This document shows, piece by piece, positions 1 through 64,000 of a DNA stretch of 64,000 nt. Below the pieces are notes generated by a model, which searched no databases, was not told the origin of the DNA, and saw only the letters and a program-made list of their open reading frames with translations. This DNA comes from Thermoanaerobaculia bacterium (lineage in GTDB: Bacteria > Acidobacteriota > Thermoanaerobaculia > UBA5066): the NCBI GenBank assembly GCA_038245905.1, contig JBBRRY010000015.1:14611-78610 (forward strand). The letters are read 5' to 3'. Position 1 is the first letter of the stretch. Each line of letters starts with the position of its first letter. A program made the position numbers and the translations under genes.

Positions 1-477
1 GCTGCGGTGGTTCATCACGAAGACCACTGCCGAGCCGTCCGGAATGGCCGCCAGCCCCGCGTCGTCCGCCGAGCCGATGCGCACCCGGTAGAGCGTCCGG
101 GCGACGGCGCGCGCCACCGCATAGCCGGCGCGGAAGTAGATCCAGGCGTTGAACGCGGGGACGATCTCCGTCGCATAGCGACGGACGCGCTTCTGCACCT
201 CCTCGCGCGGTGCGCCCGTTTCCCTCGCGAACGCCTCGGCGGCCTCGAGGACCTTCGGGTCGAAGCGAAGCTGTTCCACGAGGACTTCTCGCTTCGTGAG
301 CTTGAAGGACGGGATGCGCAGGGGCAGCCGCGTGTTCAGCTCGTCGATGACGCGGTTCGCGCGGCGGCGGAGCACGGCGCGCATCGCGGGCCGGAGCAGC
401 CGGTCGACGACCGCCCAGCCCGCGAGGAGGGCCAGGAGGGCGAACGCCCAGACGGGGAGAGAGACCGTCGCGTGCAT
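1..477 (-). CDS. Membrane acyltransferase (PlsB/PlsC-type glycerolipid acyltransferase), partial; C-terminus lies outside the window
   Basis: Absent from the ORF track because it runs off the left edge. Reverse-strand translation from the ATG at comp(475..477) gives MHATVSLPVWAFALLALLAGWAVVDRLLRP...IPDGSAVVFVMNHRS. This is an N-terminal TM helix followed, at the window edge, by the start of the acyltransferase H(X)4D box (NHRS..). Confidence 0.6.
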   Translation of the reverse strand, partial: MHATVSLPVWAFALLALLAGWAVVDRLLRPAMRAVLRRRANRVIDELNTRLPLRIPSFKLTKREVLVEQLRFDPKVLEAAEAFARETGAPREEVQKRVRRYATEIVPAFNAWIYFRAGYAVARAVARTLYRVRIGSADDAGLAAIPDGSAVVFVMNHRS

Positions 478-533
478 GGTTCGGGGGTCGCCCCGATTGT
501 GTCAGAGGGCGCGAGTCGCGGTCTAATTGACGA

Positions 534-1598
534 ATGAAGACGCTCGCGCTCGCGGCGGCGCTCGCCGCATGTTCCGCCTCCGCCCAGATCGTGCCGCAGC
601 CCCAGGTACCGGGCGACGCCGTTGTCCGGGACTTCCGGTTCGCGAACGGAGAGACTCTTCCCGAGCTAAAGATTCACTACGTCACGATCGGGCGGAAGCT
701 CGACGATGGGCGAGGGCGCACGACGAACGCCGTCCTCGTCCTGCACGGGACGGGCGGCTCGTCGGCCCAGTTTCTCGGCCCGAATTTCGCGGGCGTTCTG
801 TTCGGGCCGGGTCAGCCGCTCGACGCGTCGCGCTACTTCATCGTGATCCCGGACGGTGTCGGCCACGGCGCCTCGTCGAAGCCGAGCAACGGCCTGAAGG
901 CGAAGTTCCCCCGCTATACATACGACGACATGGTCAAGGCGCAATACCGGCTCCTGACCGAGTCCCTCTCGGTGGACCACCTCAGGCTCGTGATCGGGAC
1001 CTCGATGGGCGGCATGCAGACGTGGATGTGGGGCGAGACGTACCCCGCCTTCATGGACGCCCTTCTGCCTCTCGCGAGCCTACCGAACGCGATCGCGGGC
1101 CGGAACCACATGTGGCGAAAGATGGCGATGGACCTCATTCGCGAGGACCCCGAGTGGAAGGGCGGCAACTACGACGCACAGCCGCGTGGGCTCAAGGGGG
1201 CGCTTGCGCTCCTACTCGTTCTGTCGGGCAGCCCGCACCAGTGGATGCGGCAGGCGCCCGACCTGGCGGCCGCCGACGCTGCGGTTGAAGGCTACATGAA
1301 GGACCGATTCGCGAAGGTCGACGCGAACGACCTGCTCTTCGCGCTCGACGCATCCCGCGACTACGACCCGTCCCCGCGCCTGGAGAGGATCCAAGCGGCG
1401 CTCCTGGCGCTCAACTTCGCGGACGACGCCATCAACCCGCCCGAGCTCGGCCTTCTCGAAAAGGGCGTGGCGCGCGTCAAGAACGGGCAGGCCGTGGTCT
1501 TCCCGCTCTCGGAAAAGACGCGCGGCCACCAGACACACACCTGGCCGGACCTTTGGAAAACTTACCTCTCCGAGCTGCTTGCTCGCTCGAAGAGGTAA
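534..1598 (+). CDS. Secreted alpha/beta-fold hydrolase (homoserine O-acetyltransferase/MetX-like family)
   Basis: Signal peptide MKTLALAAALAACSASAQ. Contains VLVLHGTGGS and a nucleophile elbow GTSMGGMQTW (GxSxG). Length and layout resemble MetX-like hydrolases. Confidence 0.8.
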   Translation: MKTLALAAALAACSASAQIVPQPQVPGDAVVRDFRFANGETLPELKIHYVTIGRKLDDGRGRTTNAVLVLHGTGGSSAQFLGPNFAGVLFGPGQPLDASRYFIVIPDGVGHGASSKPSNGLKAKFPRYTYDDMVKAQYRLLTESLSVDHLRLVIGTSMGGMQTWMWGETYPAFMDALLPLASLPNAIAGRNHMWRKMAMDLIREDPEWKGGNYDAQPRGLKGALALLLVLSGSPHQWMRQAPDLAAADAAVEGYMKDRFAKVDANDLLFALDASRDYDPSPRLERIQAALLALNFADDAINPPELGLLEKGVARVKNGQAVVFPLSEKTRGHQTHTWPDLWKTYLSELLARSKR

Positions 1599-1636
1599 GT
1601 GAAGGTCTCAGTCAGGTCAGAGCCGGCCGGCGCGAA

Positions 1637-2029
1637 TCACCTGTAGATGAGGCGCTCGTGCGACCAGTGGCCAGGGTAGTAACGAGTTCCGCCGCGCACC
1701 CTCTGGTAGCGGGGAGCGATCCAGCGCGCGCGGGCGCGCGGCCGTTCGAACCAGCGGCCGTCGTTCCAGCTCCAGTCCGTACCCGTGTGGTTCCAATACC
1801 CGCCCTGCCATACGTGATTCGGGCCCGGCCGCGCGATGCGGACTTCGTGGCGGCGCTCCGGTGGAGCCTGCGGGACGATGCGGACGTGCAGATCGCCCAT
1901 CATCGGGGGCGCGGGCATCCCGGGCGGCACGGGGGGGTGAGGCTGCGCGATCGCCGTCCCCGCGAAGGGCAAGGCGGCCGCCAGCACGAGGAGAGCGGCG
2001 GAGAGAGTGAGATGTTTGGTTTTTCTCAT
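1637..2029 (-). CDS. Small secreted WxxGxW/YxWGxW-repeat protein
   Basis: Internal ATG at comp(2027..2029) of the 291-aa track ORF gives 130 aa starting MRKTKHLTLSAALLVLAAALPFAGTAIAQP (signal peptide). This is followed by repeated HVWQGGYW, WSWNDGRW and YYPGHW motifs. The upstream part of the track ORF overlaps the STAS gene antisense and looks non-coding. Confidence 0.7.
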   Translation of the reverse strand: MRKTKHLTLSAALLVLAAALPFAGTAIAQPHPPVPPGMPAPPMMGDLHVRIVPQAPPERRHEVRIARPGPNHVWQGGYWNHTGTDWSWNDGRWFERPRARARWIAPRYQRVRGGTRYYPGHWSHERLIYR

Positions 2030-2128
2030 GACTGAGACTCTGCAAGCCTCAGGCCAGAAGGCGACGCTGTGCGGGTCAGAACGCTGGCTTTCGCACCGGC
2101 CTTCTGACATCCTCCGCCCACAAACCCG

Positions 2129-2464
2129 ATGGATCTCTCGCTCCACGAAGACGGAAGTGTCACGGTCGTCACGCTTTCTGGCGACCTCATCATCGGCGAC
2201 GCTGAGGCCGTGTTCAAGAAGACCGTGAGCCGTCTTCTCGAGGAAGGCAAAGTGCAGCTCGTCGTCGATTGCGGAGGCCTCAGATACGTCGATTCGTCCG
2301 GCCTCGGCGCTCTCGTACGCGCGCTCACGACGTCGCAGCACGAGGGCGGCGGGACGAAGCTCCTGGGGGTCCCGTCGTCGCTGCGGAAGCTTCTCGAGCT
2401 GACGAAGCTGGATTCCGTCTTCGAGATGTTCGAACAGCGCGACGAGGCCGTCTCGAGCTTCTAG
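2129..2464 (+). CDS. STAS-domain protein (anti-sigma-factor antagonist, SpoIIAA/RsbV-like)
   Basis: 111 aa. VVTLSGDLIIGDAE...LVVDCGGLRYVDSSGLGALV carries the conserved DSSGL phospho-serine motif typical of STAS antagonists. Confidence 0.85.
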   Translation: MDLSLHEDGSVTVVTLSGDLIIGDAEAVFKKTVSRLLEEGKVQLVVDCGGLRYVDSSGLGALVRALTTSQHEGGGTKLLGVPSSLRKLLELTKLDSVFEMFEQRDEAVSSF

Positions 2465-2491
2465 ATCGCCGGCGCTCCGGCGCCGGAAACG

Positions 2492-4912
2492 GTGCACATG
2501 GGTGACGTCCACGGAACGGGCCGGACCTCCGAAGCCGAATCCGGCGTTCTCGGAGAGCTCGCGCGCTGCGAGACCGTCGCGCAGAAGGCGGCATGGGCCG
2601 CACGCTGGTGCGCGCGACTCTCCGGAGCGGACATCGCGCTAGTCTTCTGCGTCGACGCGCCCTCCGGCGGGTGGATCGCCCTCGGCGCTTCCGGCGAAGG
2701 CGCGGCGAAGAGCCTTCGCCGCGTCATCCCACGGGATGCGGGCGTCGCGCGGGATGCCGCGCGCAGTCGCGCGCTCCGCGTGATGCGCCGCGACGATGCC
2801 GCTTTCGTTTCCGATCCGATCGTGTCCCTACTCCCGGGGGGCTCCGGATCTGTCCTCATCGCCCCGCTTCTTCTCGACAAGGGTGCGGCCGGCGTGGCGG
2901 CGCTCTCCTTCCGTCAGGAGCCGGCGGCAGAGCGGATCGGGCGGCTCGAAGCCTTCCTGCCCGACGCCGCCGCGGCACTCGATCGCGCGCAGCTCGCGGA
3001 ACGCAAGACGGCCGGGCACCTTTTTGCCATCGAGCGTCTCACGAACCTGTACGACGTCGCGAAAGCGTTCGGCTCGACGATCGATCTGGAAGACCTGTCC
3101 GGACTCATCGCCCGGAAGGCCGCGGACTTCGTGGCGGCCGAGGTCGCGTCGTTCTGGCTTTTCGACTCCGAGGCGGGTGAAGTCTCTCTGGCGGCGACGG
3201 CTCTCAACGAGAACTACGAGATACCGAATCCGCCCGAGTCCATCGGCGGGTCCATCGTCGGGGCCGTCCTCGCGGACCGAACGATCCTGAGAAACAGCGC
3301 GCTCGCGGACGACGATCCCCTCCGGCACGCCGATCCGCCCTTCGAGACACGCTCTGTGCTCGCCGTGCCGCTCGTCGAGGACGACTCTCCGGTCGGCGTC
3401 CTCGTCGCCGCCAACAAGCGCGGGCGCCGCCCGGAGTTCACCGCGGCGGACGAGGAGCTACTCGTCGACGTCGCCCGGCAAGCCGTCGCCGCCTTGCGTA
3501 ACGCGCGGCAGTACGAGGCCGAGAAGAAAGTCGAGGAACTGGACGCCCTCCTCGCGGTGAGCCACGAGATCACCTCGACGCTCGACCTCGACAAGGTGAT
3601 GCGGACGATCGTCAACGGAGCGTCGGCCCTGATCCGTTACGACCTTTGCGCAATCGCGATCCTTCAGCGGGGGAAGCTGCGGATTGGGGCGGTCTCAGGG
3701 GCGTTGGACGTGGACCGGAAAGAGCCGTCGGTTCGGCGGACCGAGGCGCTCCTCGAGTGGGTCTTCTTCGGCGGCTCCGACGTCGCCGTCACGCGCCGCG
3801 AGGACGGCACCATCGCCACCGACCGCCCGGAGACAGAGGAGAAGTTCCGCGCGTTCTTCGACGAGAGCGGCCGCAACGCGTTCTACGGAGTCCTGCTCGA
3901 GGACGACGAGGGAAAACTTGGCGTTCTCGGCTTCGAGTCGACGGAGCCCCTCGAGTTCGAGGCGGAGACCCGGGATCTCCTCCGGATCCTCGTCAACCAG
4001 GCCACCGTGGCCGTCCGCAATGCCCAGCTCTACCAGCAGGTTCCCCTGCCTGGCTTCCTCCGGCCTCTCGCGGAGCGGACACGGAAGCTGCGGGAGCAGC
4101 CCGGCAACCGCGCCCGGCGATGGGTGCTCGGGAGCGCTGGTGCCATGGTCCTTTTGGCCGTCCTGCCGTGGAATGTGAGGGTGTCCGGGCCCGCGCGGGT
4201 CGTGCCGGGCCGGCGGATCCCGGTCACGGCGTCCGTGGAAGGCGTCGTCGAGAGCGTGGCGCATCGCGAGGGGGATGCCGTCGTCGCCGGGGCCGTCCTC
4301 GCGACGCTTCGCGACGACGCCTACCGCGCCGCGGCGGCAGAGGCGCGCGCGGCCGAACAGATCGCCGACTCCGAGGTCTCCCGGCACCGCGCCGAGGGAA
4401 ACGCTCCCGCACTTTTCCAGTCCGCCGCCCGCCGCGACGAATTGCGGGCGCGCGCGGCTCTCGCGGAGGAGAAGCTCGAGAGGACGCGCCTCCGCGCGCC
4501 CGAGGCCGGCATCATCCTGACGCCACGGCTCGAGGAGCGCCTCGGCCAGCTCCTTCCCGCCGGCGCCGAGTTCGCGGTCCTCGCCGAGACGTCCGCCGTC
4601 CTCGTCGAGGTGGCCGTGCCGGAACGGGATGCGTCGCTCCTCGCCGCCGGGCAGAGGGTCGACGTCAAGCTGAACTCATATCCCGCGGCGACGTTCCACG
4701 GGACCGTCGCCCGCCTCGGCGCCGTCGTCCGCGAGGAAGGTGAGGAGCGTTTCGTCATCGCCGAGGCGCGCGTCGAGAACGCGGACGCGCTGCTCCGGCC
4801 CGGAATGCTCGGGAAAGCCAAAGTTTCGACGGGACGCCAGCGGCTTCTCCGCGCCCTCCTCCGCAAGCCGGCGCGCTGGTTCTGGGTACGGCTCTGGCCT
4901 CTCCTGCCGTGA
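2492..4912 (+). CDS. Triple-GAF sensor fused through one TM helix to a HlyD-type membrane fusion (periplasmic adaptor) domain
   Basis: GTG start. Three GAF-type endings are visible: VLIAPLLLDKGAAGVAALSF; SVLAVPLVEDDSPVGVLVAANKRG..ARQAVAALRNARQY; FYGVLLEDDEGKLGVLGFES..VNQATVAVRNAQLY. A TM segment follows (WVLGSAGAMVLLAVLPW). The C-terminus is an HlyD barrel-sandwich/coiled-coil region (VTASVEGVVESVAHREGDAVVAGAVLATL...LRAPEAGIIL...GMLGKAKV). Confidence 0.8.
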   Translation: MHMGDVHGTGRTSEAESGVLGELARCETVAQKAAWAARWCARLSGADIALVFCVDAPSGGWIALGASGEGAAKSLRRVIPRDAGVARDAARSRALRVMRRDDAAFVSDPIVSLLPGGSGSVLIAPLLLDKGAAGVAALSFRQEPAAERIGRLEAFLPDAAAALDRAQLAERKTAGHLFAIERLTNLYDVAKAFGSTIDLEDLSGLIARKAADFVAAEVASFWLFDSEAGEVSLAATALNENYEIPNPPESIGGSIVGAVLADRTILRNSALADDDPLRHADPPFETRSVLAVPLVEDDSPVGVLVAANKRGRRPEFTAADEELLVDVARQAVAALRNARQYEAEKKVEELDALLAVSHEITSTLDLDKVMRTIVNGASALIRYDLCAIAILQRGKLRIGAVSGALDVDRKEPSVRRTEALLEWVFFGGSDVAVTRREDGTIATDRPETEEKFRAFFDESGRNAFYGVLLEDDEGKLGVLGFESTEPLEFEAETRDLLRILVNQATVAVRNAQLYQQVPLPGFLRPLAERTRKLREQPGNRARRWVLGSAGAMVLLAVLPWNVRVSGPARVVPGRRIPVTASVEGVVESVAHREGDAVVAGAVLATLRDDAYRAAAAEARAAEQIADSEVSRHRAEGNAPALFQSAARRDELRARAALAEEKLERTRLRAPEAGIILTPRLEERLGQLLPAGAEFAVLAETSAVLVEVAVPERDASLLAAGQRVDVKLNSYPAATFHGTVARLGAVVREEGEERFVIAEARVENADALLRPGMLGKAKVSTGRQRLLRALLRKPARWFWVRLWPLLP

Positions 4913-7104
4913 GCGCAGCTGCGCCGGACCCGGTCTCGCGGTACGTTGCGGCCGCCCGCGGCGGACGCGGCGCGGCGGCTCTCGCCGCGCGCCACACCCC
5001 TCGGCAGGACCACCCCGCCCTTCGGGCGGACCTCGTCATCCGCCGCCAGGTGCGAATCGGCGAGGTCACCTGGGTCGTCAAGCAACCGGAGGCGAACAAG
5101 TTCTACAACTTCGAGGACGCCGACTGGACCCTCATCGAGCTTTTCGACGGAACGCGGAGTCTCACTGAAATCCGCGAGGAGTACTGCCGGCGGGTCCCGG
5201 GAGGCGAGATCGCCTTCACCCTCATCCTCGACTACCAGGAGATGCTGCAAAGGATCGAGTTCCTGGAGCAGTCGGCGGCCGAGAAGAACCTCCAGCTCCT
5301 GTCGAAGTTCAAGACCCTGAGGCAGAAAGCGGCGGAGGAGCGCGCGGAGGGTTTCAACATCCTCTTCATGCTCTTCAAGGTCTTCGACCCCGACCGGATC
5401 CTCAATCGGACGATCCGGTACGTCCGCTGGCTCTGGAGTCCCCCCGTCGTCGCGGTCGCCTGTGTCGCGTTCCTCTTCACGATCGGTGTCTTCGCGGCGC
5501 GCTTCGACACGATCTGGGCCCAGACGATCGAGCTCTACTCGTTCCTGAGAAAGCCGTTCTGGGACTTCGTCCAATTCTGGGTCATCCTGACCACGATCGG
5601 CTGCATCCACGAGTTCGGTCATGGCTATGCCACGAAGATGTACGGGGGCGAGGTCCATGACATGGGGATCGCCCTCCTCTACTTCATGCCTGCCTTTTAC
5701 TGCGACACGACGGACTCGCTCCTCTTCCCGAGCAAGTGGCAGAAGCTGACGGTCACGGTGGCGGGGATCTACATCGAGGCGATCCTCTGCACGATCGCGA
5801 CGGCGCTCTGGGTGGCGAGCTACCCCGACACGCTTCTCCACGAGCTGGCCTACAAGACGATGCTCTTCACCGGGGTCTCGACGATCTTCTTCAACATCAA
5901 CCCCCTCGTGAAGATCGACGGCTACTACGCGCTTTGCAGCCTCACCGAGATCCCGGAGCTGCGCGAGGAGTCTTTCCGCTGGATGGGCGCGATCTTCCAG
6001 CGCCACATCCTCCGCCTGAACGTCGAGGTGCCGGTCGTGTCGCGGCGGAAGAGGCGGATCTTCCTGATCTACGGTCCGCTCGCGCTGGGCTACATCGGTT
6101 TCATCATGGCGTTCATCACGAAGCTCCTCGACAACTTCTACTCGAAGGTCGTCCCGGAGCTGGCCGTCGTCCTCCTCCTCGTCACGCTCTACTTCTTCTT
6201 CCGGAAGAGGGTCCGCCTCGTCCTCCGGATCTCCCGCCTCTTCTATCTCGACAAGAAGGAGCTCGTCATGTCGCCGCGCGCCCGTCTCCCTCTCCTTGCT
6301 GCCGCCGCCGGCCTCGTCCTCTTTCTCGCCGTCCCCTGGGGCCGGCGGACGATCAGGATGGACGCCGTCCTCGAGCCCGCCGCGTCGGTGAAGGTCGAGG
6401 CCCCGGAGGACGGAGTCGTGCGGGAGGTCTTCGCGCGCGAAGGGGACATCCTGCGGGCGGGCCAACCGCTTTTCCGGATCGAGAGCCCCGGCGTCGTGGC
6501 CGATTCCGCGTCCCTCTCGGCCCGCCGCGCGGGGGCTGCCGACGAGATGGGAAGGAGCTTCCGGTCCGGAGACGCCGGGGAGGTCTATCGGGCCGAGCGG
6601 AAGGAGGGGGCGGCCGCAGCCGGTCTTGCCCTCGACACGGCGCGCACGGCGCGACTCTCCGTGCTCAGCCCGATGGACGGGCGTCTCCTTTCGGAAGGCG
6701 CGGAAAACCTCGTCGGCAGGTGGGTTACGGCAGGAACCGTTCTCGGAACAGTTGGCGCCACGCGGCAGCTCACGGCAGTATTCCCGGTCTCGGAGCGCCT
6801 TCTGACAGACCTTGTGGTCGGAGCGCCGGTTTCGGTGCAGCTTCGCGCGCGCCCGTTCCACATCCTCCACGGCACGATTGTTTCCATAGCTCCCGCGTCT
6901 CAGGCCGCTTCGTCCGACACCCCCCCGGCACTCCGCCCGTCCGAAACGCCCGGCCGCATCGTGGCTGTGGCGCGTTTCGAAAATCCCGACGGCAGCCTGA
7001 AGCCGAGGCTCGAAGGGAGGGCGAAGATCAGGGGGCCTCGGAGCTCGCTCCTCGGAGAGGGCTTCCGGATCCTCTCCCGTTGGCTCCGCGCGATCGCCTG
7101 GTGA
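4909..7104 (+). CDS. Tri-domain membrane protein: PqqD-like (RRE-like) N-terminal domain + M50 (site-2 protease family) zinc metalloprotease + C-terminal HlyD-type adaptor domain
   Basis: GTGA start/stop overlap with the upstream gene. N-terminus FYNFEDADWTLIELFDGTRSLTEIREEY...ILDYQEMLQRIEFLE resembles PqqD/RRE domains. M50 motifs are present: IHEFGHGYATKMYGG (HExxH) and FFNINPLVKIDGYY (NxxPxxxxDG), within multiple TM segments. The C-terminus (VKVEAPEDGVVREVFAREGDILRAGQPLFRIESP ... GRAKIRG) is HlyD-like. Confidence 0.8.
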   Translation: MSAAAPDPVSRYVAAARGGRGAAALAARHTPRQDHPALRADLVIRRQVRIGEVTWVVKQPEANKFYNFEDADWTLIELFDGTRSLTEIREEYCRRVPGGEIAFTLILDYQEMLQRIEFLEQSAAEKNLQLLSKFKTLRQKAAEERAEGFNILFMLFKVFDPDRILNRTIRYVRWLWSPPVVAVACVAFLFTIGVFAARFDTIWAQTIELYSFLRKPFWDFVQFWVILTTIGCIHEFGHGYATKMYGGEVHDMGIALLYFMPAFYCDTTDSLLFPSKWQKLTVTVAGIYIEAILCTIATALWVASYPDTLLHELAYKTMLFTGVSTIFFNINPLVKIDGYYALCSLTEIPELREESFRWMGAIFQRHILRLNVEVPVVSRRKRRIFLIYGPLALGYIGFIMAFITKLLDNFYSKVVPELAVVLLLVTLYFFFRKRVRLVLRISRLFYLDKKELVMSPRARLPLLAAAAGLVLFLAVPWGRRTIRMDAVLEPAASVKVEAPEDGVVREVFAREGDILRAGQPLFRIESPGVVADSASLSARRAGAADEMGRSFRSGDAGEVYRAERKEGAAAAGLALDTARTARLSVLSPMDGRLLSEGAENLVGRWVTAGTVLGTVGATRQLTAVFPVSERLLTDLVVGAPVSVQLRARPFHILHGTIVSIAPASQAASSDTPPALRPSETPGRIVAVARFENPDGSLKPRLEGRAKIRGPRSSLLGEGFRILSRWLRAIAW

Positions 7105-7114
7105 CCGTAAACAC

Positions 7115-7142
7115 GAGCGCCCCGGCCGGAGCCGGGGCGCTC
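7115..7142. terminator. Bidirectional stem-loop between convergent genes (M50-HlyD gene and repeat-peptide gene)
   Basis: GAGCGCCCCGGC-CGGA-GCCGGGGCGCTC: a perfect 12-bp GC stem with a 4-nt loop, between the stop at 7104 (+) and the stop at 7165 (-). No clear U-tract on either side. Confidence 0.55.
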
Positions 7143-7164
7143 ATGGACGCGGGGAGATGCGCCG

Positions 7165-7569
7165 TCAGTCGGCGTTGTCCGTCGCCCGCGCGTTCAGGAT
7201 TTTGGGGGCCGCCTGCGTGCGGGCCGCGGTAACGCGGGGGGCCGCCTGCGCGCGGGCCGCGGTAACGCGGGGGGCCGCCTGGGCGCGGGCTGCGGTGACG
7301 CGAGGAGCCGCCTGCGCGCGGGCTGCGGTGACGCGAGGAGCCGCCTGCGCGCGAGCCGCGGTGACGCGAGCGGCTGCCTGCGCGCGCGCCATGTTGACGC
7401 GGGGGGCCGCCTGCACACGGGCGCTCGTGACCTTGGCCGAAGTCGTCGGCGTCATGGCGGGGTTGTTGCCGAGATTGCTGACGCGGATCTCACCGACGGC
7501 CTGACCGGTCGCCTGCTTGATCTTCGCCTTCTGCTCGTCGGTCAGCTTGATCCGTACTTCGTTTGCCAT
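7165..7569 (-). CDS. Small (134 aa) leader-plus-tandem-repeat protein; candidate exported or processed peptide precursor
   Basis: ATG at comp(7567..7569) preceded by GAAAGAGGAGGCCACC, a strong AGGAGG Shine-Dalgarno. N-terminus is MANEVRIKLTDEQKAKIKQATGQAVGEIRVSNLGNNPAMTP. Then come about 8 copies of an 11-aa unit: 4 perfect RVTAARAQAAP plus the variants KVTSARVQAAP, RVNMARAQAAA, RVTAARTQAAP and KILNARATDNAD. A sigma54 promoter lies upstream. The longer track ORF (7165..7638) has a non-coding-looking N-terminal extension. Confidence 0.7.
   Translation of the reverse strand: MANEVRIKLTDEQKAKIKQATGQAVGEIRVSNLGNNPAMTPTTSAKVTSARVQAAPRVNMARAQAAARVTAARAQAAPRVTAARAQAAPRVTAARAQAAPRVTAARAQAAPRVTAARTQAAPKILNARATDNAD
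7204..7434. repeat. Seven tandem copies of a 33-bp unit (encode the 11-aa repeats of the small ORF)
   Basis: Period 33 with unit starts at 7204, 7237, 7270, 7303, 7336, 7369 and 7402. Consensus on the + strand is GGGGCCGCCTGCGCGCGGGCCGCGGTGACGCGG. Central copies differ by only 1-3 nt and outer copies are more diverged. Confidence 0.9.
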
Positions 7570-7633
7570 GGTGGCCTCCTCTTTCTTTCGTTCTTCCGTT
7601 CTCGTTGTCCCTGGCTTGGGGCGCAATCTCAAT

Positions 7634-7649
7634 TGCAAAGAGGGGGCCA
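7634..7649 (-). promoter_or_regulatory. Sigma54 (RpoN) -24/-12 promoter for the repeat-peptide gene
   Basis: The minus strand reads TGGCCCCCTCTTTGCA, against the consensus TGGCAC-N5-TTGCW. GG and GC have the exact canonical spacing. It lies about 65 nt upstream of the ATG at 7569 and 117 nt downstream of the stop of the sigma54 activator gene. Confidence 0.75.
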
Positions 7650-7765
7650 GACCAGTCCGGCCGCCAGAGACCCGTAAGTGGTTGAGGAAACGTCGAGACC
7701 GCCTCGTCGCGGTTACGCCGGCTCGATGACTCTTTCAACCTCGGTTGACGGATTCATCGGTCCGC

Positions 7766-9163
7766 TCAGAGGCGGTACTTCCGGCAGAGGTACTTCATCT
7801 GGTTTGCGTCGAGGCCGAGTGCTTCGGCGGCCCGCACCTTCACGCCTCCGGCGCGGGAAATGGCCTGGCTCACGAGCTCCCGTTCGAACCTTCCGACCGA
7901 CTCGGCAAGGGAGAGGTCGGCAGAGTGCGTCGCGGCGGGTTGGGCCGGCTCCCGGGAGCCGCCGGCCCGGCCCAACGTCCCCGGCAGATGCTCCTCCCCG
8001 ATCGTGTCGCCGTCCACCATGAGCGTCAGCATCTCGACGAGGTGTTCCAGCTCGCGCACGTTTCCGCGGAAGATGTGTCGCCCGAGCACCTCGAAGGCTT
8101 CGGACGAGAAGGCCTTCGGGCGGCGGCCATGGCGCTCTGCGGCCCGCGCCGTGAAGAATTCCACGAGCAAGGGGATGTCCTCGCGCCGCTCTCTCAGCGG
8201 CGGAATCCTCAGGATGACGGTGTTCAGGCGATAGAAGAGGTCATTGCGGAACGTTCCCGCCGCCACCTGACGCTCCAGGTCTTCGTTCGTGGCCGCGACG
8301 AGCCGGATGTCGACGTGGATCGTCTTCGTCCCGCCGACCCGCTCGAAGTCGCGCTGCTCGAGGACGCGCAACAACTTGGCCTGTACGGCCGGGGATAGTG
8401 TCGCGACTTCGTCCAGGAAGAGCGTCCCGCCGTGAGCCATCTCGAAACGCCCGGGCCGGGAGGCCACGGCCCCGGTGAAGGCACCCCGCTCATGGCCGAA
8501 GAGCTCGGACTCGGCTAGCGTCTCCGTGAGCGCCGAGCTGTTCACGGCTACGAACGGCCCGTCCCGGCGAGTGCTCCCCCGGTGGATCGCTTCGGCCACG
8601 AGCTCTTTCCCCGTTCCGCTTTCACCGGTCACGAGGACGGTCGCGTCGGTGGGGGCCACCTTCTCGATGGCGGCGAAGAGCCCGCGCATGCTTGGGCTCT
8701 CGCCCACCAGCCCGCCGTACGACCCACGCTTGAAGATCTCCTCCTTCAGCGCCCGGTTTTCAGCCAGGATGCGGTGTCGCTCCAAGGCTCGCCCGAGAAC
8801 GAGGAGCAGCTCCGACTTCTCGAAGGGCTTCCGGAAGAAATCGAATGCACCCAGCTCGACGGCTTTCAGCGCCCAGCGGCGCTCCGCCTCCGCCGTCATG
8901 ACCACGACCGTGGCGGCCGGCTGGCGCTGCCGAATGGCCCGCAGCAGACGGAGCCCCTCTTCCGCCTCGCCCGACGGCGGGAGCCGGAGGTCGACGAGGT
9001 AGACGTCGGGCTCGAGCTCGGCCAGCTTGAGCCCCGCGGCGGCGTCCCCTGCACTGTGGACTTCGAACCTGTCCTTCAGAGCCCAGAGGAGCTGGTCGCG
9101 CAGGAGCGGATCGTCTTCCACGACGGCGAGGCGCCCCTCCACCGTCTTTTGGACCACGCCCAC
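7766..9163 (-). CDS. Sigma54-dependent response regulator (NtrC-family bacterial enhancer-binding protein: REC + AAA+ + Fis-type HTH)
   Basis: REC domain LAVVEDDPLLRDQL...DVYLVDLRLPP. Walker A GESGTGKE. The sigma54-contact loop ERGAFTGAV (GAFTGA) is present. C-terminal HTH KVRAAEALGLDANQMKYLCRKY. Confidence 0.92.
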   Translation of the reverse strand: MGVVQKTVEGRLAVVEDDPLLRDQLLWALKDRFEVHSAGDAAAGLKLAELEPDVYLVDLRLPPSGEAEEGLRLLRAIRQRQPAATVVVMTAEAERRWALKAVELGAFDFFRKPFEKSELLLVLGRALERHRILAENRALKEEIFKRGSYGGLVGESPSMRGLFAAIEKVAPTDATVLVTGESGTGKELVAEAIHRGSTRRDGPFVAVNSSALTETLAESELFGHERGAFTGAVASRPGRFEMAHGGTLFLDEVATLSPAVQAKLLRVLEQRDFERVGGTKTIHVDIRLVAATNEDLERQVAAGTFRNDLFYRLNTVILRIPPLRERREDIPLLVEFFTARAAERHGRRPKAFSSEAFEVLGRHIFRGNVRELEHLVEMLTLMVDGDTIGEEHLPGTLGRAGGSREPAQPAATHSADLSLAESVGRFERELVSQAISRAGGVKVRAAEALGLDANQMKYLCRKYRL

Positions 9164-9165
9164 GC

Positions 9166-9891
9166 CTACACCTGCCGGCCAGGCGCGGCCGGAAGCGGCA
9201 GGAAGAGACGGACGCTGGTGCCCTCGCCCTCCGCACTTCTAACCTCGACGTCGCCCCGGTGGTGGCGCAGGATGCGGCGCGCCGTGTAGAGACCGAGTCC
9301 CACGCCTCCGGGCTTCGTCGTCTGGAACGGCCGGAACAGGCGCCGCCGCACGAACTCTCCCGACATCCCGGGCCCGTCGTCCTCGACGTCGACCACGGCG
9401 AAGTCTCGCGCCCCTCGCCGCTCGAGGCTCGTGCGTACCGTCACGCAGCTCTTCGCGGCCTCCTGCGCGTTCTGAATCACGCCCTGGATCGCCTCTTGCA
9501 AGTAGTAAGGGTCGCCCCAGAGCCCGGGGACCTCGGCGAAGGTCGCGTTCATCCGCGGTGTCGACGCCCGCCCCCGGGGGTGGCACGTGTGCAGGGCCTC
9601 CCGGATCAGGTCGTTCAGATCGAGCGGCACCTTGATGAGGACCGAGTCGCGATGAGCCGACCAGCTTCTCGCGATCCCGTCGAGCTTCTGGACGGTGGAT
9701 TGCAGGAGGTCCGTGGCGCTGCGTTTGAAATCCGGATCGCCGTAGTGCTCCTCCATGTTCGACAGGAGAAGGCTGAGGCGGAGCTCGAGGTTCCGGATGT
9801 CGTGGATGAGGACGGAGTCCTTCGTGGCGCGGATGCGTCGACGCGGGGCAGCCGTGCGTGTCGCCATGGTTTCAGGGCCGGGAAGGCGCAC
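9166..9891 (-). CDS. Soluble histidine kinase (DHp + HATPase_c only; no TM or sensor domain)
   Basis: H-box VLIHDIRNLELRLSLL. N/G boxes VIQNAQEA, VEDDGPGM and GGVGLGLYTARRILRHHRG. The stop lies 2 nt from the regulator start. An alternative start at comp(9865..9867) (MATRTA..) would avoid overlap with the upstream adaptor gene. Confidence 0.85.
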   Translation of the reverse strand: MRLPGPETMATRTAAPRRRIRATKDSVLIHDIRNLELRLSLLLSNMEEHYGDPDFKRSATDLLQSTVQKLDGIARSWSAHRDSVLIKVPLDLNDLIREALHTCHPRGRASTPRMNATFAEVPGLWGDPYYLQEAIQGVIQNAQEAAKSCVTVRTSLERRGARDFAVVDVEDDGPGMSGEFVRRRLFRPFQTTKPGGVGLGLYTARRILRHHRGDVEVRSAEGEGTSVRLFLPLPAAPGRQV

Positions 9892-10657
9892 GGAACGTGA
9901 GCCGGACCGCCATCCCCGGCCGCAGTATTTTTTTCGGATCGTGCTTCACCCGCACGATCACCTGCACCGTCCCGCTGCCCGGATCGATGACGGGGCTGAT
10001 GAACGAGACGCGCCCGCTCGAGCGTGCGTCCGGGAAATCCGGAGCCTCCACGGTCACTTCGTCACCGGTCTTCACGGTCTGAAGGCCGGAGGCCGGCAGA
10101 TAGGCGCGCGCCAGAAGCGGCTGGAGCGCCATCACCTTGAAGAGCGGTTTGCTCTCTTCGAGCGTGAACTTTTCCCCCACGCGCGCGTAACGGTCCGCCA
10201 CGATCCCGTCGAAGGGAGCGCGCACCACGGACCGGTCGATCACGAGTTTCGCCCTCTCCAGCTCCACGAGGGCCAGCTCGTGTCGCGATCTTCTCTGCTC
10301 GAACTCGGCCTCGCTCGTCAGATTCTGGCGGCGCAGCTCCTCGTACCTTTTCAGGTCCGCGAGACTCACGGCGAGCGTCTCCTCCGCGGCTCTCAGATCC
10401 AGGCGGAACTCGCGCTGGTCCAGCGTGGCGAGCGGCTGCGACTTCCGCACGAGCTCGCCCCGCTCGACCTGGATCGAGTCGATCACGCCGCTGACCCGAG
10501 TCGTCACCGTGACTTCCTGCTCGACCATCAGGTTCGAGGCGACGGTGAGCGGCGCAGGAAGCGCCGGCGCCGGCAGAGCGGCGCTGGCCCTCGCGAGCGC
10601 AAGGAGGGAGACGGCGATGAACGCCCGACCGGTAAGCCGGATTGAGTCGCGCGTGAC
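9872..10657 (-). CDS. HlyD/RND-type periplasmic adaptor (membrane fusion protein); start codon uncertain
   Basis: Typical MFP sequence VTTRVSGVIDSIQVERGELVRKSQPLATLD...VVRAPFDGIVADRYARVGE...GSGTVQVIVRV. The first canonical start is the ATG at comp(10526..10528). The in-frame upstream codons encode a signal anchor (RLTGRAFIAVSLLALARASAALPAP). A GGAGG at comp(10663..10667) sits 5 nt before a GTC codon at comp(10655..10657). The track ORF extension to 11137 overlaps the aminotransferase gene and is rejected. Confidence 0.75.
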   Translation of the reverse strand, partial: VTRDSIRLTGRAFIAVSLLALARASAALPAPALPAPLTVASNLMVEQEVTVTTRVSGVIDSIQVERGELVRKSQPLATLDQREFRLDLRAAEETLAVSLADLKRYEELRRQNLTSEAEFEQRRSRHELALVELERAKLVIDRSVVRAPFDGIVADRYARVGEKFTLEESKPLFKVMALQPLLARAYLPASGLQTVKTGDEVTVEAPDFPDARSSGRVSFISPVIDPGSGTVQVIVRVKHDPKKILRPGMAVRLTFRAPSRP

Positions 10658-10695
10658 TTTTTCCTCCAGGGTGTCTGGAACGGAATGATACCGAA

Positions 10696-11922
10696 TCAGG
10701 CGGGCGTGAGCGCGCGCACGAGGCGCTTGAGGGCCTCGTAGAAAACACCAGGCGGCGGCAGGAGGCTGACGACGACGAACGCCTCGAAAGGGAACTCGTA
10801 GAAATAGCCGGGCTGGACGAGCAGATCGTGTGATTCGAGGAGATCGAGGACGAGCTCCTCCTCGGGGCGGACAGCCGGCACGCGGAGGCACGCGGCCCAG
10901 CCGGCCCGGACGGGTAGGACCGTAACACCGCCACCCGCGGGGAAGGCAGCCTTGAGCGCGCGCTCGTTGCGAAGCACGCGCGCCCAGATCGCTTCCGCCG
11001 TCCCGCGCCCGTACTCCAGAAGCCTGGGGAGCGCGAGCTGCACGGGCGTCGAGACGGAGAGATACGAATCCGCAACCCACTCGAGGCGCTCGATCGCCTG
11101 CTCGAGGAGCCCGGCGGGTCCATTCGCGAGTATCCATCCGAGCTTCATCTGCGGGAGGCCGGCCGACTTGGAGAGCCCGCCCAGCGAGAAAACGAGCGCT
11201 TCGGGCGCGTTCGCGGCTGCGGCCACGCGCACGTCGCCGGGCCGGTCCGAGTAGCGATAGTCGACGAACACCTCGTCGGAGACGACGGCGAACCGGCGCT
11301 CCTTCGCCAGCGTCATGAGATCCGACAGCTCCGCGCCAGAGAGGGAGGTGCCCGTCGGGTTGTTCGGATTGACGACGACCACGGCCGCGACGCGACGTCC
11401 TTCCACCTCGACGCGCCGCACTTCCGCCTCCACGGCCGCCGCGTGGAACGCGAAGCCGTCATCGCTCGCGAGCGCGTAGCGGCGCAGCGACAGGCACTCG
11501 AGCTCCGCGAGGGTGTCGAGAAGCGGGTAGGACGGCGCCGGCACGAGGACGACGTCGCCGGGATCGCCCACCAGCTTGAAAAGCCAGCCGTAGGCTTCGC
11601 TCGACGAGGCCGTCAGGACGATCTGGTGCGGGGGCGCGAGAACGCCGTGCAACGCCGCGTAGTAGTTGCTCACGGACGTGCGCGCCGCGAGCAGTCCCCT
11701 CGGATCGGGTGCATACGAGAGGCCGCGGGGATCGGAGAGAGCCGCGAGAATGCGCGCGTCCGGCGCCGACGCAGCGTTGTCGAAGAGGTCGGCTTCGCCC
11801 GAACGCAGAGAGACGGCGGTCGGATTCGACACGGCGAGATCGAGGAACGGGCGCGTTCGCGCCGCGACCGCGCGCGTCAGGCGGTTCACGTCGCGGGGGG
11901 CGGGGATCCGCTGCGAGAACAT
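10696..11922 (-). CDS. Class I/II pyridoxal-phosphate-dependent aminotransferase
   Basis: 408 aa. LDLAVSNPT, VVVNPNNPTG and FSLGGLSKSAGLPQMKLGW (PLP-lysine SKS motif) are typical of AlaT/AspC-like transaminases. Confidence 0.85.
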   Translation of the reverse strand: MFSQRIPAPRDVNRLTRAVAARTRPFLDLAVSNPTAVSLRSGEADLFDNAASAPDARILAALSDPRGLSYAPDPRGLLAARTSVSNYYAALHGVLAPPHQIVLTASSSEAYGWLFKLVGDPGDVVLVPAPSYPLLDTLAELECLSLRRYALASDDGFAFHAAAVEAEVRRVEVEGRRVAAVVVVNPNNPTGTSLSGAELSDLMTLAKERRFAVVSDEVFVDYRYSDRPGDVRVAAAANAPEALVFSLGGLSKSAGLPQMKLGWILANGPAGLLEQAIERLEWVADSYLSVSTPVQLALPRLLEYGRGTAEAIWARVLRNERALKAAFPAGGGVTVLPVRAGWAACLRVPAVRPEEELVLDLLESHDLLVQPGYFYEFPFEAFVVVSLLPPPGVFYEALKRLVRALTPA

Positions 11923-11937
11923 GCGCGGCGCGTTTTC

Positions 11938-14031
11938 TCAGCGCCCGGACACGAGGTCTTCGGGTTTCCACGGCGAGGCGGCGCCGCCGAGGAACCTGTG
12001 GAACCAGTCGAGGTGCGCCGCGTAGTAGAGGCCCATCTCGAACGCGCTCGGCCAGTGGCCCGCCTTCTCGAACACGATCAGGCGCGACGGCACGCCGCGC
12101 GCCTGCAGGTCCGTGAAGAATTCGAGCGACTGCGTATAGGGAACGCGGAAGTCCTTTTCGCCGGTAATGACGAGGCAAGGGGTGCGGAAATCTGTCACGT
12201 ACGAGGACGGCGATTGCTTCGCGTAGAGGTCTCCGTTCTCCCACGGCGCGCCCTTGATGTCCCACTGGGGGAACCAGACCTCCTCGGTCGAGGAGTACAT
12301 CGCGCGCAGGTCGTAGACGCCCATCATCGAGGCGAGGGCCTTGAACCTCGTCGTGTGGCCTTCGAGCCACATCGTCGCGTAGCCGCCCCAGGACCAGCCC
12401 ATCGCGCCCATGCGGCTCTTGTCCACATACGGAAGCCTCTCGAGCGCGTCCGCGACTTTCTCGATGTCGGTCATCACGCGGCCGTTCCAGTCGCCCGAGA
12501 TGGCCGACGTGTAGGCCTGGCCGAATCCGGTCGAGCCGTGCGGATTCGGAAATCCGACGACGTAACCCGCGCCCGGATAGACCTGCCAGTCGCCGCGGTA
12601 GGAGTCCGCCCACTGCTGCTGCGGCCCGCCGTGGATGTTCAGGATGAGCGGGTACTTCTTCGCAGGATCGAAGCCGTGCGGCTTGACGATCCAGACCTGC
12701 ACGGGCTGTCCGTCGGCACCGGGCACGCTGATCTCCTCGGCCGGCCGGATGTCGACCTCGTTTTCGAGGGCGGCGTTGTGCGTCGTCAGGCGCTGTCCCG
12801 CCTCGTCCGCGCCTTTCGCGAGAGAGAGGCGGTAGAGTTCGAGCGGGCTCCCGATGCGGCGCCGCGCGGCCACGGCGAAGGTCACGTCCGGCGCGAGCGT
12901 CCACGCGTCGAGAGACCCGACGGACGACACCGCGCGGAAGGCGCCCGTCGCGAGGACGATCTCGTAGAGCGGCGTTCGCCCCTTCACGTCGGCCGTGAAG
13001 AAGATCCGGCTTCCGTCCCGCGAGAAGTCGAAGTCGCGGACCGCGTTGTCGAACCTGGCCGTGAGGTCACGCTCGGCGCCGGTCGCGCGGTCCCGGAGGA
13101 CGATCCGGAAGCGGTCGGCCTCGTAGCGGGGCGTGAGCTGCCGCTTGAAGGCGAGGAAGCGGCCGTCGGGGGAATAACGCGGCGACCCGTCGTAGCCCTT
13201 GTTCCAGGCCGTGAGATTTTTCGGGACTCCGTCACCCTTCACGGCGACGGTCCAGACGTCCGCGTTCGTCGAGAAGGCGGCGTCCGCGTCGCGGTTCGAA
13301 GAGAACGTGAGCTCGGTCCCGTCCGGCGAGAGGTCGAAGTCCCGCCCGCCACCGACCGAGAAGACGGGCGAGTCGAAGTCGCCCGGTGTCAGGTCGCGAA
13401 TCGCCTTCGCCGCGTCGGGCTCGGCAAGGTCGAGGATGAAAACATGCGTGCGCTTCCCGTCCTTCCACTCGGTCCAGTGCCGGTAGAGGAGGGCGTCCGC
13501 GAGGTGCGCCTTGATCTTGTTCGCCTCGTGCGCGTCGGCCGCCTTCTTGTTGCACGCCGCGTCGGCGCCGCAGGAGGGGACGACGTCCGCCGCGAAGAAG
13601 ACGGACCGGCCGTCCTTCGAGAAGGCCGGCCCGTCGATCCCTCCGGGGAACCGGGTCTTCTGCTCGGCCTCGCCGCCGCCAAGAGGGAGGAAGAAAAGCT
13701 GCGGTTCACCCGTACGCGTCGAAACGAACGCGAGCGTCTTTCCGTCAGGCGAGAAGAACGGGTGCTCGTCGCGCGCGTCGCCTGCGGTGATCGGCCGGGC
13801 GTTTGTCCCGTCCGCGTCCACGCGCCAAAGGGCGGCGGTCTTCCTCTTCGTCGCCCAGTCGTTCGTCGTGACGGTGTAGACGATCGCCTTCCCGTCGGGC
13901 GAGATCGCGGGCTCGCCGACGGCCTTCACGCGATAGAGGTCCTCGAGCGTGAAGGCGCGGCCGGAGGAGGCGGCGAGAGCGGGAGAGGCGAGGACGAAGA
14001 AGAGGGCGAAGGCGGTGGACAGTTTCGGCAT
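11938..14031 (-). CDS. Secreted S9-family serine peptidase (prolyl oligopeptidase/acylaminoacyl-peptidase type; N-terminal beta-propeller + alpha/beta hydrolase)
   Basis: Signal peptide MPKLSTAFALFFVLASPALA. Repeated propeller motifs (SPDGK.., FSPDG.., YSPDGRFLAF). Catalytic GxSxGG in MGAMGWSWGGYATMW. C-terminal GEKDFRVP and AGHW motifs. Confidence 0.9.
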   Translation of the reverse strand: MPKLSTAFALFFVLASPALAASSGRAFTLEDLYRVKAVGEPAISPDGKAIVYTVTTNDWATKRKTAALWRVDADGTNARPITAGDARDEHPFFSPDGKTLAFVSTRTGEPQLFFLPLGGGEAEQKTRFPGGIDGPAFSKDGRSVFFAADVVPSCGADAACNKKAADAHEANKIKAHLADALLYRHWTEWKDGKRTHVFILDLAEPDAAKAIRDLTPGDFDSPVFSVGGGRDFDLSPDGTELTFSSNRDADAAFSTNADVWTVAVKGDGVPKNLTAWNKGYDGSPRYSPDGRFLAFKRQLTPRYEADRFRIVLRDRATGAERDLTARFDNAVRDFDFSRDGSRIFFTADVKGRTPLYEIVLATGAFRAVSSVGSLDAWTLAPDVTFAVAARRRIGSPLELYRLSLAKGADEAGQRLTTHNAALENEVDIRPAEEISVPGADGQPVQVWIVKPHGFDPAKKYPLILNIHGGPQQQWADSYRGDWQVYPGAGYVVGFPNPHGSTGFGQAYTSAISGDWNGRVMTDIEKVADALERLPYVDKSRMGAMGWSWGGYATMWLEGHTTRFKALASMMGVYDLRAMYSSTEEVWFPQWDIKGAPWENGDLYAKQSPSSYVTDFRTPCLVITGEKDFRVPYTQSLEFFTDLQARGVPSRLIVFEKAGHWPSAFEMGLYYAAHLDWFHRFLGGAASPWKPEDLVSGR

Positions 14032-14072
14032 GTGCCGAGTCTATCGGCCCGCGCCCCCGGGCGCCCCCGCCG

Positions 14073-14576
14073 TCAGCTCGTGAGGCCGTCCTCCTTCTGC
14101 AGGATCTCGTTCAGGAACCAGCGGCTCTTCTGGTGCACCTGGACGAGGCGCGTGTATAGGTCGGCCGTTCCAATGTCGCCCGCGTCCGTCGCGACCTCAC
14201 AGTCGTCGTGCATCTCTTTGATCACGACGTCGAGCGTGGCGCGGGCCTCGGCGATCATCTCTTCGAGCGAGAGCTTGCCCTTCGAAGGTTCCACGCTGGC
14301 GCTCGGGAGATAGTCGGCCGGATCGCCCAGCGGGGCGCCCCCCACCATGATGGCGCGTTCGGCGAACTCGTCGATCGTGTCGTACACGAGCGTCGCTTGC
14401 TCGTCGAGCATGAGGTGGATGTCGCGAAAGAGGGGCCCGTAGCTGAGCCAGTGGTATTTCTTGTAGTTGAGGTACGCGACGAGCGCGTTCGCCTGTTGCC
14501 GCTGAAGAGTGCCGACGACGGCCGCCGAGCCGCCGCTCTTGTTCTTCTTCTTCTGCTTCTTGTCTTTCTTGGCCAT
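14073..14576 (-). CDS. dps: Dps-family DNA-protection/ferritin-like protein with a lysine-rich N-terminal tail
   Basis: MAKKDKKQKKKNKSGG tail followed by LNYKKYHWLSYGPLFRDIHLMLDEQA...DEFAERAIMVGG, the Dps ferroxidase-site pattern. Confidence 0.9.
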   Translation of the reverse strand: MAKKDKKQKKKNKSGGSAAVVGTLQRQQANALVAYLNYKKYHWLSYGPLFRDIHLMLDEQATLVYDTIDEFAERAIMVGGAPLGDPADYLPSASVEPSKGKLSLEEMIAEARATLDVVIKEMHDDCEVATDAGDIGTADLYTRLVQVHQKSRWFLNEILQKEDGLTS

Positions 14577-14590
14577 GAATCCTCCGAGAT

Positions 14591-14619
14591 CCTTAGATTA
14601 GACTATGTCTAAAATAAGG
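14591..14619. promoter_or_regulatory. AT-rich imperfect palindrome upstream of dps (candidate Fur/PerR-type 7-1-7 operator)
   Basis: CCTTAGATTAGACTATGTCTAAAATAAGG. The core TTAGAC-TAT-GTCTAA (14598..14612) is a perfect 6-3-6 inverted repeat flanked by CCTTA/TAAGG arms. It lies 15-43 nt upstream of the dps ATG and is conspicuously AT-rich in a GC-rich genome. Confidence 0.4.
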
Positions 14620-14625
14620 TCAAGC

Positions 14626-14865
14626 TCAGGATTTCTTGATGAGACGCACGATCGCGACGAGCACGATGGCGCCGACGAGCCGCACGAGAAAATCGCCCAG
14701 CAGGCCGCCGCCCATCACGAAGCGGCCGAGGAGGAATCCGCCTATCCAGCCGCCGACGATCCCGAGCAGAACGTCGACGAGGAGGCCATAGCCGCCGCCC
14801 TTCATGATCTGTCCGGTCGCCCAGCCCGCGAGCGCGCAGAGCGCGAGTTCCACGATCAGCCACAT
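14626..14865 (-). CDS. GlsB/YeaQ/YmgE-family stress-response membrane protein
   Basis: 79 aa. [47 protein letters not shown] is the characteristic glycine-zipper transglycosylase-associated family sequence. Confidence 0.85.
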
Positions 14866-14924
14866 GTTCCTGTTCTCCTTATGCGTCTGATCCTACCCCC
14901 CGTTCCTGTTACATTCCCGCCCCC

Positions 14925-16604
<1,680 letters not shown>

Positions 16605-16707
16605 ACGGGCAGGATCTCATTTCGACGCCGCGGCGACCGCCCGCGGACCAGTCGACGAGACCCGCCGAGTCGTGCTTCGCCCAGAACTCGCGCTCGGCCG
16701 CTTACAC

Positions 16708-17490
16708 CTAGGGAACGAGGGCGATGACGGCGAAGGCGGCGCCCTCGCGGTCGGACAGGAAGGCGTAACGCCCCACCTTCGCGATGTCGTCGGGTGCCCG
16801 GAGGACGCGCGCTCCGAGCTTTTCGGCCTTCGCTGCGGCCGCGTCGCAGTCGGCCACGCGGAAATAAACGTTCCACGCGGGCGTCGTCGCGCCATCCTCC
16901 GGCCCGATCGCCGTCATCCCGCCGGCCGGGCGCGGCCCCTTCCAGAGCTCGACATACGCGTGGAGGTCCGTCTCCTGCTTCTTGATCGCCCAACCGAAGA
17001 GACTCGCGTAGAAATGTCCGGCCGCGTCGATGTCTGTCGTGGCGAGCTCGGTCCAGCAGAGCGTGCTGATCTCGCCGACGACCTGCGCCCCGGGGTGAGC
17101 CCGCGCCTCCCAGAGGCACAGCTCCGCGCCCTGCGGGTCCTTTACGATCGCCATGCGCCCGTTCGGTCCGACGTCGAACGGCGCCCCGAAAATCGTTCCG
17201 CCGAGAACCTTCACGCGGAGCGCGCTCTCGTCGGCGCTCTTCACCGCCGCATAGGAGTTCCAGTGGGCGACGACGCCGCGCTGCCGCTGCGACTTCTGCA
17301 GGACGTACAGCGCGGCCACGTCCTTGCCTACGAGCCGCGCGATCGTGTAGGTCGTGCCGGGCTCCGGGGACTGGTCGTCGAAGCTCCAGCCGAAGAGGGC
17401 CCCGTAGAGCGCCTTCGCCGAATCGGCGTCCGTCGTGGCGAGCTCGGGCCAGCAGAACGTCCCAGGCTCGTGCTGGATGATCTCTCGCAT
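16708..17490 (-). CDS. Two-domain VOC (glyoxalase/bleomycin-resistance/dioxygenase) family protein
   Basis: Duplicated module: FCWPELATTDADSAKALYGALFGWSF and LCWTELATTDIDAAGHFYASLFGWAI. Confidence 0.8.
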   Translation of the reverse strand: MREIIQHEPGTFCWPELATTDADSAKALYGALFGWSFDDQSPEPGTTYTIARLVGKDVAALYVLQKSQRQRGVVAHWNSYAAVKSADESALRVKVLGGTIFGAPFDVGPNGRMAIVKDPQGAELCLWEARAHPGAQVVGEISTLCWTELATTDIDAAGHFYASLFGWAIKKQETDLHAYVELWKGPRPAGGMTAIGPEDGATTPAWNVYFRVADCDAAAAKAEKLGARVLRAPDDIAKVGRYAFLSDREGAAFAVIALVP

Positions 17491-17551
17491 CGAAGACCTC
17501 CGGATGAGCGTGGATCATAAGGGCGCACGGCGTGTCGCGCCCGGGGAAGGG

Positions 17552-18451
17552 TCAGGAGCCGGCGGCGATCCGAAGTTCGCGAAAGAAACCCTTAACGAGC
17601 GCGGAGGCGACGTGCGCCCGGTAGGCGGCCGTCGAACGGAGATCGTCGATGGGGGCGATATCCCGGCGCGTTGCCGCGTCGAGCTCTTCGTCCGAAACCG
17701 AGGCGAGGCTGGGGGAGAGGCCGAGCGCCCGTACGGACGGGAGGGAGACCGTCACGGGAGCGACCGAGGCCATGCCGAATCCGGAGCGGACGCCGCGGCC
17801 CCGCTCGACCTCGGCGACGGCCGCGAGGGCGACCTTGGAAATCGCCTGGGCGGCGCGCGTGCCCACCTTCCTCCAGACCTGGTGGGCACCGGTCCTCGGA
17901 AGGGTGAACTCCACCCGGACGATCACTTCGTCTTCGGCCCGGCGTGTCGTGCGGTATGCCGTGAAGAACTGCGTCATGGGTACGCGCCGCTCGCCGTGGA
18001 TGCTCGCGAGAACCACGTCGGCGTCGAGGGCCATGAGCGCCGCGGCCCCGTCGGCCGCGGGAGACGCGCCCGCGAGGTTGCCGCCCAGGGTGCCGCGCGC
18101 CTGGATCTGGACGGCTCCCACCTCGCGCGCCATGGCCGTGAGGACCGGTGCGCGCCGCGAGAGCACGGGATGACTCTTGATCTCGAGGAACGTTGCCGCG
18201 GCGCCGATGGTGGCGATCTCCTTCACGACCGTAATGCCGCGCATTTCGGTGAGACGCGACACGTCGAGCACGAGCGGCAGGTCGTTCGGGTCCTCGGGCG
18301 GGGCGAGACGGCGCTCCACGATCCAGTCCGTTCCCCCCGCGAGGAGGACGGTCTTCTCTTTGCGGCCTGCGCGCGCCGAGAGCGTCCGGCACAGCTCGGC
18401 GAGCGTTCCGGGCCGCTCGAACGGGTAGAGAGCGATCTCAGCCGGGTTCAC
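17552..18451 (-). CDS. Molybdenum hydroxylase FAD-binding (medium, CoxM/XdhB-like) subunit
   Basis: LLAGGTDWIV and GTLGGNLAGASPAADG motifs of the FAD_binding_5 / CO-dehydrogenase flavoprotein family. Overlaps the FeS subunit stop. Confidence 0.85.
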   Translation of the reverse strand: MNPAEIALYPFERPGTLAELCRTLSARAGRKEKTVLLAGGTDWIVERRLAPPEDPNDLPLVLDVSRLTEMRGITVVKEIATIGAAATFLEIKSHPVLSRRAPVLTAMAREVGAVQIQARGTLGGNLAGASPAADGAAALMALDADVVLASIHGERRVPMTQFFTAYRTTRRAEDEVIVRVEFTLPRTGAHQVWRKVGTRAAQAISKVALAAVAEVERGRGVRSGFGMASVAPVTVSLPSVRALGLSPSLASVSDEELDAATRRDIAPIDDLRSTAAYRAHVASALVKGFFRELRIAAGS

Positions 18452-18914
18452 GCGCAGCCTGCTCCTTTGCGGCTTGCCGGATCGACTCGACGATGCGCTG
18501 GTAGCCCGTGCAGCGGCAGATGTTGCCCGCGATGCTCTCGCGAATCTCGCCCTCGCCCGGCTGCGGGTTCGCCGCGAGGAGCGCGTGCGCAGCCATGAGG
18601 ATTCCGGGCGTGCAGATGCCGCACTGAGCGCCGCCCTCCTTCACGAAGGCCTCTTGCAGGTCGGAAAGCGTGTCCTTGCTGGCCAGCCCTTCGACAGTGA
18701 GGACCGTTCGCCCGTCGCACTGACCCGCCACGACGAGGCACGCGTTCACGGGAACGCCGTCCAGGAGCACGGTGCACGAGCCGCACTCGCCTTCACCGCA
18801 GCCCTCTTTCGTGCCGGTAAGCCCGAGAGGCCCGCGGAGGATGTCGAGGAGGCGCGTGAGGGGAGGTGCATCGAGCGTGCGGGAGCGCCCGTTCACGACG
18901 AAGGACATTCTCAT
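18438..18914 (-). CDS. Molybdenum hydroxylase (2Fe-2S)-binding small subunit
   Basis: Start MRMSFVVNGR at comp(18912..18914). CGEGECGSCTV and QCGICTPG..CRCTGY are the two [2Fe-2S] motifs. ATGA overlap with the large subunit stop. Confidence 0.9.
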   Translation of the reverse strand: MRMSFVVNGRSRTLDAPPLTRLLDILRGPLGLTGTKEGCGEGECGSCTVLLDGVPVNACLVVAGQCDGRTVLTVEGLASKDTLSDLQEAFVKEGGAQCGICTPGILMAAHALLAANPQPGEGEIRESIAGNICRCTGYQRIVESIRQAAKEQAAREPG

Positions 18915-21178
18915 CGTCCCGTCTTCCATGCCACGAAGAGGTCTTCCGGGAGGAGCGGCAGGTCGTCGCGGACGATCCCCGTCGCATGCTCGATCGCGGC
19001 GGCGATCGCGGGCGCGCCGCCGTCCATCGGCAGCTCTCCGATGCCTTTCGCGCCGCCTCCGGGCCCTCTGGAATAGGGATCCTCCACGAGAACCGTCGTG
19101 AAGCGGGGCGCGTCGATGCTCGTGGGTACGATGTAGTTCGTCATGCGGGCATTGAGGATCTTCCCGTCCTTGAGGACGACCTTCTCGTTCAGGGCCCAGC
19201 CGATCGCCTGCAGCGTTCCTCCCTCGATCTGCCCCTTGCACATGAGGGGATGAATCGCCTTGCCGACGTCCTGCGCGGCCCAGAAACCGATAACCGTCGT
19301 CTCGAACGTGTCGAGGTCCACCTCGACCTCGGCGATGTCGCAGCCCCAGCCGAAGACGGGATAGGCGTCGCCGCGGTAGGTCGCGTCGTCCCAGACGAAA
19401 TCCGCCGGTGTTTCGTAGGTCTTCTCGGAGATGACGGTTCCTTCGTGCGCGATCAGGCGCCGCGCGGCGTCATCGAACGAGCCCCCCTGTTTCTGCCGGT
19501 TTTGCTCGATACGCGCGAAGAGGTCGCGCGCGGCGTGCTCGAGGATCGAGCCGACGATCATCACCGTTCGGGACGCCACGGTGGGCCCCGAATCGGGGAC
19601 GGTCGCGGTGGACGGCGTCGCGAAGTCCACCCGATCCATCGAGACCCAGAGCGCCTCGGCCGCGATCTGCCGGAAGACTGTCTCGGTACCCTGGCCGATG
19701 TCCGTGGATGCGGTGCGGATTCGGAAACGCGGCTTCTTCTCCGTGAGGAGCTGAAACATGTCGATCGCGACGCGGCCCTTCAGCTTGCGCTCGCCCGAAC
19801 CCGTGAATCCCGCGCCGTGGAGGAACACGCTCGCGCCGATTCCGCGCGCCTTTCGGGACGCGGAGCCCCCTGGGGCGGGCCGGCGAAGAATCGCTGAGAC
19901 GGGCCGCGCCGCCGCGGCCTGACCGAGCGTCTCGCGCTTCCGTTCCCAGCCGCTCGCTTTCCGCGCCTCCTCGACGCAGCGCTGGACCCCGACGGACTCC
20001 TTCAGGAACTGGCCCGTCGGCGTCGTGTCCCCGACGCGGAGGAGGTTCTTCTCGCGCAGGGCGAGCGGGTCGGCCGACAGCTCGCGCGCGATCCGGTCCA
20101 GGTGCCTCTCGATCGCCCAGATCGTCTGCGGGGCTCCGAAGCCGCGGAAGGCGCCGTTCGGTGGCGTGTTCGTGGCGACCGCGATGGCCTCGATCGAGAC
20201 GTGCTCCCATCGGTAGGCGCCGGCCGCGTGGAGAGCCCCGCGCGACAGAACGACCGGCGTGAGGGTGACGTACGCACCACCGTCCATGACGATCCGAATT
20301 GACACGGCCGACAGGTTTCCCTCGCGATCGCAGCCCGACGAAATCGTCACCTCCGACGGATGGCGTTTCGTCGTCGCCTCGATGTCTTCCTGCCGGTCGT
20401 AGATCATCTTCACGGGCCGGCCGCTCTTCTTCGCGAGGAGGAGGGCGTGAAGAGCGAGGAGCGTGGGGTACTCTTCCTTTCCCCCGAAACCTCCACCCGT
20501 GACAGCTTGCGTCACGTCCACGTGCGCGTCGTCCAGGCTGAACGTGCGCTTGACGCCCTTGTGTACGTAGAACGGGCACTGCAGCGAGCCCACGAGGTGG
20601 GCGCCGCTCGCGTCCCAGAAGGCGAGCATCCCCTGCGGCTCGATGTAGAGCTGCTCCTGGTGGTGCGTGCGGTACGTACCGGAGAGACGCACGGCGCTCT
20701 CGGCGATGGCCTTCGCCGCGTCGCCCTTCGAGATCCGGTAGGTGGCGAAGACATTGTCGGGGCCGTGAATCTGTGCCTTGCGTTGGAGCGCGTCGGCGAC
20801 CGTCAGGACCGGCGGGAGCGGGTCGATCTCGGGCGTGAGGGCGCGAAGCGCGCGGGCGAGACGCACCGGGTCCTCGGCCGCCACGAGCGCGATCGGCTCG
20901 TACGCGTGGCGGACCTCGTCCGATGCGAGGACGGGCTGGTCCTCCTCGATGAGCGCCACGACGTTCACGGGCACGTCTTCCGCGGTCACGACCGTCACGC
21001 CGGTCCAGTCGAAGGAGGGATCCCGCCGGATGCCGCGCAGGCGGCCGCGCGCCACGGGGCTGCGGAGCGTCGCGCCCAGGAGGACGCCCGGCCGCGTGAG
21101 ATCGTCGACGTAGCGGGCCGTCCCGGCGACCTTGGCCGGTCCATCCGCGCGCGGAACGCTGCGGCCGACGAGCGCCAT
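18911..21178 (-). CDS. Molybdopterin-binding large subunit of a xanthine dehydrogenase/aldehyde oxidase-family hydroxylase
   Basis: Start MALVGRSVPRADGPAKVAGTARYVDD at comp(21176..21178). GGGFGGKE, FRGFGAPQ and the ending ..GIGELPMDGGAPAIAAAIEHATG are typical of this family. The track ORF N-terminal extension to 22120 is rejected. Confidence 0.9.
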   Translation of the reverse strand: MALVGRSVPRADGPAKVAGTARYVDDLTRPGVLLGATLRSPVARGRLRGIRRDPSFDWTGVTVVTAEDVPVNVVALIEEDQPVLASDEVRHAYEPIALVAAEDPVRLARALRALTPEIDPLPPVLTVADALQRKAQIHGPDNVFATYRISKGDAAKAIAESAVRLSGTYRTHHQEQLYIEPQGMLAFWDASGAHLVGSLQCPFYVHKGVKRTFSLDDAHVDVTQAVTGGGFGGKEEYPTLLALHALLLAKKSGRPVKMIYDRQEDIEATTKRHPSEVTISSGCDREGNLSAVSIRIVMDGGAYVTLTPVVLSRGALHAAGAYRWEHVSIEAIAVATNTPPNGAFRGFGAPQTIWAIERHLDRIARELSADPLALREKNLLRVGDTTPTGQFLKESVGVQRCVEEARKASGWERKRETLGQAAAARPVSAILRRPAPGGSASRKARGIGASVFLHGAGFTGSGERKLKGRVAIDMFQLLTEKKPRFRIRTASTDIGQGTETVFRQIAAEALWVSMDRVDFATPSTATVPDSGPTVASRTVMIVGSILEHAARDLFARIEQNRQKQGGSFDDAARRLIAHEGTVISEKTYETPADFVWDDATYRGDAYPVFGWGCDIAEVEVDLDTFETTVIGFWAAQDVGKAIHPLMCKGQIEGGTLQAIGWALNEKVVLKDGKILNARMTNYIVPTSIDAPRFTTVLVEDPYSRGPGGGAKGIGELPMDGGAPAIAAAIEHATGIVRDDLPLLPEDLFVAWKTGR

Positions 21179-21183
21179 CCCGA

Positions 21184-22089
21184 TCAGTCCCTTGTGACGT
21201 CCTGGAGAGCGGCTCCGACCTCGGTGAAGCGGAACTTGAAGCCGAGCGCTTCGGCTTTTCTCGGGACGACCCGTTGCCCCTCGAGGACCACGGTGGCCAT
21301 CTCGCCGAGCAGGAGCCGAACGGCGGCTGCGGGTGCGGGGAACAGGCTCGGCCGGTGGAGGGCGCGGCCCAGCGCCTTCGCGAATTCCTTCATCGTGACC
21401 GGGTTCGGAGCGGTCCCGTTGATGGGGCCGCGGGCGTCTGCGTTCTCGATCGCGAAGACGAACAAGGCGACGAGGTCGCCCACGTGGATCCACGACATCC
21501 ACTGCTCTCCGCTTCCGATGGGGCCGCCCGCGAAGGCCTTGAACGGCGGAAGCATCTTTGCGAGGGCGCCGCCGTCTCCGCCGAGCACGACGCCGGCGCG
21601 AATCATCACGACGCGGACGCCCTGCGCCTCGATCTTCTTCGCGGCCTCTTCCCATGCCACACACGTCGTCGCGAGGAAATCGGTTCCAGGCGGGCTGTCC
21701 TCGTCGAGTATCTCGTCGCCGTGGGAGCCGTAGTACCCGACCGCTGCCGCGTTCACGAGGACGGAAGGCTTCACGGCGGCCTTCTCGATCGCGGCGGAGA
21801 GCCGGGCCGCCGCGTCGACGCGGCTCGCGACGATCCGCAGCTTGGCGGCCGCCGTCCAGCGCTGGGCGATGCTCTCGCCCGCGAGGTTCACGATCCCTCC
21901 GGCGCCGTCGACCCAGGATTCCCACGCGGCGCCGGGCGCCCACGAGACGACGCGTACCTTCGGATGGACCTGGTCCCGCGACCGGGACGCGTCGCGCGTG
22001 AAGAGAACCACTTCGTGCCCTTTCGCGACGAGGTTCTCGCACAGCTTCGAACCGATGAACCCGGTTCCGCCCGTGACGATGACGCGCAT
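21184..22089 (-). CDS. TIGR01777/YfcH-like NAD-dependent epimerase/dehydratase family protein (with DUF1731-type C-terminus)
   Basis: Start MRVIVTGGTGFIGSKL at comp(22087..22089). Rossmann GxxGxxG motif and a C-terminal ..LEGQRVVPRKAEALGFKFRF signature. Confidence 0.85.
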   Translation of the reverse strand: MRVIVTGGTGFIGSKLCENLVAKGHEVVLFTRDASRSRDQVHPKVRVVSWAPGAAWESWVDGAGGIVNLAGESIAQRWTAAAKLRIVASRVDAAARLSAAIEKAAVKPSVLVNAAAVGYYGSHGDEILDEDSPPGTDFLATTCVAWEEAAKKIEAQGVRVVMIRAGVVLGGDGGALAKMLPPFKAFAGGPIGSGEQWMSWIHVGDLVALFVFAIENADARGPINGTAPNPVTMKEFAKALGRALHRPSLFPAPAAAVRLLLGEMATVVLEGQRVVPRKAEALGFKFRFTEVGAALQDVTRD

Positions 22090-22147
22090 TCCGCTCTCCT
22101 TGCGCCCGCATCGTACCCAAAACGCGCCGCCGTATAGTCCGACGGTC

Positions 22148-23050
22148 ATGAACGCGCGTTTCAGGCCTTGCGCCGCCCTGCTTCTCGCCTTTGCGGCGGG
22201 CGTGGCGGAGGCCGACACGGCCGTCCCTCGAACGCCGGACCTGGACGTCCGGGAGCTCGTGAAGCGCGTCGTGAAGAGCCAGCGCCGTGTCGAGGTCGCG
22301 TTTGCCGGCTCGACGTTCGACCAGCGCGAAGTCCGGATCACCTGGGGCGCCGATGGCCGGGCGAAGGAGGTCGCCTCACGGCTCTTCTACGTCCTCTCGG
22401 GCGACGGCGACGTGGAGGGGACGCGCGAGCTCATCGAGGTGGAGGGCCGTCCGGCGACCGAGGAGGAGAAGCGCAAGGCCGCCGAAGGAGACGAGAAGGG
22501 CCGAAAGAAGCGCCTCGAGCAGAAGGCCGCGGCTGAGGCCCGCCTGGCCGAAAGGGTCTCCGGCGACGAAGACGATCCTCTCGTGGGTCGGCGGCGGCTC
22601 TCGGAGCTCATCGGCCGTTTCGTGATCCGCGTCGTCGGGGAGGAGACCGTCGAGGGCCGCCCCACGTACGTGCTCGACTTCTCGCCGGACCCGGCGGCGC
22701 CGCCCGCGACGAACCTCGGGGACCGTGCGCTCAACGCGCTGGCCGGCCGCGCCCTGATCGACGCGGTGGACTTTCAGGTGCGTTCCGTCGTCGCGCACCT
22801 CACGAAGCCCGTGAAGGTGGCGGGAGGAATCGCCGCCAACGTGAAGGAGGCCGAGATCGTTTACACCGGCCAGCCGCTCGGGGGCAACCTGTGGTTTCCC
22901 TGCGTCGTCGAGCTTCGATTGACCGGGAAAACGGCGCTCTTCTTCCGCCTCGACACGTCTTTTCGATTCGAATTCGCAAATCTGAAAAGGTTCCGCGTGG
23001 ACACGGAAAGCGACGTCCGTCCCGCTGGAGACCAGGGGAGCGCTCCATGA
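22148..23050 (+). CDS. Secreted hypothetical protein (possibly LolA-like fold)
   Basis: Internal ATG at 22148 gives MNARFRPCAALLLAFAAGVAEA (signal peptide). A charged central linker (EEEKRKAAEGDEKGRKKRLEQKAAAEARL) is followed by a beta-rich C-terminus. No recognisable catalytic motif. Confidence 0.55.
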   Translation: MNARFRPCAALLLAFAAGVAEADTAVPRTPDLDVRELVKRVVKSQRRVEVAFAGSTFDQREVRITWGADGRAKEVASRLFYVLSGDGDVEGTRELIEVEGRPATEEEKRKAAEGDEKGRKKRLEQKAAAEARLAERVSGDEDDPLVGRRRLSELIGRFVIRVVGEETVEGRPTYVLDFSPDPAAPPATNLGDRALNALAGRALIDAVDFQVRSVVAHLTKPVKVAGGIAANVKEAEIVYTGQPLGGNLWFPCVVELRLTGKTALFFRLDTSFRFEFANLKRFRVDTESDVRPAGDQGSAP

Positions 23051-23619
23051 CACCGTCCCGCCGCCGCGTGTACCTCCTCGGCGCCATTGCCGTTTTCGGC
23101 GTCGCATTCGCCTGGGCCTACTGGCGCTCGCTGACCCCGGCGACGCATGCGGACCATGACCACGGAATGCTGAGCCTCGACGGAGGAGGGCACCTCAACG
23201 TGAAGACGCGCGACGGGAAGACGCGCAATCTCGTCGGGCGCCCGGGAAAGACGCTCGTCATTCACTTCTTCTCGACGTCGGCCGAAGGGGCGGCTCCGGA
23301 GCTCGGCGGGATCTTTCGGACTCAGGAAGAGCTGAAGGCGGATGCCGGGCTGGAGTTCGTCCTCATCGCCCAGGACCGCGATTTCGCGACCCTCGATGCG
23401 TGGCTGAAGGAGAAGGGGCTGACGCCGCCGCAGCCTGCGACACTCGTTCTCGATCCGGACGGAGACGTCACAAACAAGATCAACTCGAAACGCCCCCTCG
23501 AGACGATGTTCTTCACCGCGGAGGGAAAGCTCTCCTCGCAGGCGCGCGGCCGGCTGGAGTGGCCGGACGGCGCCATGGGCCATCTCGCGCGCGCCCGTGG
23601 CGGAGAAACGATCGAGTAA
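23047..23619 (+). CDS. Membrane-anchored thioredoxin-fold (TlpA/redoxin-like) protein lacking the CxxC motif
   Basis: ATGA overlap with the upstream gene. Anchor VYLLGAIAVFGVAFAWAY. GKTLVIHFFSTSAEGAAPEL occupies the position where redoxins carry WCxxC. FVLIAQDRD..LDAWLKEKGL resembles TlpA-family layout. Confidence 0.5.
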   Translation: MTPSRRRVYLLGAIAVFGVAFAWAYWRSLTPATHADHDHGMLSLDGGGHLNVKTRDGKTRNLVGRPGKTLVIHFFSTSAEGAAPELGGIFRTQEELKADAGLEFVLIAQDRDFATLDAWLKEKGLTPPQPATLVLDPDGDVTNKINSKRPLETMFFTAEGKLSSQARGRLEWPDGAMGHLARARGGETIE

Positions 23620-23642
23620 CACTCGAGGTGCTCTCGGGACGC

Positions 23643-24128
23643 TTATTTTTTCGCGGCCGGGGGCGCGGGCGCCGGGTCGTCCGCCGCGTGGTCGGCGACG
23701 TACTTCCACGCGCCGTCCTTCTGCTGCGTGGCGACGGCGCACCAGGTTCCCGTCTCCGTCGTCGCGGCCCCGCCGGCCTTCGGCGCGGTCGTCACCTTGA
23801 AGCGGCCCCAGCCCGCCGAGACGCGGCCGGCCGAGCGGTAGTGGTTGTCCATGACGGCGGCGTCGGTCACCTTGACGGTGTTGAGCCATCCCGCGTAAGC
23901 CTCGGCGATCGCCTTCTTGCCCTGGATCGCCCCCGACCCGGGAAGGACGAGGACGGCGTCGTCGGCGTACAGGTCGGCGCACGCGGCGGCGTCGTTGGCG
24001 AGCATCGCTTTGATCCAAGCGCTATCGACCGTCATAAGGCCGTGCTTTGGCGCCGCGTCCGCAGCCGCGAGACTGCCGGCCGCGAGGGCCGCGCACACAA
24101 ACAAAACGACGATTCCGGCTCTTTTCAT
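23643..24128 (-). CDS. Secreted SnoaL-like/DUF4440 (NTF2-fold) protein
   Basis: Start MKRAGIVVLFVCAALAAGSLAAA at comp(24126..24128). ...DSAWIKAMLANDAAACADLYADDAVLVLPGSGAIQGKKAIAEAY is the typical DUF4440 N-terminal pattern. Confidence 0.65.
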   Translation of the reverse strand: MKRAGIVVLFVCAALAAGSLAAADAAPKHGLMTVDSAWIKAMLANDAAACADLYADDAVLVLPGSGAIQGKKAIAEAYAGWLNTVKVTDAAVMDNHYRSAGRVSAGWGRFKVTTAPKAGGAATTETGTWCAVATQQKDGAWKYVADHAADDPAPAPPAAKK

Positions 24129-24165
24129 CGAGTCCCCCCTATTTCTTCTGGGTGGAGATTCTGCC

Positions 24166-25080
24166 CTAGACGGATCTTCGGCGCATCTCGCCAAGCGTGA
24201 TCAGGACGACCGCCCACACGATCACGGCCGCCGCCAGAAGCGTTCTCGGGGTGACCGGCTCCGCCGCGAGAGCCCAGCCGAGAAACACGGCCACGGCCGG
24301 ATTCACGAACGCGTAAGTCGAAACGAGGGCCGGGGCCGCCACGCGGAGGAGCCACATGTAAACCGTGAAGCCGAGGAGCGAGCCGAATACGAGAAGGTAG
24401 AGGAGGGCCGCCCAGGAACGCGCGGAGACGTGCGCGGGCGAGAAGCGGGTCCATTCACCCGTCGCGAGAGAAAGGGCGAGAAGCAGGCCCCCGCCCGCGA
24501 GCATCTGCAGCGCCGTCGCCTGAAGCGGTGACGACGCTGGTGTGAAGCGGCGAGAGAGAACGGAGCCGAGGGCCCACGTGAACGCGGCGAAGAGCACCGC
24601 GGCGGCTCCGAGGAGGTCGATGCGATCGCCGCCGAGCCGTGCGGGGCCGAGCAGGAGCGCGACGCCCCCGAGGCCGAGGGCGACTCCGGCGAGAGCGCGG
24701 CCGCCGGGCGCATGCCGCTCGGGCGGCAGCGCCTGCAGGAGGACGATGAAGAGCGGCTCGATCGCGATGAGGAGAGCGGCGAGGCCCGACGAGATGCGTT
24801 GCTCGGCCCAGACCACTCCGCCGTTTCCGCAGAGGAGCAGCAGGGCGCCGCACGTGAAGGCCGGCGCGAGGTCGCGGGCCGCGATGCGGGGTGCTCCCCT
24901 CGCCTTTGCGACCGCGAGGAGGATCGCGCCGGCGGCGGCGTAGCGGACACCCGACATCACGAAGGGCGGGATCGACTCGAGTCCGAACCGGATCGCGAGG
25001 TAGGTGGATCCCCAAACGACGTAGAGGACGAGAAGGCCGAGGCCGACGCCGCGTTTCACGGCGCGATCATCGCCTCCCAC
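24166..25080 (-). CDS. EamA-family (DMT superfamily) transporter
   Basis: About 10 TM segments. The duplicated EamA pattern (VVWGSTYLAIR.., ..AFTWALGSVLSRR..) is typical of the RhaT/YedA family. Confidence 0.85.
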   Translation of the reverse strand: MGGDDRAVKRGVGLGLLVLYVVWGSTYLAIRFGLESIPPFVMSGVRYAAAGAILLAVAKARGAPRIAARDLAPAFTCGALLLLCGNGGVVWAEQRISSGLAALLIAIEPLFIVLLQALPPERHAPGGRALAGVALGLGGVALLLGPARLGGDRIDLLGAAAVLFAAFTWALGSVLSRRFTPASSPLQATALQMLAGGGLLLALSLATGEWTRFSPAHVSARSWAALLYLLVFGSLLGFTVYMWLLRVAAPALVSTYAFVNPAVAVFLGWALAAEPVTPRTLLAAAVIVWAVVLITLGEMRRRSV

Positions 25081-26816
25081 ACGGCGCGCGACATTCTCTT
25101 CGCCGCCTCGTAAACGCGCGCGCGCCCCTCCTCGTTCTTCCCGAAGTCGTTCGCGAGGAGGACGAGGACGTACTCACGTCCGTCCGGCAGGCGGACGATC
25201 CCCGCGTCGTGCTGGACGGAGGAGATCGACCCCGTCTTGTGGGCGACGATGGCGCCCGACTGCGGGTGGAGGCCGGCGGGGATCTCCTCGTTAAACGTCT
25301 GTCCTGCGAGGATCTCCCAGGCCTTCGATTTCGCGGCGGCGGAAAGCTTTGGCGTCCGGACGGCGGCCTCCATGACCGCGCCCATGCCGGCCGCGTCCGT
25401 CTCGTTGTTGAGACCCTTGTCGAACGCCTTCGAGTCTTCGACGCAGCGCCGGACGTGGACGGTCGGCGCGCCGAGTGCGTCGGCGAGCTTCTGGACGTTC
25501 TCGGGCGCGACGAGCGAGAGGAGAATGTTCGTCGCGAGGTTGGACGAGCGGACGATCATCTCGGTCGCAAGGAACTCGACCGTGGCCGTCTTCCCGAGGT
25601 GCGCCACGGTAGGGCCGTCGTTGTCCTCGAGGCCGATCGAGAAGAGCGAACCGTCGACGAGGCTCTTGAACTCGTTCTTCACGGGCAGCTCGTCGGTCAG
25701 CCGAAGGCTTCCCGCGTCTACGCGGCGGAGCACCTCGAGGAGGACGGGCGTTTTCATCGTTGAGGCGGCGTGCATGACCAGGGAGGGATCCTTTGAAAGG
25801 GAAAGACCGCTGGCGAGATCCTTGAACCAGATGCCGAAGCGCGCCCCGCTCCCGTCGGCGATCGAGTCGAGCGTGCGCTGCAGGGCGCGCACTTTCGTCA
25901 CGCTGAGACGCGGCCCCTCTTCACCATCTAAGGAATTTCTCTTCAATCTCCTCGCATAACGAAACAGAGGCTTCAGGAACGGGCTGTCGAACGGCGTGAT
26001 CTGGACGCCAGGGACGTTGTGCCTTGTGGACTGAAGGACCGTTCCGTCGCCGATCCACATCGCCTCGTGGTCGATCTTGTCCGGCGTCCCGAAGAAGAGG
26101 AGGTCGCCGGGCTGGAGCTTCTCGAACGCGACGGGGACGAGCTGCGGGTCCTGAAACGCTTGTTCGGAGCTGTTCCTCTTCAGCGTGACGCCGTGCTCCG
26201 AGAAGATCCGCGCCATCAGGCCGGAGCAGTCGAACCCGAGGGGCGTCGTCCCGCCCCACGTGTAGGGCGCGCCGAGGAAGCGCCTGCCGAAGGAGATCCA
26301 GGAAGAGGGGGAGGAGAGAGGGGAAGAAGAGGGAGCTTCTTTGAAGGGTAAGAAGGAGACGTCGCACGCGGCGATGTAACCGCTGCGCCCGTCCGGCAGG
26401 ACGACCCGCACCCACGAATACGGGTCCCCCTCTTTACCTTCAAAGAAATCCGAAAAACCCAGGGTTGCTCCAACCGGGGCCGTGAGAAGCGGCTTCTGCT
26501 TTGTGAACGAAGGTGCCGCGTATACGTGGGCGAAGTTGGACGTCACGCGCGCGACCTTCGCTCCCGCCGCCGGCGGCGCGTCGCCCCGGCGGAGTGCCCG
26601 CTCGGGGATCCACGCAACCTCGCCCGCGGCCGTCCGTACCTTCGCGAAGCCGGCGGCGTCTTCGAGGACGGTCACGCGGTCGCCTAGGATCGCCTGGTCG
26701 TCCACGCTCGACGTCTCGTCCGGCCTCACGAAGAGGTCCTCGACGGCGGTGACGACGACCGCCGTTTTCGCCGGAGAGAGGGAAAAGAGGAGGAAGGCTG
26801 CCGCAAACGTGCGCAT
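25056..26816 (-). CDS. Secreted 2xSH3b + NlpC/P60 (YkfC-like gamma-D-Glu-diamino acid endopeptidase) fused to a class A beta-lactamase-fold serine hydrolase domain
   Basis: Start chosen at MRTFAAAFLLFSLSPAKTA, comp(26814..26816); upstream ATGs are possible. NlpC/P60 signatures YTWGGTTPLGFDCSGLMARIF and IDHEAMWIGDG. C-terminal domain has S-x-x-K (ASTMK), SxN (RSSNLATN) and KTG (AHKTGSI). Confidence 0.8.
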   Translation of the reverse strand: MRTFAAAFLLFSLSPAKTAVVVTAVEDLFVRPDETSSVDDQAILGDRVTVLEDAAGFAKVRTAAGEVAWIPERALRRGDAPPAAGAKVARVTSNFAHVYAAPSFTKQKPLLTAPVGATLGFSDFFEGKEGDPYSWVRVVLPDGRSGYIAACDVSFLPFKEAPSSSPLSSPSSWISFGRRFLGAPYTWGGTTPLGFDCSGLMARIFSEHGVTLKRNSSEQAFQDPQLVPVAFEKLQPGDLLFFGTPDKIDHEAMWIGDGTVLQSTRHNVPGVQITPFDSPFLKPLFRYARRLKRNSLDGEEGPRLSVTKVRALQRTLDSIADGSGARFGIWFKDLASGLSLSKDPSLVMHAASTMKTPVLLEVLRRVDAGSLRLTDELPVKNEFKSLVDGSLFSIGLEDNDGPTVAHLGKTATVEFLATEMIVRSSNLATNILLSLVAPENVQKLADALGAPTVHVRRCVEDSKAFDKGLNNETDAAGMGAVMEAAVRTPKLSAAAKSKAWEILAGQTFNEEIPAGLHPQSGAIVAHKTGSISSVQHDAGIVRLPDGREYVLVLLANDFGKNEEGRARVYEAAKRMSRAVWEAMIAP

Positions 26817-26841
26817 CCCGGGATTCCACCATAATCCGGCC

Positions 26842-27993
26842 ATGACGCAGCCTCCTTTCCCCTCCCTCTCCCGCCGTGAACTCATTTTCTCGTCCGCTGC
26901 CGCCGCCGCGGCTTCCGCGCTGCCCGAGGCCCTGCTCGCGGAGGCTCCTTCGGGTCCGTCCCCTTCGTCGCCCTCTCTCTCCTACCGCGCTCTTCCCTTG
27001 AAGCTCGCACACACGTGGACGATCGCGCGCGGTTCTTCGGACACGAAGACGAACGGTCTCCTGTCGCTCTCGGGCGAAGGCGTGACGGGATACGGCGAGG
27101 CCGCCGCGAACAAGCGCTGGAACCAGAGTTTCGAGACGTCGGAGGCGGCGTTCGCGAAGGTGAAGGCGGCCGTCGCGGGGCTTTCGCCCTGGGAGCACCT
27201 GACGTGGCTCGAGCGTGCCGAGAAAGAGGCCGGGCCCGACAGCGAAGTCGTCGCCGCGCTCGACCTCGCGCTATGGGACTGGAAGGGCAAGAGGCTGAAC
27301 CGTCCGGTTCACGAGCTTCTTGGAATCCCGAAGGGCCGCATGTCGATCACGACATTCTCGATCGGGATCGACACCGCGGAGGTCATGAAGCAGAAGGTCC
27401 TGGAGGCCGCGGCGTTTCCGAGGTTGAAGATCAAGATCGGCCTCCCGAACGACGAGGAGAACATCGCGGCGATCCGGTCCGTGACCGACAAGCCCATCAC
27501 CGTGGACGCGAACGAGGGCTGGACGAGCGTGGACGAGGCGAAGAAGAAGATCGCGTGGCTGAACGGCGTCAAACCCCTCTTCCTCGAGCAGCCCATGCCC
27601 GCGGCGATGGACGGCGAGATGGTGAAGCTCAAGGGCCTCGCGACGTTTCCGATCCTGGGCGACGAGGGGGTGCTGCATGCGTCCGACGTGGCCGCCAAGG
27701 CCGGGCTGTTCGACGGCGTCGTCCTGAAGCTCGCAAAGTCGGGCGGCATCACCCGTGTCTACGAGATGGCGGCCGTCGCCCGCGCCCACGGCCTCAAGCT
27801 GATGCTCGGCTGCATGATCGAGTCGTCGCTCGGCATCGCGGCGGGCGTCGCCGTGGGTCCGCTCTTCGACTGGCTCGACATCGACGGCAATCTCCTCCTG
27901 GCGTCAGACCCGTTCAAGGGCCTCTCGATCGCGAGCGGCCGGTGGGCGCTGCCCGAGGGACCCGGCCTCGGCGTCGTTTTCGCGGGCGTCTAG
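26842..27993 (+). CDS. Dipeptide epimerase (L-Ala-D/L-Glu epimerase-like, enolase superfamily) with a Tat-type signal peptide
   Basis: Start MTQPPFPSLSRRELIFSSAAAAAASALP (SRRxLIF twin-arginine motif). LKIKIGLPNDEENIAAIR, ITVDANEGW, LEQPMP and DEGV are the MR/MLE-type metal and acid-base motifs. Confidence 0.85.
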   Translation: MTQPPFPSLSRRELIFSSAAAAAASALPEALLAEAPSGPSPSSPSLSYRALPLKLAHTWTIARGSSDTKTNGLLSLSGEGVTGYGEAAANKRWNQSFETSEAAFAKVKAAVAGLSPWEHLTWLERAEKEAGPDSEVVAALDLALWDWKGKRLNRPVHELLGIPKGRMSITTFSIGIDTAEVMKQKVLEAAAFPRLKIKIGLPNDEENIAAIRSVTDKPITVDANEGWTSVDEAKKKIAWLNGVKPLFLEQPMPAAMDGEMVKLKGLATFPILGDEGVLHASDVAAKAGLFDGVVLKLAKSGGITRVYEMAAVARAHGLKLMLGCMIESSLGIAAGVAVGPLFDWLDIDGNLLLASDPFKGLSIASGRWALPEGPGLGVVFAGV

Positions 27994-28007
27994 CGCCTGT
28001 CAGGACG

Positions 28008-28883
28008 TCAGGTCCGAGGCACGAGTGCGATCTTCGGGCGCTCGCCCGAGCGGGTGAGCCCGCGCGAGCGCAGAAGGCGGTGGTCCGCGCGTGCGATCGT
28101 CTTCTCGAGTGTCTCGCCGTCTTCGCGCGCGGCCCAGCCAAGAGAAAAAGGCACGAGAAGCTCGCGTTCGGCCATGAACGTCAGACGCTCGCTCATCTTC
28201 TCGGTTGCCGGTGCATCGGCCCCGTCGAGAAGCAGCAGGAACTCGTCGCCCCCCATCCGCACCGTGGATTCCTCGGCGCGCGAGGCTCGCATGAGGAAGC
28301 GCGCGACCCGGTTGAGCACGGCGTCGCCCGCCTGGTGCCCAAATTCGTCGTTGTAATGCTTGAAGTGGTCGATGTCGACCATGACGCACCCCCACGAGCC
28401 GCCCGCGTCCCCGTGACGCGCGACGAACTCGGTGAGGTAGCGGCGGTTCCAACAGCCCGTGAGCGGGTCGCGAAGGGTCTGGTCCAGGAGACGGTCCTCG
28501 AGCTGTTTTCGGTCCGTGATGTCGATGAGGATGCCCTGGAGGTAGACCTCCGTCGTCTCGGGATCGACGCAGCGGTACGCGGTGTCGATAACGGTCCGGA
28601 TCTCGCCGTCCCTGCGCCGGATCTGAAATTCGAAGTCGCGCACGGCTCCGTCGCGCTCGAGGACGAGCAATTCCACCTCGCGCCGTGACGGGTCGACGAG
28701 ATAGTCGGCACTCGCATGCTGCCGCGCTTCCTCGAGAGACGCGAAGCCCAGCATCTCGAGAAATGCCGGGTTGCCGTCGACGATTCTCCCCGCCGCGTCG
28801 GTGACGTAGATACCCTCACGCAGGTCGCGTACGAATCGGCGCAACGCCTCAGCGTCGTCGAGACGGGAGAACCGGCTTGGCAT
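28008..28883 (-). CDS. PAS-domain diguanylate cyclase (GGDEF)
   Basis: PAS region GIYVTDAAGRIVDGNPAFLEMLGF. RDPLTGCWNRRYL..., VMVDIDHFKHYNDEFGHQAGD and an intact GGDEF (RMGGDEFLLLL). Confidence 0.88.
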   Translation of the reverse strand: MPSRFSRLDDAEALRRFVRDLREGIYVTDAAGRIVDGNPAFLEMLGFASLEEARQHASADYLVDPSRREVELLVLERDGAVRDFEFQIRRRDGEIRTVIDTAYRCVDPETTEVYLQGILIDITDRKQLEDRLLDQTLRDPLTGCWNRRYLTEFVARHGDAGGSWGCVMVDIDHFKHYNDEFGHQAGDAVLNRVARFLMRASRAEESTVRMGGDEFLLLLDGADAPATEKMSERLTFMAERELLVPFSLGWAAREDGETLEKTIARADHRLLRSRGLTRSGERPKIALVPRT

Positions 28884-28923
28884 GGTGGGGTGGGATCCTA
28901 TAACGAACGCTTGGGGCGGTTTG

Positions 28924-30519
28924 TCAAGGCGTGGTCGAAGCCGAATGCCCGTTCAGTTTCTCCGCGAGGGCGAGACCGCGTCTCATGATTTCGTTCCACG
29001 GGAAGAGGGCGCCGGGGTCGTTCTTGCGGTCCGGGGCGATGTGCTGATGCCCGGCGATCCACGGCGACTCGAGCTCGAACATCGCCGTGAGAACGCCCAC
29101 GAGCCGGACGACGGTCTCGATTTGCGCGGGCGTGAACGGATACCGGTTTCCGTCCCCCGTGATCTCGACGCCGACGGACGTGCGGTTCACGGCCATCCGC
29201 CCGTGCAGGAGAGACGCGCCCGCGTGCCACGCCCGATGCTCGAGCGAGACGAACTGCACGAGGCGGCCATCGCGTTCGACGAGGAAGTGCGAAGAGACCC
29301 TGCTCTCGGGTTTCTGGAAGAGCTCGATGCACTCTTCGTCCGTGTCCTGCGCGGTGTGGTGGAGGACGAGGGCCGAGATCGGCTCGATCTTCCACGGCAT
29401 GTATCCGTCCCACCAGGAGTTCGGCATCGGGATGAGGCAGGCGTCCGTCTCGTCCCCGCCGGCGGCCCGCCAGAGGTCCCAGAAGCGGCGGTCCCCGTCC
29501 CGGAAGACGCGGTCGAGGTGCGGCGCGCCTGGGTTCGCGCGGGCCTCGGCGAGCGTCGTCTCCGCGCGGGGCACGGGCGGCACGAGGACGGGGGGAAGAA
29601 AAGGCTCGACGACAGGCGGAAGGTCCGGCAGCGAGGCGGACCAGTCGTTCACGATCCCTGCGGCGATATCGCCCATCGCGCGGATGGCGGTGGTCGCGCT
29701 TCCCTTCGCGTCGGGGATGCGGTCGGCAAAGGCGACCAGGACGAACCGGCCCTTCTTCGTCGTGAGGATGCCCGAGTCGTTCCGAACGCCTCCGTAGCTG
29801 CCCGTCTTGCCGGCCCACGACGTCCCGCTCTCGTGCAGGAGAAGCCGGGGCAGGCGGTCGTGCGTGTGCTGCGTCGCAAGGAGCTTCGCGAGAAGGCGAT
29901 CGCCCGCCGGACCCGTGAGCGTGCGCGTCGCGACGCGCCTGTAGAACTCCGCCGTGTCCTCGGGCGTCATGCTCCCAAGGGGCGGCCATTTCGGCGGCTC
30001 CTGTCCTCGACTCGGGATACGGCCGACGAGCCGGATTCCCGGCAGGCCGAGCGCGGCCATGCGGGTGTTCACGGCTTCGGCGCCGAAGAGGTCGATGAAG
30101 CGCTCGGCCGCCGTGTTGTCGGAGATCGCGATCATAAGCTGCAGGAGATCGCGATTCGTGGGCGTGAGACCCGGATCGAATTCGTCCAGCATCCCGGAGC
30201 CGGCGGCCACGTTCTTCGCGGTCAGCCTCCAGCGATCCGTCAGGTCGAAGCGGCCCTCGCGCTCGAGGGCGACGGCCTCGGCGAGGAGAGCGATCTTGAT
30301 GACGCTTGCGCCTTCGAAGTTGTCCGTGGCGTTCAGCTCCAGGCGTCTCCCGCTCTCGACGTGGAGCGCGACGATTCCCATGCGCGCCCCGCTGCCCGCC
30401 GCGAGCTTCGCGACGCGGCGGGCGAGGCCCGCGTCCGGAGGTGACACGCGCAGCGAAGGCGGAAGAGTCGCGCATGAAGAAAAAAGAAGCAGCCCGGCGA
30501 CGGGGAGGAGGCGCCTCAT
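28924..30519 (-). CDS. Lipoprotein: class A beta-lactamase-fold domain fused to an N-acetylmuramoyl-L-alanine amidase (Amidase_2/AmpD-PGRP type)
   Basis: Lipobox-like MRRLLPVAGLLLFSSC. N-terminal domain has SVIK (SxxK), SDN (ISDNTAAE) and KTG (AGKTGSYGG). C-terminal domain has LVLHHTAQ, SSHFLVERDGRLVQFV, RAWHAG and GHQHIAPDRKNDPG (zinc amidase motifs). Confidence 0.8.
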   Translation of the reverse strand: MRRLLPVAGLLLFSSCATLPPSLRVSPPDAGLARRVAKLAAGSGARMGIVALHVESGRRLELNATDNFEGASVIKIALLAEAVALEREGRFDLTDRWRLTAKNVAAGSGMLDEFDPGLTPTNRDLLQLMIAISDNTAAERFIDLFGAEAVNTRMAALGLPGIRLVGRIPSRGQEPPKWPPLGSMTPEDTAEFYRRVATRTLTGPAGDRLLAKLLATQHTHDRLPRLLLHESGTSWAGKTGSYGGVRNDSGILTTKKGRFVLVAFADRIPDAKGSATTAIRAMGDIAAGIVNDWSASLPDLPPVVEPFLPPVLVPPVPRAETTLAEARANPGAPHLDRVFRDGDRRFWDLWRAAGGDETDACLIPMPNSWWDGYMPWKIEPISALVLHHTAQDTDEECIELFQKPESRVSSHFLVERDGRLVQFVSLEHRAWHAGASLLHGRMAVNRTSVGVEITGDGNRYPFTPAQIETVVRLVGVLTAMFELESPWIAGHQHIAPDRKNDPGALFPWNEIMRRGLALAEKLNGHSASTTP

Positions 30520-30577
30520 CGTTCTCCCGTTCTAACATGGACGAATCGAGAAAGAGCAGCGCCTTGCCGCCCTCGAC

Positions 30578-31663
30578 ATGTTTCGCGGCCTGACGGTTGT
30601 CGGGATGGTGTTCGTCAACAACCCGGGCGATTGGGGGCATCTCTACTGGCCATTCGACCATGCGGAGTGGCACGGCTGGACGCCGACGGACCTCATTTTT
30701 CCGTGGTTCCTGTTCATCGTCGGCGTCGCGGGCGTCTTCTCGCTCGAGAAGCGCTTGGCACAAGGGGCAGACCGCCTCGACCTCGCGCGCCATGCCTTTC
30801 GTCGAGGGATGACGATCGTCTTCGTCGGCTGGCTGATGGCGTTCTACCCGTTCCTGCCGTTTCTCGAGCGCCTCTCGCGCCTCAGGATCCCCGGCGTCCT
30901 TCCGCGAATCGGCGTTGCGTTCGTTTTTGGAACGTGGATCGTTCTCGCGGCCTGGAAGCGGCGCATTTTCGGGGTCGCAGCGGCGGTCGTGGCGCTTCTC
31001 GCCCTGCATACGTGGATTCTCCTCGGGACGGGCTGCGACCTCACGCCTACCGGAAATGCCCAGCGCGCCGTGGACCTCGCGGTTCTCAAGGGTCATCTCT
31101 GGAAGAACGTGCAGGGCTGGGACCCCGAAGGGATCGTCTCGACGCTGACGGCGATCGCGACGATGCTCACCGGCACGCTGACCGGCTTTCTCCTGAGGGG
31201 CGGGGCGGGCGTGAAGGCGAAGGTCGCGCGTCTCATGACGATCGGGGCTGCCGCCACCGCAGCGGGACTCCTGTGGGGCCGGTTTCTCCCGATCAACAAG
31301 AACCTCTGGACGGCGTCGTACGTCGTTTTCACGTCGGGCGCAGCCCTTCTCGCGGTCGGCGTCTGCGTCCTCGCGATCGACGTCCTCGGGTGGAGAAAGC
31401 CCTTCGGCGTCTTCTTCACGTTCGGCACGAACCCGCTCCTCGTCTTCGTGCTCTCGGGCTTCCTTGCGAAGACGATGGGCCTGATCAAGTGGACGGACGT
31501 CGCCGGAAAGGCGATCACGCTTCACACGTGGCTCTACAGAACGTGGTTTTCCTGGATCGCGGACCCCACGTTGCGCTCGCACGCGTTTGCGCTCGTGACG
31601 ATCCTCTTTTGGTGGGTGGTCCTGCGCGCCTTCGAGAAAAAGGGCTGGTTCTGGAAGATCTGA
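30578..31663 (+). CDS. DUF1624/DUF5009 membrane protein (heparan-alpha-glucosaminide N-acetyltransferase-like; NagX-like)
   Basis: MFRGLTVVGMVFVNNPGDWGHLYWPFDHAEWHGWTPTDLIFPWFLFIVGV plus about 10 TM segments. The in-frame upstream codons (..EQRLAALD) also look family-like but contain no canonical start. Confidence 0.75.
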   Translation: MFRGLTVVGMVFVNNPGDWGHLYWPFDHAEWHGWTPTDLIFPWFLFIVGVAGVFSLEKRLAQGADRLDLARHAFRRGMTIVFVGWLMAFYPFLPFLERLSRLRIPGVLPRIGVAFVFGTWIVLAAWKRRIFGVAAAVVALLALHTWILLGTGCDLTPTGNAQRAVDLAVLKGHLWKNVQGWDPEGIVSTLTAIATMLTGTLTGFLLRGGAGVKAKVARLMTIGAAATAAGLLWGRFLPINKNLWTASYVVFTSGAALLAVGVCVLAIDVLGWRKPFGVFFTFGTNPLLVFVLSGFLAKTMGLIKWTDVAGKAITLHTWLYRTWFSWIADPTLRSHAFALVTILFWWVVLRAFEKKGWFWKI

Positions 31664-31664
31664 G

Positions 31665-32609
31665 TCAGTCCGTGTCGAGGATGCGGCGCGGGACGTTCGA
31701 GGCCATCCGGCGGGCCGATTCGGGCGGGAGGCCGAGCGATGCGGCCCGGCTGACGCAGTCGTCGAGGAGCGCCGTCGAGCCCGCGAGCGCGCCCGACGCG
31801 TTGCGCGCGGCCCCGCCCTTCACGGTCAGCGTCTCCCCCCAGACCGCGTAGTCGCCGTCGGCCAGGCCCGCCGCGGGCATCGCGTCGCTGATGAGGGCGA
31901 CGCGGTCTTCTCCCTTCACCTTCAGGACGAGTCGCAGCATCTCCGGCGCGAGGTGCTGCCCGTCCGCGATGACGTCGACCGTCACGCCGTCCGTCACGAG
32001 GCCCCAGCCGATCGGGCCGACATCGCGGTGGTGGAGCGGCTTCATCGCGTTGCCGAAATGCGTCATGTGCCGCGCACCGGCCGCGAGCGCGGCGTCGAGC
32101 GTGGAGGCGTCGGCCTCCGTGTGGCCGATCGAGACGACGAACCCACGCTTCACGAACTCCTTCACGACCGCGATGCCTCCGGGGATCTCGGGCGCGAGCG
32201 TCGTCATCCCGCGCCCCGGAGCGCTCGATGCGATCTCGAAAAACGCGCCGAGCGCGAGGGCGTCTCTCCCGTCGAGGAAATCCTCGCGGTGGAGAGCACC
32301 GCAGCGCGCGCGGGAGACGAACGGCCCCTCGAAGTGAATGCCGAGCGGCAGCGCGCCCTTCCCGTCCCCCGGCCGGCGCGACCGAATCCACGCGGAAAGC
32401 CGCGCCACGGCAACGGCCATCTCCGGCAGCGGCAGAGGGATGAGCGTAGGCAGGAAGCCAGAGACGCCGCGGGACGAGAGCCCGAACGCGAGCCTGTCCA
32501 TGTCGGCGGCCGACGCCGTGACGACGTCGATGCCGAAAGCGCCGTGGATGTGGAGGTCGATGAAAGCAGGGGACGCAGAGGAAGACGAATTCTTTGTTCC
32601 GGAGCTCAC
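31665..32609 (-). CDS. nagA: N-acetylglucosamine-6-phosphate deacetylase, short form (TIM-barrel core only)
   Basis: GTG start in a GTGA overlap with the murQ stop. FIDLHIHGAFG (HxH), GIHFEGPF, SIGHTEA, HMTHFGNAM and ISDAMPAAG are NagA metal and substrate motifs. At 314 aa it appears to lack the usual N- and C-terminal beta-sandwich strands. Confidence 0.8.
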   Translation of the reverse strand: MSSGTKNSSSSASPAFIDLHIHGAFGIDVVTASAADMDRLAFGLSSRGVSGFLPTLIPLPLPEMAVAVARLSAWIRSRRPGDGKGALPLGIHFEGPFVSRARCGALHREDFLDGRDALALGAFFEIASSAPGRGMTTLAPEIPGGIAVVKEFVKRGFVVSIGHTEADASTLDAALAAGARHMTHFGNAMKPLHHRDVGPIGWGLVTDGVTVDVIADGQHLAPEMLRLVLKVKGEDRVALISDAMPAAGLADGDYAVWGETLTVKGGAARNASGALAGSTALLDDCVSRAASLGLPPESARRMASNVPRRILDTD

Positions 32610-33463
32610 GGGAGGTTTCGCTCCGGAGGCGAGGTCAATGCGGCGGCCACGTTTGAAGATTGCTTAGAAAGGTAATCGTCCGCGGCCTCGCACGAAAGTC
32701 CCCATTTCGCCGAGACGAGCGCGGTGGGCAGCCGCCACCCACACCTTCTAAGAAAATCTTCCGCGTTCTCTTCGGACGTGCCCGCAATGTCCCGGACGAT
32801 CCTCACGGCGCGCGTCTTCAGTTTCTCGTTCGTCGGCTGCATCGCGACCATCTCGTCCCGGTAGACGAGGCCGCGCCTCGCCATGACGGCGGTCGAAAGC
32901 ATGTTGAGGGTGATCTTCTGCGCGGTTCCGGCCTTCAGGCGGCTGGACCCCTCGAGGACTTCCTTTCCCGTGTCGAGAAGGATGGCGATGTCGGCCAGCT
33001 TCTCGATCGGCCCGCCCGGGCGGCACACGACGGCGATCGTGAGGGCGCCCGCGCTCTTCGCGTGCTCCAGCGCGCCGATCACATAAAGTGTCACCCCGCT
33101 CGCGGCGATGCCGACGACGGCGTCCTTCCCCGTGAGGCCGGCGATGGAGAGGTCTTTCCCGCCGGCATCGGCGTCGTCCTCCGCGCCCTCCACGGCCTCG
33201 AACATCGCCGCCCGCCCGCCCGCGAGGAGCGCGACGACGAGCGAAGGATCCGTCCCGAAGGTGGGCGGAAGCTCCGCGGCGTCCAACGCGCCGAGGCGGC
33301 CGCTCGTCCCCGCTCCGGTATAGAACCACCGGCCGCCCGTCTCGAGCCGCTCGGCGATCGCGTCGGCCGCGCGCGCGATCGCGGGAAGGGCGGCCGTGAG
33401 CGCGACCTCGACCGCCCGATCGGCTTCGTGGAGACGCGTGACGAGATCGAGCGAATCGCTCAT
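32606..33463 (-). CDS. murQ: N-acetylmuramic acid 6-phosphate etherase (SIS domain)
   Basis: GGRWFYTGAGTSGRLGALDAAELPPTFG... and IAASGVT.., ..EGSSRLKAGTAQKITLNMLST are the characteristic MurQ motifs. Confidence 0.9.
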   Translation of the reverse strand: MSDSLDLVTRLHEADRAVEVALTAALPAIARAADAIAERLETGGRWFYTGAGTSGRLGALDAAELPPTFGTDPSLVVALLAGGRAAMFEAVEGAEDDADAGGKDLSIAGLTGKDAVVGIAASGVTLYVIGALEHAKSAGALTIAVVCRPGGPIEKLADIAILLDTGKEVLEGSSRLKAGTAQKITLNMLSTAVMARRGLVYRDEMVAMQPTNEKLKTRAVRIVRDIAGTSEENAEDFLRRCGWRLPTALVSAKWGLSCEAADDYLSKQSSNVAAALTSPPERNLP

Positions 33464-34401
33464 GAAGGACTCGTTTCGGTCGTGAGGGCGAGGCGGATCG
33501 CGCCCATTTCCGGGGAATGGGCGGCGGGACCGACGCGCGCGAGCGGGGCCACGCGCCGGATCGCTTCGGCGAGAGGGTCCGTGACGAACGCGCCGGCCGC
33601 GAAGACGCCGCCGATGGTCGCGACGGGAAACGAGGCGCTCTCGAGGCCCAGCTTTTTCACGACCGTCACGACGTCGAGCGCGAGATCGTGTCCGGCCTCC
33701 GCGAGGATGCGCCGCGCCTCGCCATCGCCCGCGCGGGCCGCCGCGAGAACGACCGGAAAATACGCCGCGATGTCGGCGGCGCCGTCCTCGGAGCGGTAGA
33801 TTCTCTCGAGCAGCTCGGTCAAAGACGAGACACCGCCCGTGGAGAAGAGAAGCTCCTTGATCGCCGTCGGGGGACCGCGGCCGTCGAGCTCGCGAACGAC
33901 GGCGACGAGGCCCTGCCGGGCGATGGCATAACCGCCCCCTTCGTCGCTCAGGAGGGGTCCGAATCCGCCGGCGCGCGCCGTGGCGCCGCCTTCTCCCTGC
34001 CCGAAGGCGATGGCTCCCGTGCCTGCGATGACCACGACCGCAGGCGCGTCGACGCGATCGGGAGCCGCGCCCGAGAGAGCGATCCGCGCGTCGCTCGTGA
34101 GGAGGACGCGGCTCTTCACGAAGACCGACTCGAGTGCCTTGAGGAGGGGCTGCCGGTCCCGGATCGAGTCGACGCCGGCAAGGCCCACGACGACGGCTTC
34201 GGGGGGCACATCCCCGAGATCCGCCGCGAGAAGAGCGTCCGATGCAGCTTCCTGGACGGATTCCACGACCCGGGGGAGGGGGCGGGTGGCCACGTTCCCG
34301 GGGCCGGACGCGCCCCGGCCCAGCGGCGCGAGGTCCTTTCGAGCGACGACGGCGCGCGTACGGGTCCCCCCGCCGTCAATTCCGATGAAGAACGGCCCCA
34401 C
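33460..34401 (-). CDS. BadF/BadG/BcrA/BcrD-type sugar kinase (GlcNAc/MurNAc kinase-like)
   Basis: FIGIDGGGTRTRAVV (phosphate-1 motif) and IAGTGAIAFG. 4-nt overlap with the murQ start. Confidence 0.8.
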   Translation of the reverse strand: MGPFFIGIDGGGTRTRAVVARKDLAPLGRGASGPGNVATRPLPRVVESVQEAASDALLAADLGDVPPEAVVVGLAGVDSIRDRQPLLKALESVFVKSRVLLTSDARIALSGAAPDRVDAPAVVVIAGTGAIAFGQGEGGATARAGGFGPLLSDEGGGYAIARQGLVAVVRELDGRGPPTAIKELLFSTGGVSSLTELLERIYRSEDGAADIAAYFPVVLAAARAGDGEARRILAEAGHDLALDVVTVVKKLGLESASFPVATIGGVFAAGAFVTDPLAEAIRRVAPLARVGPAAHSPEMGAIRLALTTETSPS

Positions 34402-34476
34402 GGAGCCAGCTTAGCAAGGGCGGCCAGATTCACCCGCATCAGTTCCGGCGATCCGCGGGCGCGTTAGATTCACCCC

Positions 34477-35793
34477 ATGACGTTCGACACCGACTGGAAG
34501 ACCCGCTACTCCCGAAAGGTCGCGACGGCCGAAGACGCCGTACGTGCCATCCTCCCGGGCCGCCGCATCCTGATCGGCTCCGGCGCCGGCGAACCGGGGC
34601 GCCTCGTCGAGGCCCTCGTGTCGCACGCCACGCAGCTCCGCGGAAACGAAATCGTCCACCTCATGACGCTCGGGGCCGCCCCTTACGTCGCCCCGGGACT
34701 CGAGGACCGCTTCCGCCACATGGCGTTCTTCATCGGGTCGAACGTGCGGGGCGCCGTCCAGGAAGGACGCGCCGACTTCCTGCCCGTCTTCCTGTCCGAG
34801 ATCCCGCAGCTCATCACGAGCGGGCGTCTCGGAGTGCATGCGGCGCTCGTACAGGTGAGTCCGCCCGACCACCACGGATTCGTAAGCCTCGGGGTTTCCG
34901 TCGACATCGTGCGGGGTGCCGTGGACACGGCCGACATCGTCCTCGCCGAGGTCAATCCGAACATGCCGCGGACGCTCGGCGACTCTTTCCTCCACGTGGA
35001 CCGCATCGCGCACCTCGTGCCCGTGGACGACCCGCTGCACGAGCTCAAACCCGAGCCGCTCGACGAAGTCTGCCGGCAGATCGGGCATCACGCCGCGCAG
35101 CTGATCCAGGACGGGTCGACTCTGCAGATGGGAATCGGGCGCATCCCGGATGCGGTCATGAGCGGCCTCCGGGAGCGAAGCGACCTCGGGATCCACACGG
35201 AGATGCTGTCCGACGGCGTCATGGCGCTCGCGAAGGCCGGCGTGATCACGGGCCGGAAGAAGACGCTCCTCCCGGGCAAGATCGTCACGTCCTTCATCAT
35301 GGGCACGCGCGCTCTCTACGACTGGGTGGACGACAACCCCGTCGTCGAAATGCGCCCTTCGAGCTTCACGAACGACTCGTTCCAGATCGCGCGAAACGAC
35401 AAGATGGTCGCGCTGAACTCGGCCCTTGCCGTTGACCTCACCGGCCAGGTCGCGGCCGACTCGATTGGCGGGCGCTTCTTCTCGGGCATCGGGGGCCAGG
35501 TGGACTTCATCCGGGGCGCCGCGCGCAGCAAAGGCGGCAAGCCCATCATCGCCCTGCCGTCGACCGCCAAGAACGGCGCGATCAGCCGCATCGTCCCGGT
35601 GCTCGAGGAAGGGGCCGGTGTCGTGACGAGCCGCGGAGACATTCACTACGTCGTCACGGAGTACGGGGCCGCGGATCTGTGGGGCAAGAACATCCGCCAG
35701 AGAACGGAAGCGCTCATCGGCATCGCGCACCCGGATTTCCGCGCCGACCTCCTGGCGAGCGCGAAGGCCCGGAAATACGTATTCGCCGGCTGA
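34477..35793 (+). CDS. Acetyl-CoA hydrolase/transferase family protein (4-hydroxybutyrate/succinyl-CoA:acetate CoA-transferase-like)
   Basis: 438 aa. ILIGSGAGEP, ..GIGRIPDAV.., SGIGGQVDF and ..YVVTEYGAADLWGK are typical of the family. Confidence 0.85.
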   Translation: MTFDTDWKTRYSRKVATAEDAVRAILPGRRILIGSGAGEPGRLVEALVSHATQLRGNEIVHLMTLGAAPYVAPGLEDRFRHMAFFIGSNVRGAVQEGRADFLPVFLSEIPQLITSGRLGVHAALVQVSPPDHHGFVSLGVSVDIVRGAVDTADIVLAEVNPNMPRTLGDSFLHVDRIAHLVPVDDPLHELKPEPLDEVCRQIGHHAAQLIQDGSTLQMGIGRIPDAVMSGLRERSDLGIHTEMLSDGVMALAKAGVITGRKKTLLPGKIVTSFIMGTRALYDWVDDNPVVEMRPSSFTNDSFQIARNDKMVALNSALAVDLTGQVAADSIGGRFFSGIGGQVDFIRGAARSKGGKPIIALPSTAKNGAISRIVPVLEEGAGVVTSRGDIHYVVTEYGAADLWGKNIRQRTEALIGIAHPDFRADLLASAKARKYVFAG

Positions 35794-35812
35794 CCCGCGC
35801 TAACCTCGCGGC

Positions 35813-37735
35813 GTGCGCCGCCGGCTCCCGACGTTTCTCGCGCCTCTCCTGCTCCTTCTCGCCGCCTTCGCCCTGAAGACGGCGCTGCTCGAGCATTTCG
35901 ACACGCATCCGCTCCTCCAGCCCGCGGGAGACATGGACAGCGGCGTTTATGCGCGGCTCGCGGCCGACGTCGCACGCGGCGACTTGCTCCTCCGCGGGCC
36001 GGGTCCCGTCCCGTATTTCGTCTCGCCGCTCTACATCTATTTCCTCGCAGCGGTTCACGCGCTCTCGGCGGGCTCGCTGTTCGCGGCGAAAGTCGTCCAG
36101 ATCGTCCTTGGGACGGCCGTCGTTGGGCTCGTCTGGGCGATGACGCGCCGGCTCTTCGACGACCGCGCCGCGCTCGTCGCGGGAATCCTCTACGCGCTCA
36201 CCGGCATCGTGTCGTTCCACGAGATTCTGATCTTGCAGGCCGCGCTGGATCCCTTCCTGACCGCGCTCTTTCTTTTCCTGCTGGCGGTTGCACTCAGTCC
36301 AGACCAGCCGAAGACTTCTTTGAAGGTGAATGAGGAGAAGGCAGCAGCATGGGCGGCGGCCGGGGCCGCGCTGGGCCTTTTCGCGTTGAATCGCCCCAAC
36401 GTTCTCCCATTCGCGGCGGTCGTCGCAGTCGGACTCGTCGTGCGGGGCATCGGCGCACGCGGCGAGCGTCCTCTCTCTCCTCCTTTCAAAGAGAATCCTC
36501 TTCGAACGCTGGGATTTGCCGGGGCCTTCCTCGCAGGCACCGCCGCGATCGTGGCGCTGCCCCTCGCGCGCAATCTCATCGTCTCCGGCGAGCCCGTCCT
36601 GATCTCCTCGCACGGCGGCCTGAACCTCCTCGTCGGTAACGGGCCCGGCGCGAACGGGGTATACCGATGGCTGGACGGCATCACGCCGTCTGTCTCCGGC
36701 CAGGCCGCGGACGCGAAAAAGCTCGCGGAACGTGAGACGGGACGGCCGCTCACGACGCGCGAGGTGTCGTCGTTCTTCGCGCGGCGCGCATTTTCCTGGA
36801 TGGCCGAACAGCCCCAGGCGGCGGTACGCCTCTTCGCCCGGAAAATCTGGTACGTCTTCTCGAACGACGAGCTGTCGCTCAATTTCAGCGCGACGTGGTA
36901 CCGCCGCGAGAGCGTCCTCCTCCGGCTTCTCGCCGTGGGGCCGTGGCTGCTGGTGCCGCTCGGGATGGCGGGCCTCGTTCTCGCCGTCCTCGGCGCAGGG
37001 AGATTCCCGGGGCGTGTCGCGGGGATCTGGGCTTCCTTCGTGCCGGTCTACGCGCTCCTCGTCGCCGCGTTCTTCGTGGCGACGCGCTATCGGCTGCCCC
37101 TCGCAGTCCCACTCGCGGCCGGAGCGGGCGGGGCGGTGTCGATCGTGTGGACGTCGCTCCTGAAGCGAGACGGGAAGCGCGACCGGAAGCCAGTTCTCGT
37201 AGCCGCATGCGTCGCCCTGCCGTGCCTGCTCCTCGCGCTCTGGCCGACCGGCGTCGACGACGGCTCGTCGGAAGAAGAAATGCAGTGGGTGCTCGCCCTG
37301 ATCGAGACGGGCGATGTCTCCGAGAGCACGACGCGCCTCCACACGCTCGCGAAAACGTATCCGATGCCGGGCGTCCTGTGGTTCCGGGCGGGCCAGGCCT
37401 GGGCCGCTGCCGGCCGCCTCGACGACGCGATCTCCGCTCTCGAGCGGGCGCGCGCGATCGACCTCGAGCAGAAGGAGACGAGAGGCGTGCTCGCGGCCGC
37501 ACGCGAGAGGCGGGGAATGGAGCGCGCGACGGCGGGAAAGATGTCGGACGCGGCGGCGGACATGGAGGAGGCCGCGCGCCTCGACCCGGGCAATCCGGCC
37601 ATCCGGGTGAACCTCGCCGCGATTCTGGCGGAGCAGGGAGATAGTGCGCGGGCACGCTCTCTCGCGTCGGAGGCGCTCGCGCTTCGGCCCGGCTACGACA
37701 AGGCCGAGGCGCTCCTCCGGGCCCTTCCCAAATGA
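35813..37735 (+). CDS. ArnT/PMT-like (GT39/GT83-type) membrane glycosyltransferase with a C-terminal TPR domain
   Basis: About 11 TM segments with an early periplasmic DxD-like loop (GDMDSGVY). The C-terminal ~150 aa form TPR-like repeats (..AGQAWAAAGRLDDAISALERARAIDL.., ..EEAARLDPGNPAIRVNLAAILAEQGD..). Confidence 0.72.
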   Translation: MRRRLPTFLAPLLLLLAAFALKTALLEHFDTHPLLQPAGDMDSGVYARLAADVARGDLLLRGPGPVPYFVSPLYIYFLAAVHALSAGSLFAAKVVQIVLGTAVVGLVWAMTRRLFDDRAALVAGILYALTGIVSFHEILILQAALDPFLTALFLFLLAVALSPDQPKTSLKVNEEKAAAWAAAGAALGLFALNRPNVLPFAAVVAVGLVVRGIGARGERPLSPPFKENPLRTLGFAGAFLAGTAAIVALPLARNLIVSGEPVLISSHGGLNLLVGNGPGANGVYRWLDGITPSVSGQAADAKKLAERETGRPLTTREVSSFFARRAFSWMAEQPQAAVRLFARKIWYVFSNDELSLNFSATWYRRESVLLRLLAVGPWLLVPLGMAGLVLAVLGAGRFPGRVAGIWASFVPVYALLVAAFFVATRYRLPLAVPLAAGAGGAVSIVWTSLLKRDGKRDRKPVLVAACVALPCLLLALWPTGVDDGSSEEEMQWVLALIETGDVSESTTRLHTLAKTYPMPGVLWFRAGQAWAAAGRLDDAISALERARAIDLEQKETRGVLAAARERRGMERATAGKMSDAAADMEEAARLDPGNPAIRVNLAAILAEQGDSARARSLASEALALRPGYDKAEALLRALPK

Positions 37736-37737
37736 AA

Positions 37738-37761
37738 CGGCCCGGCGTTTCCGCCGGGCCG
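37738..37761. terminator. Bidirectional stem-loop between convergent GT39/TPR and TonB-receptor genes
   Basis: CGGCCCGGCG-TTTC-CGCCGGGCCG: a perfect 10-bp stem with a 4-nt loop, 3 nt after the stop at 37735 and 23 nt before the stop at 37784 (-). Confidence 0.55.
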
Positions 37762-37783
37762 GGAGGAATCGGGAGGGGCGCTT

Positions 37784-40546
37784 CTAGAAGTTGAAGAGCG
37801 CCGTCAGGAGGAAGCGGCGAGCCGCCGTGTATGCCGTCGGGGCCCCGAAGTTCGCGTTCGGCTTCGTCGTCCCCTGCGGACCGAGGTTCCGCGCCGGCGT
37901 CCCGTCGACGTAGTCGTCGAAGTACTGGGTGCGGTCCACGGCGGAGATGATCTGCGTGTTGAAAACGTTCTGGACGCGGCCTTCGAGGCGGAGGCCCATG
38001 TCGCCGCCGAGCTTGAACGTGTAGCCGAGGAGAAGGTCGAGGTTCGACCACGTCGGCAGGCGGCGCGATCCGGCCGGCTCGAGGTAGCGCAGGAAGCTGC
38101 CGTTCGCGTCCATACCCGTCGCCTGCCAGGCCGCGCCGCTCTGGAGGCGGTAGAAGCCGCCCAGCGAGAATCCGTAGGGCAGGTCATAGCTCGCGAAGAT
38201 CTTGAGGATGTGAGGGCGGTCCTGCCCGAGCGTGCCGTTGCGGTTCGGCTCGGCGCTGTTGATGCCCGGGTTGTCCTCGAGGAGCGAGGACGTATTGAAG
38301 AGTCCGAGGCCGTATTCCTCGTCGAAGTTCCCGCGGAGCTCGCTGTAGGTGTAGTTCACGTTCGCGTACCAGCCGTGGGAATACCGCTTCGTGAGGTCGA
38401 GGGTGACGCCTCGGTAGTTGCGCGTCGCGCCCGCGATGTTCGCGGCCTTGAAGGAGCCGAAGTAGTTGTCCGGGTCGATCGGCGCGTCCTCGAAGGCGTC
38501 CTTGAGGGCCCGCTGCTGGTAGTAGACCTCGAAGGAGAAGTCGCTCCCCAACGGGGCGGCGTAGCCGAGGATGAATTCCTGATAGGAGGGCGGCTTGAGG
38601 TCGGCGGGAATGACCTTGCCGCCGGAAGAGCCGCGGATCTGCTGGCCGAGGTACACGCCGGTCACCTTGTCGAACCACGCCTGGTCCTGACGGATCCGGA
38701 AGGGCGCGAACGAGCGGGCGGTCGACTTCTGGTCGAGGCTCAGGTAGCGCCCGAAGCTGCCGTAGAACTTGTCACCGGCGAGGAGCTCGGCGTTGTACGC
38801 GAGGCCGATGCGCGGCTGTATCTCGTCCTTCCAGTCGAAGGACATGAAGTTGTAGCGCGTCTCCTCGGTCACGAGACTGGTGCCGCAGACGACGCCCGGC
38901 ATGCACACCTGCGCGAAGTCGTCCTTATTCACGAGGACGCCGACGGTGGCCGTCAGGCGCTTCCACGTGAGCTGGTCCTGAAGAAATACGGAGTAGGTGC
39001 GCGCTTTGCTGTTCTGCTCGGGCTGCAGCGTGTAGTAGCGGGCGCGGATCTGGCCGGACCGCGATGTCCCACAGACGGAGGCAGGGCATGTCGAGCTTGC
39101 GATGAAGGCTCCCCACCCGTTCGTCTGCCGCACGAGGTCGTAGGTGTCGTTCTCGTAGCCGCCGCCGGCCTTGAGCTGATTCTGCGTCTCGCCGAGGTCG
39201 AAGAACGTGCTCGCCGTGAGCTTGATCTCGTCACGCTTGTACGAGTCGCCGACGTTCGCGAACTCGTAAAAGCCTGTGTTGCCACCCGAGCGGTTCACGT
39301 TGTCGTAGAACGCGCCGTAATTCCCGAGGTTTGCCGGGTCAACCGTGCGCGGCTGGCCCGAGAGTGTGTTCTGGGCCTGTTGCGTGTCGTTCTCCGTAAG
39401 GTGGACGTATTTCGCCTCGACGTAGCTGTCCTTGTTGACGAACCAGTTCGCGACGACGCTGGTTACGTAATTCGTCGTATCGGCGTCCCACCCTGCCTTC
39501 GGCGTGTCGAACAGCGAGTCGAAGCCGTTCGAGACCTTGTTCGGAAGCGCCCGGAACCCGGCGTTCAGGAGGAAGGAGGAGCCGAGGTAGCCGGTCAGCT
39601 TTCCGAAGTAGTCCTGGTTGTGGGTCGTTGTGTCCGGGAGGGAGCCGTACTGGCTGCCCTGACCGGTGGACTTCGCGGAGAAGTAGCGGCCGGACGCATA
39701 GCCGAAGAGCATGTCCTTGACGATCGGGAACCCGATGTTCGCGGCGCCCGTATACCGGTCGGTCGTCTGGGTGGACGCGCCCGTGACCGGTGCGGCGATG
39801 AACCCGTCGGGTTGCGCCTCGACGCGGAGGCCACCGTGGATGTCGTTCGTGCCCGACTTCGTGACCGCGTTGACGATGGCGCCCGACGTGCGTCCGAACT
39901 CGGCGGAAATTCCGCCCTTCTTGATGTTGACGTCCGCGATGTCGAGCTCGTTCGTGTCGACCTGCAGGTAGCCATAGCCGGGGTTCGTGATGTTGACCCC
40001 GTCGACCATGTACTTGTTGTCCTGCCGCGTCCCGCCCGCGACGGAGACGTACCCGTTGCCCGCGGTGGCGGCGGCGCCCGGGATCAGGTTCAGGATGCCC
40101 TCGTACGTGCGCGCGAGCGGGAGCGACTTGATCTCGGTGTCGGTGAAGTTCGCGTTGACCTCGGCGCTCTTCTTGTCCACTTCGGCGGCGGTGGCGGTGA
40201 CCGTCACCTCGGCCCTGGCGGACTGAACCAGCTTGAGATGGACCTGCGCGTCGACGTCGACCTGAACCTGTACCGTGCTCGCGGCCTTGCCGAGTCCCTG
40301 AAGACTCGCCTCGACCGTGTATTTGCCGGGAATCAGGACGGGGAAGTTGTAGGCGCCCCTGGCGGACGTGACGGCGGACCGGCCCGCGGGGAGCTGCGGA
40401 CCGGAAACCTTCACCGTCGCGCCCGGGACTCCGACGCCGCTCGAATCCGTGATGGCGCCGGAAATCGATCCAGTCTCCGCCGCCCACGTGGCGGTGGCCG
40501 TCACGAGGAGCACGAGTGAGAGCAGTGCACGCGAGATAAACCTCAT
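37784..40546 (-). CDS. TonB-dependent receptor with N-terminal carboxypeptidase-regulatory-like (CarboxypepD_reg) domain
   Basis: Start MRFISRALLSLVLLVTATATWA at comp(40544..40546) with GGAGGAG upstream. ISGAITDSSGVGVPGATVKV..GKYTVEA (CarboxypepD_reg). Plug and barrel follow, with a terminal aromatic ..LLTALFNF. Confidence 0.87.
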   Translation of the reverse strand: MRFISRALLSLVLLVTATATWAAETGSISGAITDSSGVGVPGATVKVSGPQLPAGRSAVTSARGAYNFPVLIPGKYTVEASLQGLGKAASTVQVQVDVDAQVHLKLVQSARAEVTVTATAAEVDKKSAEVNANFTDTEIKSLPLARTYEGILNLIPGAAATAGNGYVSVAGGTRQDNKYMVDGVNITNPGYGYLQVDTNELDIADVNIKKGGISAEFGRTSGAIVNAVTKSGTNDIHGGLRVEAQPDGFIAAPVTGASTQTTDRYTGAANIGFPIVKDMLFGYASGRYFSAKSTGQGSQYGSLPDTTTHNQDYFGKLTGYLGSSFLLNAGFRALPNKVSNGFDSLFDTPKAGWDADTTNYVTSVVANWFVNKDSYVEAKYVHLTENDTQQAQNTLSGQPRTVDPANLGNYGAFYDNVNRSGGNTGFYEFANVGDSYKRDEIKLTASTFFDLGETQNQLKAGGGYENDTYDLVRQTNGWGAFIASSTCPASVCGTSRSGQIRARYYTLQPEQNSKARTYSVFLQDQLTWKRLTATVGVLVNKDDFAQVCMPGVVCGTSLVTEETRYNFMSFDWKDEIQPRIGLAYNAELLAGDKFYGSFGRYLSLDQKSTARSFAPFRIRQDQAWFDKVTGVYLGQQIRGSSGGKVIPADLKPPSYQEFILGYAAPLGSDFSFEVYYQQRALKDAFEDAPIDPDNYFGSFKAANIAGATRNYRGVTLDLTKRYSHGWYANVNYTYSELRGNFDEEYGLGLFNTSSLLEDNPGINSAEPNRNGTLGQDRPHILKIFASYDLPYGFSLGGFYRLQSGAAWQATGMDANGSFLRYLEPAGSRRLPTWSNLDLLLGYTFKLGGDMGLRLEGRVQNVFNTQIISAVDRTQYFDDYVDGTPARNLGPQGTTKPNANFGAPTAYTAARRFLLTALFNF

Positions 40547-40652
40547 TCCAGATCTCCTCCTTAAATAGATAATCAATAATTTAACGTGAACCACGGGGGT
40601 TTTTACCACGAAAGGGCAATCGTGATCGAGTGTCCAATGGCCGTCCAATTCA

Positions 40653-42137
40653 TTGGAGCCACGGCTTCGCCGCTCCTTCGCGGATAATCGGGCGGAACCT
40701 CACTTGAGCGACTCGACCAGAATCCTTAACGGCACGTACGAACTTCTGGGAAAAGTGCGCGCGGGCGGCATGGGGGCGGTCTGGAAGGCGCGTCACGTGA
40801 AGCTCGGGACGACCTGCGTCGTGAAGCTGCTGCACGAGTCGCTCATCGACGATCCCTCGGCGCAGGAGCGCTTCAAGCGCGAGGCTCAGACCGCCCTGAA
40901 AGTGAACCACCCGAACGTCGTGCGTTTCTTCGACTACGCGATGGAGCCGGACGGAACGGCCGTTCTCGTCATGGAGTACATCCCGGGAGTCGATGTCTCC
41001 GAGCTCATGAAGTCCACGGGGCGGCCCCCGCTCCCCGTGGCGCTCGAGATCGCGCGTCAGACGCTTGCCGCGCTCGGAGCGCTCCACGCAATGGGAATCG
41101 TCCATCGCGACGTCTCGCCGGACAACCTCATGCTCACGGTCGACAAGGACGGCACGCTCCTTGTGAAGCTCGTCGACCTCGGCCTCGCGAAGGAGATGGA
41201 CCAGAAGAGCCTGACCGAGACTGGCATGTTCATGGGCAAGCTCAAGTACGGCTCGCCCGAGCAGCTCGGTCCCGCCCGGAAGGCGGGGATAGACCTCAGG
41301 AGCGACCTCTACGGCTTCTCGGTCGTGCTCTATCAGATCCTGACGGGGACGCCGCCCTTCGAGGCGGACACGCCTGGAGGCTGGGTCTACGCGCACCTGT
41401 CCGAGGCACCGCGGCCGTTCGCCGAGACCGATCCTCAAGGACGCATCCCCGGGGACGTCTGCATCGCCGTGATGCGCGGCCTGGAAAAAGACCGCGCCCA
41501 GCGGTTTCAGTCGGCTGCGGATTACGCGAAGGCGCTCGAGCCCGTGCGGAGGCGACTCGGAGACGCCGGTCTCGCCGAGACGCTCGGCACGATCCGCACG
41601 CTGGCCGAGGCACGGAAGGCGCGCTCCGTCGAGGCGGTCCGCTTCGGCTCGAAGGTCGCGCGCGATCCCTCTTCAGGCGCGGGGTACGGGCCGTCCTGGT
41701 CCGCAGGGCGCCTGAGGTGGGGTGTTGCCGCCGGCGTTGCGGCGGTTGGACTCGCCTTGTTGCTCTTCTGGATGCGGCGCGGCAATCCACAGGAGCCAAG
41801 GCTCGCGCCGTCTGCCTCGCCCGGCACGCCACGCGTGTCGCCCGCCGCGCGTGCGGTGCGGACCGTCCTGGCGAAGGGCGGGATCTCGTTCGTCGCTCTC
41901 CCGAATGCCGACATCCGCGTCTTTGCCGCGGCGACATCGGAGGAAGTCCCCCTCCCCGGACACACCACGCCGCTGTATGTCTCGCTCTCGCCGGGTATCT
42001 ATCGCGTCGAGCTGACGTTCCCGGGCGCGCGGCCGGCAACCCGGCTCGTGACCGTGGAGCCGGGGCGCGCGATCGCGGTGCGCGTCGAAGACCCGAAGTT
42101 CGACGTCGAGAAGCTCGTGGCCGCCTATGTACCTTAG
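40653..42137 (+). CDS. Ser/Thr protein kinase (Hanks type) with a TM helix and a PEGA-like extracytoplasmic domain
   Basis: GAGGMGAVWKA..VVKLL (GxGxxG...K), HRDVSPDNLML and DLGLAK..GSPEQ. TM helix WGVAAGVAAVGLALLLFW. C-terminus ..ADIRVFAA..PGIYRVELTFPG. The start is a TTG at 40653 and is uncertain; a second in-frame TTG lies about 50 nt downstream. Confidence 0.85.
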   Translation: MEPRLRRSFADNRAEPHLSDSTRILNGTYELLGKVRAGGMGAVWKARHVKLGTTCVVKLLHESLIDDPSAQERFKREAQTALKVNHPNVVRFFDYAMEPDGTAVLVMEYIPGVDVSELMKSTGRPPLPVALEIARQTLAALGALHAMGIVHRDVSPDNLMLTVDKDGTLLVKLVDLGLAKEMDQKSLTETGMFMGKLKYGSPEQLGPARKAGIDLRSDLYGFSVVLYQILTGTPPFEADTPGGWVYAHLSEAPRPFAETDPQGRIPGDVCIAVMRGLEKDRAQRFQSAADYAKALEPVRRRLGDAGLAETLGTIRTLAEARKARSVEAVRFGSKVARDPSSGAGYGPSWSAGRLRWGVAAGVAAVGLALLLFWMRRGNPQEPRLAPSASPGTPRVSPAARAVRTVLAKGGISFVALPNADIRVFAAATSEEVPLPGHTTPLYVSLSPGIYRVELTFPGARPATRLVTVEPGRAIAVRVEDPKFDVEKLVAAYVP

Positions 42138-42987
42138 GCCAGCGCTTCTCCTCGCCCTCTGCCTCCTGGCTGGGCGACTCTTCGCGCAGGACGCGGCGGA
42201 TTCCTATCAAGCGGGGCTCGACGCGTTTGCAAGGAGGGACTTCGGCGCGGCGGCGAATGCGTTTCGGCAGGCGATCCGGCGGGAGCCCGGCGAGCAGCGG
42301 CGGCTTCACATCAGCGGCACGTTCTTTCACGAGAACTACGTTCCGCACTTCTTTCTCGGGCTTTCGCTGAAAGAGCTGGGAGACGCTCCGGGGGCGCGCG
42401 CGGAGCTCGTGCTTTCCAGGAGCCAGGGCCTCGTCCCCCAGCACCCGGCCTACGGCCCGCGTCTTGCCGCCGCGCTCCTCGAGCTGGAGGCGAAGAGGTC
42501 CTCGTCGGCTCCTTTGCCCGCGAAGCCCGTCGCGATTCCGGCGACGGTGGTGACGACGACCGCGGCGACGCCGCGCCCGGGCCTCTCCGCCCCGCTCGGA
42601 CCCGCCGCCGGCGTTCCGCCTCTTCCCGCCGCGTCGGGGGCTGAGACCGCGTTCCAACCCGAAGCGGCTCCCGTGTCGGAGACGCGGATCGTGCTTCGGA
42701 ACGGCATCCGTTCCTTTTTCCGCGGCGACTACGATGGCTCGATCAAGACGCTCTCGGGTCTTTCCGACGCCGGCAACGAAACGGCGCGTCTCTTCACCGC
42801 GTACGCGATGGCGGGGTCCGTGCTCGCGGGCGGCCGGGAGGCGGGTCCGGAGCTGCCGCGCGCCCGCGCCCTGTTCGAAGGCTTGCCCGGCCGCACGCGG
42901 CCGAGGAAGCCGCCCGGCGTATCCGCGCGGATTCTGGAGGCGCTTGCCGCCCCGGCCGGCGGCCGCTCGGCCGATCGCTCCCCATGA
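42127..42987 (+). CDS. Secreted hypothetical protein with TPR-like N- and C-terminal helices and a Pro/Ala-rich linker
   Basis: Signal peptide MYLRPALLLALCLLAGRLFAQ. ..SYQAGLDAFARRDFGAAANAFRQAIRREP.. is TPR-like. 11-nt overlap with the kinase gene and ATGA overlap with the downstream OMP gene. Confidence 0.55.
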   Translation: MYLRPALLLALCLLAGRLFAQDAADSYQAGLDAFARRDFGAAANAFRQAIRREPGEQRRLHISGTFFHENYVPHFFLGLSLKELGDAPGARAELVLSRSQGLVPQHPAYGPRLAAALLELEAKRSSSAPLPAKPVAIPATVVTTTAATPRPGLSAPLGPAAGVPPLPAASGAETAFQPEAAPVSETRIVLRNGIRSFFRGDYDGSIKTLSGLSDAGNETARLFTAYAMAGSVLAGGREAGPELPRARALFEGLPGRTRPRKPPGVSARILEALAAPAGGRSADRSP

Positions 42988-44585
42988 ACGCACGAACGGT
43001 GAGCATCGTCCTCGGGGGCTCTCTTCTCGTGCTCGCGCTGCCGGCGTCCGCCCAACGGCGGGTTCCGGGTGCCCCTGTCGACGAGAGCTATCTCCTCAAT
43101 CTCCAGACGTTCAATTCCGCGCTCGGGGTCGGGGCCCGCGCTCTCGGAATGGGCGGCGCGTTCGTCGCCGTCGCCGACGACGCGACGGCCGCGTCCTGGA
43201 ATCCAGCCGGGCTGGCCTTCCTCATCCGTCCCGAAGTGAGTCTCGTTCTGGACCGGACGACGTCCTCGCTTGCGACGAGCGACTTCGTCGACACGACGCC
43301 CAATCCGGATTCTCCCGGTCAGATACGCCGCGTGCCGGGAACGGACGAAGGGAAAGGAAGCGGACTGTCGTTCCTGTCGGTCGCATACCCGTTGAAGACG
43401 CTCTCACGCCGCGTGACGCTCCAGCTTTCGTACCAGCGCCAGGTCCGGCCGCTCTCCGCGGACCTCTATAGCCGCGACGACACGGGGGCCGTCCCCGCCG
43501 CCGACGCGCCGTTCGTTCCGGATTACTCGACGGAAAGAAGGACGCACGTGGCGTCGAGCGGGGGAGTCGACAACCTCTCCTTCGGCTTCGGCGCCGCCCT
43601 GTCCGAGACGGTCTTCGTCGGCGCGACGGTCAATTACTGGTTCGGCTCGCCGGCGGCCGAGCGCCATACCGCCACGCGCGTCGAGTCCCTTCCGGGGCGC
43701 GGCGACCCGCAGGTCTTCACCGACTTCGTCGAGACGACGACCGAAGCACAACGGATCTCGTCGCTCTCGGCGAACCTCGGCATCCTCTATCGCCCCGTCT
43801 CGTGGCTCACGCTGGGGGCCGTTTACCGGAGCGGGTGGGTGGGCCGCGCGAATACGACCTACGCGACGTCGCGGACGGGCGTCGACTACGTGCTCTACAC
43901 GCCGCCTGGAGGCGAAGCCGAGTACCGGACGCAGCGCGTGGACTGGTCGGGTCAGACCGAGGCGTCGGGCTCGCTCGCGTGGCCGGCGTCGTACGGCGTC
44001 GGCGCGGCTCTCCGCCCCGTGTCGACGCTCGTCCTTTCGTTCGACGTCACGCGGCAGGAATGGAGCCGCGCCTCGGTCGACTTGCCGCGCGTCCATCTCG
44101 CCTGCGTGAACGACGGCGTCACTCAGACCTGCCGCCCAAACGGGATGCCAGGCTTCTCCGATCCCGCCGTCGGCGCGGGCGAATACGTGACGCACGTGCA
44201 GTACCCGACCCAGCTCGATGCCGCGAACCTCGCGCAACGGGACCAGAACTCCTTCCGGGCCGGCGCCGAATGGGTCCTGTTCCTCGGGCGCGTGACGATT
44301 CCCGTGCGCGCGGGCGTCTACCGCGTCGATTCGATTTCTCCCTACTTCGAGGCCTCGACGACCCAGCGGGCGACGCAGTTCGTCGTGCCGGAGGCCGGGC
44401 GCATTTCACTGACGGGCTACACGCTCGGGTTCTCGGTGGGGCTCGGCGGCCTCGTCTTCGACGCCGCCTTCGTGCGCGACCGCTCGACGGACGATCGCGA
44501 GCAGATCGACGACACGCCGCCGGACATCGGGCACCGCGTCCTCACGAACACGCGCTTCCTCGCCGGGCTCACGTACCGGTTCTGA
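42984..44585 (+). CDS. Outer-membrane beta-barrel protein (FadL/PorV-like family)
   Basis: Signal peptide ..LLVLALPASAQ. GARALGMGGAFVAVADDATAASWNPAGLA is the N-terminal motif of this OMP class. Alternating beta-strand pattern and a C-terminal ..FLAGLTYRF. Confidence 0.7.
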   Translation: MNARTVSIVLGGSLLVLALPASAQRRVPGAPVDESYLLNLQTFNSALGVGARALGMGGAFVAVADDATAASWNPAGLAFLIRPEVSLVLDRTTSSLATSDFVDTTPNPDSPGQIRRVPGTDEGKGSGLSFLSVAYPLKTLSRRVTLQLSYQRQVRPLSADLYSRDDTGAVPAADAPFVPDYSTERRTHVASSGGVDNLSFGFGAALSETVFVGATVNYWFGSPAAERHTATRVESLPGRGDPQVFTDFVETTTEAQRISSLSANLGILYRPVSWLTLGAVYRSGWVGRANTTYATSRTGVDYVLYTPPGGEAEYRTQRVDWSGQTEASGSLAWPASYGVGAALRPVSTLVLSFDVTRQEWSRASVDLPRVHLACVNDGVTQTCRPNGMPGFSDPAVGAGEYVTHVQYPTQLDAANLAQRDQNSFRAGAEWVLFLGRVTIPVRAGVYRVDSISPYFEASTTQRATQFVVPEAGRISLTGYTLGFSVGLGGLVFDAAFVRDRSTDDREQIDDTPPDIGHRVLTNTRFLAGLTYRF

Positions 44586-44593
44586 GGCTCGTT

Positions 44594-45949
44594 CTAAGCG
44601 GGCTTCCGCCCCACGGTCAGGTAGTAGACCGGGATCCCTGCCGCCACGACGCCGAGGACTGCGAGCGTCGACCAGCGACTCTCGGGCTGGATGACGGCGT
44701 TCGCGAGGAGATAGAGGACGGACGCGAGGAAGAGGACCGGCACGAGCGGGAAGAGCGGCGCGCGGAAGGACGGCGCGTAGCCGGGTTGGCGGCGCAGCCG
44801 GAAGATCGACGCGACGGCGAGCGCGTAAAACGGCAGAAACGCCGTCACGAACGCGTCCGCGAGCTGCTCGAAGCTGCGCGAGAGGACGAACACGATCCCG
44901 AGAGAGGCCGTCATCGCGATCGAGACCCACGGAGTTCCCCAGCGGGGATGAACGGACGCGACGGACTTGAAGAAGAGGCGATCCGACGCCATCGCGAAGA
45001 AGATCCGCGGGCTCGTGAAGAGGACCGTGTTGAGCGTCCCGAAGGTCGAGATCATCACGGTGACCGACACGAGCGCGACGCCGGCCGGTCCGAGGACAGC
45101 CTGCGCGACGTCAGCGGCGACGAGCTTCGAGACGCGGATCTGCTCGATCGGCAGTACGGCTAGATACGCGAGATTCGCGAGGAGATAGATCGCGACGACG
45201 GCGAGCGTGCCACCGATCAGCGCGCGGGGAAGGTTCCGCTGCGGGTCCTTCACTTCGCCCGCGTTGTAGGCGAGGTCGGCCCAGCCGTCGAACGCCCACA
45301 GCGTCGACACGAGCGCGAGGCCGAACGCGGCCGGGGTGAAGCTGCCCGCGGGAATCGCCGGCGTGAAGTGGCCGCCCGTGTGCGGCAGCCCGAAGACGAA
45401 CGCGATGAAGACGATGAAGACGAGCCCGCCGTACTTCGCGAGGACGGTCACGTTGCTGACCATCGCGGCGAGGGACACGCCCCGGATGTTGAAGAAGCCC
45501 GTGAGGGCGATCGCGAACGCGGCGAAGATCCGCACACTCCAGAGATTTGCGGGATCCTGGGGACTGATCCCGATCACGCGGAAGAAATACTCCGAGAACA
45601 CGATCGCGATCGCGCCGAGCGAGGCCGCGCGGATCATGGCGAACTGCCCCCAGCCGAAGAGGAATCCCGCGAGACGGCCCCAGCCGTCCCGGCAGAAGAC
45701 GTACATCCCGCCGGTCTTCGGCAGCGCGCTCGCGATCTCCGCGAGCGTCAGGGCGCCGCAGATCGCGAAGAGGCCGCCGGCGGCCCAGACCGAGAGCATC
45801 GGAAGAGGGCCCGGGAGCTTCGCGGCGATGCCGGCGGGGGAACGAAAGATCCCCGACCCGATCGTGGAGCCGACAACGACGGCGACGGCGCTCCAGAGGC
45901 CGATGCGGCGCTCCAGCGCCTTTACGGGTCCGGCGGGACGGTCGGGCAT
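44594..45949 (-). CDS. APC-superfamily amino acid permease
   Basis: LERRIGLWSAVAVVVGSTIGSGIFRSPAGIA, 12 predicted TM segments, 451 aa. Confidence 0.9.
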   Translation of the reverse strand: MPDRPAGPVKALERRIGLWSAVAVVVGSTIGSGIFRSPAGIAAKLPGPLPMLSVWAAGGLFAICGALTLAEIASALPKTGGMYVFCRDGWGRLAGFLFGWGQFAMIRAASLGAIAIVFSEYFFRVIGISPQDPANLWSVRIFAAFAIALTGFFNIRGVSLAAMVSNVTVLAKYGGLVFIVFIAFVFGLPHTGGHFTPAIPAGSFTPAAFGLALVSTLWAFDGWADLAYNAGEVKDPQRNLPRALIGGTLAVVAIYLLANLAYLAVLPIEQIRVSKLVAADVAQAVLGPAGVALVSVTVMISTFGTLNTVLFTSPRIFFAMASDRLFFKSVASVHPRWGTPWVSIAMTASLGIVFVLSRSFEQLADAFVTAFLPFYALAVASIFRLRRQPGYAPSFRAPLFPLVPVLFLASVLYLLANAVIQPESRWSTLAVLGVVAAGIPVYYLTVGRKPA

Positions 45950-45958
45950 CCGGAGATG

Positions 45959-48948
<2,990 letters not shown>

Positions 48949-48982
48949 CGGCTACTTGCCCTGCACCTGCACCGCGGGGAGC

Positions 48983-49810
48983 TTACGGGGTCAGCGTCGA
49001 CGTCGTCGTGTTGTTGCCTTCGTTGCTCTCGGCGACTGCATTCGTCGCGTCCGCGGTCGCCGTGAAGTGGTAAATGCCCTTGGGCCACTTCGTGTTCGCC
49101 CACCACGGCATCGTCGCCGTGAACTCGGCGTGGCAGGCGAGCGCCGGGATGTTGACGCCGAGCGCGTCCGGCGTCGCGAAGAACGGAGGCGCGAGCGCGG
49201 AGGCGGGGAGGTCGACGCAGCCGCCGCCGGGGCCCACGTGGCCCTGCTTGACGCACTTGATAAAGAGGCGGCTCGCCCCCGCGTTGCCCATTCCGACGTT
49301 CTTCACGGCGACCCAGCCATCCATCGGCGTGTGGAGGAGCGGGACGAGATCGGGCTTGCCGTCGCAGCGGGCGTTGGGATTCGGGTGCGTCGGGCCCGTG
49401 CCCGGATTGCCGGCGCCGCAGTCGAGCTTGAACTCGGCGGGCCCCGAGAGCTTGTCGGTCGGGGTCAGGACGTGGAGCTTCACCCAGCCGTGAAACGGGT
49501 GGAAGGCGGGCATCGCGGCGCCGAGCGTCCACGTCTCCGACACGAGCGCGGCGTTGACGCCGTCGTACACGACGGCCGGATGCGCGAGCGTGTCGACGGC
49601 GCCGTCGCTCCGCTCCCACTTGTACGTGAACCGCCCCCTGCCGTTGAGGGCGACCTTGCCCGTGAACTTGAACACCGCAGGGCAGGGTCCCTCGCTGTGA
49701 GTGGGCGAGACCGACACGGTGACCGCCGTGACGGACAGGGCCGAGGCCGGCAGGGCCGCGGCGGCGAGAGCGGCGGAGACGAGACAGAGGGCGAGTCCTT
49801 TCGTGCGCAT
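48983..49810 (-). CDS. Secreted hypothetical protein with a CARDB-like C-terminal motif
   Basis: Start MRTKGLALCLVSAALAAAALPASA at comp(49808..49810). Cys-containing beta-rich body. C-terminal ..ATADATNAVAESNEGNNTTT resembles the CARDB E.NE.NN motif. Confidence 0.6.
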   Translation of the reverse strand: MRTKGLALCLVSAALAAAALPASALSVTAVTVSVSPTHSEGPCPAVFKFTGKVALNGRGRFTYKWERSDGAVDTLAHPAVVYDGVNAALVSETWTLGAAMPAFHPFHGWVKLHVLTPTDKLSGPAEFKLDCGAGNPGTGPTHPNPNARCDGKPDLVPLLHTPMDGWVAVKNVGMGNAGASRLFIKCVKQGHVGPGGGCVDLPASALAPPFFATPDALGVNIPALACHAEFTATMPWWANTKWPKGIYHFTATADATNAVAESNEGNNTTTSTLTP

Positions 49811-50009
49811 GGTGGAACTCCTTTCGCTCGACAAGATGGCCCCGGCGCGCGCGCTGCGCAAGGGCCGCGCATGTGCGGCCCGCGCCGAAGGCTGGTCTGG
49901 GCGCGCCAGAGGCCGTTTTGGAGGCCTCGAAATTGACGCCGGTCACGGAACGTTCTCTCGAGCAGGCGCCGTGAGAGAGAACCAGGCCCGTGAAGGGTCC
50001 GGTTCAGCG

Positions 50010-50732
50010 TTACGAGAAGGGCGACCTCCCCCTCCGAAGCGCCGCGACCGCGCCAAGGAGGATCGTGACTTCGCGCTTCGTCGGCTTTCCACGGCGCAGG
50101 AACGACTCGATCTCGAAGAGCACCTCTTTCGAGCGGCCTCGGTCGGGGTAGCCCGCAGAGGAAAGAACTTCTTTGAAAGAGATGAGGAGGCGGCGCACGT
50201 CTTTCGTGGCGGCTTGCGGTTCCTCGGGCTCCGACGTTCCGCGCTTTCGGCGTGGTGCTTCGAAGGGTGAAAGAAGAGCCAGCGCAATGGCCATGGACTG
50301 CGCGAGGTTGAGGGTCGGGAACTCGGGCCGCGTATCGATCCGGAGGCGTGCGTCGCAGAGTCGAAGCTCTTCGGTTGTCAGCCCTCCGCGCTCGGGGCCG
50401 AAGACGAGGGTGACGCGCTTGCCCCGTCGAAGAGAAGAGGAGATTTCTTTGAAAGTGGTGGGAGGCGGCAGCCCACGCGAGACGCGCCCGCGCAGCGACG
50501 TGAGGGCGACCACGTCGTCGGCTCGCGAGGTGAGGTCCTCCCAGTTTGCGAGGGTCTTCACCTTTCTAAGCAAATCTTCGGCGCCCGACGCGAAAGAAAT
50601 GGCATCCGGGTGCGCCGGGTCGGTGCGCGGTCCGAGCAAAGAAATCTCCGCCCCGAAGTTCTTCGCGACGCGCGCCGCCGCCCCGATGTTGCCGGGGTTG
50701 AAGGTTCTCACGAGGACGACGCGAAGCGCCAT
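50010..50732 (-). CDS. trmJ: SpoU/TrmH-family tRNA/rRNA 2'-O-methyltransferase (TrmJ/LasT group)
   Basis: Start MALRVVLVRTFNPGNIGAAARVAKNFG at comp(50730..50732). LVFGPERGGLT and IDTRPEFPTLNLAQSMAIALA (SPOUT knot motifs). Confidence 0.8.
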   Translation of the reverse strand: MALRVVLVRTFNPGNIGAAARVAKNFGAEISLLGPRTDPAHPDAISFASGAEDLLRKVKTLANWEDLTSRADDVVALTSLRGRVSRGLPPPTTFKEISSSLRRGKRVTLVFGPERGGLTTEELRLCDARLRIDTRPEFPTLNLAQSMAIALALLSPFEAPRRKRGTSEPEEPQAATKDVRRLLISFKEVLSSAGYPDRGRSKEVLFEIESFLRRGKPTKREVTILLGAVAALRRGRSPFS

Positions 50733-50753
50733 GACGCGTGATCGTGGTCCAGA

Positions 50754-50966
50754 ATGCTGCATATGGCAAAGCTGCGGTCGGAAGAAGAGCAGAAGGCGGT
50801 GGAGACGATCCTGTGGGCGCTCGGGCACCGCCTCACGCGCCTGAAGGACGAGTACACGATGATGGTTCAGCGGGGCGAGGAACCCGAGGGCGTGCCGAAG
50901 GGCCTCGACCTGGCGCTCCGCCAGATCAACGACATGCTCCCCCGGCGCAAACGTTTCAAGGGCTGA
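50754..50966 (+). CDS. Small hypothetical protein (70 aa)
   Basis: Balanced, non-low-complexity sequence (MAKLRSEEEQKAVETILWALGHRLTRLKDEYTMMVQRGEEPEG..). Third codon positions are strongly G/C, as in neighbouring genes. Divergent from trmJ. No recognised family. Confidence 0.45.
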   Translation: MLHMAKLRSEEEQKAVETILWALGHRLTRLKDEYTMMVQRGEEPEGVPKGLDLALRQINDMLPRRKRFKG

Positions 50967-51114
50967 TCCGCCCCCGGTCTCGGCCTGCGGGATCGCGGCC
51001 CTCGACTGAGGTTCCTGCATCATGGCCGCTCGTTGAGCAGAGCGACATGCTGAGAGCTGGAGGAGATCTCTGCTCAAGCCCGTCGAGCTGGAAATCGAGC
51101 TGTTCTGCCTCGGA

Positions 51115-52317
51115 ATGCGGATCGACGAGTCCTGTCACGTGGACGAGGACGGGCGCCGCATTTCGCGCACGCGCGCTGGCCTCGGCTCGGGACTCGAGCT
51201 CGTGCTGCCTTCCCCGAGGAAGAAGATCTGGATCAACGTTCCCGTCGTCGAGCCGTTCGCGGCGAGGTCTCCCTTTCTCCTCGTCAAGAGCGGGAGCGGC
51301 TACGCGGTCACGGACACGCGCACGGGCGATCACTATCCCGTCGAGGTGCCTCCCGAGCCAGAGTGGTACTCGTGGAAGACGACGTCCGGCACGGAGATGA
51401 GCCGCGTCGGCGTCCTCCAGGGCACGTACCTCGGGATCTACGTCTCGAATGCGTGCCTTTACTGGAGCCTGCCCGCTTCGCCCGCCTGTGCGTTCTGCAC
51501 GACGGGCCGGAACGTCGGCGAGGCCGAGGAGTCGCGCAAGAGGGTCGAGGACGTCGTCGAGGTTGCGAAGGCCGCGCGCGACCACTCCGGCTCGATCTTC
51601 ACGCACCTGAACACCGGGTATCACTTCGAGGACGTCGACAAGCTCGAGTCGCTCCACGGCCTCCGGCAGTGCGAGCCGTTCGTCAAGGCGGTCCGCGCCG
51701 AGGTCGGCGGCTTCATCGGCGTCCAGGCCGTGCCCGTCCCGCGCCACAAATTCAACGAGTACGACGACCTCATCGCCGCCGGGACGGACCACTTCTCCTT
51801 CTGCTACGAGTTCGAGGATCCCGAGGTGTTTGCGAGACTCTGCCCCGGCAAGGCGCAGACGGTCGGGCAGCACGCGTTCTTCGAGGCGATGGAGTACACG
51901 GCGAAGAAGCTCGGCGAAGGCAAGGTTTCGGGCGAGATCATCGCGGGCCCTGAGCCGATCGACGCGACGAAGCGCGCGATCGACCGCATCGTGAACGCGG
52001 GCGCGTTCCCGACCGTGTGCATCTTCCGGCCCACGCTCGGGAGCGCGATGGAGCACGTCGACCCGCCGAAGCCCGACGACATGAAGGAAGTTTTCGCACA
52101 CCTCTGGCGGGCGGTTACGCGGGCCGGTCTCCCCGTAGGCATCCTCCCGGGAATCCAGGTCTCCCTCGTCGTCCAGCCCGAGGAGGCCGCCGACCTCGTC
52201 CCCGAGACGCTCCGGTCACGCCTCTACGAGACGAAGCTCGCGGCGCTCCGCGCGCTCGCGAGGCCTTATGTCGCATGGAAACGCAGGCCGCGAGGAAGCA
52301 GCTCCACGACGGCCTGA
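51115..52317 (+). CDS. Radical-SAM-like protein with an atypical cysteine motif
   Basis: GIYVSNACLYWSLPASPACAFCTTG gives CX10CX2C instead of CX3CX2C. It is followed by a TIM-barrel-like pattern (..IFTHLNTGY.., ..GFIGVQAVP.., ..GEIIAGPEP..). The family call is tentative. Confidence 0.55.
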   Translation: MRIDESCHVDEDGRRISRTRAGLGSGLELVLPSPRKKIWINVPVVEPFAARSPFLLVKSGSGYAVTDTRTGDHYPVEVPPEPEWYSWKTTSGTEMSRVGVLQGTYLGIYVSNACLYWSLPASPACAFCTTGRNVGEAEESRKRVEDVVEVAKAARDHSGSIFTHLNTGYHFEDVDKLESLHGLRQCEPFVKAVRAEVGGFIGVQAVPVPRHKFNEYDDLIAAGTDHFSFCYEFEDPEVFARLCPGKAQTVGQHAFFEAMEYTAKKLGEGKVSGEIIAGPEPIDATKRAIDRIVNAGAFPTVCIFRPTLGSAMEHVDPPKPDDMKEVFAHLWRAVTRAGLPVGILPGIQVSLVVQPEEAADLVPETLRSRLYETKLAALRALARPYVAWKRRPRGSSSTTA

Positions 52318-52346
52318 ACCGCCTCCCAGGGGAAAGAGGCGGCCCC

Positions 52347-52362
52347 TATGACGCCGGTCATA
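52347..52362. promoter_or_regulatory. Perfect 16-bp palindrome TATGAC-GCCG-GTCATA upstream of the bc/nos gene string (candidate CRP/FNR-family site)
   Basis: The TGA-N6-TCA core has the same spacing as FNR/CRP-type boxes (TTGAT-N4-ATCAA). It lies in the 82-bp intergenic gap, 38 nt upstream of the ATG at 52400. Confidence 0.4.
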
Positions 52363-52399
52363 ACGGAACGGCGATGCCCCGGAACAAGGTGAAACTCAC

Positions 52400-54325
52400 A
52401 TGCCTGTTCGCGTCCGGTTTCCCGACCTCGACCACTGGAAGGCGCAGGTTAAGTGCCAGGCCGGCTGTCCGGTCGCGACGGACGCCGGACGGTACGTTCA
52501 GCTCATCGCCGAGGGGCGTGACGAGGAGGCGTTTCTCGTCGCCCGGGCGCCCAATCCGTTCGCGTCGGTCTGCGGGCGCGTCTGCGCGGCCCCGTGCGAG
52601 GACGCCTGCCGCCGCGGCTCGATCGACGCGCCGATCTCGATCCGCGCGCTGAAGCGCTTCGTGACGGAACAGTACGGTGTCGAATCGCGGCATCCGGGAA
52701 CGCAGGACAGGTTGCTGAGAGAGCCCATCCTGGAAGGAAACCGCTATTCGGGTCACCTTCCGATGCACTCTTCGGGCGCAAAGAAATCCACCGGTGCTCC
52801 CGGTCCCAAGGTAGCGGTGATTGGCGCCGGACCTGCCGGTCTTTCCGCCGCGCACGACCTCGCGCTCCTCGGCTACGCCGTGACTGTGTTCGAGGCCGCG
52901 GGTGAGCCCGGCGGAATGATGCGCTTCGGCATTCCGGAGTACCGGCTCCCGCGTACGCTCATCAAGGCCGAGATCGACAAGATCCTCTCCCTCGGGGTCA
53001 CGCTGCGCCTCGGGACGGCGCTCACTTCGTCTTTCGGACTCGCGGAGCTTCGCGCCGCGGGCTTCGAGGCCGCCTTTCTCTCGGTCGGCGTGTCGAAGGG
53101 CCGCGATCTCGACATCCCGGGCGTCGAGCTGGACGGTGTCGTGAAGGCGGTCGACTACCTCCTGAACGTGAATCGCGGCTTCCGGATGGACCTCGGCCGC
53201 CGGGTCGTCGTCATCGGCGGCGGGTTCGTGGCGTTCGACGCCGCGCGCACGGCGCTCCGCCTCGGCCGCGAGACCGACGTGGACGCTCGCGAGAAGGCGG
53301 GAGAGGCGGACGCGCGCCTCAAGGAGGCGCTCGACTCCGCGCGCGCCGCGCTGCGCGGAGGCGCGACCGAGGTCACGATCGTCTCTCTCGAGAACTTCGA
53401 GGAGATGCCCGTCCTCCGAAGCACGCAGGGCCACGAGGAGTTCGAGGAGACGAAGAAGGAAGGCGTCGTCTTCGTGCCGCGCCGCGGGCCGAACCGGTTC
53501 CTCGGCAGCGGACGGCTCTCAGCGGTCGAGCTGAAGAGGGTGACGACGGTCTTCGACGCGGAGGGCCGGTTCGCCCCCGCGTACGACGAGTCGGACCTCG
53601 TCAAATTCGAGGCGGATGCCTGCATCCTCGCGATCGGCCAGAAGCCGGACCTCTCGTTCCTGAAACCGGCGGACGGTGTCGCCCTGACGCCGGGCGGCAC
53701 GATCGCGGTCGACCGGACGACCCTCGCGACGTCCGCGCCGGGGATCTTCGCCGGCGGCGACGTCGCGTTCGGGCCGCGGAACCTCATCGAGGCGGTCGCG
53801 AACGGCAAGCGCGCGGCGCGCTCGATCCACGAGCACCTCGCGAAGGAGAAGGCCTCGATCCGCGCGACGCTCGAGATCGAGAAGATCCCGACGATCTCCT
53901 ACCGCATGATCGCGGGCTTCGAGATTCTCGACCGCGAGGCGCCTCCCACGCTCGACGTTGGTCGCCGCACCGGCATCGCGGAAGTCGAAAGCGGTTATGC
54001 GGCTGCCGAGGCGCGCACGCAGGCCGCACGCTGCCTCGTGTGCCACGTCCAGACGATTTACGACCCGGAGGCCTGCGTCCTTTGCAACCGCTGCGTGGAC
54101 GTGTGCCCGGAGTACTGCCTCGCGCTCGTGCCGCTCGAATCGCTCGACCTGTCCGAGGAGGAGCGCGCGGCTCTCGTCGCGCGCGCCGAGGGCAACGGAT
54201 TGCCGCTCTCGGCGATGGTCAAGGACGACGACCGGTGCATCCGCTGCGGCCTCTGCGCCGTCCGGTGCCCGACGGACGCGATGACGATGGAGAAGTTCTC
54301 GATCACGGAGGGATTCCATGAGTGA
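52400..54325 (+). CDS. GltD-like NAD(P)H-dependent flavo-iron-sulfur oxidoreductase with a C-terminal 2x[4Fe-4S] ferredoxin domain
   Basis: N-terminal Cys cluster CQAGCPV..CGRVCAAPCEDAC. VAVIGAGPAGLSAAHDL..FEA..PGGMMRFGIPEYRLP (GltD signature). Second Rossmann motif VVVIGGGFVAFDAA, then GIFAGGDV. C-terminus has CLVCHV..CVLCNRCVDVCP and CIRCGLCAVRCP. Confidence 0.85.
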   Translation: MPVRVRFPDLDHWKAQVKCQAGCPVATDAGRYVQLIAEGRDEEAFLVARAPNPFASVCGRVCAAPCEDACRRGSIDAPISIRALKRFVTEQYGVESRHPGTQDRLLREPILEGNRYSGHLPMHSSGAKKSTGAPGPKVAVIGAGPAGLSAAHDLALLGYAVTVFEAAGEPGGMMRFGIPEYRLPRTLIKAEIDKILSLGVTLRLGTALTSSFGLAELRAAGFEAAFLSVGVSKGRDLDIPGVELDGVVKAVDYLLNVNRGFRMDLGRRVVVIGGGFVAFDAARTALRLGRETDVDAREKAGEADARLKEALDSARAALRGGATEVTIVSLENFEEMPVLRSTQGHEEFEETKKEGVVFVPRRGPNRFLGSGRLSAVELKRVTTVFDAEGRFAPAYDESDLVKFEADACILAIGQKPDLSFLKPADGVALTPGGTIAVDRTTLATSAPGIFAGGDVAFGPRNLIEAVANGKRAARSIHEHLAKEKASIRATLEIEKIPTISYRMIAGFEILDREAPPTLDVGRRTGIAEVESGYAAAEARTQAARCLVCHVQTIYDPEACVLCNRCVDVCPEYCLALVPLESLDLSEEERAALVARAEGNGLPLSAMVKDDDRCIRCGLCAVRCPTDAMTMEKFSITEGFHE

Positions 54326-54824
54326 GCCCCCAAGCCGGCGTGAGGTCTTCCTGAGGCTGGGATTCGGAGCGGGTGTGGCCGCCCTCGGCGTGCAGGCCGT
54401 CGCCTCGCTTCGGTCGCTCGTCCCGAACGTCTCCTACGACTCGCCGACGACCGTGAAGATCGGAATGCCGAACGACTTTCCGGACGGCATGAAGTTCCTC
54501 CCGGACGAGCGGCTGTTCGTGTTCCGGGAAGGGAAGACGCTCCACGCGGTCTCCGCGGTGTGTACGCACCTCGGCTGCACCGTGCGCGCGGAGGCGCTGT
54601 CCGCACCGGAGACGAAGGACGTCAGCGGCAAGCCGCTGCGCCTCACGCACCGCTTCCTCTGTCCGTGCCACGGCTCGAAGTACGCGGGCGACGGCACGAA
54701 CGTGGCGGGCCCGGCGCCGAAGCCTCTCGCCTGGTACCACCTGTCGCTTTCGCCGGACGACGGCCAGCTCGTCGTCGACCTCGCGCAGCCCGTGGAGCGC
54801 GATTTTCGATTCACTCTGGCCTGA
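54318..54824 (+). CDS. Rieske [2Fe-2S] subunit of a cytochrome bc-type complex (Tat signal)
   Basis: SRREVFLRLGFGAGVAALG (Tat). CTHLGCTV and CPCHGSKY Rieske boxes. 8-nt overlap with the upstream gene. Confidence 0.9.
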   Translation: MSEPPSRREVFLRLGFGAGVAALGVQAVASLRSLVPNVSYDSPTTVKIGMPNDFPDGMKFLPDERLFVFREGKTLHAVSAVCTHLGCTVRAEALSAPETKDVSGKPLRLTHRFLCPCHGSKYAGDGTNVAGPAPKPLAWYHLSLSPDDGQLVVDLAQPVERDFRFTLA

Positions 54825-54839
54825 AGGGCGGGACGAGAC

Positions 54840-56189
54840 ATGAGCGTACATCCCGATAAGCCCGCTCCGAAGCCAGACGGCGCGCCCGGCGTCCACGCGA
54901 AGCCGCTCTGGAGCATCCGGCCCGCCTCGGACCGCGAGGCCGGCGACGCCGTCGTCTCCAACTTCCTCCTGCACTGGTTCCCGGCGAAGACGTACAAGCC
55001 GTCCCTCGACTGGAACTACTCGTTCTGGCTCGGCACCGCCTCCGCGGCGCTGCTGCTGCTCGTGACCGTATCGGGGCTGCCGCTCCTCTTCCTGTACGTC
55101 CCGTCCGTCGAGCGCGCGTACGGGTCCGTGAAGGACATCGAGTACGTCACGACGTTCGGTTTCTGGATACGCGCCGTCCACCGCCTCTCCGCGCACCTCA
55201 TGGTGGCCGTCGTCTTCCTCCACATGGTCCGCGTCTTCCTCACCGGCGCATACAAGAACGGGCGTGGGCAGGGGCAGAAAAGGGAGCAGAACTGGGTGCT
55301 CGGCATCGGCCTCCTCCTCCTGACGCTTCTGCTCTCGTTCACGGGCTATCTCCTGCCGTGGGATCAGCTCGCGTACTGGGCGATCACCGTCGGCACGAAC
55401 ATCGCGTCCTCGATCCCGTTCGTCGGGCCAGCGATCCGCGAGCTGCTCCTCGGCGGGCGCGCGATCGACCAGGCCACGCTCATTCGCTTCTACGTTCTCC
55501 ACGTCATCGCGCTGCCGGCGGCGATCGGCGTGATCTTCCTGTACCACATGTGGCGCGTGCGCAAGGACGGCGGACTCGCGCGCGCGGACCAGCTCACGCT
55601 TCTCCCCGAGAAGGCCGCCGAGGCTCCCTCGAAGACGAAGACCTACACGCTCCTCGGCGTCGCGCGCGGGACGTCACCGGCCGTGAAGGCATCGACGCTC
55701 GAGCGTCCGGACACGACCGTCAACTCGGTTCCGGACCTGACGCGGCGGATCCTGATCGTCGTCCTCGCCATCTTTGCGATCGTGAGCATCGCGTCGGTCT
55801 TCTACCACGCGCCGCTCGAGGAGCCCGCGAACGCGCTCGTGACGCCGAACCCCGCGAAGGCACCGTGGTACTTTCTCTGGCTCCAGGAGATCGTGACCGA
55901 CACGACGGTGAAGATCGGCTCGTTCACGATCAACGGCGCCTTCCTCGGCGGCGTTCTGCTGCCGGGGGCGCTCGTCCTGCTCCTCACCGTCTGGCCGTGG
56001 CTCGACAAGAGCGCGCCCGGCTCGGCGGGCCTCTGGTTCCCGAAGGACCGGCGCACGCAGAACGCGGTCTTCCTCGCGTTCGTCGCGGGCGTCCTCGTCC
56101 TCACGTTCATCGGCACGTTCTGCCGCGGGCCGTACTGGCACCTTTACTGGCCGTGGCAGGCGTGGCCCGAGCTGCCGACGAGGATCTGA
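54840..56189 (+). CDS. Cytochrome b (fused b6 + subunit IV type)
   Basis: Bis-His helices RAVHRLSAHLMVAVVFLHMVRVF and FYVLHVIALPAAIGVIFLYHMWRV. PWDQLAYWA (PEWY-region equivalent). 449 aa with extra C-terminal helices. Confidence 0.9.
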   Translation: MSVHPDKPAPKPDGAPGVHAKPLWSIRPASDREAGDAVVSNFLLHWFPAKTYKPSLDWNYSFWLGTASAALLLLVTVSGLPLLFLYVPSVERAYGSVKDIEYVTTFGFWIRAVHRLSAHLMVAVVFLHMVRVFLTGAYKNGRGQGQKREQNWVLGIGLLLLTLLLSFTGYLLPWDQLAYWAITVGTNIASSIPFVGPAIRELLLGGRAIDQATLIRFYVLHVIALPAAIGVIFLYHMWRVRKDGGLARADQLTLLPEKAAEAPSKTKTYTLLGVARGTSPAVKASTLERPDTTVNSVPDLTRRILIVVLAIFAIVSIASVFYHAPLEEPANALVTPNPAKAPWYFLWLQEIVTDTTVKIGSFTINGAFLGGVLLPGALVLLLTVWPWLDKSAPGSAGLWFPKDRRTQNAVFLAFVAGVLVLTFIGTFCRGPYWHLYWPWQAWPELPTRI

Positions 56190-56190
56190 C

Positions 56191-57435
56191 ATGGAAAAAC
56201 GCACGGACTCTCCGTATCCGCGTCTCGACCGCCCGATCCTGGCCGTCGTCGGCGTCCTCCTTGTCATCTCGTGCGCGCTCTTCGCGTGGAGCGACCGCAA
56301 CCACGACTGGCGCTACTACCAGGCCACGTTCCGGGCCCAGGTCGCGGAGAAGCTTGGAGCCGAGAAAGCGAAGGAGCTGCACCCGGGTCTCCAGCAGGTG
56401 TGGGTCGCCGATCTCAAGCGCGCCGACCGCTGCATGACGTGCCATCAGGCGGCCCTCTGGAAGGGTTTCGAGACCGCAGAAGAGCCGCTCCGGACGCATC
56501 CGGCGGGACCGTTTCGGAACCACCCCGTCGAGAAATTCGGCTGCACGTCCTGCCACGGCGGACAGGGCTATGCCGTGGACGCGACGGAGGCCCATGGACT
56601 GATCGAGCACTGGGAGGAGCCGCTGCTCGGCAGGACCCTCGGCGAGGCCTACTCGCTCGTGGACGACAAGAACGCGGCCATGCAGATGAACTGCAACGTC
56701 TGCCACCGGTACGACCGCGAGACGAAGGGCGCCGACGCGATCAACCTCGGCAAGAAGCTCGTGGTTGAGAAGGGCTGCCGCGCGTGTCACGTCGTGAACG
56801 GGCGTGGCGGCTCGATCGGACCGGACCTGACGAACGTGGGCGAGAAGGCGGCCGAGCAGTACGAATACGGCCGTCTCTCGGGGCAGAAGACATCGTTCGC
56901 GTGGCACGTCGCGCACTTCAAGGACCCTCGTGCACTCGCGCCCGAGACCGTCATGCCGAACTTCCACTTTTCGACGAAAGAGGCGCAGGCCCTCTCGATG
57001 CTCGTTCTCTCGTGGCGGAGGGCGCCGGTTCCGGCCGACTACCGCCCGGGAACGCCTCGCACGGACCCGCAGACGGCGGCCGAGGTCGAAGCCGAGGCGA
57101 AGATGAAGACCGGCCCGGGCGCGTGGTTCGTCAAGACGGGCTGCTTCGTCTGCCACTCGATTCAGGCGCTGGGCGTGAAGAGCCCCGCGCAGATCGGGCC
57201 GGACCTCTCGACGGCGGTCGAGGACGTGCAGTCGCGCTTCGGCCGGACTCTCGACGACTTCCTGAGGGAGCCCACGGGCACGATGTCGGTCGTCCTCTCG
57301 CGCCAGATCATCCTGACTCCCGAAGAAAAGGCCATCGCCGTCGGAAAGCTCCGCGAGGCGTTCGCGGAGTACCAGAAACAGAAAGCGGAGGACGCGAAGG
57401 GAAAGAAACCCGCGGCCTCCATCGCCGCCCACTGA
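56191..57435 (+). CDS. Membrane-anchored pentahaem c-type cytochrome
   Basis: N-terminal TM helix ILAVVGVLLVISCALFAW. Five CxxCH motifs: CMTCH, CTSCH, CNVCH, CRACH, CFVCH. Starts 1 nt after the cytochrome b stop. Confidence 0.85.
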   Translation: MEKRTDSPYPRLDRPILAVVGVLLVISCALFAWSDRNHDWRYYQATFRAQVAEKLGAEKAKELHPGLQQVWVADLKRADRCMTCHQAALWKGFETAEEPLRTHPAGPFRNHPVEKFGCTSCHGGQGYAVDATEAHGLIEHWEEPLLGRTLGEAYSLVDDKNAAMQMNCNVCHRYDRETKGADAINLGKKLVVEKGCRACHVVNGRGGSIGPDLTNVGEKAAEQYEYGRLSGQKTSFAWHVAHFKDPRALAPETVMPNFHFSTKEAQALSMLVLSWRRAPVPADYRPGTPRTDPQTAAEVEAEAKMKTGPGAWFVKTGCFVCHSIQALGVKSPAQIGPDLSTAVEDVQSRFGRTLDDFLREPTGTMSVVLSRQIILTPEEKAIAVGKLREAFAEYQKQKAEDAKGKKPAASIAAH

Positions 57436-57466
57436 GGATCACGCCTCGAGCCGAAGGAGAAGAGAA

Positions 57467-59338
57467 ATGAGACAAGCCTCCGGGAAATGGAAAGCCACCG
57501 CCGCGATCGCGTCGATCTTTGCGGCCGCCCTCGTGGCCTGGCAGTGTGCGCCCTCGGCGCCGAAGGGCGCGAAGAAGGGTCCCGCGAACGCCTCGGACCA
57601 GTCCGTCGCGGCGATGAAAACCTACGTGGCCCCGGGCGATCTAGACGAGTTCTACATGTTCGCGTCCGGTGGGCACTCGGGGCAGGTCTACGTCTACGGA
57701 ATCCCGTCGATGCGGCACCTCTCGACGATCCCCGTCTACACGCCGTATCCCGCCACCGGCTACGGTTTCGACGACGAGTCGAAGGCGATGCTCGGGAACC
57801 TGACATGGGGCGATGCTCACCACCCGGCGTTGTCGGAGACGAACGGCGACTACGACGGCCGCTGGCTCTTCATCAACGACATGAACGGCCGCATCGCGCG
57901 AATCGATCTCAGGGACTTCAAGACGAAGCAGATTTTCGGGCCGGTCCCGAACGTGTCGGGCAACCACTCCGGATCGTACGTCACGCCGAACACCGAGTAC
58001 GCGATGATGGGGTCGCGGTTCTCGATCCCGATCCCGAAGGGCAAGGTCCTTCCCCTCGATAAATACGCGACGGAATGGAAGGGCGTGCTCGCCGCCATCA
58101 AGATCGACCCGAAGACGGGCACGATGTCGCTCGCCTGGCAGATCCTGATGCCTCCCTTCGACTACGACCTCGGCGACGCCGGTAAGAAAGTCTCTGACGG
58201 CTGGATGTTCTGGACCTGCTACAACGCCGAGCGTGCAACAGGCAAGCTCGAGGTCACGGCCTCGCAGCGCGACCGCGATTACATCGCGGCCGTGGACTGG
58301 CGGGCGGCCCAGAAAGCGATCGACGAGGGGAAAGGAGACCTGATCGGCGGCGTGAAGGTCCTCGACCCGAAGAAGGTGCCGGGGATCGTGTGGCTCATGC
58401 CGTGCGGCAAGTCGCCTCACGGCGTGGACGTCTCGCCCGACGGCAAGTACATCGTCGGCTCGGGCAAGCTCCAGGGTGTCACGACCGTCTTCAACTTCGA
58501 GAAGATCCAGACGGCGATCCGCAACAAGGACCTTACCGGCGACGAGGACGGGATCCCCGTCCTGAAGTACGAGTCGATCAAGGACGCCGAGGTCGCGGTG
58601 GGCCTCGGCCCCCTCCACACGCAGTTCGGGCCGGACGGCTACGCGTACACGTCGCTCTTCGTCGACAGCGCGATCGCGAAGTGGAAGCTCGGCACCTGGG
58701 AGGTCGTGGACAAGATCCCGATGTCCTACTCGATCGGCCACCTCGCGGCCGCCGAGGGCGACACCTGCACGCCGAAGGGCAAGTACCTCGTCGGTCTGAA
58801 CAAGCTGTCGCACGGCCGGCATCTGTCGGTGGGGCCCGGGCAGCCGGAGTCGTCGCAGCTCGTCGATATTTCCGAGGAGAAGATGAAGCTTCTCTACGAC
58901 GCGTTCACGGAGCCCGAGCCGCACTACGCCCAGATCGTCCTTGCGAAGACACTCCATCCGATCGAGGTCTATCCCAAGGAAGAGAACAAGAACCCGCTCG
59001 CGATCTGGGATCTCAAGGACGCCGGCGTCACGCGCGCGGGAACGAACGTCACGGTGAAGGTCGTCCTCGTGCGCTCCACGATCACGCCGCAGGCCATCGA
59101 GGTGAACCAGGGAGACACTGTGAAAATCGCACTGACGAACATCGAGCAAACGACGGACGAGCTGCACGGCTTCGGCCTGCTCGACTACAACATCAACATC
59201 GTGTGCGATCCGGGTGAGACCAAGGTCGTCACGTTCAAGGCCGACAAGCCGGGTGTCTTCCCGTACTACTGCACGAACTTCTGCTCCGCGCTCCACCAGG
59301 AGATGCAGGGCTACCTCATCGTGAAGGGAAAAAGCTGA
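57467..59338 (+). CDS. nosZ: Nitrous-oxide reductase NosZ, Sec-type (clade II)
   Basis: GDAHHPALSETNGDYDGRWLFINDMNGRIARIDL (CuZ His region). CuA site ELHGFGL...YCTNFCSALHQEMQGYLIV (CX3CX3HX2M). The N-terminus MRQASGKWKATAAIASIFAAALVAWQ lacks a twin-arginine motif. Strong RBS GAAGGAGAAG. Confidence 0.95.
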   Translation: MRQASGKWKATAAIASIFAAALVAWQCAPSAPKGAKKGPANASDQSVAAMKTYVAPGDLDEFYMFASGGHSGQVYVYGIPSMRHLSTIPVYTPYPATGYGFDDESKAMLGNLTWGDAHHPALSETNGDYDGRWLFINDMNGRIARIDLRDFKTKQIFGPVPNVSGNHSGSYVTPNTEYAMMGSRFSIPIPKGKVLPLDKYATEWKGVLAAIKIDPKTGTMSLAWQILMPPFDYDLGDAGKKVSDGWMFWTCYNAERATGKLEVTASQRDRDYIAAVDWRAAQKAIDEGKGDLIGGVKVLDPKKVPGIVWLMPCGKSPHGVDVSPDGKYIVGSGKLQGVTTVFNFEKIQTAIRNKDLTGDEDGIPVLKYESIKDAEVAVGLGPLHTQFGPDGYAYTSLFVDSAIAKWKLGTWEVVDKIPMSYSIGHLAAAEGDTCTPKGKYLVGLNKLSHGRHLSVGPGQPESSQLVDISEEKMKLLYDAFTEPEPHYAQIVLAKTLHPIEVYPKEENKNPLAIWDLKDAGVTRAGTNVTVKVVLVRSTITPQAIEVNQGDTVKIALTNIEQTTDELHGFGLLDYNINIVCDPGETKVVTFKADKPGVFPYYCTNFCSALHQEMQGYLIVKGKS

Positions 59339-59357
59339 AGAAGGGATCCTTACCAAG

Positions 59358-60005
59358 ATGAAGAACATCCTCGCGAAGAGCAATCGGTTTCTGGAGCTAC
59401 CTCTCGATCTCGGGCCTCGCGGCCTCCTCTTGGTGGCCGTCCTCCTCCTCGTCCCGTCGTACTTGTTCCCGCTCTGGACCCTCACGATGTTCGCGCCCCA
59501 GTACGGCGACGGCCTGCGGATGCAGATCTACAGCTGGAGGCTGGACGGCGGGAACGGCGGCCAGGACATCAAGGAGATCAACGTACTCAACCACTACATT
59601 GGCATGCGCGACCTCACGACGGCGGACTTCACGGAATTCAAGTGGATTCCGTTCGTCGTGGGCATCCTGGCTCTCCTCATGCTGCGGACGGCCGTCCTCG
59701 GGAAGATGTCGCACCTCCTGGACAACGTCGTGCTCTATCTCTACTTCGGCGCGTTCTCGCTCTGGTCGTTCGCGTTCAAGCTCTGGAGCTACGGGCACAA
59801 CCTCGCCTCGACGGCGGCCGTGAAGGTCGACCCGTTCATGCCCCCGATGTTCGGCTACAAGAAGCTCGCGAATTTCGAGGTCTATTCGTATCCGGGTGTC
59901 GGGTCGTATGCCCTCGGCCTCGTCGCGGTCGTCCTCGTCCTCGCGATGGCGCTCGCCGTGCGCGGGGGCAGACGCTTGTCCGCAAGCGCCGCCGGCTCCT
60001 CATGA
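59358..60005 (+). CDS. nosB: NosB-like integral membrane protein (clade II nos accessory)
   Basis: Four TM segments and a periplasmic loop ..MFAPQYGDGLRMQIYSWRL..INVLNHYIGM. The position directly after nosZ and the ATGA overlap with nosD match clade II clusters. Confidence 0.65.
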   Translation: MKNILAKSNRFLELPLDLGPRGLLLVAVLLLVPSYLFPLWTLTMFAPQYGDGLRMQIYSWRLDGGNGGQDIKEINVLNHYIGMRDLTTADFTEFKWIPFVVGILALLMLRTAVLGKMSHLLDNVVLYLYFGAFSLWSFAFKLWSYGHNLASTAAVKVDPFMPPMFGYKKLANFEVYSYPGVGSYALGLVAVVLVLAMALAVRGGRRLSASAAGSS

Positions 60006-61360
60006 TCGCCTTGCCCTTCGTCCTTCTCCTGCAAGTCACCGGCAACATGGAGCCGGTGACGCCGGGGGGACTCGAGGGGCGCCCGCCCACGGCGGAGGCG
60101 TCCGCGCTGCAGGCGCGCGTGGACCGCGCGTCGCCGGGAGAGACTGTCGTCGTCGAGCCGGGCACGTACGCGGGGGATCTCGTGCTGGACCGTCCCGTCC
60201 GTCTCGTGGGCCGGGGGCGGCCTCTCCTCATGGGTTCCGGAAAAGGGAGCGTCGTGCGCGTGCGAGCGGACGGCGTCGTTCTCGAAGGATTCGACATCGA
60301 CGGCCGGAGGGGCGGCGATCTCGGGAGAGATTCCTCGGGTGTCCACGTCGCCGCCCGAAACGTCGTCGTCCGCGACTGCCGGATCTCGGAGGCCCTGTTT
60401 GGAATCTACCTCCGGCAGGCAGACGGCGTCGTCGTGGAGCGCTGCCGCATCCGCGGCATCCACGGCAAGGATCCGGGAGAGAAGGGCTCGGGCCTGCACG
60501 TCTGGGACACGAAGGGCTTCATGTTCAGGGACAACGTCATCGAGGACGTGCGCGACGGCTTCTACATCCAGTCCTCCTCGGGCGGGACGATCGCGGGCAA
60601 CGTGGCGCGGGACCTCCGTTACGGCCTCCACTACATGTTCTCGGACGACAACACGTTCGAAGACAACACCTTCGAGAATGGCGCGGCCGGCGCGGCGCTC
60701 ATGTACAGCAAGCGCATCGTCTTCCGGCGCAACCGCTTCGTGAGGAACCGCGGATTCGCGTCGGTGGGGCTGCTCTTCAAGGCCTGCGACGACGTCCTCG
60801 CCGAGGACAACCTCATCGCGGACAACGCGCGCGGGATCTTCCTCGAGGGCTCGTACCGGAATATCTTCCGGGGAAACGTCGTAGCTCTCTCGGACGCCGC
60901 GATCGTCCTCTACGACTCGTGCGGCCAGAACCGTTTCGAGGGCAACTCGTTCGTCGGAAACCTGACGCCTCTCGCGCTCGTCGGGCAGCGAACGGACACC
61001 GTCTTCGACGGGAACTACTGGTCGGACAACCGCGAGCCGGATCTCGACGGCGACGGTCGCTCGGACCGGCCGTTCCCGCTCTCGAGCGTCTTCGACCACC
61101 TGCGAGGAAACCTCACGGCCGCGGACCTCTTTTCGCGGAGCGTGGCGGCCCGCGCGCTCGGGGCCGCGGAGCGTGGCTTTCCCGTGCTCCGGGAGGTCGA
61201 AGTCTTCGACCACACGCCGCTCGCGCACCCGCCGGCGCTCCCACGCGTTCCGCGGCCCGAAAGGCCGCCCGCGGGACGCGGGGCGCTCGCGCTCGCCGTG
61301 TCCGGCCTCTCGCTCCTCGGCGGCGCCGGTGTGCTTCTCACGGGGCGGAGGCAGGCGTGA
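60002..61360 (+). CDS. nosD: NosD, periplasmic parallel beta-helix copper-insertion accessory protein
   Basis: Internal ATG at 60002 (MIALPFVLLLQ..). ..PGTYAGDLVLDRPVRLVG.., then repeated beta-helix turns (GIYLRQADGVVVERCRI.., GLHVWDTKG.., GFYIQSSSG.., YGLHYMFSDDNTFEDN.., GIFLEGS..). C-terminal TM segment. Confidence 0.9.
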   Translation: MIALPFVLLLQVTGNMEPVTPGGLEGRPPTAEASALQARVDRASPGETVVVEPGTYAGDLVLDRPVRLVGRGRPLLMGSGKGSVVRVRADGVVLEGFDIDGRRGGDLGRDSSGVHVAARNVVVRDCRISEALFGIYLRQADGVVVERCRIRGIHGKDPGEKGSGLHVWDTKGFMFRDNVIEDVRDGFYIQSSSGGTIAGNVARDLRYGLHYMFSDDNTFEDNTFENGAAGAALMYSKRIVFRRNRFVRNRGFASVGLLFKACDDVLAEDNLIADNARGIFLEGSYRNIFRGNVVALSDAAIVLYDSCGQNRFEGNSFVGNLTPLALVGQRTDTVFDGNYWSDNREPDLDGDGRSDRPFPLSSVFDHLRGNLTAADLFSRSVAARALGAAERGFPVLREVEVFDHTPLAHPPALPRVPRPERPPAGRGALALAVSGLSLLGGAGVLLTGRRQA

Positions 61361-62097
61361 TCCGCTTCGAGTCCTTCTCGAAGAGCTTCGGCGCCCAGCG
61401 CGCCGTCTCGGACCTGACTCTCGCGATCGCGCCCGGAGAGATCGTCGCGCTCCTGGGGCCGAACGGCTCGGGAAAGACGACCTCGCTGAAGGCCGCCGCG
61501 GGCCTGATCCATCCGACGAAGGGCGGCGTCACCGTTGGCGAGGCCCGGCGGCCCGCGACCGAGCCCGCGGCGCGCCTCTCGCTCTCCTTCCTTCCGCAGA
61601 AGGTGTCCTTTCCCGACTCCCTGACGGGGCGCGAGGTCCTCGACTTCTACCGCGCGCTCCGGGGCGTGCCGCCGGGGCGCGTCGACGCCGTCCTCAGGAT
61701 GTCGTCCTTGAACGGAGCTTCGGCCCGCGCGGTGGGAACGTACTCGGGTGGCATGGCGCAGCGGCTCGGGCTCGCCGTCGCCGCGCTGCCCGACACGCCG
61801 ATTCTTCTCCTCGACGAGCCGACGGCCGCGCTCGACCCTGACGGGCTCCGCGCGTTCTACACGCTCGCGGAGGAGCGCCGTCGCGACGGCAAGACCGTCC
61901 TCTTCACGACGCATCAGCTCGGGGACGTCGAGCGCCTCGCGGACCGTGTCGCAATCCTCGTGGGCGGGAGGCTCGTCGCGCTCCTGACGCGGCGCGCGCT
62001 CGAGGACTGGCTCCTCGCGCACGGAGTTCCGCTCGTGCGCGCCGAGACGAGTCCGCTCGAGGACCTGTATCGGGAGCTCGTCGGGGAGGAAACGTGA
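61357..62097 (+). CDS. nosF: NosF, ABC transporter ATP-binding protein
   Basis: GTG start in a GTGA overlap with nosD. GPNGSGKTT (Walker A), YSGGMAQRLGLA (signature) and ILLLDEPT (Walker B). Confidence 0.9.
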   Translation: MIRFESFSKSFGAQRAVSDLTLAIAPGEIVALLGPNGSGKTTSLKAAAGLIHPTKGGVTVGEARRPATEPAARLSLSFLPQKVSFPDSLTGREVLDFYRALRGVPPGRVDAVLRMSSLNGASARAVGTYSGGMAQRLGLAVAALPDTPILLLDEPTAALDPDGLRAFYTLAEERRRDGKTVLFTTHQLGDVERLADRVAILVGGRLVALLTRRALEDWLLAHGVPLVRAETSPLEDLYRELVGEET

Positions 62098-62552
62098 ACG
62101 CCCGCGCGCTCCCCGTCGCACTCCTCCTCGCCGCCCTGGCGGGCTGCTCGCGCGGCCCTGCGGCGCCCATCGCGGTCGACACGAAGAACGACCGCTGCGC
62201 CTGGTGCCGTATGGCCGTGTCGGACGCGCGCTTCGCCGCGCAGCTCGTGTCGCCGTCGGAGGAGCCCCGCGCGTTCGACGACATCGGATGCCTTGCGACG
62301 TTCCTGAAATCGGGCGGCGCTCCCGCGAAGGGACAGGTCGCCTACGTGGCCGACCACCGCACGAAGGCGTGGGTGCGCGCGGCGGGCGCGGTCTACACGA
62401 AGAAACCCGGCCTCGCGACGCCGATGGGCTCCGGCCTCGTCGCCCACGCGGAGGCCGCGTCCCGCGACGCGGACGCCGAGGCTGTGGGCGGGAGCCCGGT
62501 TTCCCGAGAGGACGTGTTCGGTCCTAACGGCGCCCCGGACGGCGGCCGATGA
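62094..62552 (+). CDS. nosL: NosL copper-chaperone lipoprotein
   Basis: GTGA overlap with nosF. Lipobox LAALAGCS. CAWCRMAV..., FDDIGC.. and ..TPMGSGLVA are NosL-family motifs. Confidence 0.85.
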   Translation: MNARALPVALLLAALAGCSRGPAAPIAVDTKNDRCAWCRMAVSDARFAAQLVSPSEEPRAFDDIGCLATFLKSGGAPAKGQVAYVADHRTKAWVRAAGAVYTKKPGLATPMGSGLVAHAEAASRDADAEAVGGSPVSREDVFGPNGAPDGGR

Positions 62553-62559
62553 GCGCGAC

Positions 62560-63399
62560 ATGAGCGCTTCTCCCGGCCCCTTCCTCCTCTGCGCGCGGCA
62601 GGAGCTGCTTCTCGCGGTCCGCTCCCGCTGGACCCAGATTTTCGCGGCGGTCTTCGCGGTGCTCGCTCTCGCCGTCGCGTCTTCGGGCTACGTGCTCTCG
62701 GGCGGCCACGGCGTGCAGGACTTCGCGCGCACGGCGGCGTCGCTCGTCGAGCTGGTGCTCCTCCTCGTGCCCCTCACTGCGCTCCTGATCGGGGTCCTCG
62801 CGCTCGCCCCCGAGCGCGGAGCGGCGGAGCTGCTCTTCTCGCAGCCGGTCGCGCGGCGCGCGATCCTCTTCGGCAAGGTCACGGGCCTGTTCGGCGCGCT
62901 CGCCGCGGCGCAGGCCGTCGGGTTCGGCGCGGCCGGCCTCGTCATCTTCTCGCGGGCGGGCGGCTCAGGGCTCGGCGGCTTCGCGCTTCTGATCCTCGGA
63001 TCGTTCGTTCTGACGGCGGTCTTCCTTGTCCTGGCGGCGCTCGTCTCGTCAGGAACCGTGGGTCGCCGTACGCGGGCGCTTGCGATCGCGCTCGTCGTGT
63101 GGTTCGGCGCCGTCGTGCTGTTCGACGTGGCCGCGCTCGGATTCGCCTCGCTCCTCCCGTCCGGTCCCGCATCGCGCGTCCTCATCGTGTCGGTGCTCGT
63201 GAATCCCGCGGATGCGGTCCGGACCGGCGCGCTTCTGGGGATCGAGGGAAGCGGCGCCTTCGGTGCGGCATCCCTCGCGCTTCTGCGCTTCACGCACGGT
63301 CCCGTCGGCGCCGCAATCCTCCTCGCCGCTTCTCTCCTCGTCTGGATGGTCGTGCCGGCTCTGCTCGCCGCGCGCCGGCTGGACAGGGCGGATCTCTGA
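62560..63399 (+). CDS. nosY: NosY, ABC-2 type permease
   Basis: Six TM segments. ARQELLLAVRSRW.. N-terminus, ..NPADAVR.. motif, and cluster context. Confidence 0.85.
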   Translation: MSASPGPFLLCARQELLLAVRSRWTQIFAAVFAVLALAVASSGYVLSGGHGVQDFARTAASLVELVLLLVPLTALLIGVLALAPERGAAELLFSQPVARRAILFGKVTGLFGALAAAQAVGFGAAGLVIFSRAGGSGLGGFALLILGSFVLTAVFLVLAALVSSGTVGRRTRALAIALVVWFGAVVLFDVAALGFASLLPSGPASRVLIVSVLVNPADAVRTGALLGIEGSGAFGAASLALLRFTHGPVGAAILLAASLLVWMVVPALLAARRLDRADL

Positions 63400-63440
63400 G
63401 ACTTCCGGAACTTCCAGTGAGCGAACCAAAGGGGAACACC

Positions 63441-64000
63441 ATGATGAGTTTCATCCGAACGTCCGTCGTCGTCGCGTCTGCTCTGGTCACGATCCTGTCG
63501 ACCGGTCCGGCTCTGGCCCACTGCGATACGGCCGACGGCCCCGTCGTCGCCGACGCGAGGGTCGCGCTCGAAAAGGGAGACGTCACGCCCGTTCTCAAGT
63601 GGGTCAGGCCCGCCGCGGAAGTTGAGGTCAAGGCGGCCTTCGCGCGCGCGCTTGCGGCACGCGGGAAGGGCCCGGAGATCCGGGCGCTGGCCGACGAGTA
63701 CTTCTTCGAGAACCTCGTGAGGATCCATCGGGCCGGAGAGGGCGCGCCCTACACAGGCATCCTGCCCGCCGGAACGCCCGTCGAACCGGCGATCGCGCTG
63801 GCCGACGAGGCTCTCGGCAGCGGCAACGCCGACAAGCTCGTGAAGGCCATCGCGCACCACGTCGAGGAAGGGATCCGCGAGCGGTTCGCGCGCGCCGCAG
63901 CCGCGAAGAAACAATCCGGCACGAGCGTGGCGTCCGGGCGGGAATTCGTCGAGGCGTACGTGGAGCTCACGCACTACGTCGAGCGCCTGCACCTCGACGC
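63441..64000 (+). CDS. Secreted DUF6448-like protein, partial (runs off the right edge)
   Basis: Not in the ORF track. ATG at 63441 after AAAGGGGA. MMSFIRTSVVVASALVTILSTGPALAHCDTADGPVVADARVALEKGDVTPVLKWV...FFENLVRIHRAGEGAPYTG... The mature N-terminus would start with HCDT. Confidence 0.6.
   Translation, partial: MMSFIRTSVVVASALVTILSTGPALAHCDTADGPVVADARVALEKGDVTPVLKWVRPAAEVEVKAAFARALAARGKGPEIRALADEYFFENLVRIHRAGEGAPYTGILPAGTPVEPAIALADEALGSGNADKLVKAIAHHVEEGIRERFARAAAAKKQSGTSVASGREFVEAYVELTHYVERLHLD

Follow-up and report, generated by a model that had tools for sequence, protein, structure and literature searches.

In the 64-kb window (the whole stretch of DNA analyzed), genes for a predicted quinol-oxidizing membrane complex with an extra NAD(H)-binding FeS flavoprotein lie directly upstream of the gene for the enzyme responsible for breaking down the greenhouse gas N2O. 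We give about even chances to the reading that these genes encode a four-subunit flavo-Rieske/cytochrome b complex that is devoted to the clade II NosZ encoded next to it and performs quinol-driven NAD+ reduction. As judged by sequence comparison, the family to which it belongs is widespread and conserved, is marked by a cytochrome b bearing an APWY motif, and displays subunit-by-subunit homology to Kustd1480-85 of the anammox bacterium Kuenenia.

Organization of the nos Gene Cluster

The cluster extends over positions 52400-63399, and the ORF listing places five tightly packed genes on its + strand at 52400-59338. The first (52400..54325) encodes a cytoplasmic NfnB/GltD-type flavoprotein of 641 aa, assigned by Pfam, NCBIfam, and PDB matches together with AlphaFold2/Foldseek. 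It overlaps by 8 nt the gene of a Rieske [2Fe-2S] protein of 168 aa (54318..54824; Pfam Rieske, E = 1.1e-11), which is followed after a 15-nt gap by that of a 449-aa fused cytochrome b6 plus subunit IV (54840..56189; Pfam and alignment to solved b6 structures) and, after a further 1 nt, by that of a membrane-anchored periplasmic pentaheme cytochrome c of 414 aa (56191..57435; CXXCH motifs and Pfam). A gap of 31 nt separates the latter from the gene of a Sec-dependent clade II NosZ of 623 aa (57467..59338), which scored 894.8 bits against TIGR04246 (Sec-dependent NosZ; cut-off 625) and carries neither a CXXCH motif nor a cytochrome c domain.

Downstream of nosZ, Pfam searches and gene position gave the order nosB-D-F-L-Y, also on the + strand. 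The gene in the nosB position (59358..60005) encodes a 215-aa membrane protein without a Pfam or NCBIfam match. Of the 22 nos-linked loci, 20 have a counterpart of it (45-94% identity) directly 3' of nosZ; in the remaining two, the contig stops within ~360 bases of nosZ. This position, combined with the account of nosB in He 2024 (PMC11096178), points to NosB. The following genes encode NosD (60002..61360; Pfam NosD, E = 1.1e-40), the ABC ATPase NosF (61357..62097; ABC_tran, E = 8.2e-26), NosL (62094..62552; NosL, E = 3.7e-7), and the ABC-2 permease NosY (62560..63399; ABC2_membrane_2, E = 1.2e-16). The starts of nosD, for which the mechanical ORF begins at 59642, and of nosF are inferred, the former gene occupying the same place in loci L001 and L002 and the latter being syntenic with them.

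The nos cluster lacks nosX, and the remaining ORFs of the 64-kb window are all without the ferredoxin motif CxxCxxCxxxCP and have at most one CXXCH motif each; therefore, genes resembling those of NosR (mentioned for clade I nos clusters in PMC11409646), NosG, and NosH are absent there. The preliminary description of this DNA had named the genes and their packing, and both proved correct in every detail checked (ORF coordinates, domains, and motifs). Its further suggestion of a quinol-oxidizing bc module serving NosZ fits the nosZ-B-D-F-L-Y synteny and the absence of nosR, nosG, and nosH from the window. [quoted passage not shown] Both systems would take menaquinol electrons through Rieske/cytochrome b to a Sec-type NosZ, with nosB after nosZ; in contrast to Wolinella, the window has its bc genes inside the nos cluster, accompanied by the flavoprotein and the pentaheme cytochrome c, lacks NosG, H, C1, and C2, and encodes a NosZ devoid of the cytochrome c domain.

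The Flavoprotein Subunit

Pfam and NCBIfam searches divided the flavoprotein into Fer4_20 (residues 17-91), Pyr_redox_2 (137-469), and a C-terminal 2x[4Fe-4S] ferredoxin domain with the motifs C559xxCxxCxxxCP and C613xxCxxCxxxCP. Motifs and structure match together indicate an NfnB-like fold with four sites for FeS clusters. Neither a signal peptide nor a membrane segment was found in its sequence, in keeping with the cytoplasmic location deduced earlier from the lack of a signal peptide. The best PDB sequence matches were NfnA (9n5u), NfnABC (9bov/9bp5), and NfnI-L (5jca), and the AlphaFold2 model (pLDDT 83.4) had 9bov_A as its top Foldseek match (E = 4.8e-41). The structure match reported for Kuste4570 by Hauser 2025 (PMC12954380) is 9bp5, which is the same protein as 9bov.

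The bifurcating transhydrogenases NfnAB and NfnABC/StnABC (PDB 4ylf, 5jca, 9bov/9bp5, 9n5u, and 8oh5) thus have an NfnB-like module that matches the window flavoprotein in fold and sequence, with two FeS sites at the N terminus, FAD, and a pyridine-nucleotide domain. Unlike these enzymes, the window flavoprotein has no NfnA-, HydB-, or HydC-type partner genes, its partners being membrane cytochromes, and bifurcation, if any, would occur at the quinol site instead of the flavin. The NADPH motif of these enzymes is also replaced: at the end of β2 of the NAD(P) domain, the window protein has 'SLE' in place of the 'YRR' of the NADPH-dependent NfnB, NfnI-L, NfnA, and the Kuenenia subunit. Since 'SLE' replaces 'YRR', the predicted cofactor is NADH, not NADPH. 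As for the acceptor of this branch, none of the features analyzed pointed to ferredoxin.

The Rieske, Cytochrome b, and Cytochrome c Subunits

The Rieske protein begins with a twin-arginine stretch ('SRREVFL') and a membrane anchor, and its cluster-binding boxes read CTHLGC (box I) and CPCHGSKY (box II). The Ser/Tyr pair in box II, present also in Kuste4569, predicts a Rieske protein of the high-potential type. Its two best PDB matches were 9rk3 (Kustd1480) and 9rk4 (Kuste4569), for which potentials of +335 mV (Ser/Phe) and +303 mV (Ser/Tyr), respectively, have been measured.

In the cytochrome b, the Pfam domains Cytochrome_B (59-243) and Cytochrom_B_C (329-428) correspond to a fusion of b6 and subunit IV, and alignment to solved b6 structures showed that the four His ligands of hemes bL and bH are kept. 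APWY forms the Qo motif (residues 341-344), an additional His45 lies in the N-terminal n-side extension, and position 63 is occupied by Trp, the heme c_n cysteine being absent. The pentaheme cytochrome c has a single N-terminal hydrophobic helix and CXXCH motifs at residues 81, 118, 168, 196, and 318, arranged as a triheme segment followed by two class-I-like monoheme domains; Pfam detected Cytochrom_C at residues 186-269 and a FixO-like stretch.

Homology to the Anammox Complexes and Conservation of the Module

In Kuenenia stuttgartiensis, Kustd1480-1485 and Kuste4569-4574 constitute Rieske/cytochrome b complexes in which one of the subunits is an NAD(P) oxidoreductase (Kartal et al. 2013, as a proposal; Hauser et al. 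2025, PMC12954380). The anammox parallel, initially drawn as an analogy, turned out to be a true homology, as all four subunits match a locus of the kustd1480-85 type. The flavoprotein aligns over its full length with the Kustd1483-type subunit (34% identity, E = 3e-113), the cytochrome b is 46% identical to Kustd1481, and the pentaheme cytochrome c matches part of the Kustd1485-type multiheme subunit (31% identity over ~300 residues, E = 9e-36). Common to both systems are the flavoprotein architecture (Fer4_20, FAD/NAD domains, and 2x[4Fe-4S]), a cytochrome b of the b6 type, and the APWY Qo motif inside an identical 'TPNPAKAPWYFL' stretch. His62 of Kustd1481, which AF3 predicts to bind an extra n-side heme b, has His45 as its counterpart in the window, and R622 of the flavoprotein corresponds to R550 of Kustd1483. 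The His and the Arg predicted to hold this heme, at the modeled cytochrome b/flavoprotein interface, are both conserved.

The two systems also differ in several respects. The gene order is flavo-Rieske-b-c in the window and Rieske-b6-flavo-SUIV-c in Kuenenia, where b6 and SUIV are separate genes instead of a fusion, and the cytochrome c has five hemes in 414 aa as opposed to a multiheme subunit of 945 aa. An insertion of ~30 residues in the NAD domain distinguishes the window flavoprotein from that of Kuenenia, as does the nucleotide site ('SLE', NADH predicted, versus 'YRR', NADPH predicted). The Kuenenia protein has the heme c_n cysteine that the window cytochrome b lacks, and the n-side chemistry should therefore differ from that of the modeled anammox complex. 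Finally, the partner is NosZ in the window and an HAO-like or other partner in Kuenenia, and the host is a probable heterotroph as opposed to an anammox chemolithoautotroph.

A flavoprotein subunit in such an operon had been regarded as unusual in the preliminary description; instead, it is the rule for this cytochrome b clade. In 81 of 86 loci, which span more than ten phyla, a flavoprotein homolog has Rieske and cytochrome b genes directly after it on the same strand (median distance to the first match, 92 nt); the loci are spread through Acidobacteriota, Myxococcota, Bacteroidota, Kryptoniota, Calditrichota, Ignavibacteria, Binatota, Verrucomicrobiota, Planctomycetota, Zixibacteria, Chloroflexota, and Actinomycetota. 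The other neighbors vary among the linked loci, and the linkage is kept through lineage-specific orders (flavo-Rieske-b, flavo-b-Rieske, and Rieske-b-flavo-SUIV, the last in Kuenenia). Exceptions include L082, where 4.5 kb separates the flavoprotein gene from the bc genes upstream of it, and L085, where the flavoprotein gene adjoins CcoG-like and P-type ATPase genes. His45 is invariant (81/81 loci), the R622 position is occupied by Arg in about 78 of 82, and APWY occurs in 79 of 80 loci, Kuenenia included. Flavoprotein identity to the window correlates with that of cytochrome b (Spearman 0.79) and of Rieske (0.66; n = 80), a correlated divergence that fits co-evolving subunits. No experimental work on members of this family was found in the literature searched.

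Most family members are not adjacent to nosZ. Whether GltD-like and Rieske/cytochrome b genes also sit together beside nosZ in other genomes, a point raised at the outset, is answered by 22 independent loci with the same gene order, in which the upstream flanks differ and the downstream order is constant; the arrangement is far beyond chance. Together with the window, these loci form a single clade in both the flavoprotein and the cytochrome b trees, which takes in cultured Anaeromyxobacter.

Proposed Electron Flow and Alternative Explanations

Synteny and the AF3 model of a homolog 34-46% identical suggest that the four proteins assemble into a single complex. For the preferred reading, we infer how electrons reach NosZ, which way the flavoprotein branch runs, which nucleotide it uses, and the complex I loop as follows. 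Menaquinol would be oxidized at the Qo site, the first electron passing through the high-potential-type Rieske cluster and the anchored pentaheme cytochrome c to CuA of NosZ for periplasmic N2O reduction. The second would enter the very low-potential hemes bL and bH, cross the membrane, and continue, probably via an extra heme b held by His45 between two cytochrome b monomers, through the four FeS clusters of the flavoprotein to FAD, where NAD+ (predicted over NADP+) would be reduced. Complex I could then re-oxidize the NADH, returning the electrons to the quinone pool while pumping protons.

The sequence proxies, namely the high-potential-type Rieske, the His for the extra n-side heme, and the four-cluster wire, agree with quinol-driven NAD(P)+ reduction. 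By the symmetry argument of Hauser 2025 (PMC12954380), with menaquinone at ~-70 mV, heme bN would lie near -315 to -345 mV, a range sufficiently low to reduce NAD+ (-320 mV). By our own estimate, the energetics are marginal at standard potentials; the transmembrane step opposes the membrane potential, perhaps adding 100-150 mV to the 250 mV uphill, and the host organisms are probably heterotrophs without an obvious need for reverse electron flow.

It is possible, if doubtful, that the flavoprotein of the same complex serves instead as the electron input, forming a built-in non-pumping NADH:quinone reductase. Electrons would move from NADH through FAD, the FeS wire, and the n-side hemes to menaquinone in the Qi site or close to it, and this would keep feeding the Q cycle as NosZ takes electrons out at Qo. 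This resembles the role proposed for ferredoxin:NADP+ reductase (FNR), which binds to the chloroplast cytochrome b6f complex, in cyclic flow; that system likewise joins a b6-type complex to an n-side pyridine-nucleotide flavoprotein, although FNR has an unrelated fold and no FeS wire, binds loosely, and is encoded elsewhere. The NADH-type motif would suit an electron donor equally well, NADH being the catabolic carrier, and the module occurs in many probable heterotrophs, with loci assigned to the largely aerobic families Acidobacteriaceae and Bryobacteraceae, in which reducing power should not be limiting. The step would be ~250 mV downhill and should need no transmembrane electron transfer, and a quinone may be able to approach near the n-side heme (Hauser 2025, PMC12954380). 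However, as the same authors argue, it would waste ~250 mV that complex I would conserve. It also leaves unexplained the invariant extra His45 and the constant pairing of this cytochrome b clade with a high-potential-type Rieske in presumed menaquinone organisms; APWY cytochromes b pair only with mid-plus to high-potential Rieske proteins, as Kao and Hunte (2014, PMC4122944) established independently.

We consider it unlikely that the module works for NosZ as a conventional Q-cycle quinol:cytochrome c reductase, co-transcribed with a separate, undocked soluble flavoenzyme such as an NAD(P)H:ferredoxin-type oxidoreductase. The flavoprotein lacks a membrane segment, none of the five long relatives checked is a natural fusion with cytochrome b, and L082 and L085 break the pattern. 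Against this stand the adjacency to Rieske and cytochrome b genes in 81/86 loci with varying neighbors, the persistence of this linkage through changes in gene order, the correlated divergence of flavoprotein and cytochrome b, and the conservation of the His and Arg that meet at the modeled interface.

By its established biochemistry, NosZ consumes electrons, and the complex must therefore run forward, from quinol to cytochrome c. Reverse running, in which high-potential electrons from cytochrome c and low-potential ones from NADH would meet at Qo to reduce menaquinone, is highly improbable. The architecture is reversible in principle, and APWY has been taken as a mark of reverse-operating complexes, as in the Geobacter p-cresol case, although no APWY complex has been characterized according to that source (Kao and Hunte 2014, PMC4122944). 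The APWY clade as described there shares with our loci the Qo motif, Ser-Phe or Ser-Tyr Rieske pairing, and a mixture of lineages (delta-Proteobacteria, Chloroflexi, Planctomycetes, and Actinobacteria), with no linked flavoprotein mentioned in the portion available. In contrast to the reverse operation proposed there, the linkage to nosZ, a terminal reductase, argues for forward operation at least in this subclade, and the 64-kb window contains no gene for a periplasmic enzyme that would donate electrons.

An equally slim chance attaches to a NosR-like maintenance branch, in which the flavoprotein would deliver low-potential cytoplasmic electrons to keep the copper sites of NosZ active instead of conserving energy: the cluster lacks nosR and nosX, but most family members lie away from nosZ, so the flavoprotein role is not specific to NosZ, and the n-side hemes have no apparent route to the periplasm except Qo. 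In clade I nos clusters, NosR likewise ties a flavin and two cytoplasmic [4Fe-4S] clusters to the electron supply of NosZ, but it is a membrane protein whose FMN domain is periplasmic, is non-homologous to the window flavoprotein, and does not belong to a Rieske/cytochrome b complex.

Implications

Within the searchable literature, discussion of this four-part complex was found for anammox bacteria only, yet it is conserved in many other phyla. If the proposed loop through complex I is true, the energy yield per N2O would be raised.

Organization of the nosZ-Adjoining Gene Cluster

Five ORFs on the forward strand make up the core of the cluster, and the ORF list matched exactly the gene coordinates and packing proposed in the preliminary description, with an 8-nt overlap between the first two genes followed by gaps of 15, 1, and 31 nt. 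The first encodes a 641-aa flavoprotein (52400-54325, +) harboring Fer4_20, Pyr_redox_2, and a C-terminal 4Fe-4S dicluster domain, and is followed by genes for a 168-aa Rieske protein (54318-54824, +), a 449-aa cytochrome b (54840-56189, +), and a 414-aa c-type cytochrome (56191-57435, +) exhibiting five CXXCH motifs and a single N-terminal hydrophobic helix; the domains in the first three proteins were assigned with Pfam/NCBIfam. Since Cytochrome_B and Cytochrom_B_C were found in one protein, the cytochrome b gene comprises a fused b6/subunit IV. The fifth ORF encodes a 623-aa NosZ (57467-59338, +), which matched TIGR04246 with 894.8 bits against a cut-off of 625 and is of the Sec-dependent clade II form, the TAT-type NCBIfam model reaching only 430.6, under its cut-off of 625; no haem domain was detected in this NosZ.

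A 215-aa hydrophobic protein, to which no Pfam or NCBIfam family model matched, is encoded 19 nt 3' of nosZ in the nosB position. A protein in this position was also observed in 20 of the 22 nos-linked loci of our comparison (drawn from the best 80 of at least 393 stretches plus six), and the remaining two contigs stop within about 360 bases past nosZ. Genes for NosD, NosF, NosL, and NosY (Pfam) lie further downstream. Apart from the flavoprotein and the pentahaem cytochrome c, no ORF in the 64-kb window bears a CxxCxxCxxxCP motif of the ferredoxin type or at least two CXXCH motifs, so equivalents of NosR, NosG, and NosH are absent from the window. The presence of nosD/F/Y/L together with the absence of nosR and nosX across the 64 kb fits a clade II nos cluster. 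Close homologues come from MAGs of Thermoanaerobaculia and other Acidobacteriota, and the remainder of the window consists of unrelated housekeeping genes. Promoter and terminator scans gave counts at chance level and revealed no FNR box, and are thus neutral on co-transcription.

Conservation of the Four-Gene Module

A search of 1.84 billion representatives retrieved 3,368 flavoprotein relatives at E ≤ 1e-30, many of the top matches being 600-650 residues long and aligned across almost the entire query. Twenty diverse relatives were aligned, and a scan of one genome per GTDB species yielded at least 393 stretches encoding a flavoprotein relative. The best 80 of these, five close relatives, and one Kuenenia-type locus (L086) totaled the 86 loci analyzed here. 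In 81 of these 86 regions (best 80 of at least 393, plus six), the Rieske and cytochrome b genes are located 3' of the flavoprotein gene on the same strand, with a median of 92 nt from the flavoprotein gene to the first Rieske/cytochrome b match. The flavoprotein had been regarded in the preliminary description as an unusual attachment to a bc operon; this frequency reveals instead an anatomy that is ordinary for its clade. Among the five exceptions, three (L049, L051, and L081) are on contigs that end within 1,130 bases after the flavoprotein gene, two of them within 10, and a fourth (L082) carries the bc genes 4.5 kb upstream. In the fifth, a Holophagales MAG (L085, 501-4869), a cytochrome c fragment precedes the flavoprotein homologue (44% identity), and genes for a CcoG/FixG-like polyferredoxin in the membrane and for a P-type ATPase come after it, a setting suggestive of cbb3-oxidase assembly.

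The loci spread through Acidobacteriota, Myxococcota, Bacteroidota, Kryptoniota, Calditrichota, Ignavibacteria, Binatota, Verrucomicrobiota, Planctomycetota, Zixibacteria, Chloroflexota, and Actinomycetota. The order of the genes is not fixed, the sequence flavoprotein, cytochrome b, Rieske being found in Chloroflexota and Actinomycetota (L045, L053, L059, L063, L069, L072, L075, and L079), and the linkage among the three genes is nevertheless kept within this set based on the best 80 of at least 393 stretches. Flavoprotein identity to the window also correlates with the corresponding values for cytochrome b (Spearman 0.79) and the Rieske protein (0.66). What lies past the cytochrome c gene is variable (a monohaem cytochrome c, unrelated genes, or, in one locus, a Tat molybdoenzyme plus a ferredoxin), which marks the four-gene module as generic rather than nos-specific. 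Together, these comparisons show conservation of the four-subunit module across more than ten phyla.

Two further features of individual loci were recorded. Many Terriglobia loci have a split cytochrome b and a cytochrome c with 8-10 haems. In a non-nos member from a Victivallales MAG (L083, 15618-18964), genes for a 906-aa Tat-type molybdopterin oxidoreductase and a four-cluster ferredoxin come after the module; a complex of this kind is apparently connected there to another terminal enzyme of the periplasm.

A nosZ-Linked Branch

The preliminary description had raised the question of whether GltD-like genes are linked to Rieske/cytochrome b genes beside clade II nosZ in other genomes, and the survey answers it in the affirmative: nosZ follows the cytochrome c gene in 22 of the 86 loci (best 80 of at least 393, plus six), and these 22 together with the window form a single clade in neighbor-joining trees of the flavoprotein and of the cytochrome b. 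The only other members of this clade, L018 and L020, are on contigs that end short of the expected nosZ site. The clade spans Thermoanaerobaculia, Vicinamibacterales, Terriglobia, Anaeromyxobacteraceae, Bacteroidota, Kryptoniota, Calditrichaceae, and Ignavibacteriaceae, and includes the cultured Anaeromyxobacter sp. PSR-1 (L012). Between the close relatives and the window, the ten-gene downstream order is constant despite differing upstream flanks, which harbor PPK2 in L001, a radical SAM gene in L002 and the window, and a MerR-like gene in L003. These trees and gene orders show one monophyletic branch of the module genetically tied to clade II NosZ.

The upstream flanks were also inspected individually. 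In the window, 82 nt separate the end of a 400-aa "variant radical SAM" gene (51115-52317, +) from the flavoprotein gene downstream; its product scores 159.5 bits with NF045502 (cut-off 125) and is akin to the MSMEG_0568 family. In the relatives L002-L006, homologues with 71-82% identity adjoin this nos cluster or lie no more than 8 kb away, sometimes in two copies on the opposite strand, and none was found in L001. As the upstream neighbors differ among loci, a partnership of this gene with the flavoprotein was rejected as a general explanation. Two Thermoanaerobaculia MAGs, L003 (5842-9108) and L005 (1-1313), encode upstream an MtrA-like multihaem cytochrome, an MtrB/PioB-type porin, an NnrS/ScdA fusion, and a Crp/Fnr regulator, and a 78-aa MerR-type HTH gene in these loci stops 3 nt short of the flavoprotein gene.

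Homology to the Kuenenia Complexes

For anammox bacteria, Rieske/cytochrome b complexes that include an NAD(P) oxidoreductase subunit were reportedly put forward, as a hypothesis, by Kartal in 2013, and the preliminary description had drawn this parallel. Our comparison substantiates it as homology of each subunit. The two best PDB sequence matches of the window Rieske protein were 9rk3 and 9rk4, which correspond to Kustd1480 and Kuste4569, the Rieske subunits of two Kuenenia complexes containing an NAD(P) oxidoreductase (Hauser 2025, PMC12954380). Starting from a 9rk3 fragment, we found the Kuenenia-type locus L086, which encodes a Rieske protein, b6, a 566-aa flavoprotein whose domains are arranged as in that of the window, subunit IV, and a 945-aa multihaem cytochrome c. 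The window and L086 flavoproteins (L086:10523-12223) share 34% identity over their full length (E 3e-113), the cytochromes b 46% (E 1e-55), and the cytochromes c 31% across about 300 residues (E 9e-36). As in Kuenenia Kustd1480-85, genes for the Rieske protein, a multihaem cytochrome c, and a b6-type cytochrome b that includes a subunit IV part lie together, and the same cluster holds a GltD/NfnB-like FAD/FeS flavoprotein gene. The window's complex departs from the Kuenenia one in the order of its genes, its fusion state, the size of its cytochrome c, its predicted nucleotide, and its partner enzyme.

Conserved residues on the n-side (cytoplasmic side) extend this likeness in part. Cytochrome b His45, which lies within an N-terminal extension absent from solved b6 proteins, was invariant in 81 of 81 loci (from the set based on the best 80 of at least 393) and aligns with Kustd1481 His62, a residue that, in an AlphaFold3 (AF3) prediction only, ligates an extra n-side haem b lying between the monomers (Hauser 2025, PMC12954380). 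Likewise, flavoprotein R622 aligns with Kustd1483 R550, which contacts the propionates of this extra haem in the AF3 model (Hauser 2025, PMC12954380), and the position is Arg in about 78 of 82 loci of the same best-80-based set. The Cys of the n-side haem c_n, in contrast, is found within the Kuenenia "TWCMGG", whereas the window exhibits "SFWLGT" with Trp63 in its place; among 81 loci (again based on the best 80 of at least 393), this Cys was observed in L086 only, the position having been checked against solved b6 structures.

Cytochrome b and Rieske Features

The window cytochrome b carries APWY (residues 341-344) rather than PEWY as its quinol-oxidizing (Qo) motif. APWY was present in 79 of 80 related loci (set based on the best 80 of at least 393) and is shared with Kuenenia within the near-identical stretch "TPNPAKAPWYFL". 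On account of this motif, the module family is placed in the "APWY clade", which in Kao and Hunte 2014 (PMC4122944) is described as of mixed phylogeny, paired exclusively with Ser-Phe or Ser-Tyr Rieske proteins, and having no characterized member. The window Rieske protein is likewise of the Ser-Tyr type, with the boxes CTHLGC and CPCHGSKY and the disulfide cysteines present. Throughout the loci of the best-80-based set (80 of at least 393), box II conserves its Ser, and two positions further on most of the nos clade has Tyr and most other loci have Phe. These correspondences show that the four-subunit module coincides with the APWY cytochrome b clade. Taking the Ser/Tyr pair as a proxy, the window Rieske protein is predicted to be of the high-potential type; potentials of +303 mV for Kuste4569 (Ser/Tyr) and +335 mV for Kustd1480 (Ser/Phe) have been measured (Hauser 2025, PMC12954380).

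Alignment to solved b6 structures revealed that the four His ligands of haems bL and bH are kept, as in canonical b6f/bc complexes. The lack of the haem c_n Cys, the extra conserved His, and the linked flavoprotein suggest an n-side that would differ from that of a canonical Q-cycle complex. The best NCBIfam matches of the fused cytochrome b were ExtP and ExtQ of the Geobacter selenite/tellurite operon, both under their cut-offs (229.9 against 290 and 75.5 against 150); membership in these families was rejected, the proteins being related rather than members. This hints that the Rieske/cytochrome b unit of the ext operon may be a relative of the same clade.

Flavoprotein Family and Nucleotide Site

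The AlphaFold2 model of the flavoprotein (pLDDT 83.4) had NfnABC 9bov as its best structural match, and the structural match reported for Kuste4570 is 9bp5, the same protein as 9bov (Hauser 2025, PMC12954380). Identity as a glutamate synthase or Nfn subunit was rejected, given scores of 179 for TIGR01317 (cut-off 447.7) and 273 for TIGR01316 (cut-off 471.75), and is further opposed by conserved Rieske and cytochrome b neighbors in 81 loci of the 86-locus set (best 80 of at least 393, plus six). At the end of β2 in the nucleotide domain, "IVSLEN" of the window aligns with "IVYRRT" of Thermotoga NfnB. The NADPH-type "YRR" is present in Kuenenia, Thermotoga NfnB, Pyrococcus NfnI-L, and NfnA 9n5u, and is replaced by "SLE" in the window; (S/C/A)LE occupies this position in nearly all non-anammox loci among the 86 (best 80 of at least 393, plus six). 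Loss of both arginines with gain of a glutamate is the classical Rossmann-fold mark of a preference for NADH over NADPH, and NADH rather than NADPH is thus the predicted nucleotide. Just before strand β2, the NAD(P) domain also bears an insertion of about 30 residues (292-319, within about residues 290-322) relative to the Kuenenia and Nfn proteins, which was poorly modeled (pLDDT < 50) and looks like a repeat of the preceding helix ("FDAARTALRLG" and "LDSARAALRGG").

Many JGI records of homologues bear the names "formate dehydrogenase (NADP+) beta subunit" or "glutamate synthase beta subunit-like", which are probably misleading given the constant Rieske and cytochrome b neighbors. The former name, carried by several homologues, was rejected because a molybdopterin subunit is not adjacent in the window, and is treated here as an automatic mis-annotation; such a subunit was found near the module in one related locus only (L083, after the cytochrome c gene) of the 86 (best 80 of at least 393, plus six). 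Among five long relatives, no natural flavoprotein-cytochrome b fusion was found, the additional parts being TPR, receiver, or flavodoxin domains. Flavin-based bifurcation through two FeS branches from FAD was also considered and set aside; in the AF3 model of the Kuenenia homologue, all four clusters stand in one chain (Hauser 2025, PMC12954380).

Proposed Mechanism and Alternatives

Because NosZ consumes electrons, the complex must run forward, from quinol through cytochrome c to NosZ. That the gene products form one complex carrying electrons along this route is highly probable, and the two C-terminal class-I-like monohaem domains of the pentahaem cytochrome c would be the likely donors to the CuA of NosZ. 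The flavoprotein branch may in turn reduce NAD+, a reading that we judge plausible, if not quite probable. Menaquinone, which we take to be the quinone of these lineages, bears on this point, menaquinol standing at about -70 mV and NAD+/NADH at -320 mV. If a Rieske protein of the high-potential type works on menaquinol, the b haems must be of very low potential, and haem bN has been estimated at -315 to -345 mV (Hauser 2025, PMC12954380). Such haems would be wasteful on menaquinone and would be matched to NAD+/NADH at -320 mV, and the invariant His for an extra n-side haem together with a four-cluster FeS wire could provide the path to the flavoprotein. On account of these implied potentials, this match, and this path, a Kartal-type scheme is favored: a flavo-Rieske/cytochrome b complex running forward to NosZ with NAD+ reduction would be the best explanation overall, and we hold our confidence in it as evenly balanced. 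If complex I re-oxidized the NADH, the loop would translocate, by our own rough count, about six charges per N2O against two for a plain Q cycle.

Several considerations weigh against this scheme. Having to carry an electron against the membrane potential would leave the energetics marginal, and the host organisms are probably heterotrophs. The n-side also appears unlike that of the anammox model, haem c_n being missing, and an NADH-type site would equally suit NADH as donor. The main rival accordingly holds NADH to be the input, reducing quinone on the n-side; we regard it as unlikely, while ranking it first among the alternatives. Less likely still, and in our view quite improbable, is a flavoprotein acting as a separate soluble enzyme, the flavoprotein gene keeping its place beside the Rieske and cytochrome b genes in 81 of the 86 loci (best 80 of at least 393, plus six). 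For the anammox complexes, too, the literature searched yielded no experimental proof of flavoprotein docking or of quinol-driven NAD(P)+ reduction. Operation in reverse, although suggested in print for APWY complexes, is very improbable, as the nosZ linkage argues against it, and a NosR-like maintenance role, conceivable in a cluster devoid of NosR, has hardly any chance for a module that is not nos-specific.

Novelty and Implications

Clade II nos clusters have reportedly been drawn with Rieske, cytochrome b, and cytochrome c genes since Sanford et al. in 2012. More recently, the genes in question were labeled just Fe-S, Rieske, cy-b, and cy-c (He et al. 2024, PMC11096178). Complexes of Rieske/cytochrome b with an NAD(P) oxidoreductase subunit are known as a hypothesis and are discussed in the open literature searched only for anammox bacteria; the flavoprotein gene in nos clusters or outside anammox is undiscussed there, papers on Zixibacteria, Nitrospina, Ignavibacterium, and FeS-flavoenzymes included, and subscription reviews may differ. 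Within the same open literature, three observations were not found, some of which subscription reviews may mention: the identity of the "Fe-S" gene as an NfnB-type flavoprotein homologous to the anammox subunit, its role as the constant companion of APWY-type cytochrome b across phyla, and the fixation of one clade of the module to nosZ.

In a broader and more tentative proposal, possible rather than probable, the flavo-Rieske/cytochrome b complex would comprise a widespread, unrecognized class of respiratory enzyme performing quinol-based electron bifurcation with pyridine nucleotide as the low-potential acceptor, in the nosZ-linked form of which the strongly exergonic reduction of N2O would drive NAD+ reduction. 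The anatomy of the module in the window is ordinary for its clade, yet the clade represents an uncharacterized type of respiratory enzyme. Anammox bacteria grow slowly, lack a genetic system, and hold the complex inside an internal organelle. With the nosZ-linked branch, cultivable bacteria provide a tractable system in which the 2013 hypothesis can be tested directly and, if the proposal is true, the Kartal-type anammox scheme would move to cultivable organisms with a simple gaseous oxidant. Some clade II N2O reducers, Anaeromyxobacter among them, have reportedly shown higher growth yields, and quinol bifurcation, if true, would give a molecular reason for them. The finding also bears on the energy conservation of clade II N2O reducers, which are important N2O sinks in soils and wastewater.
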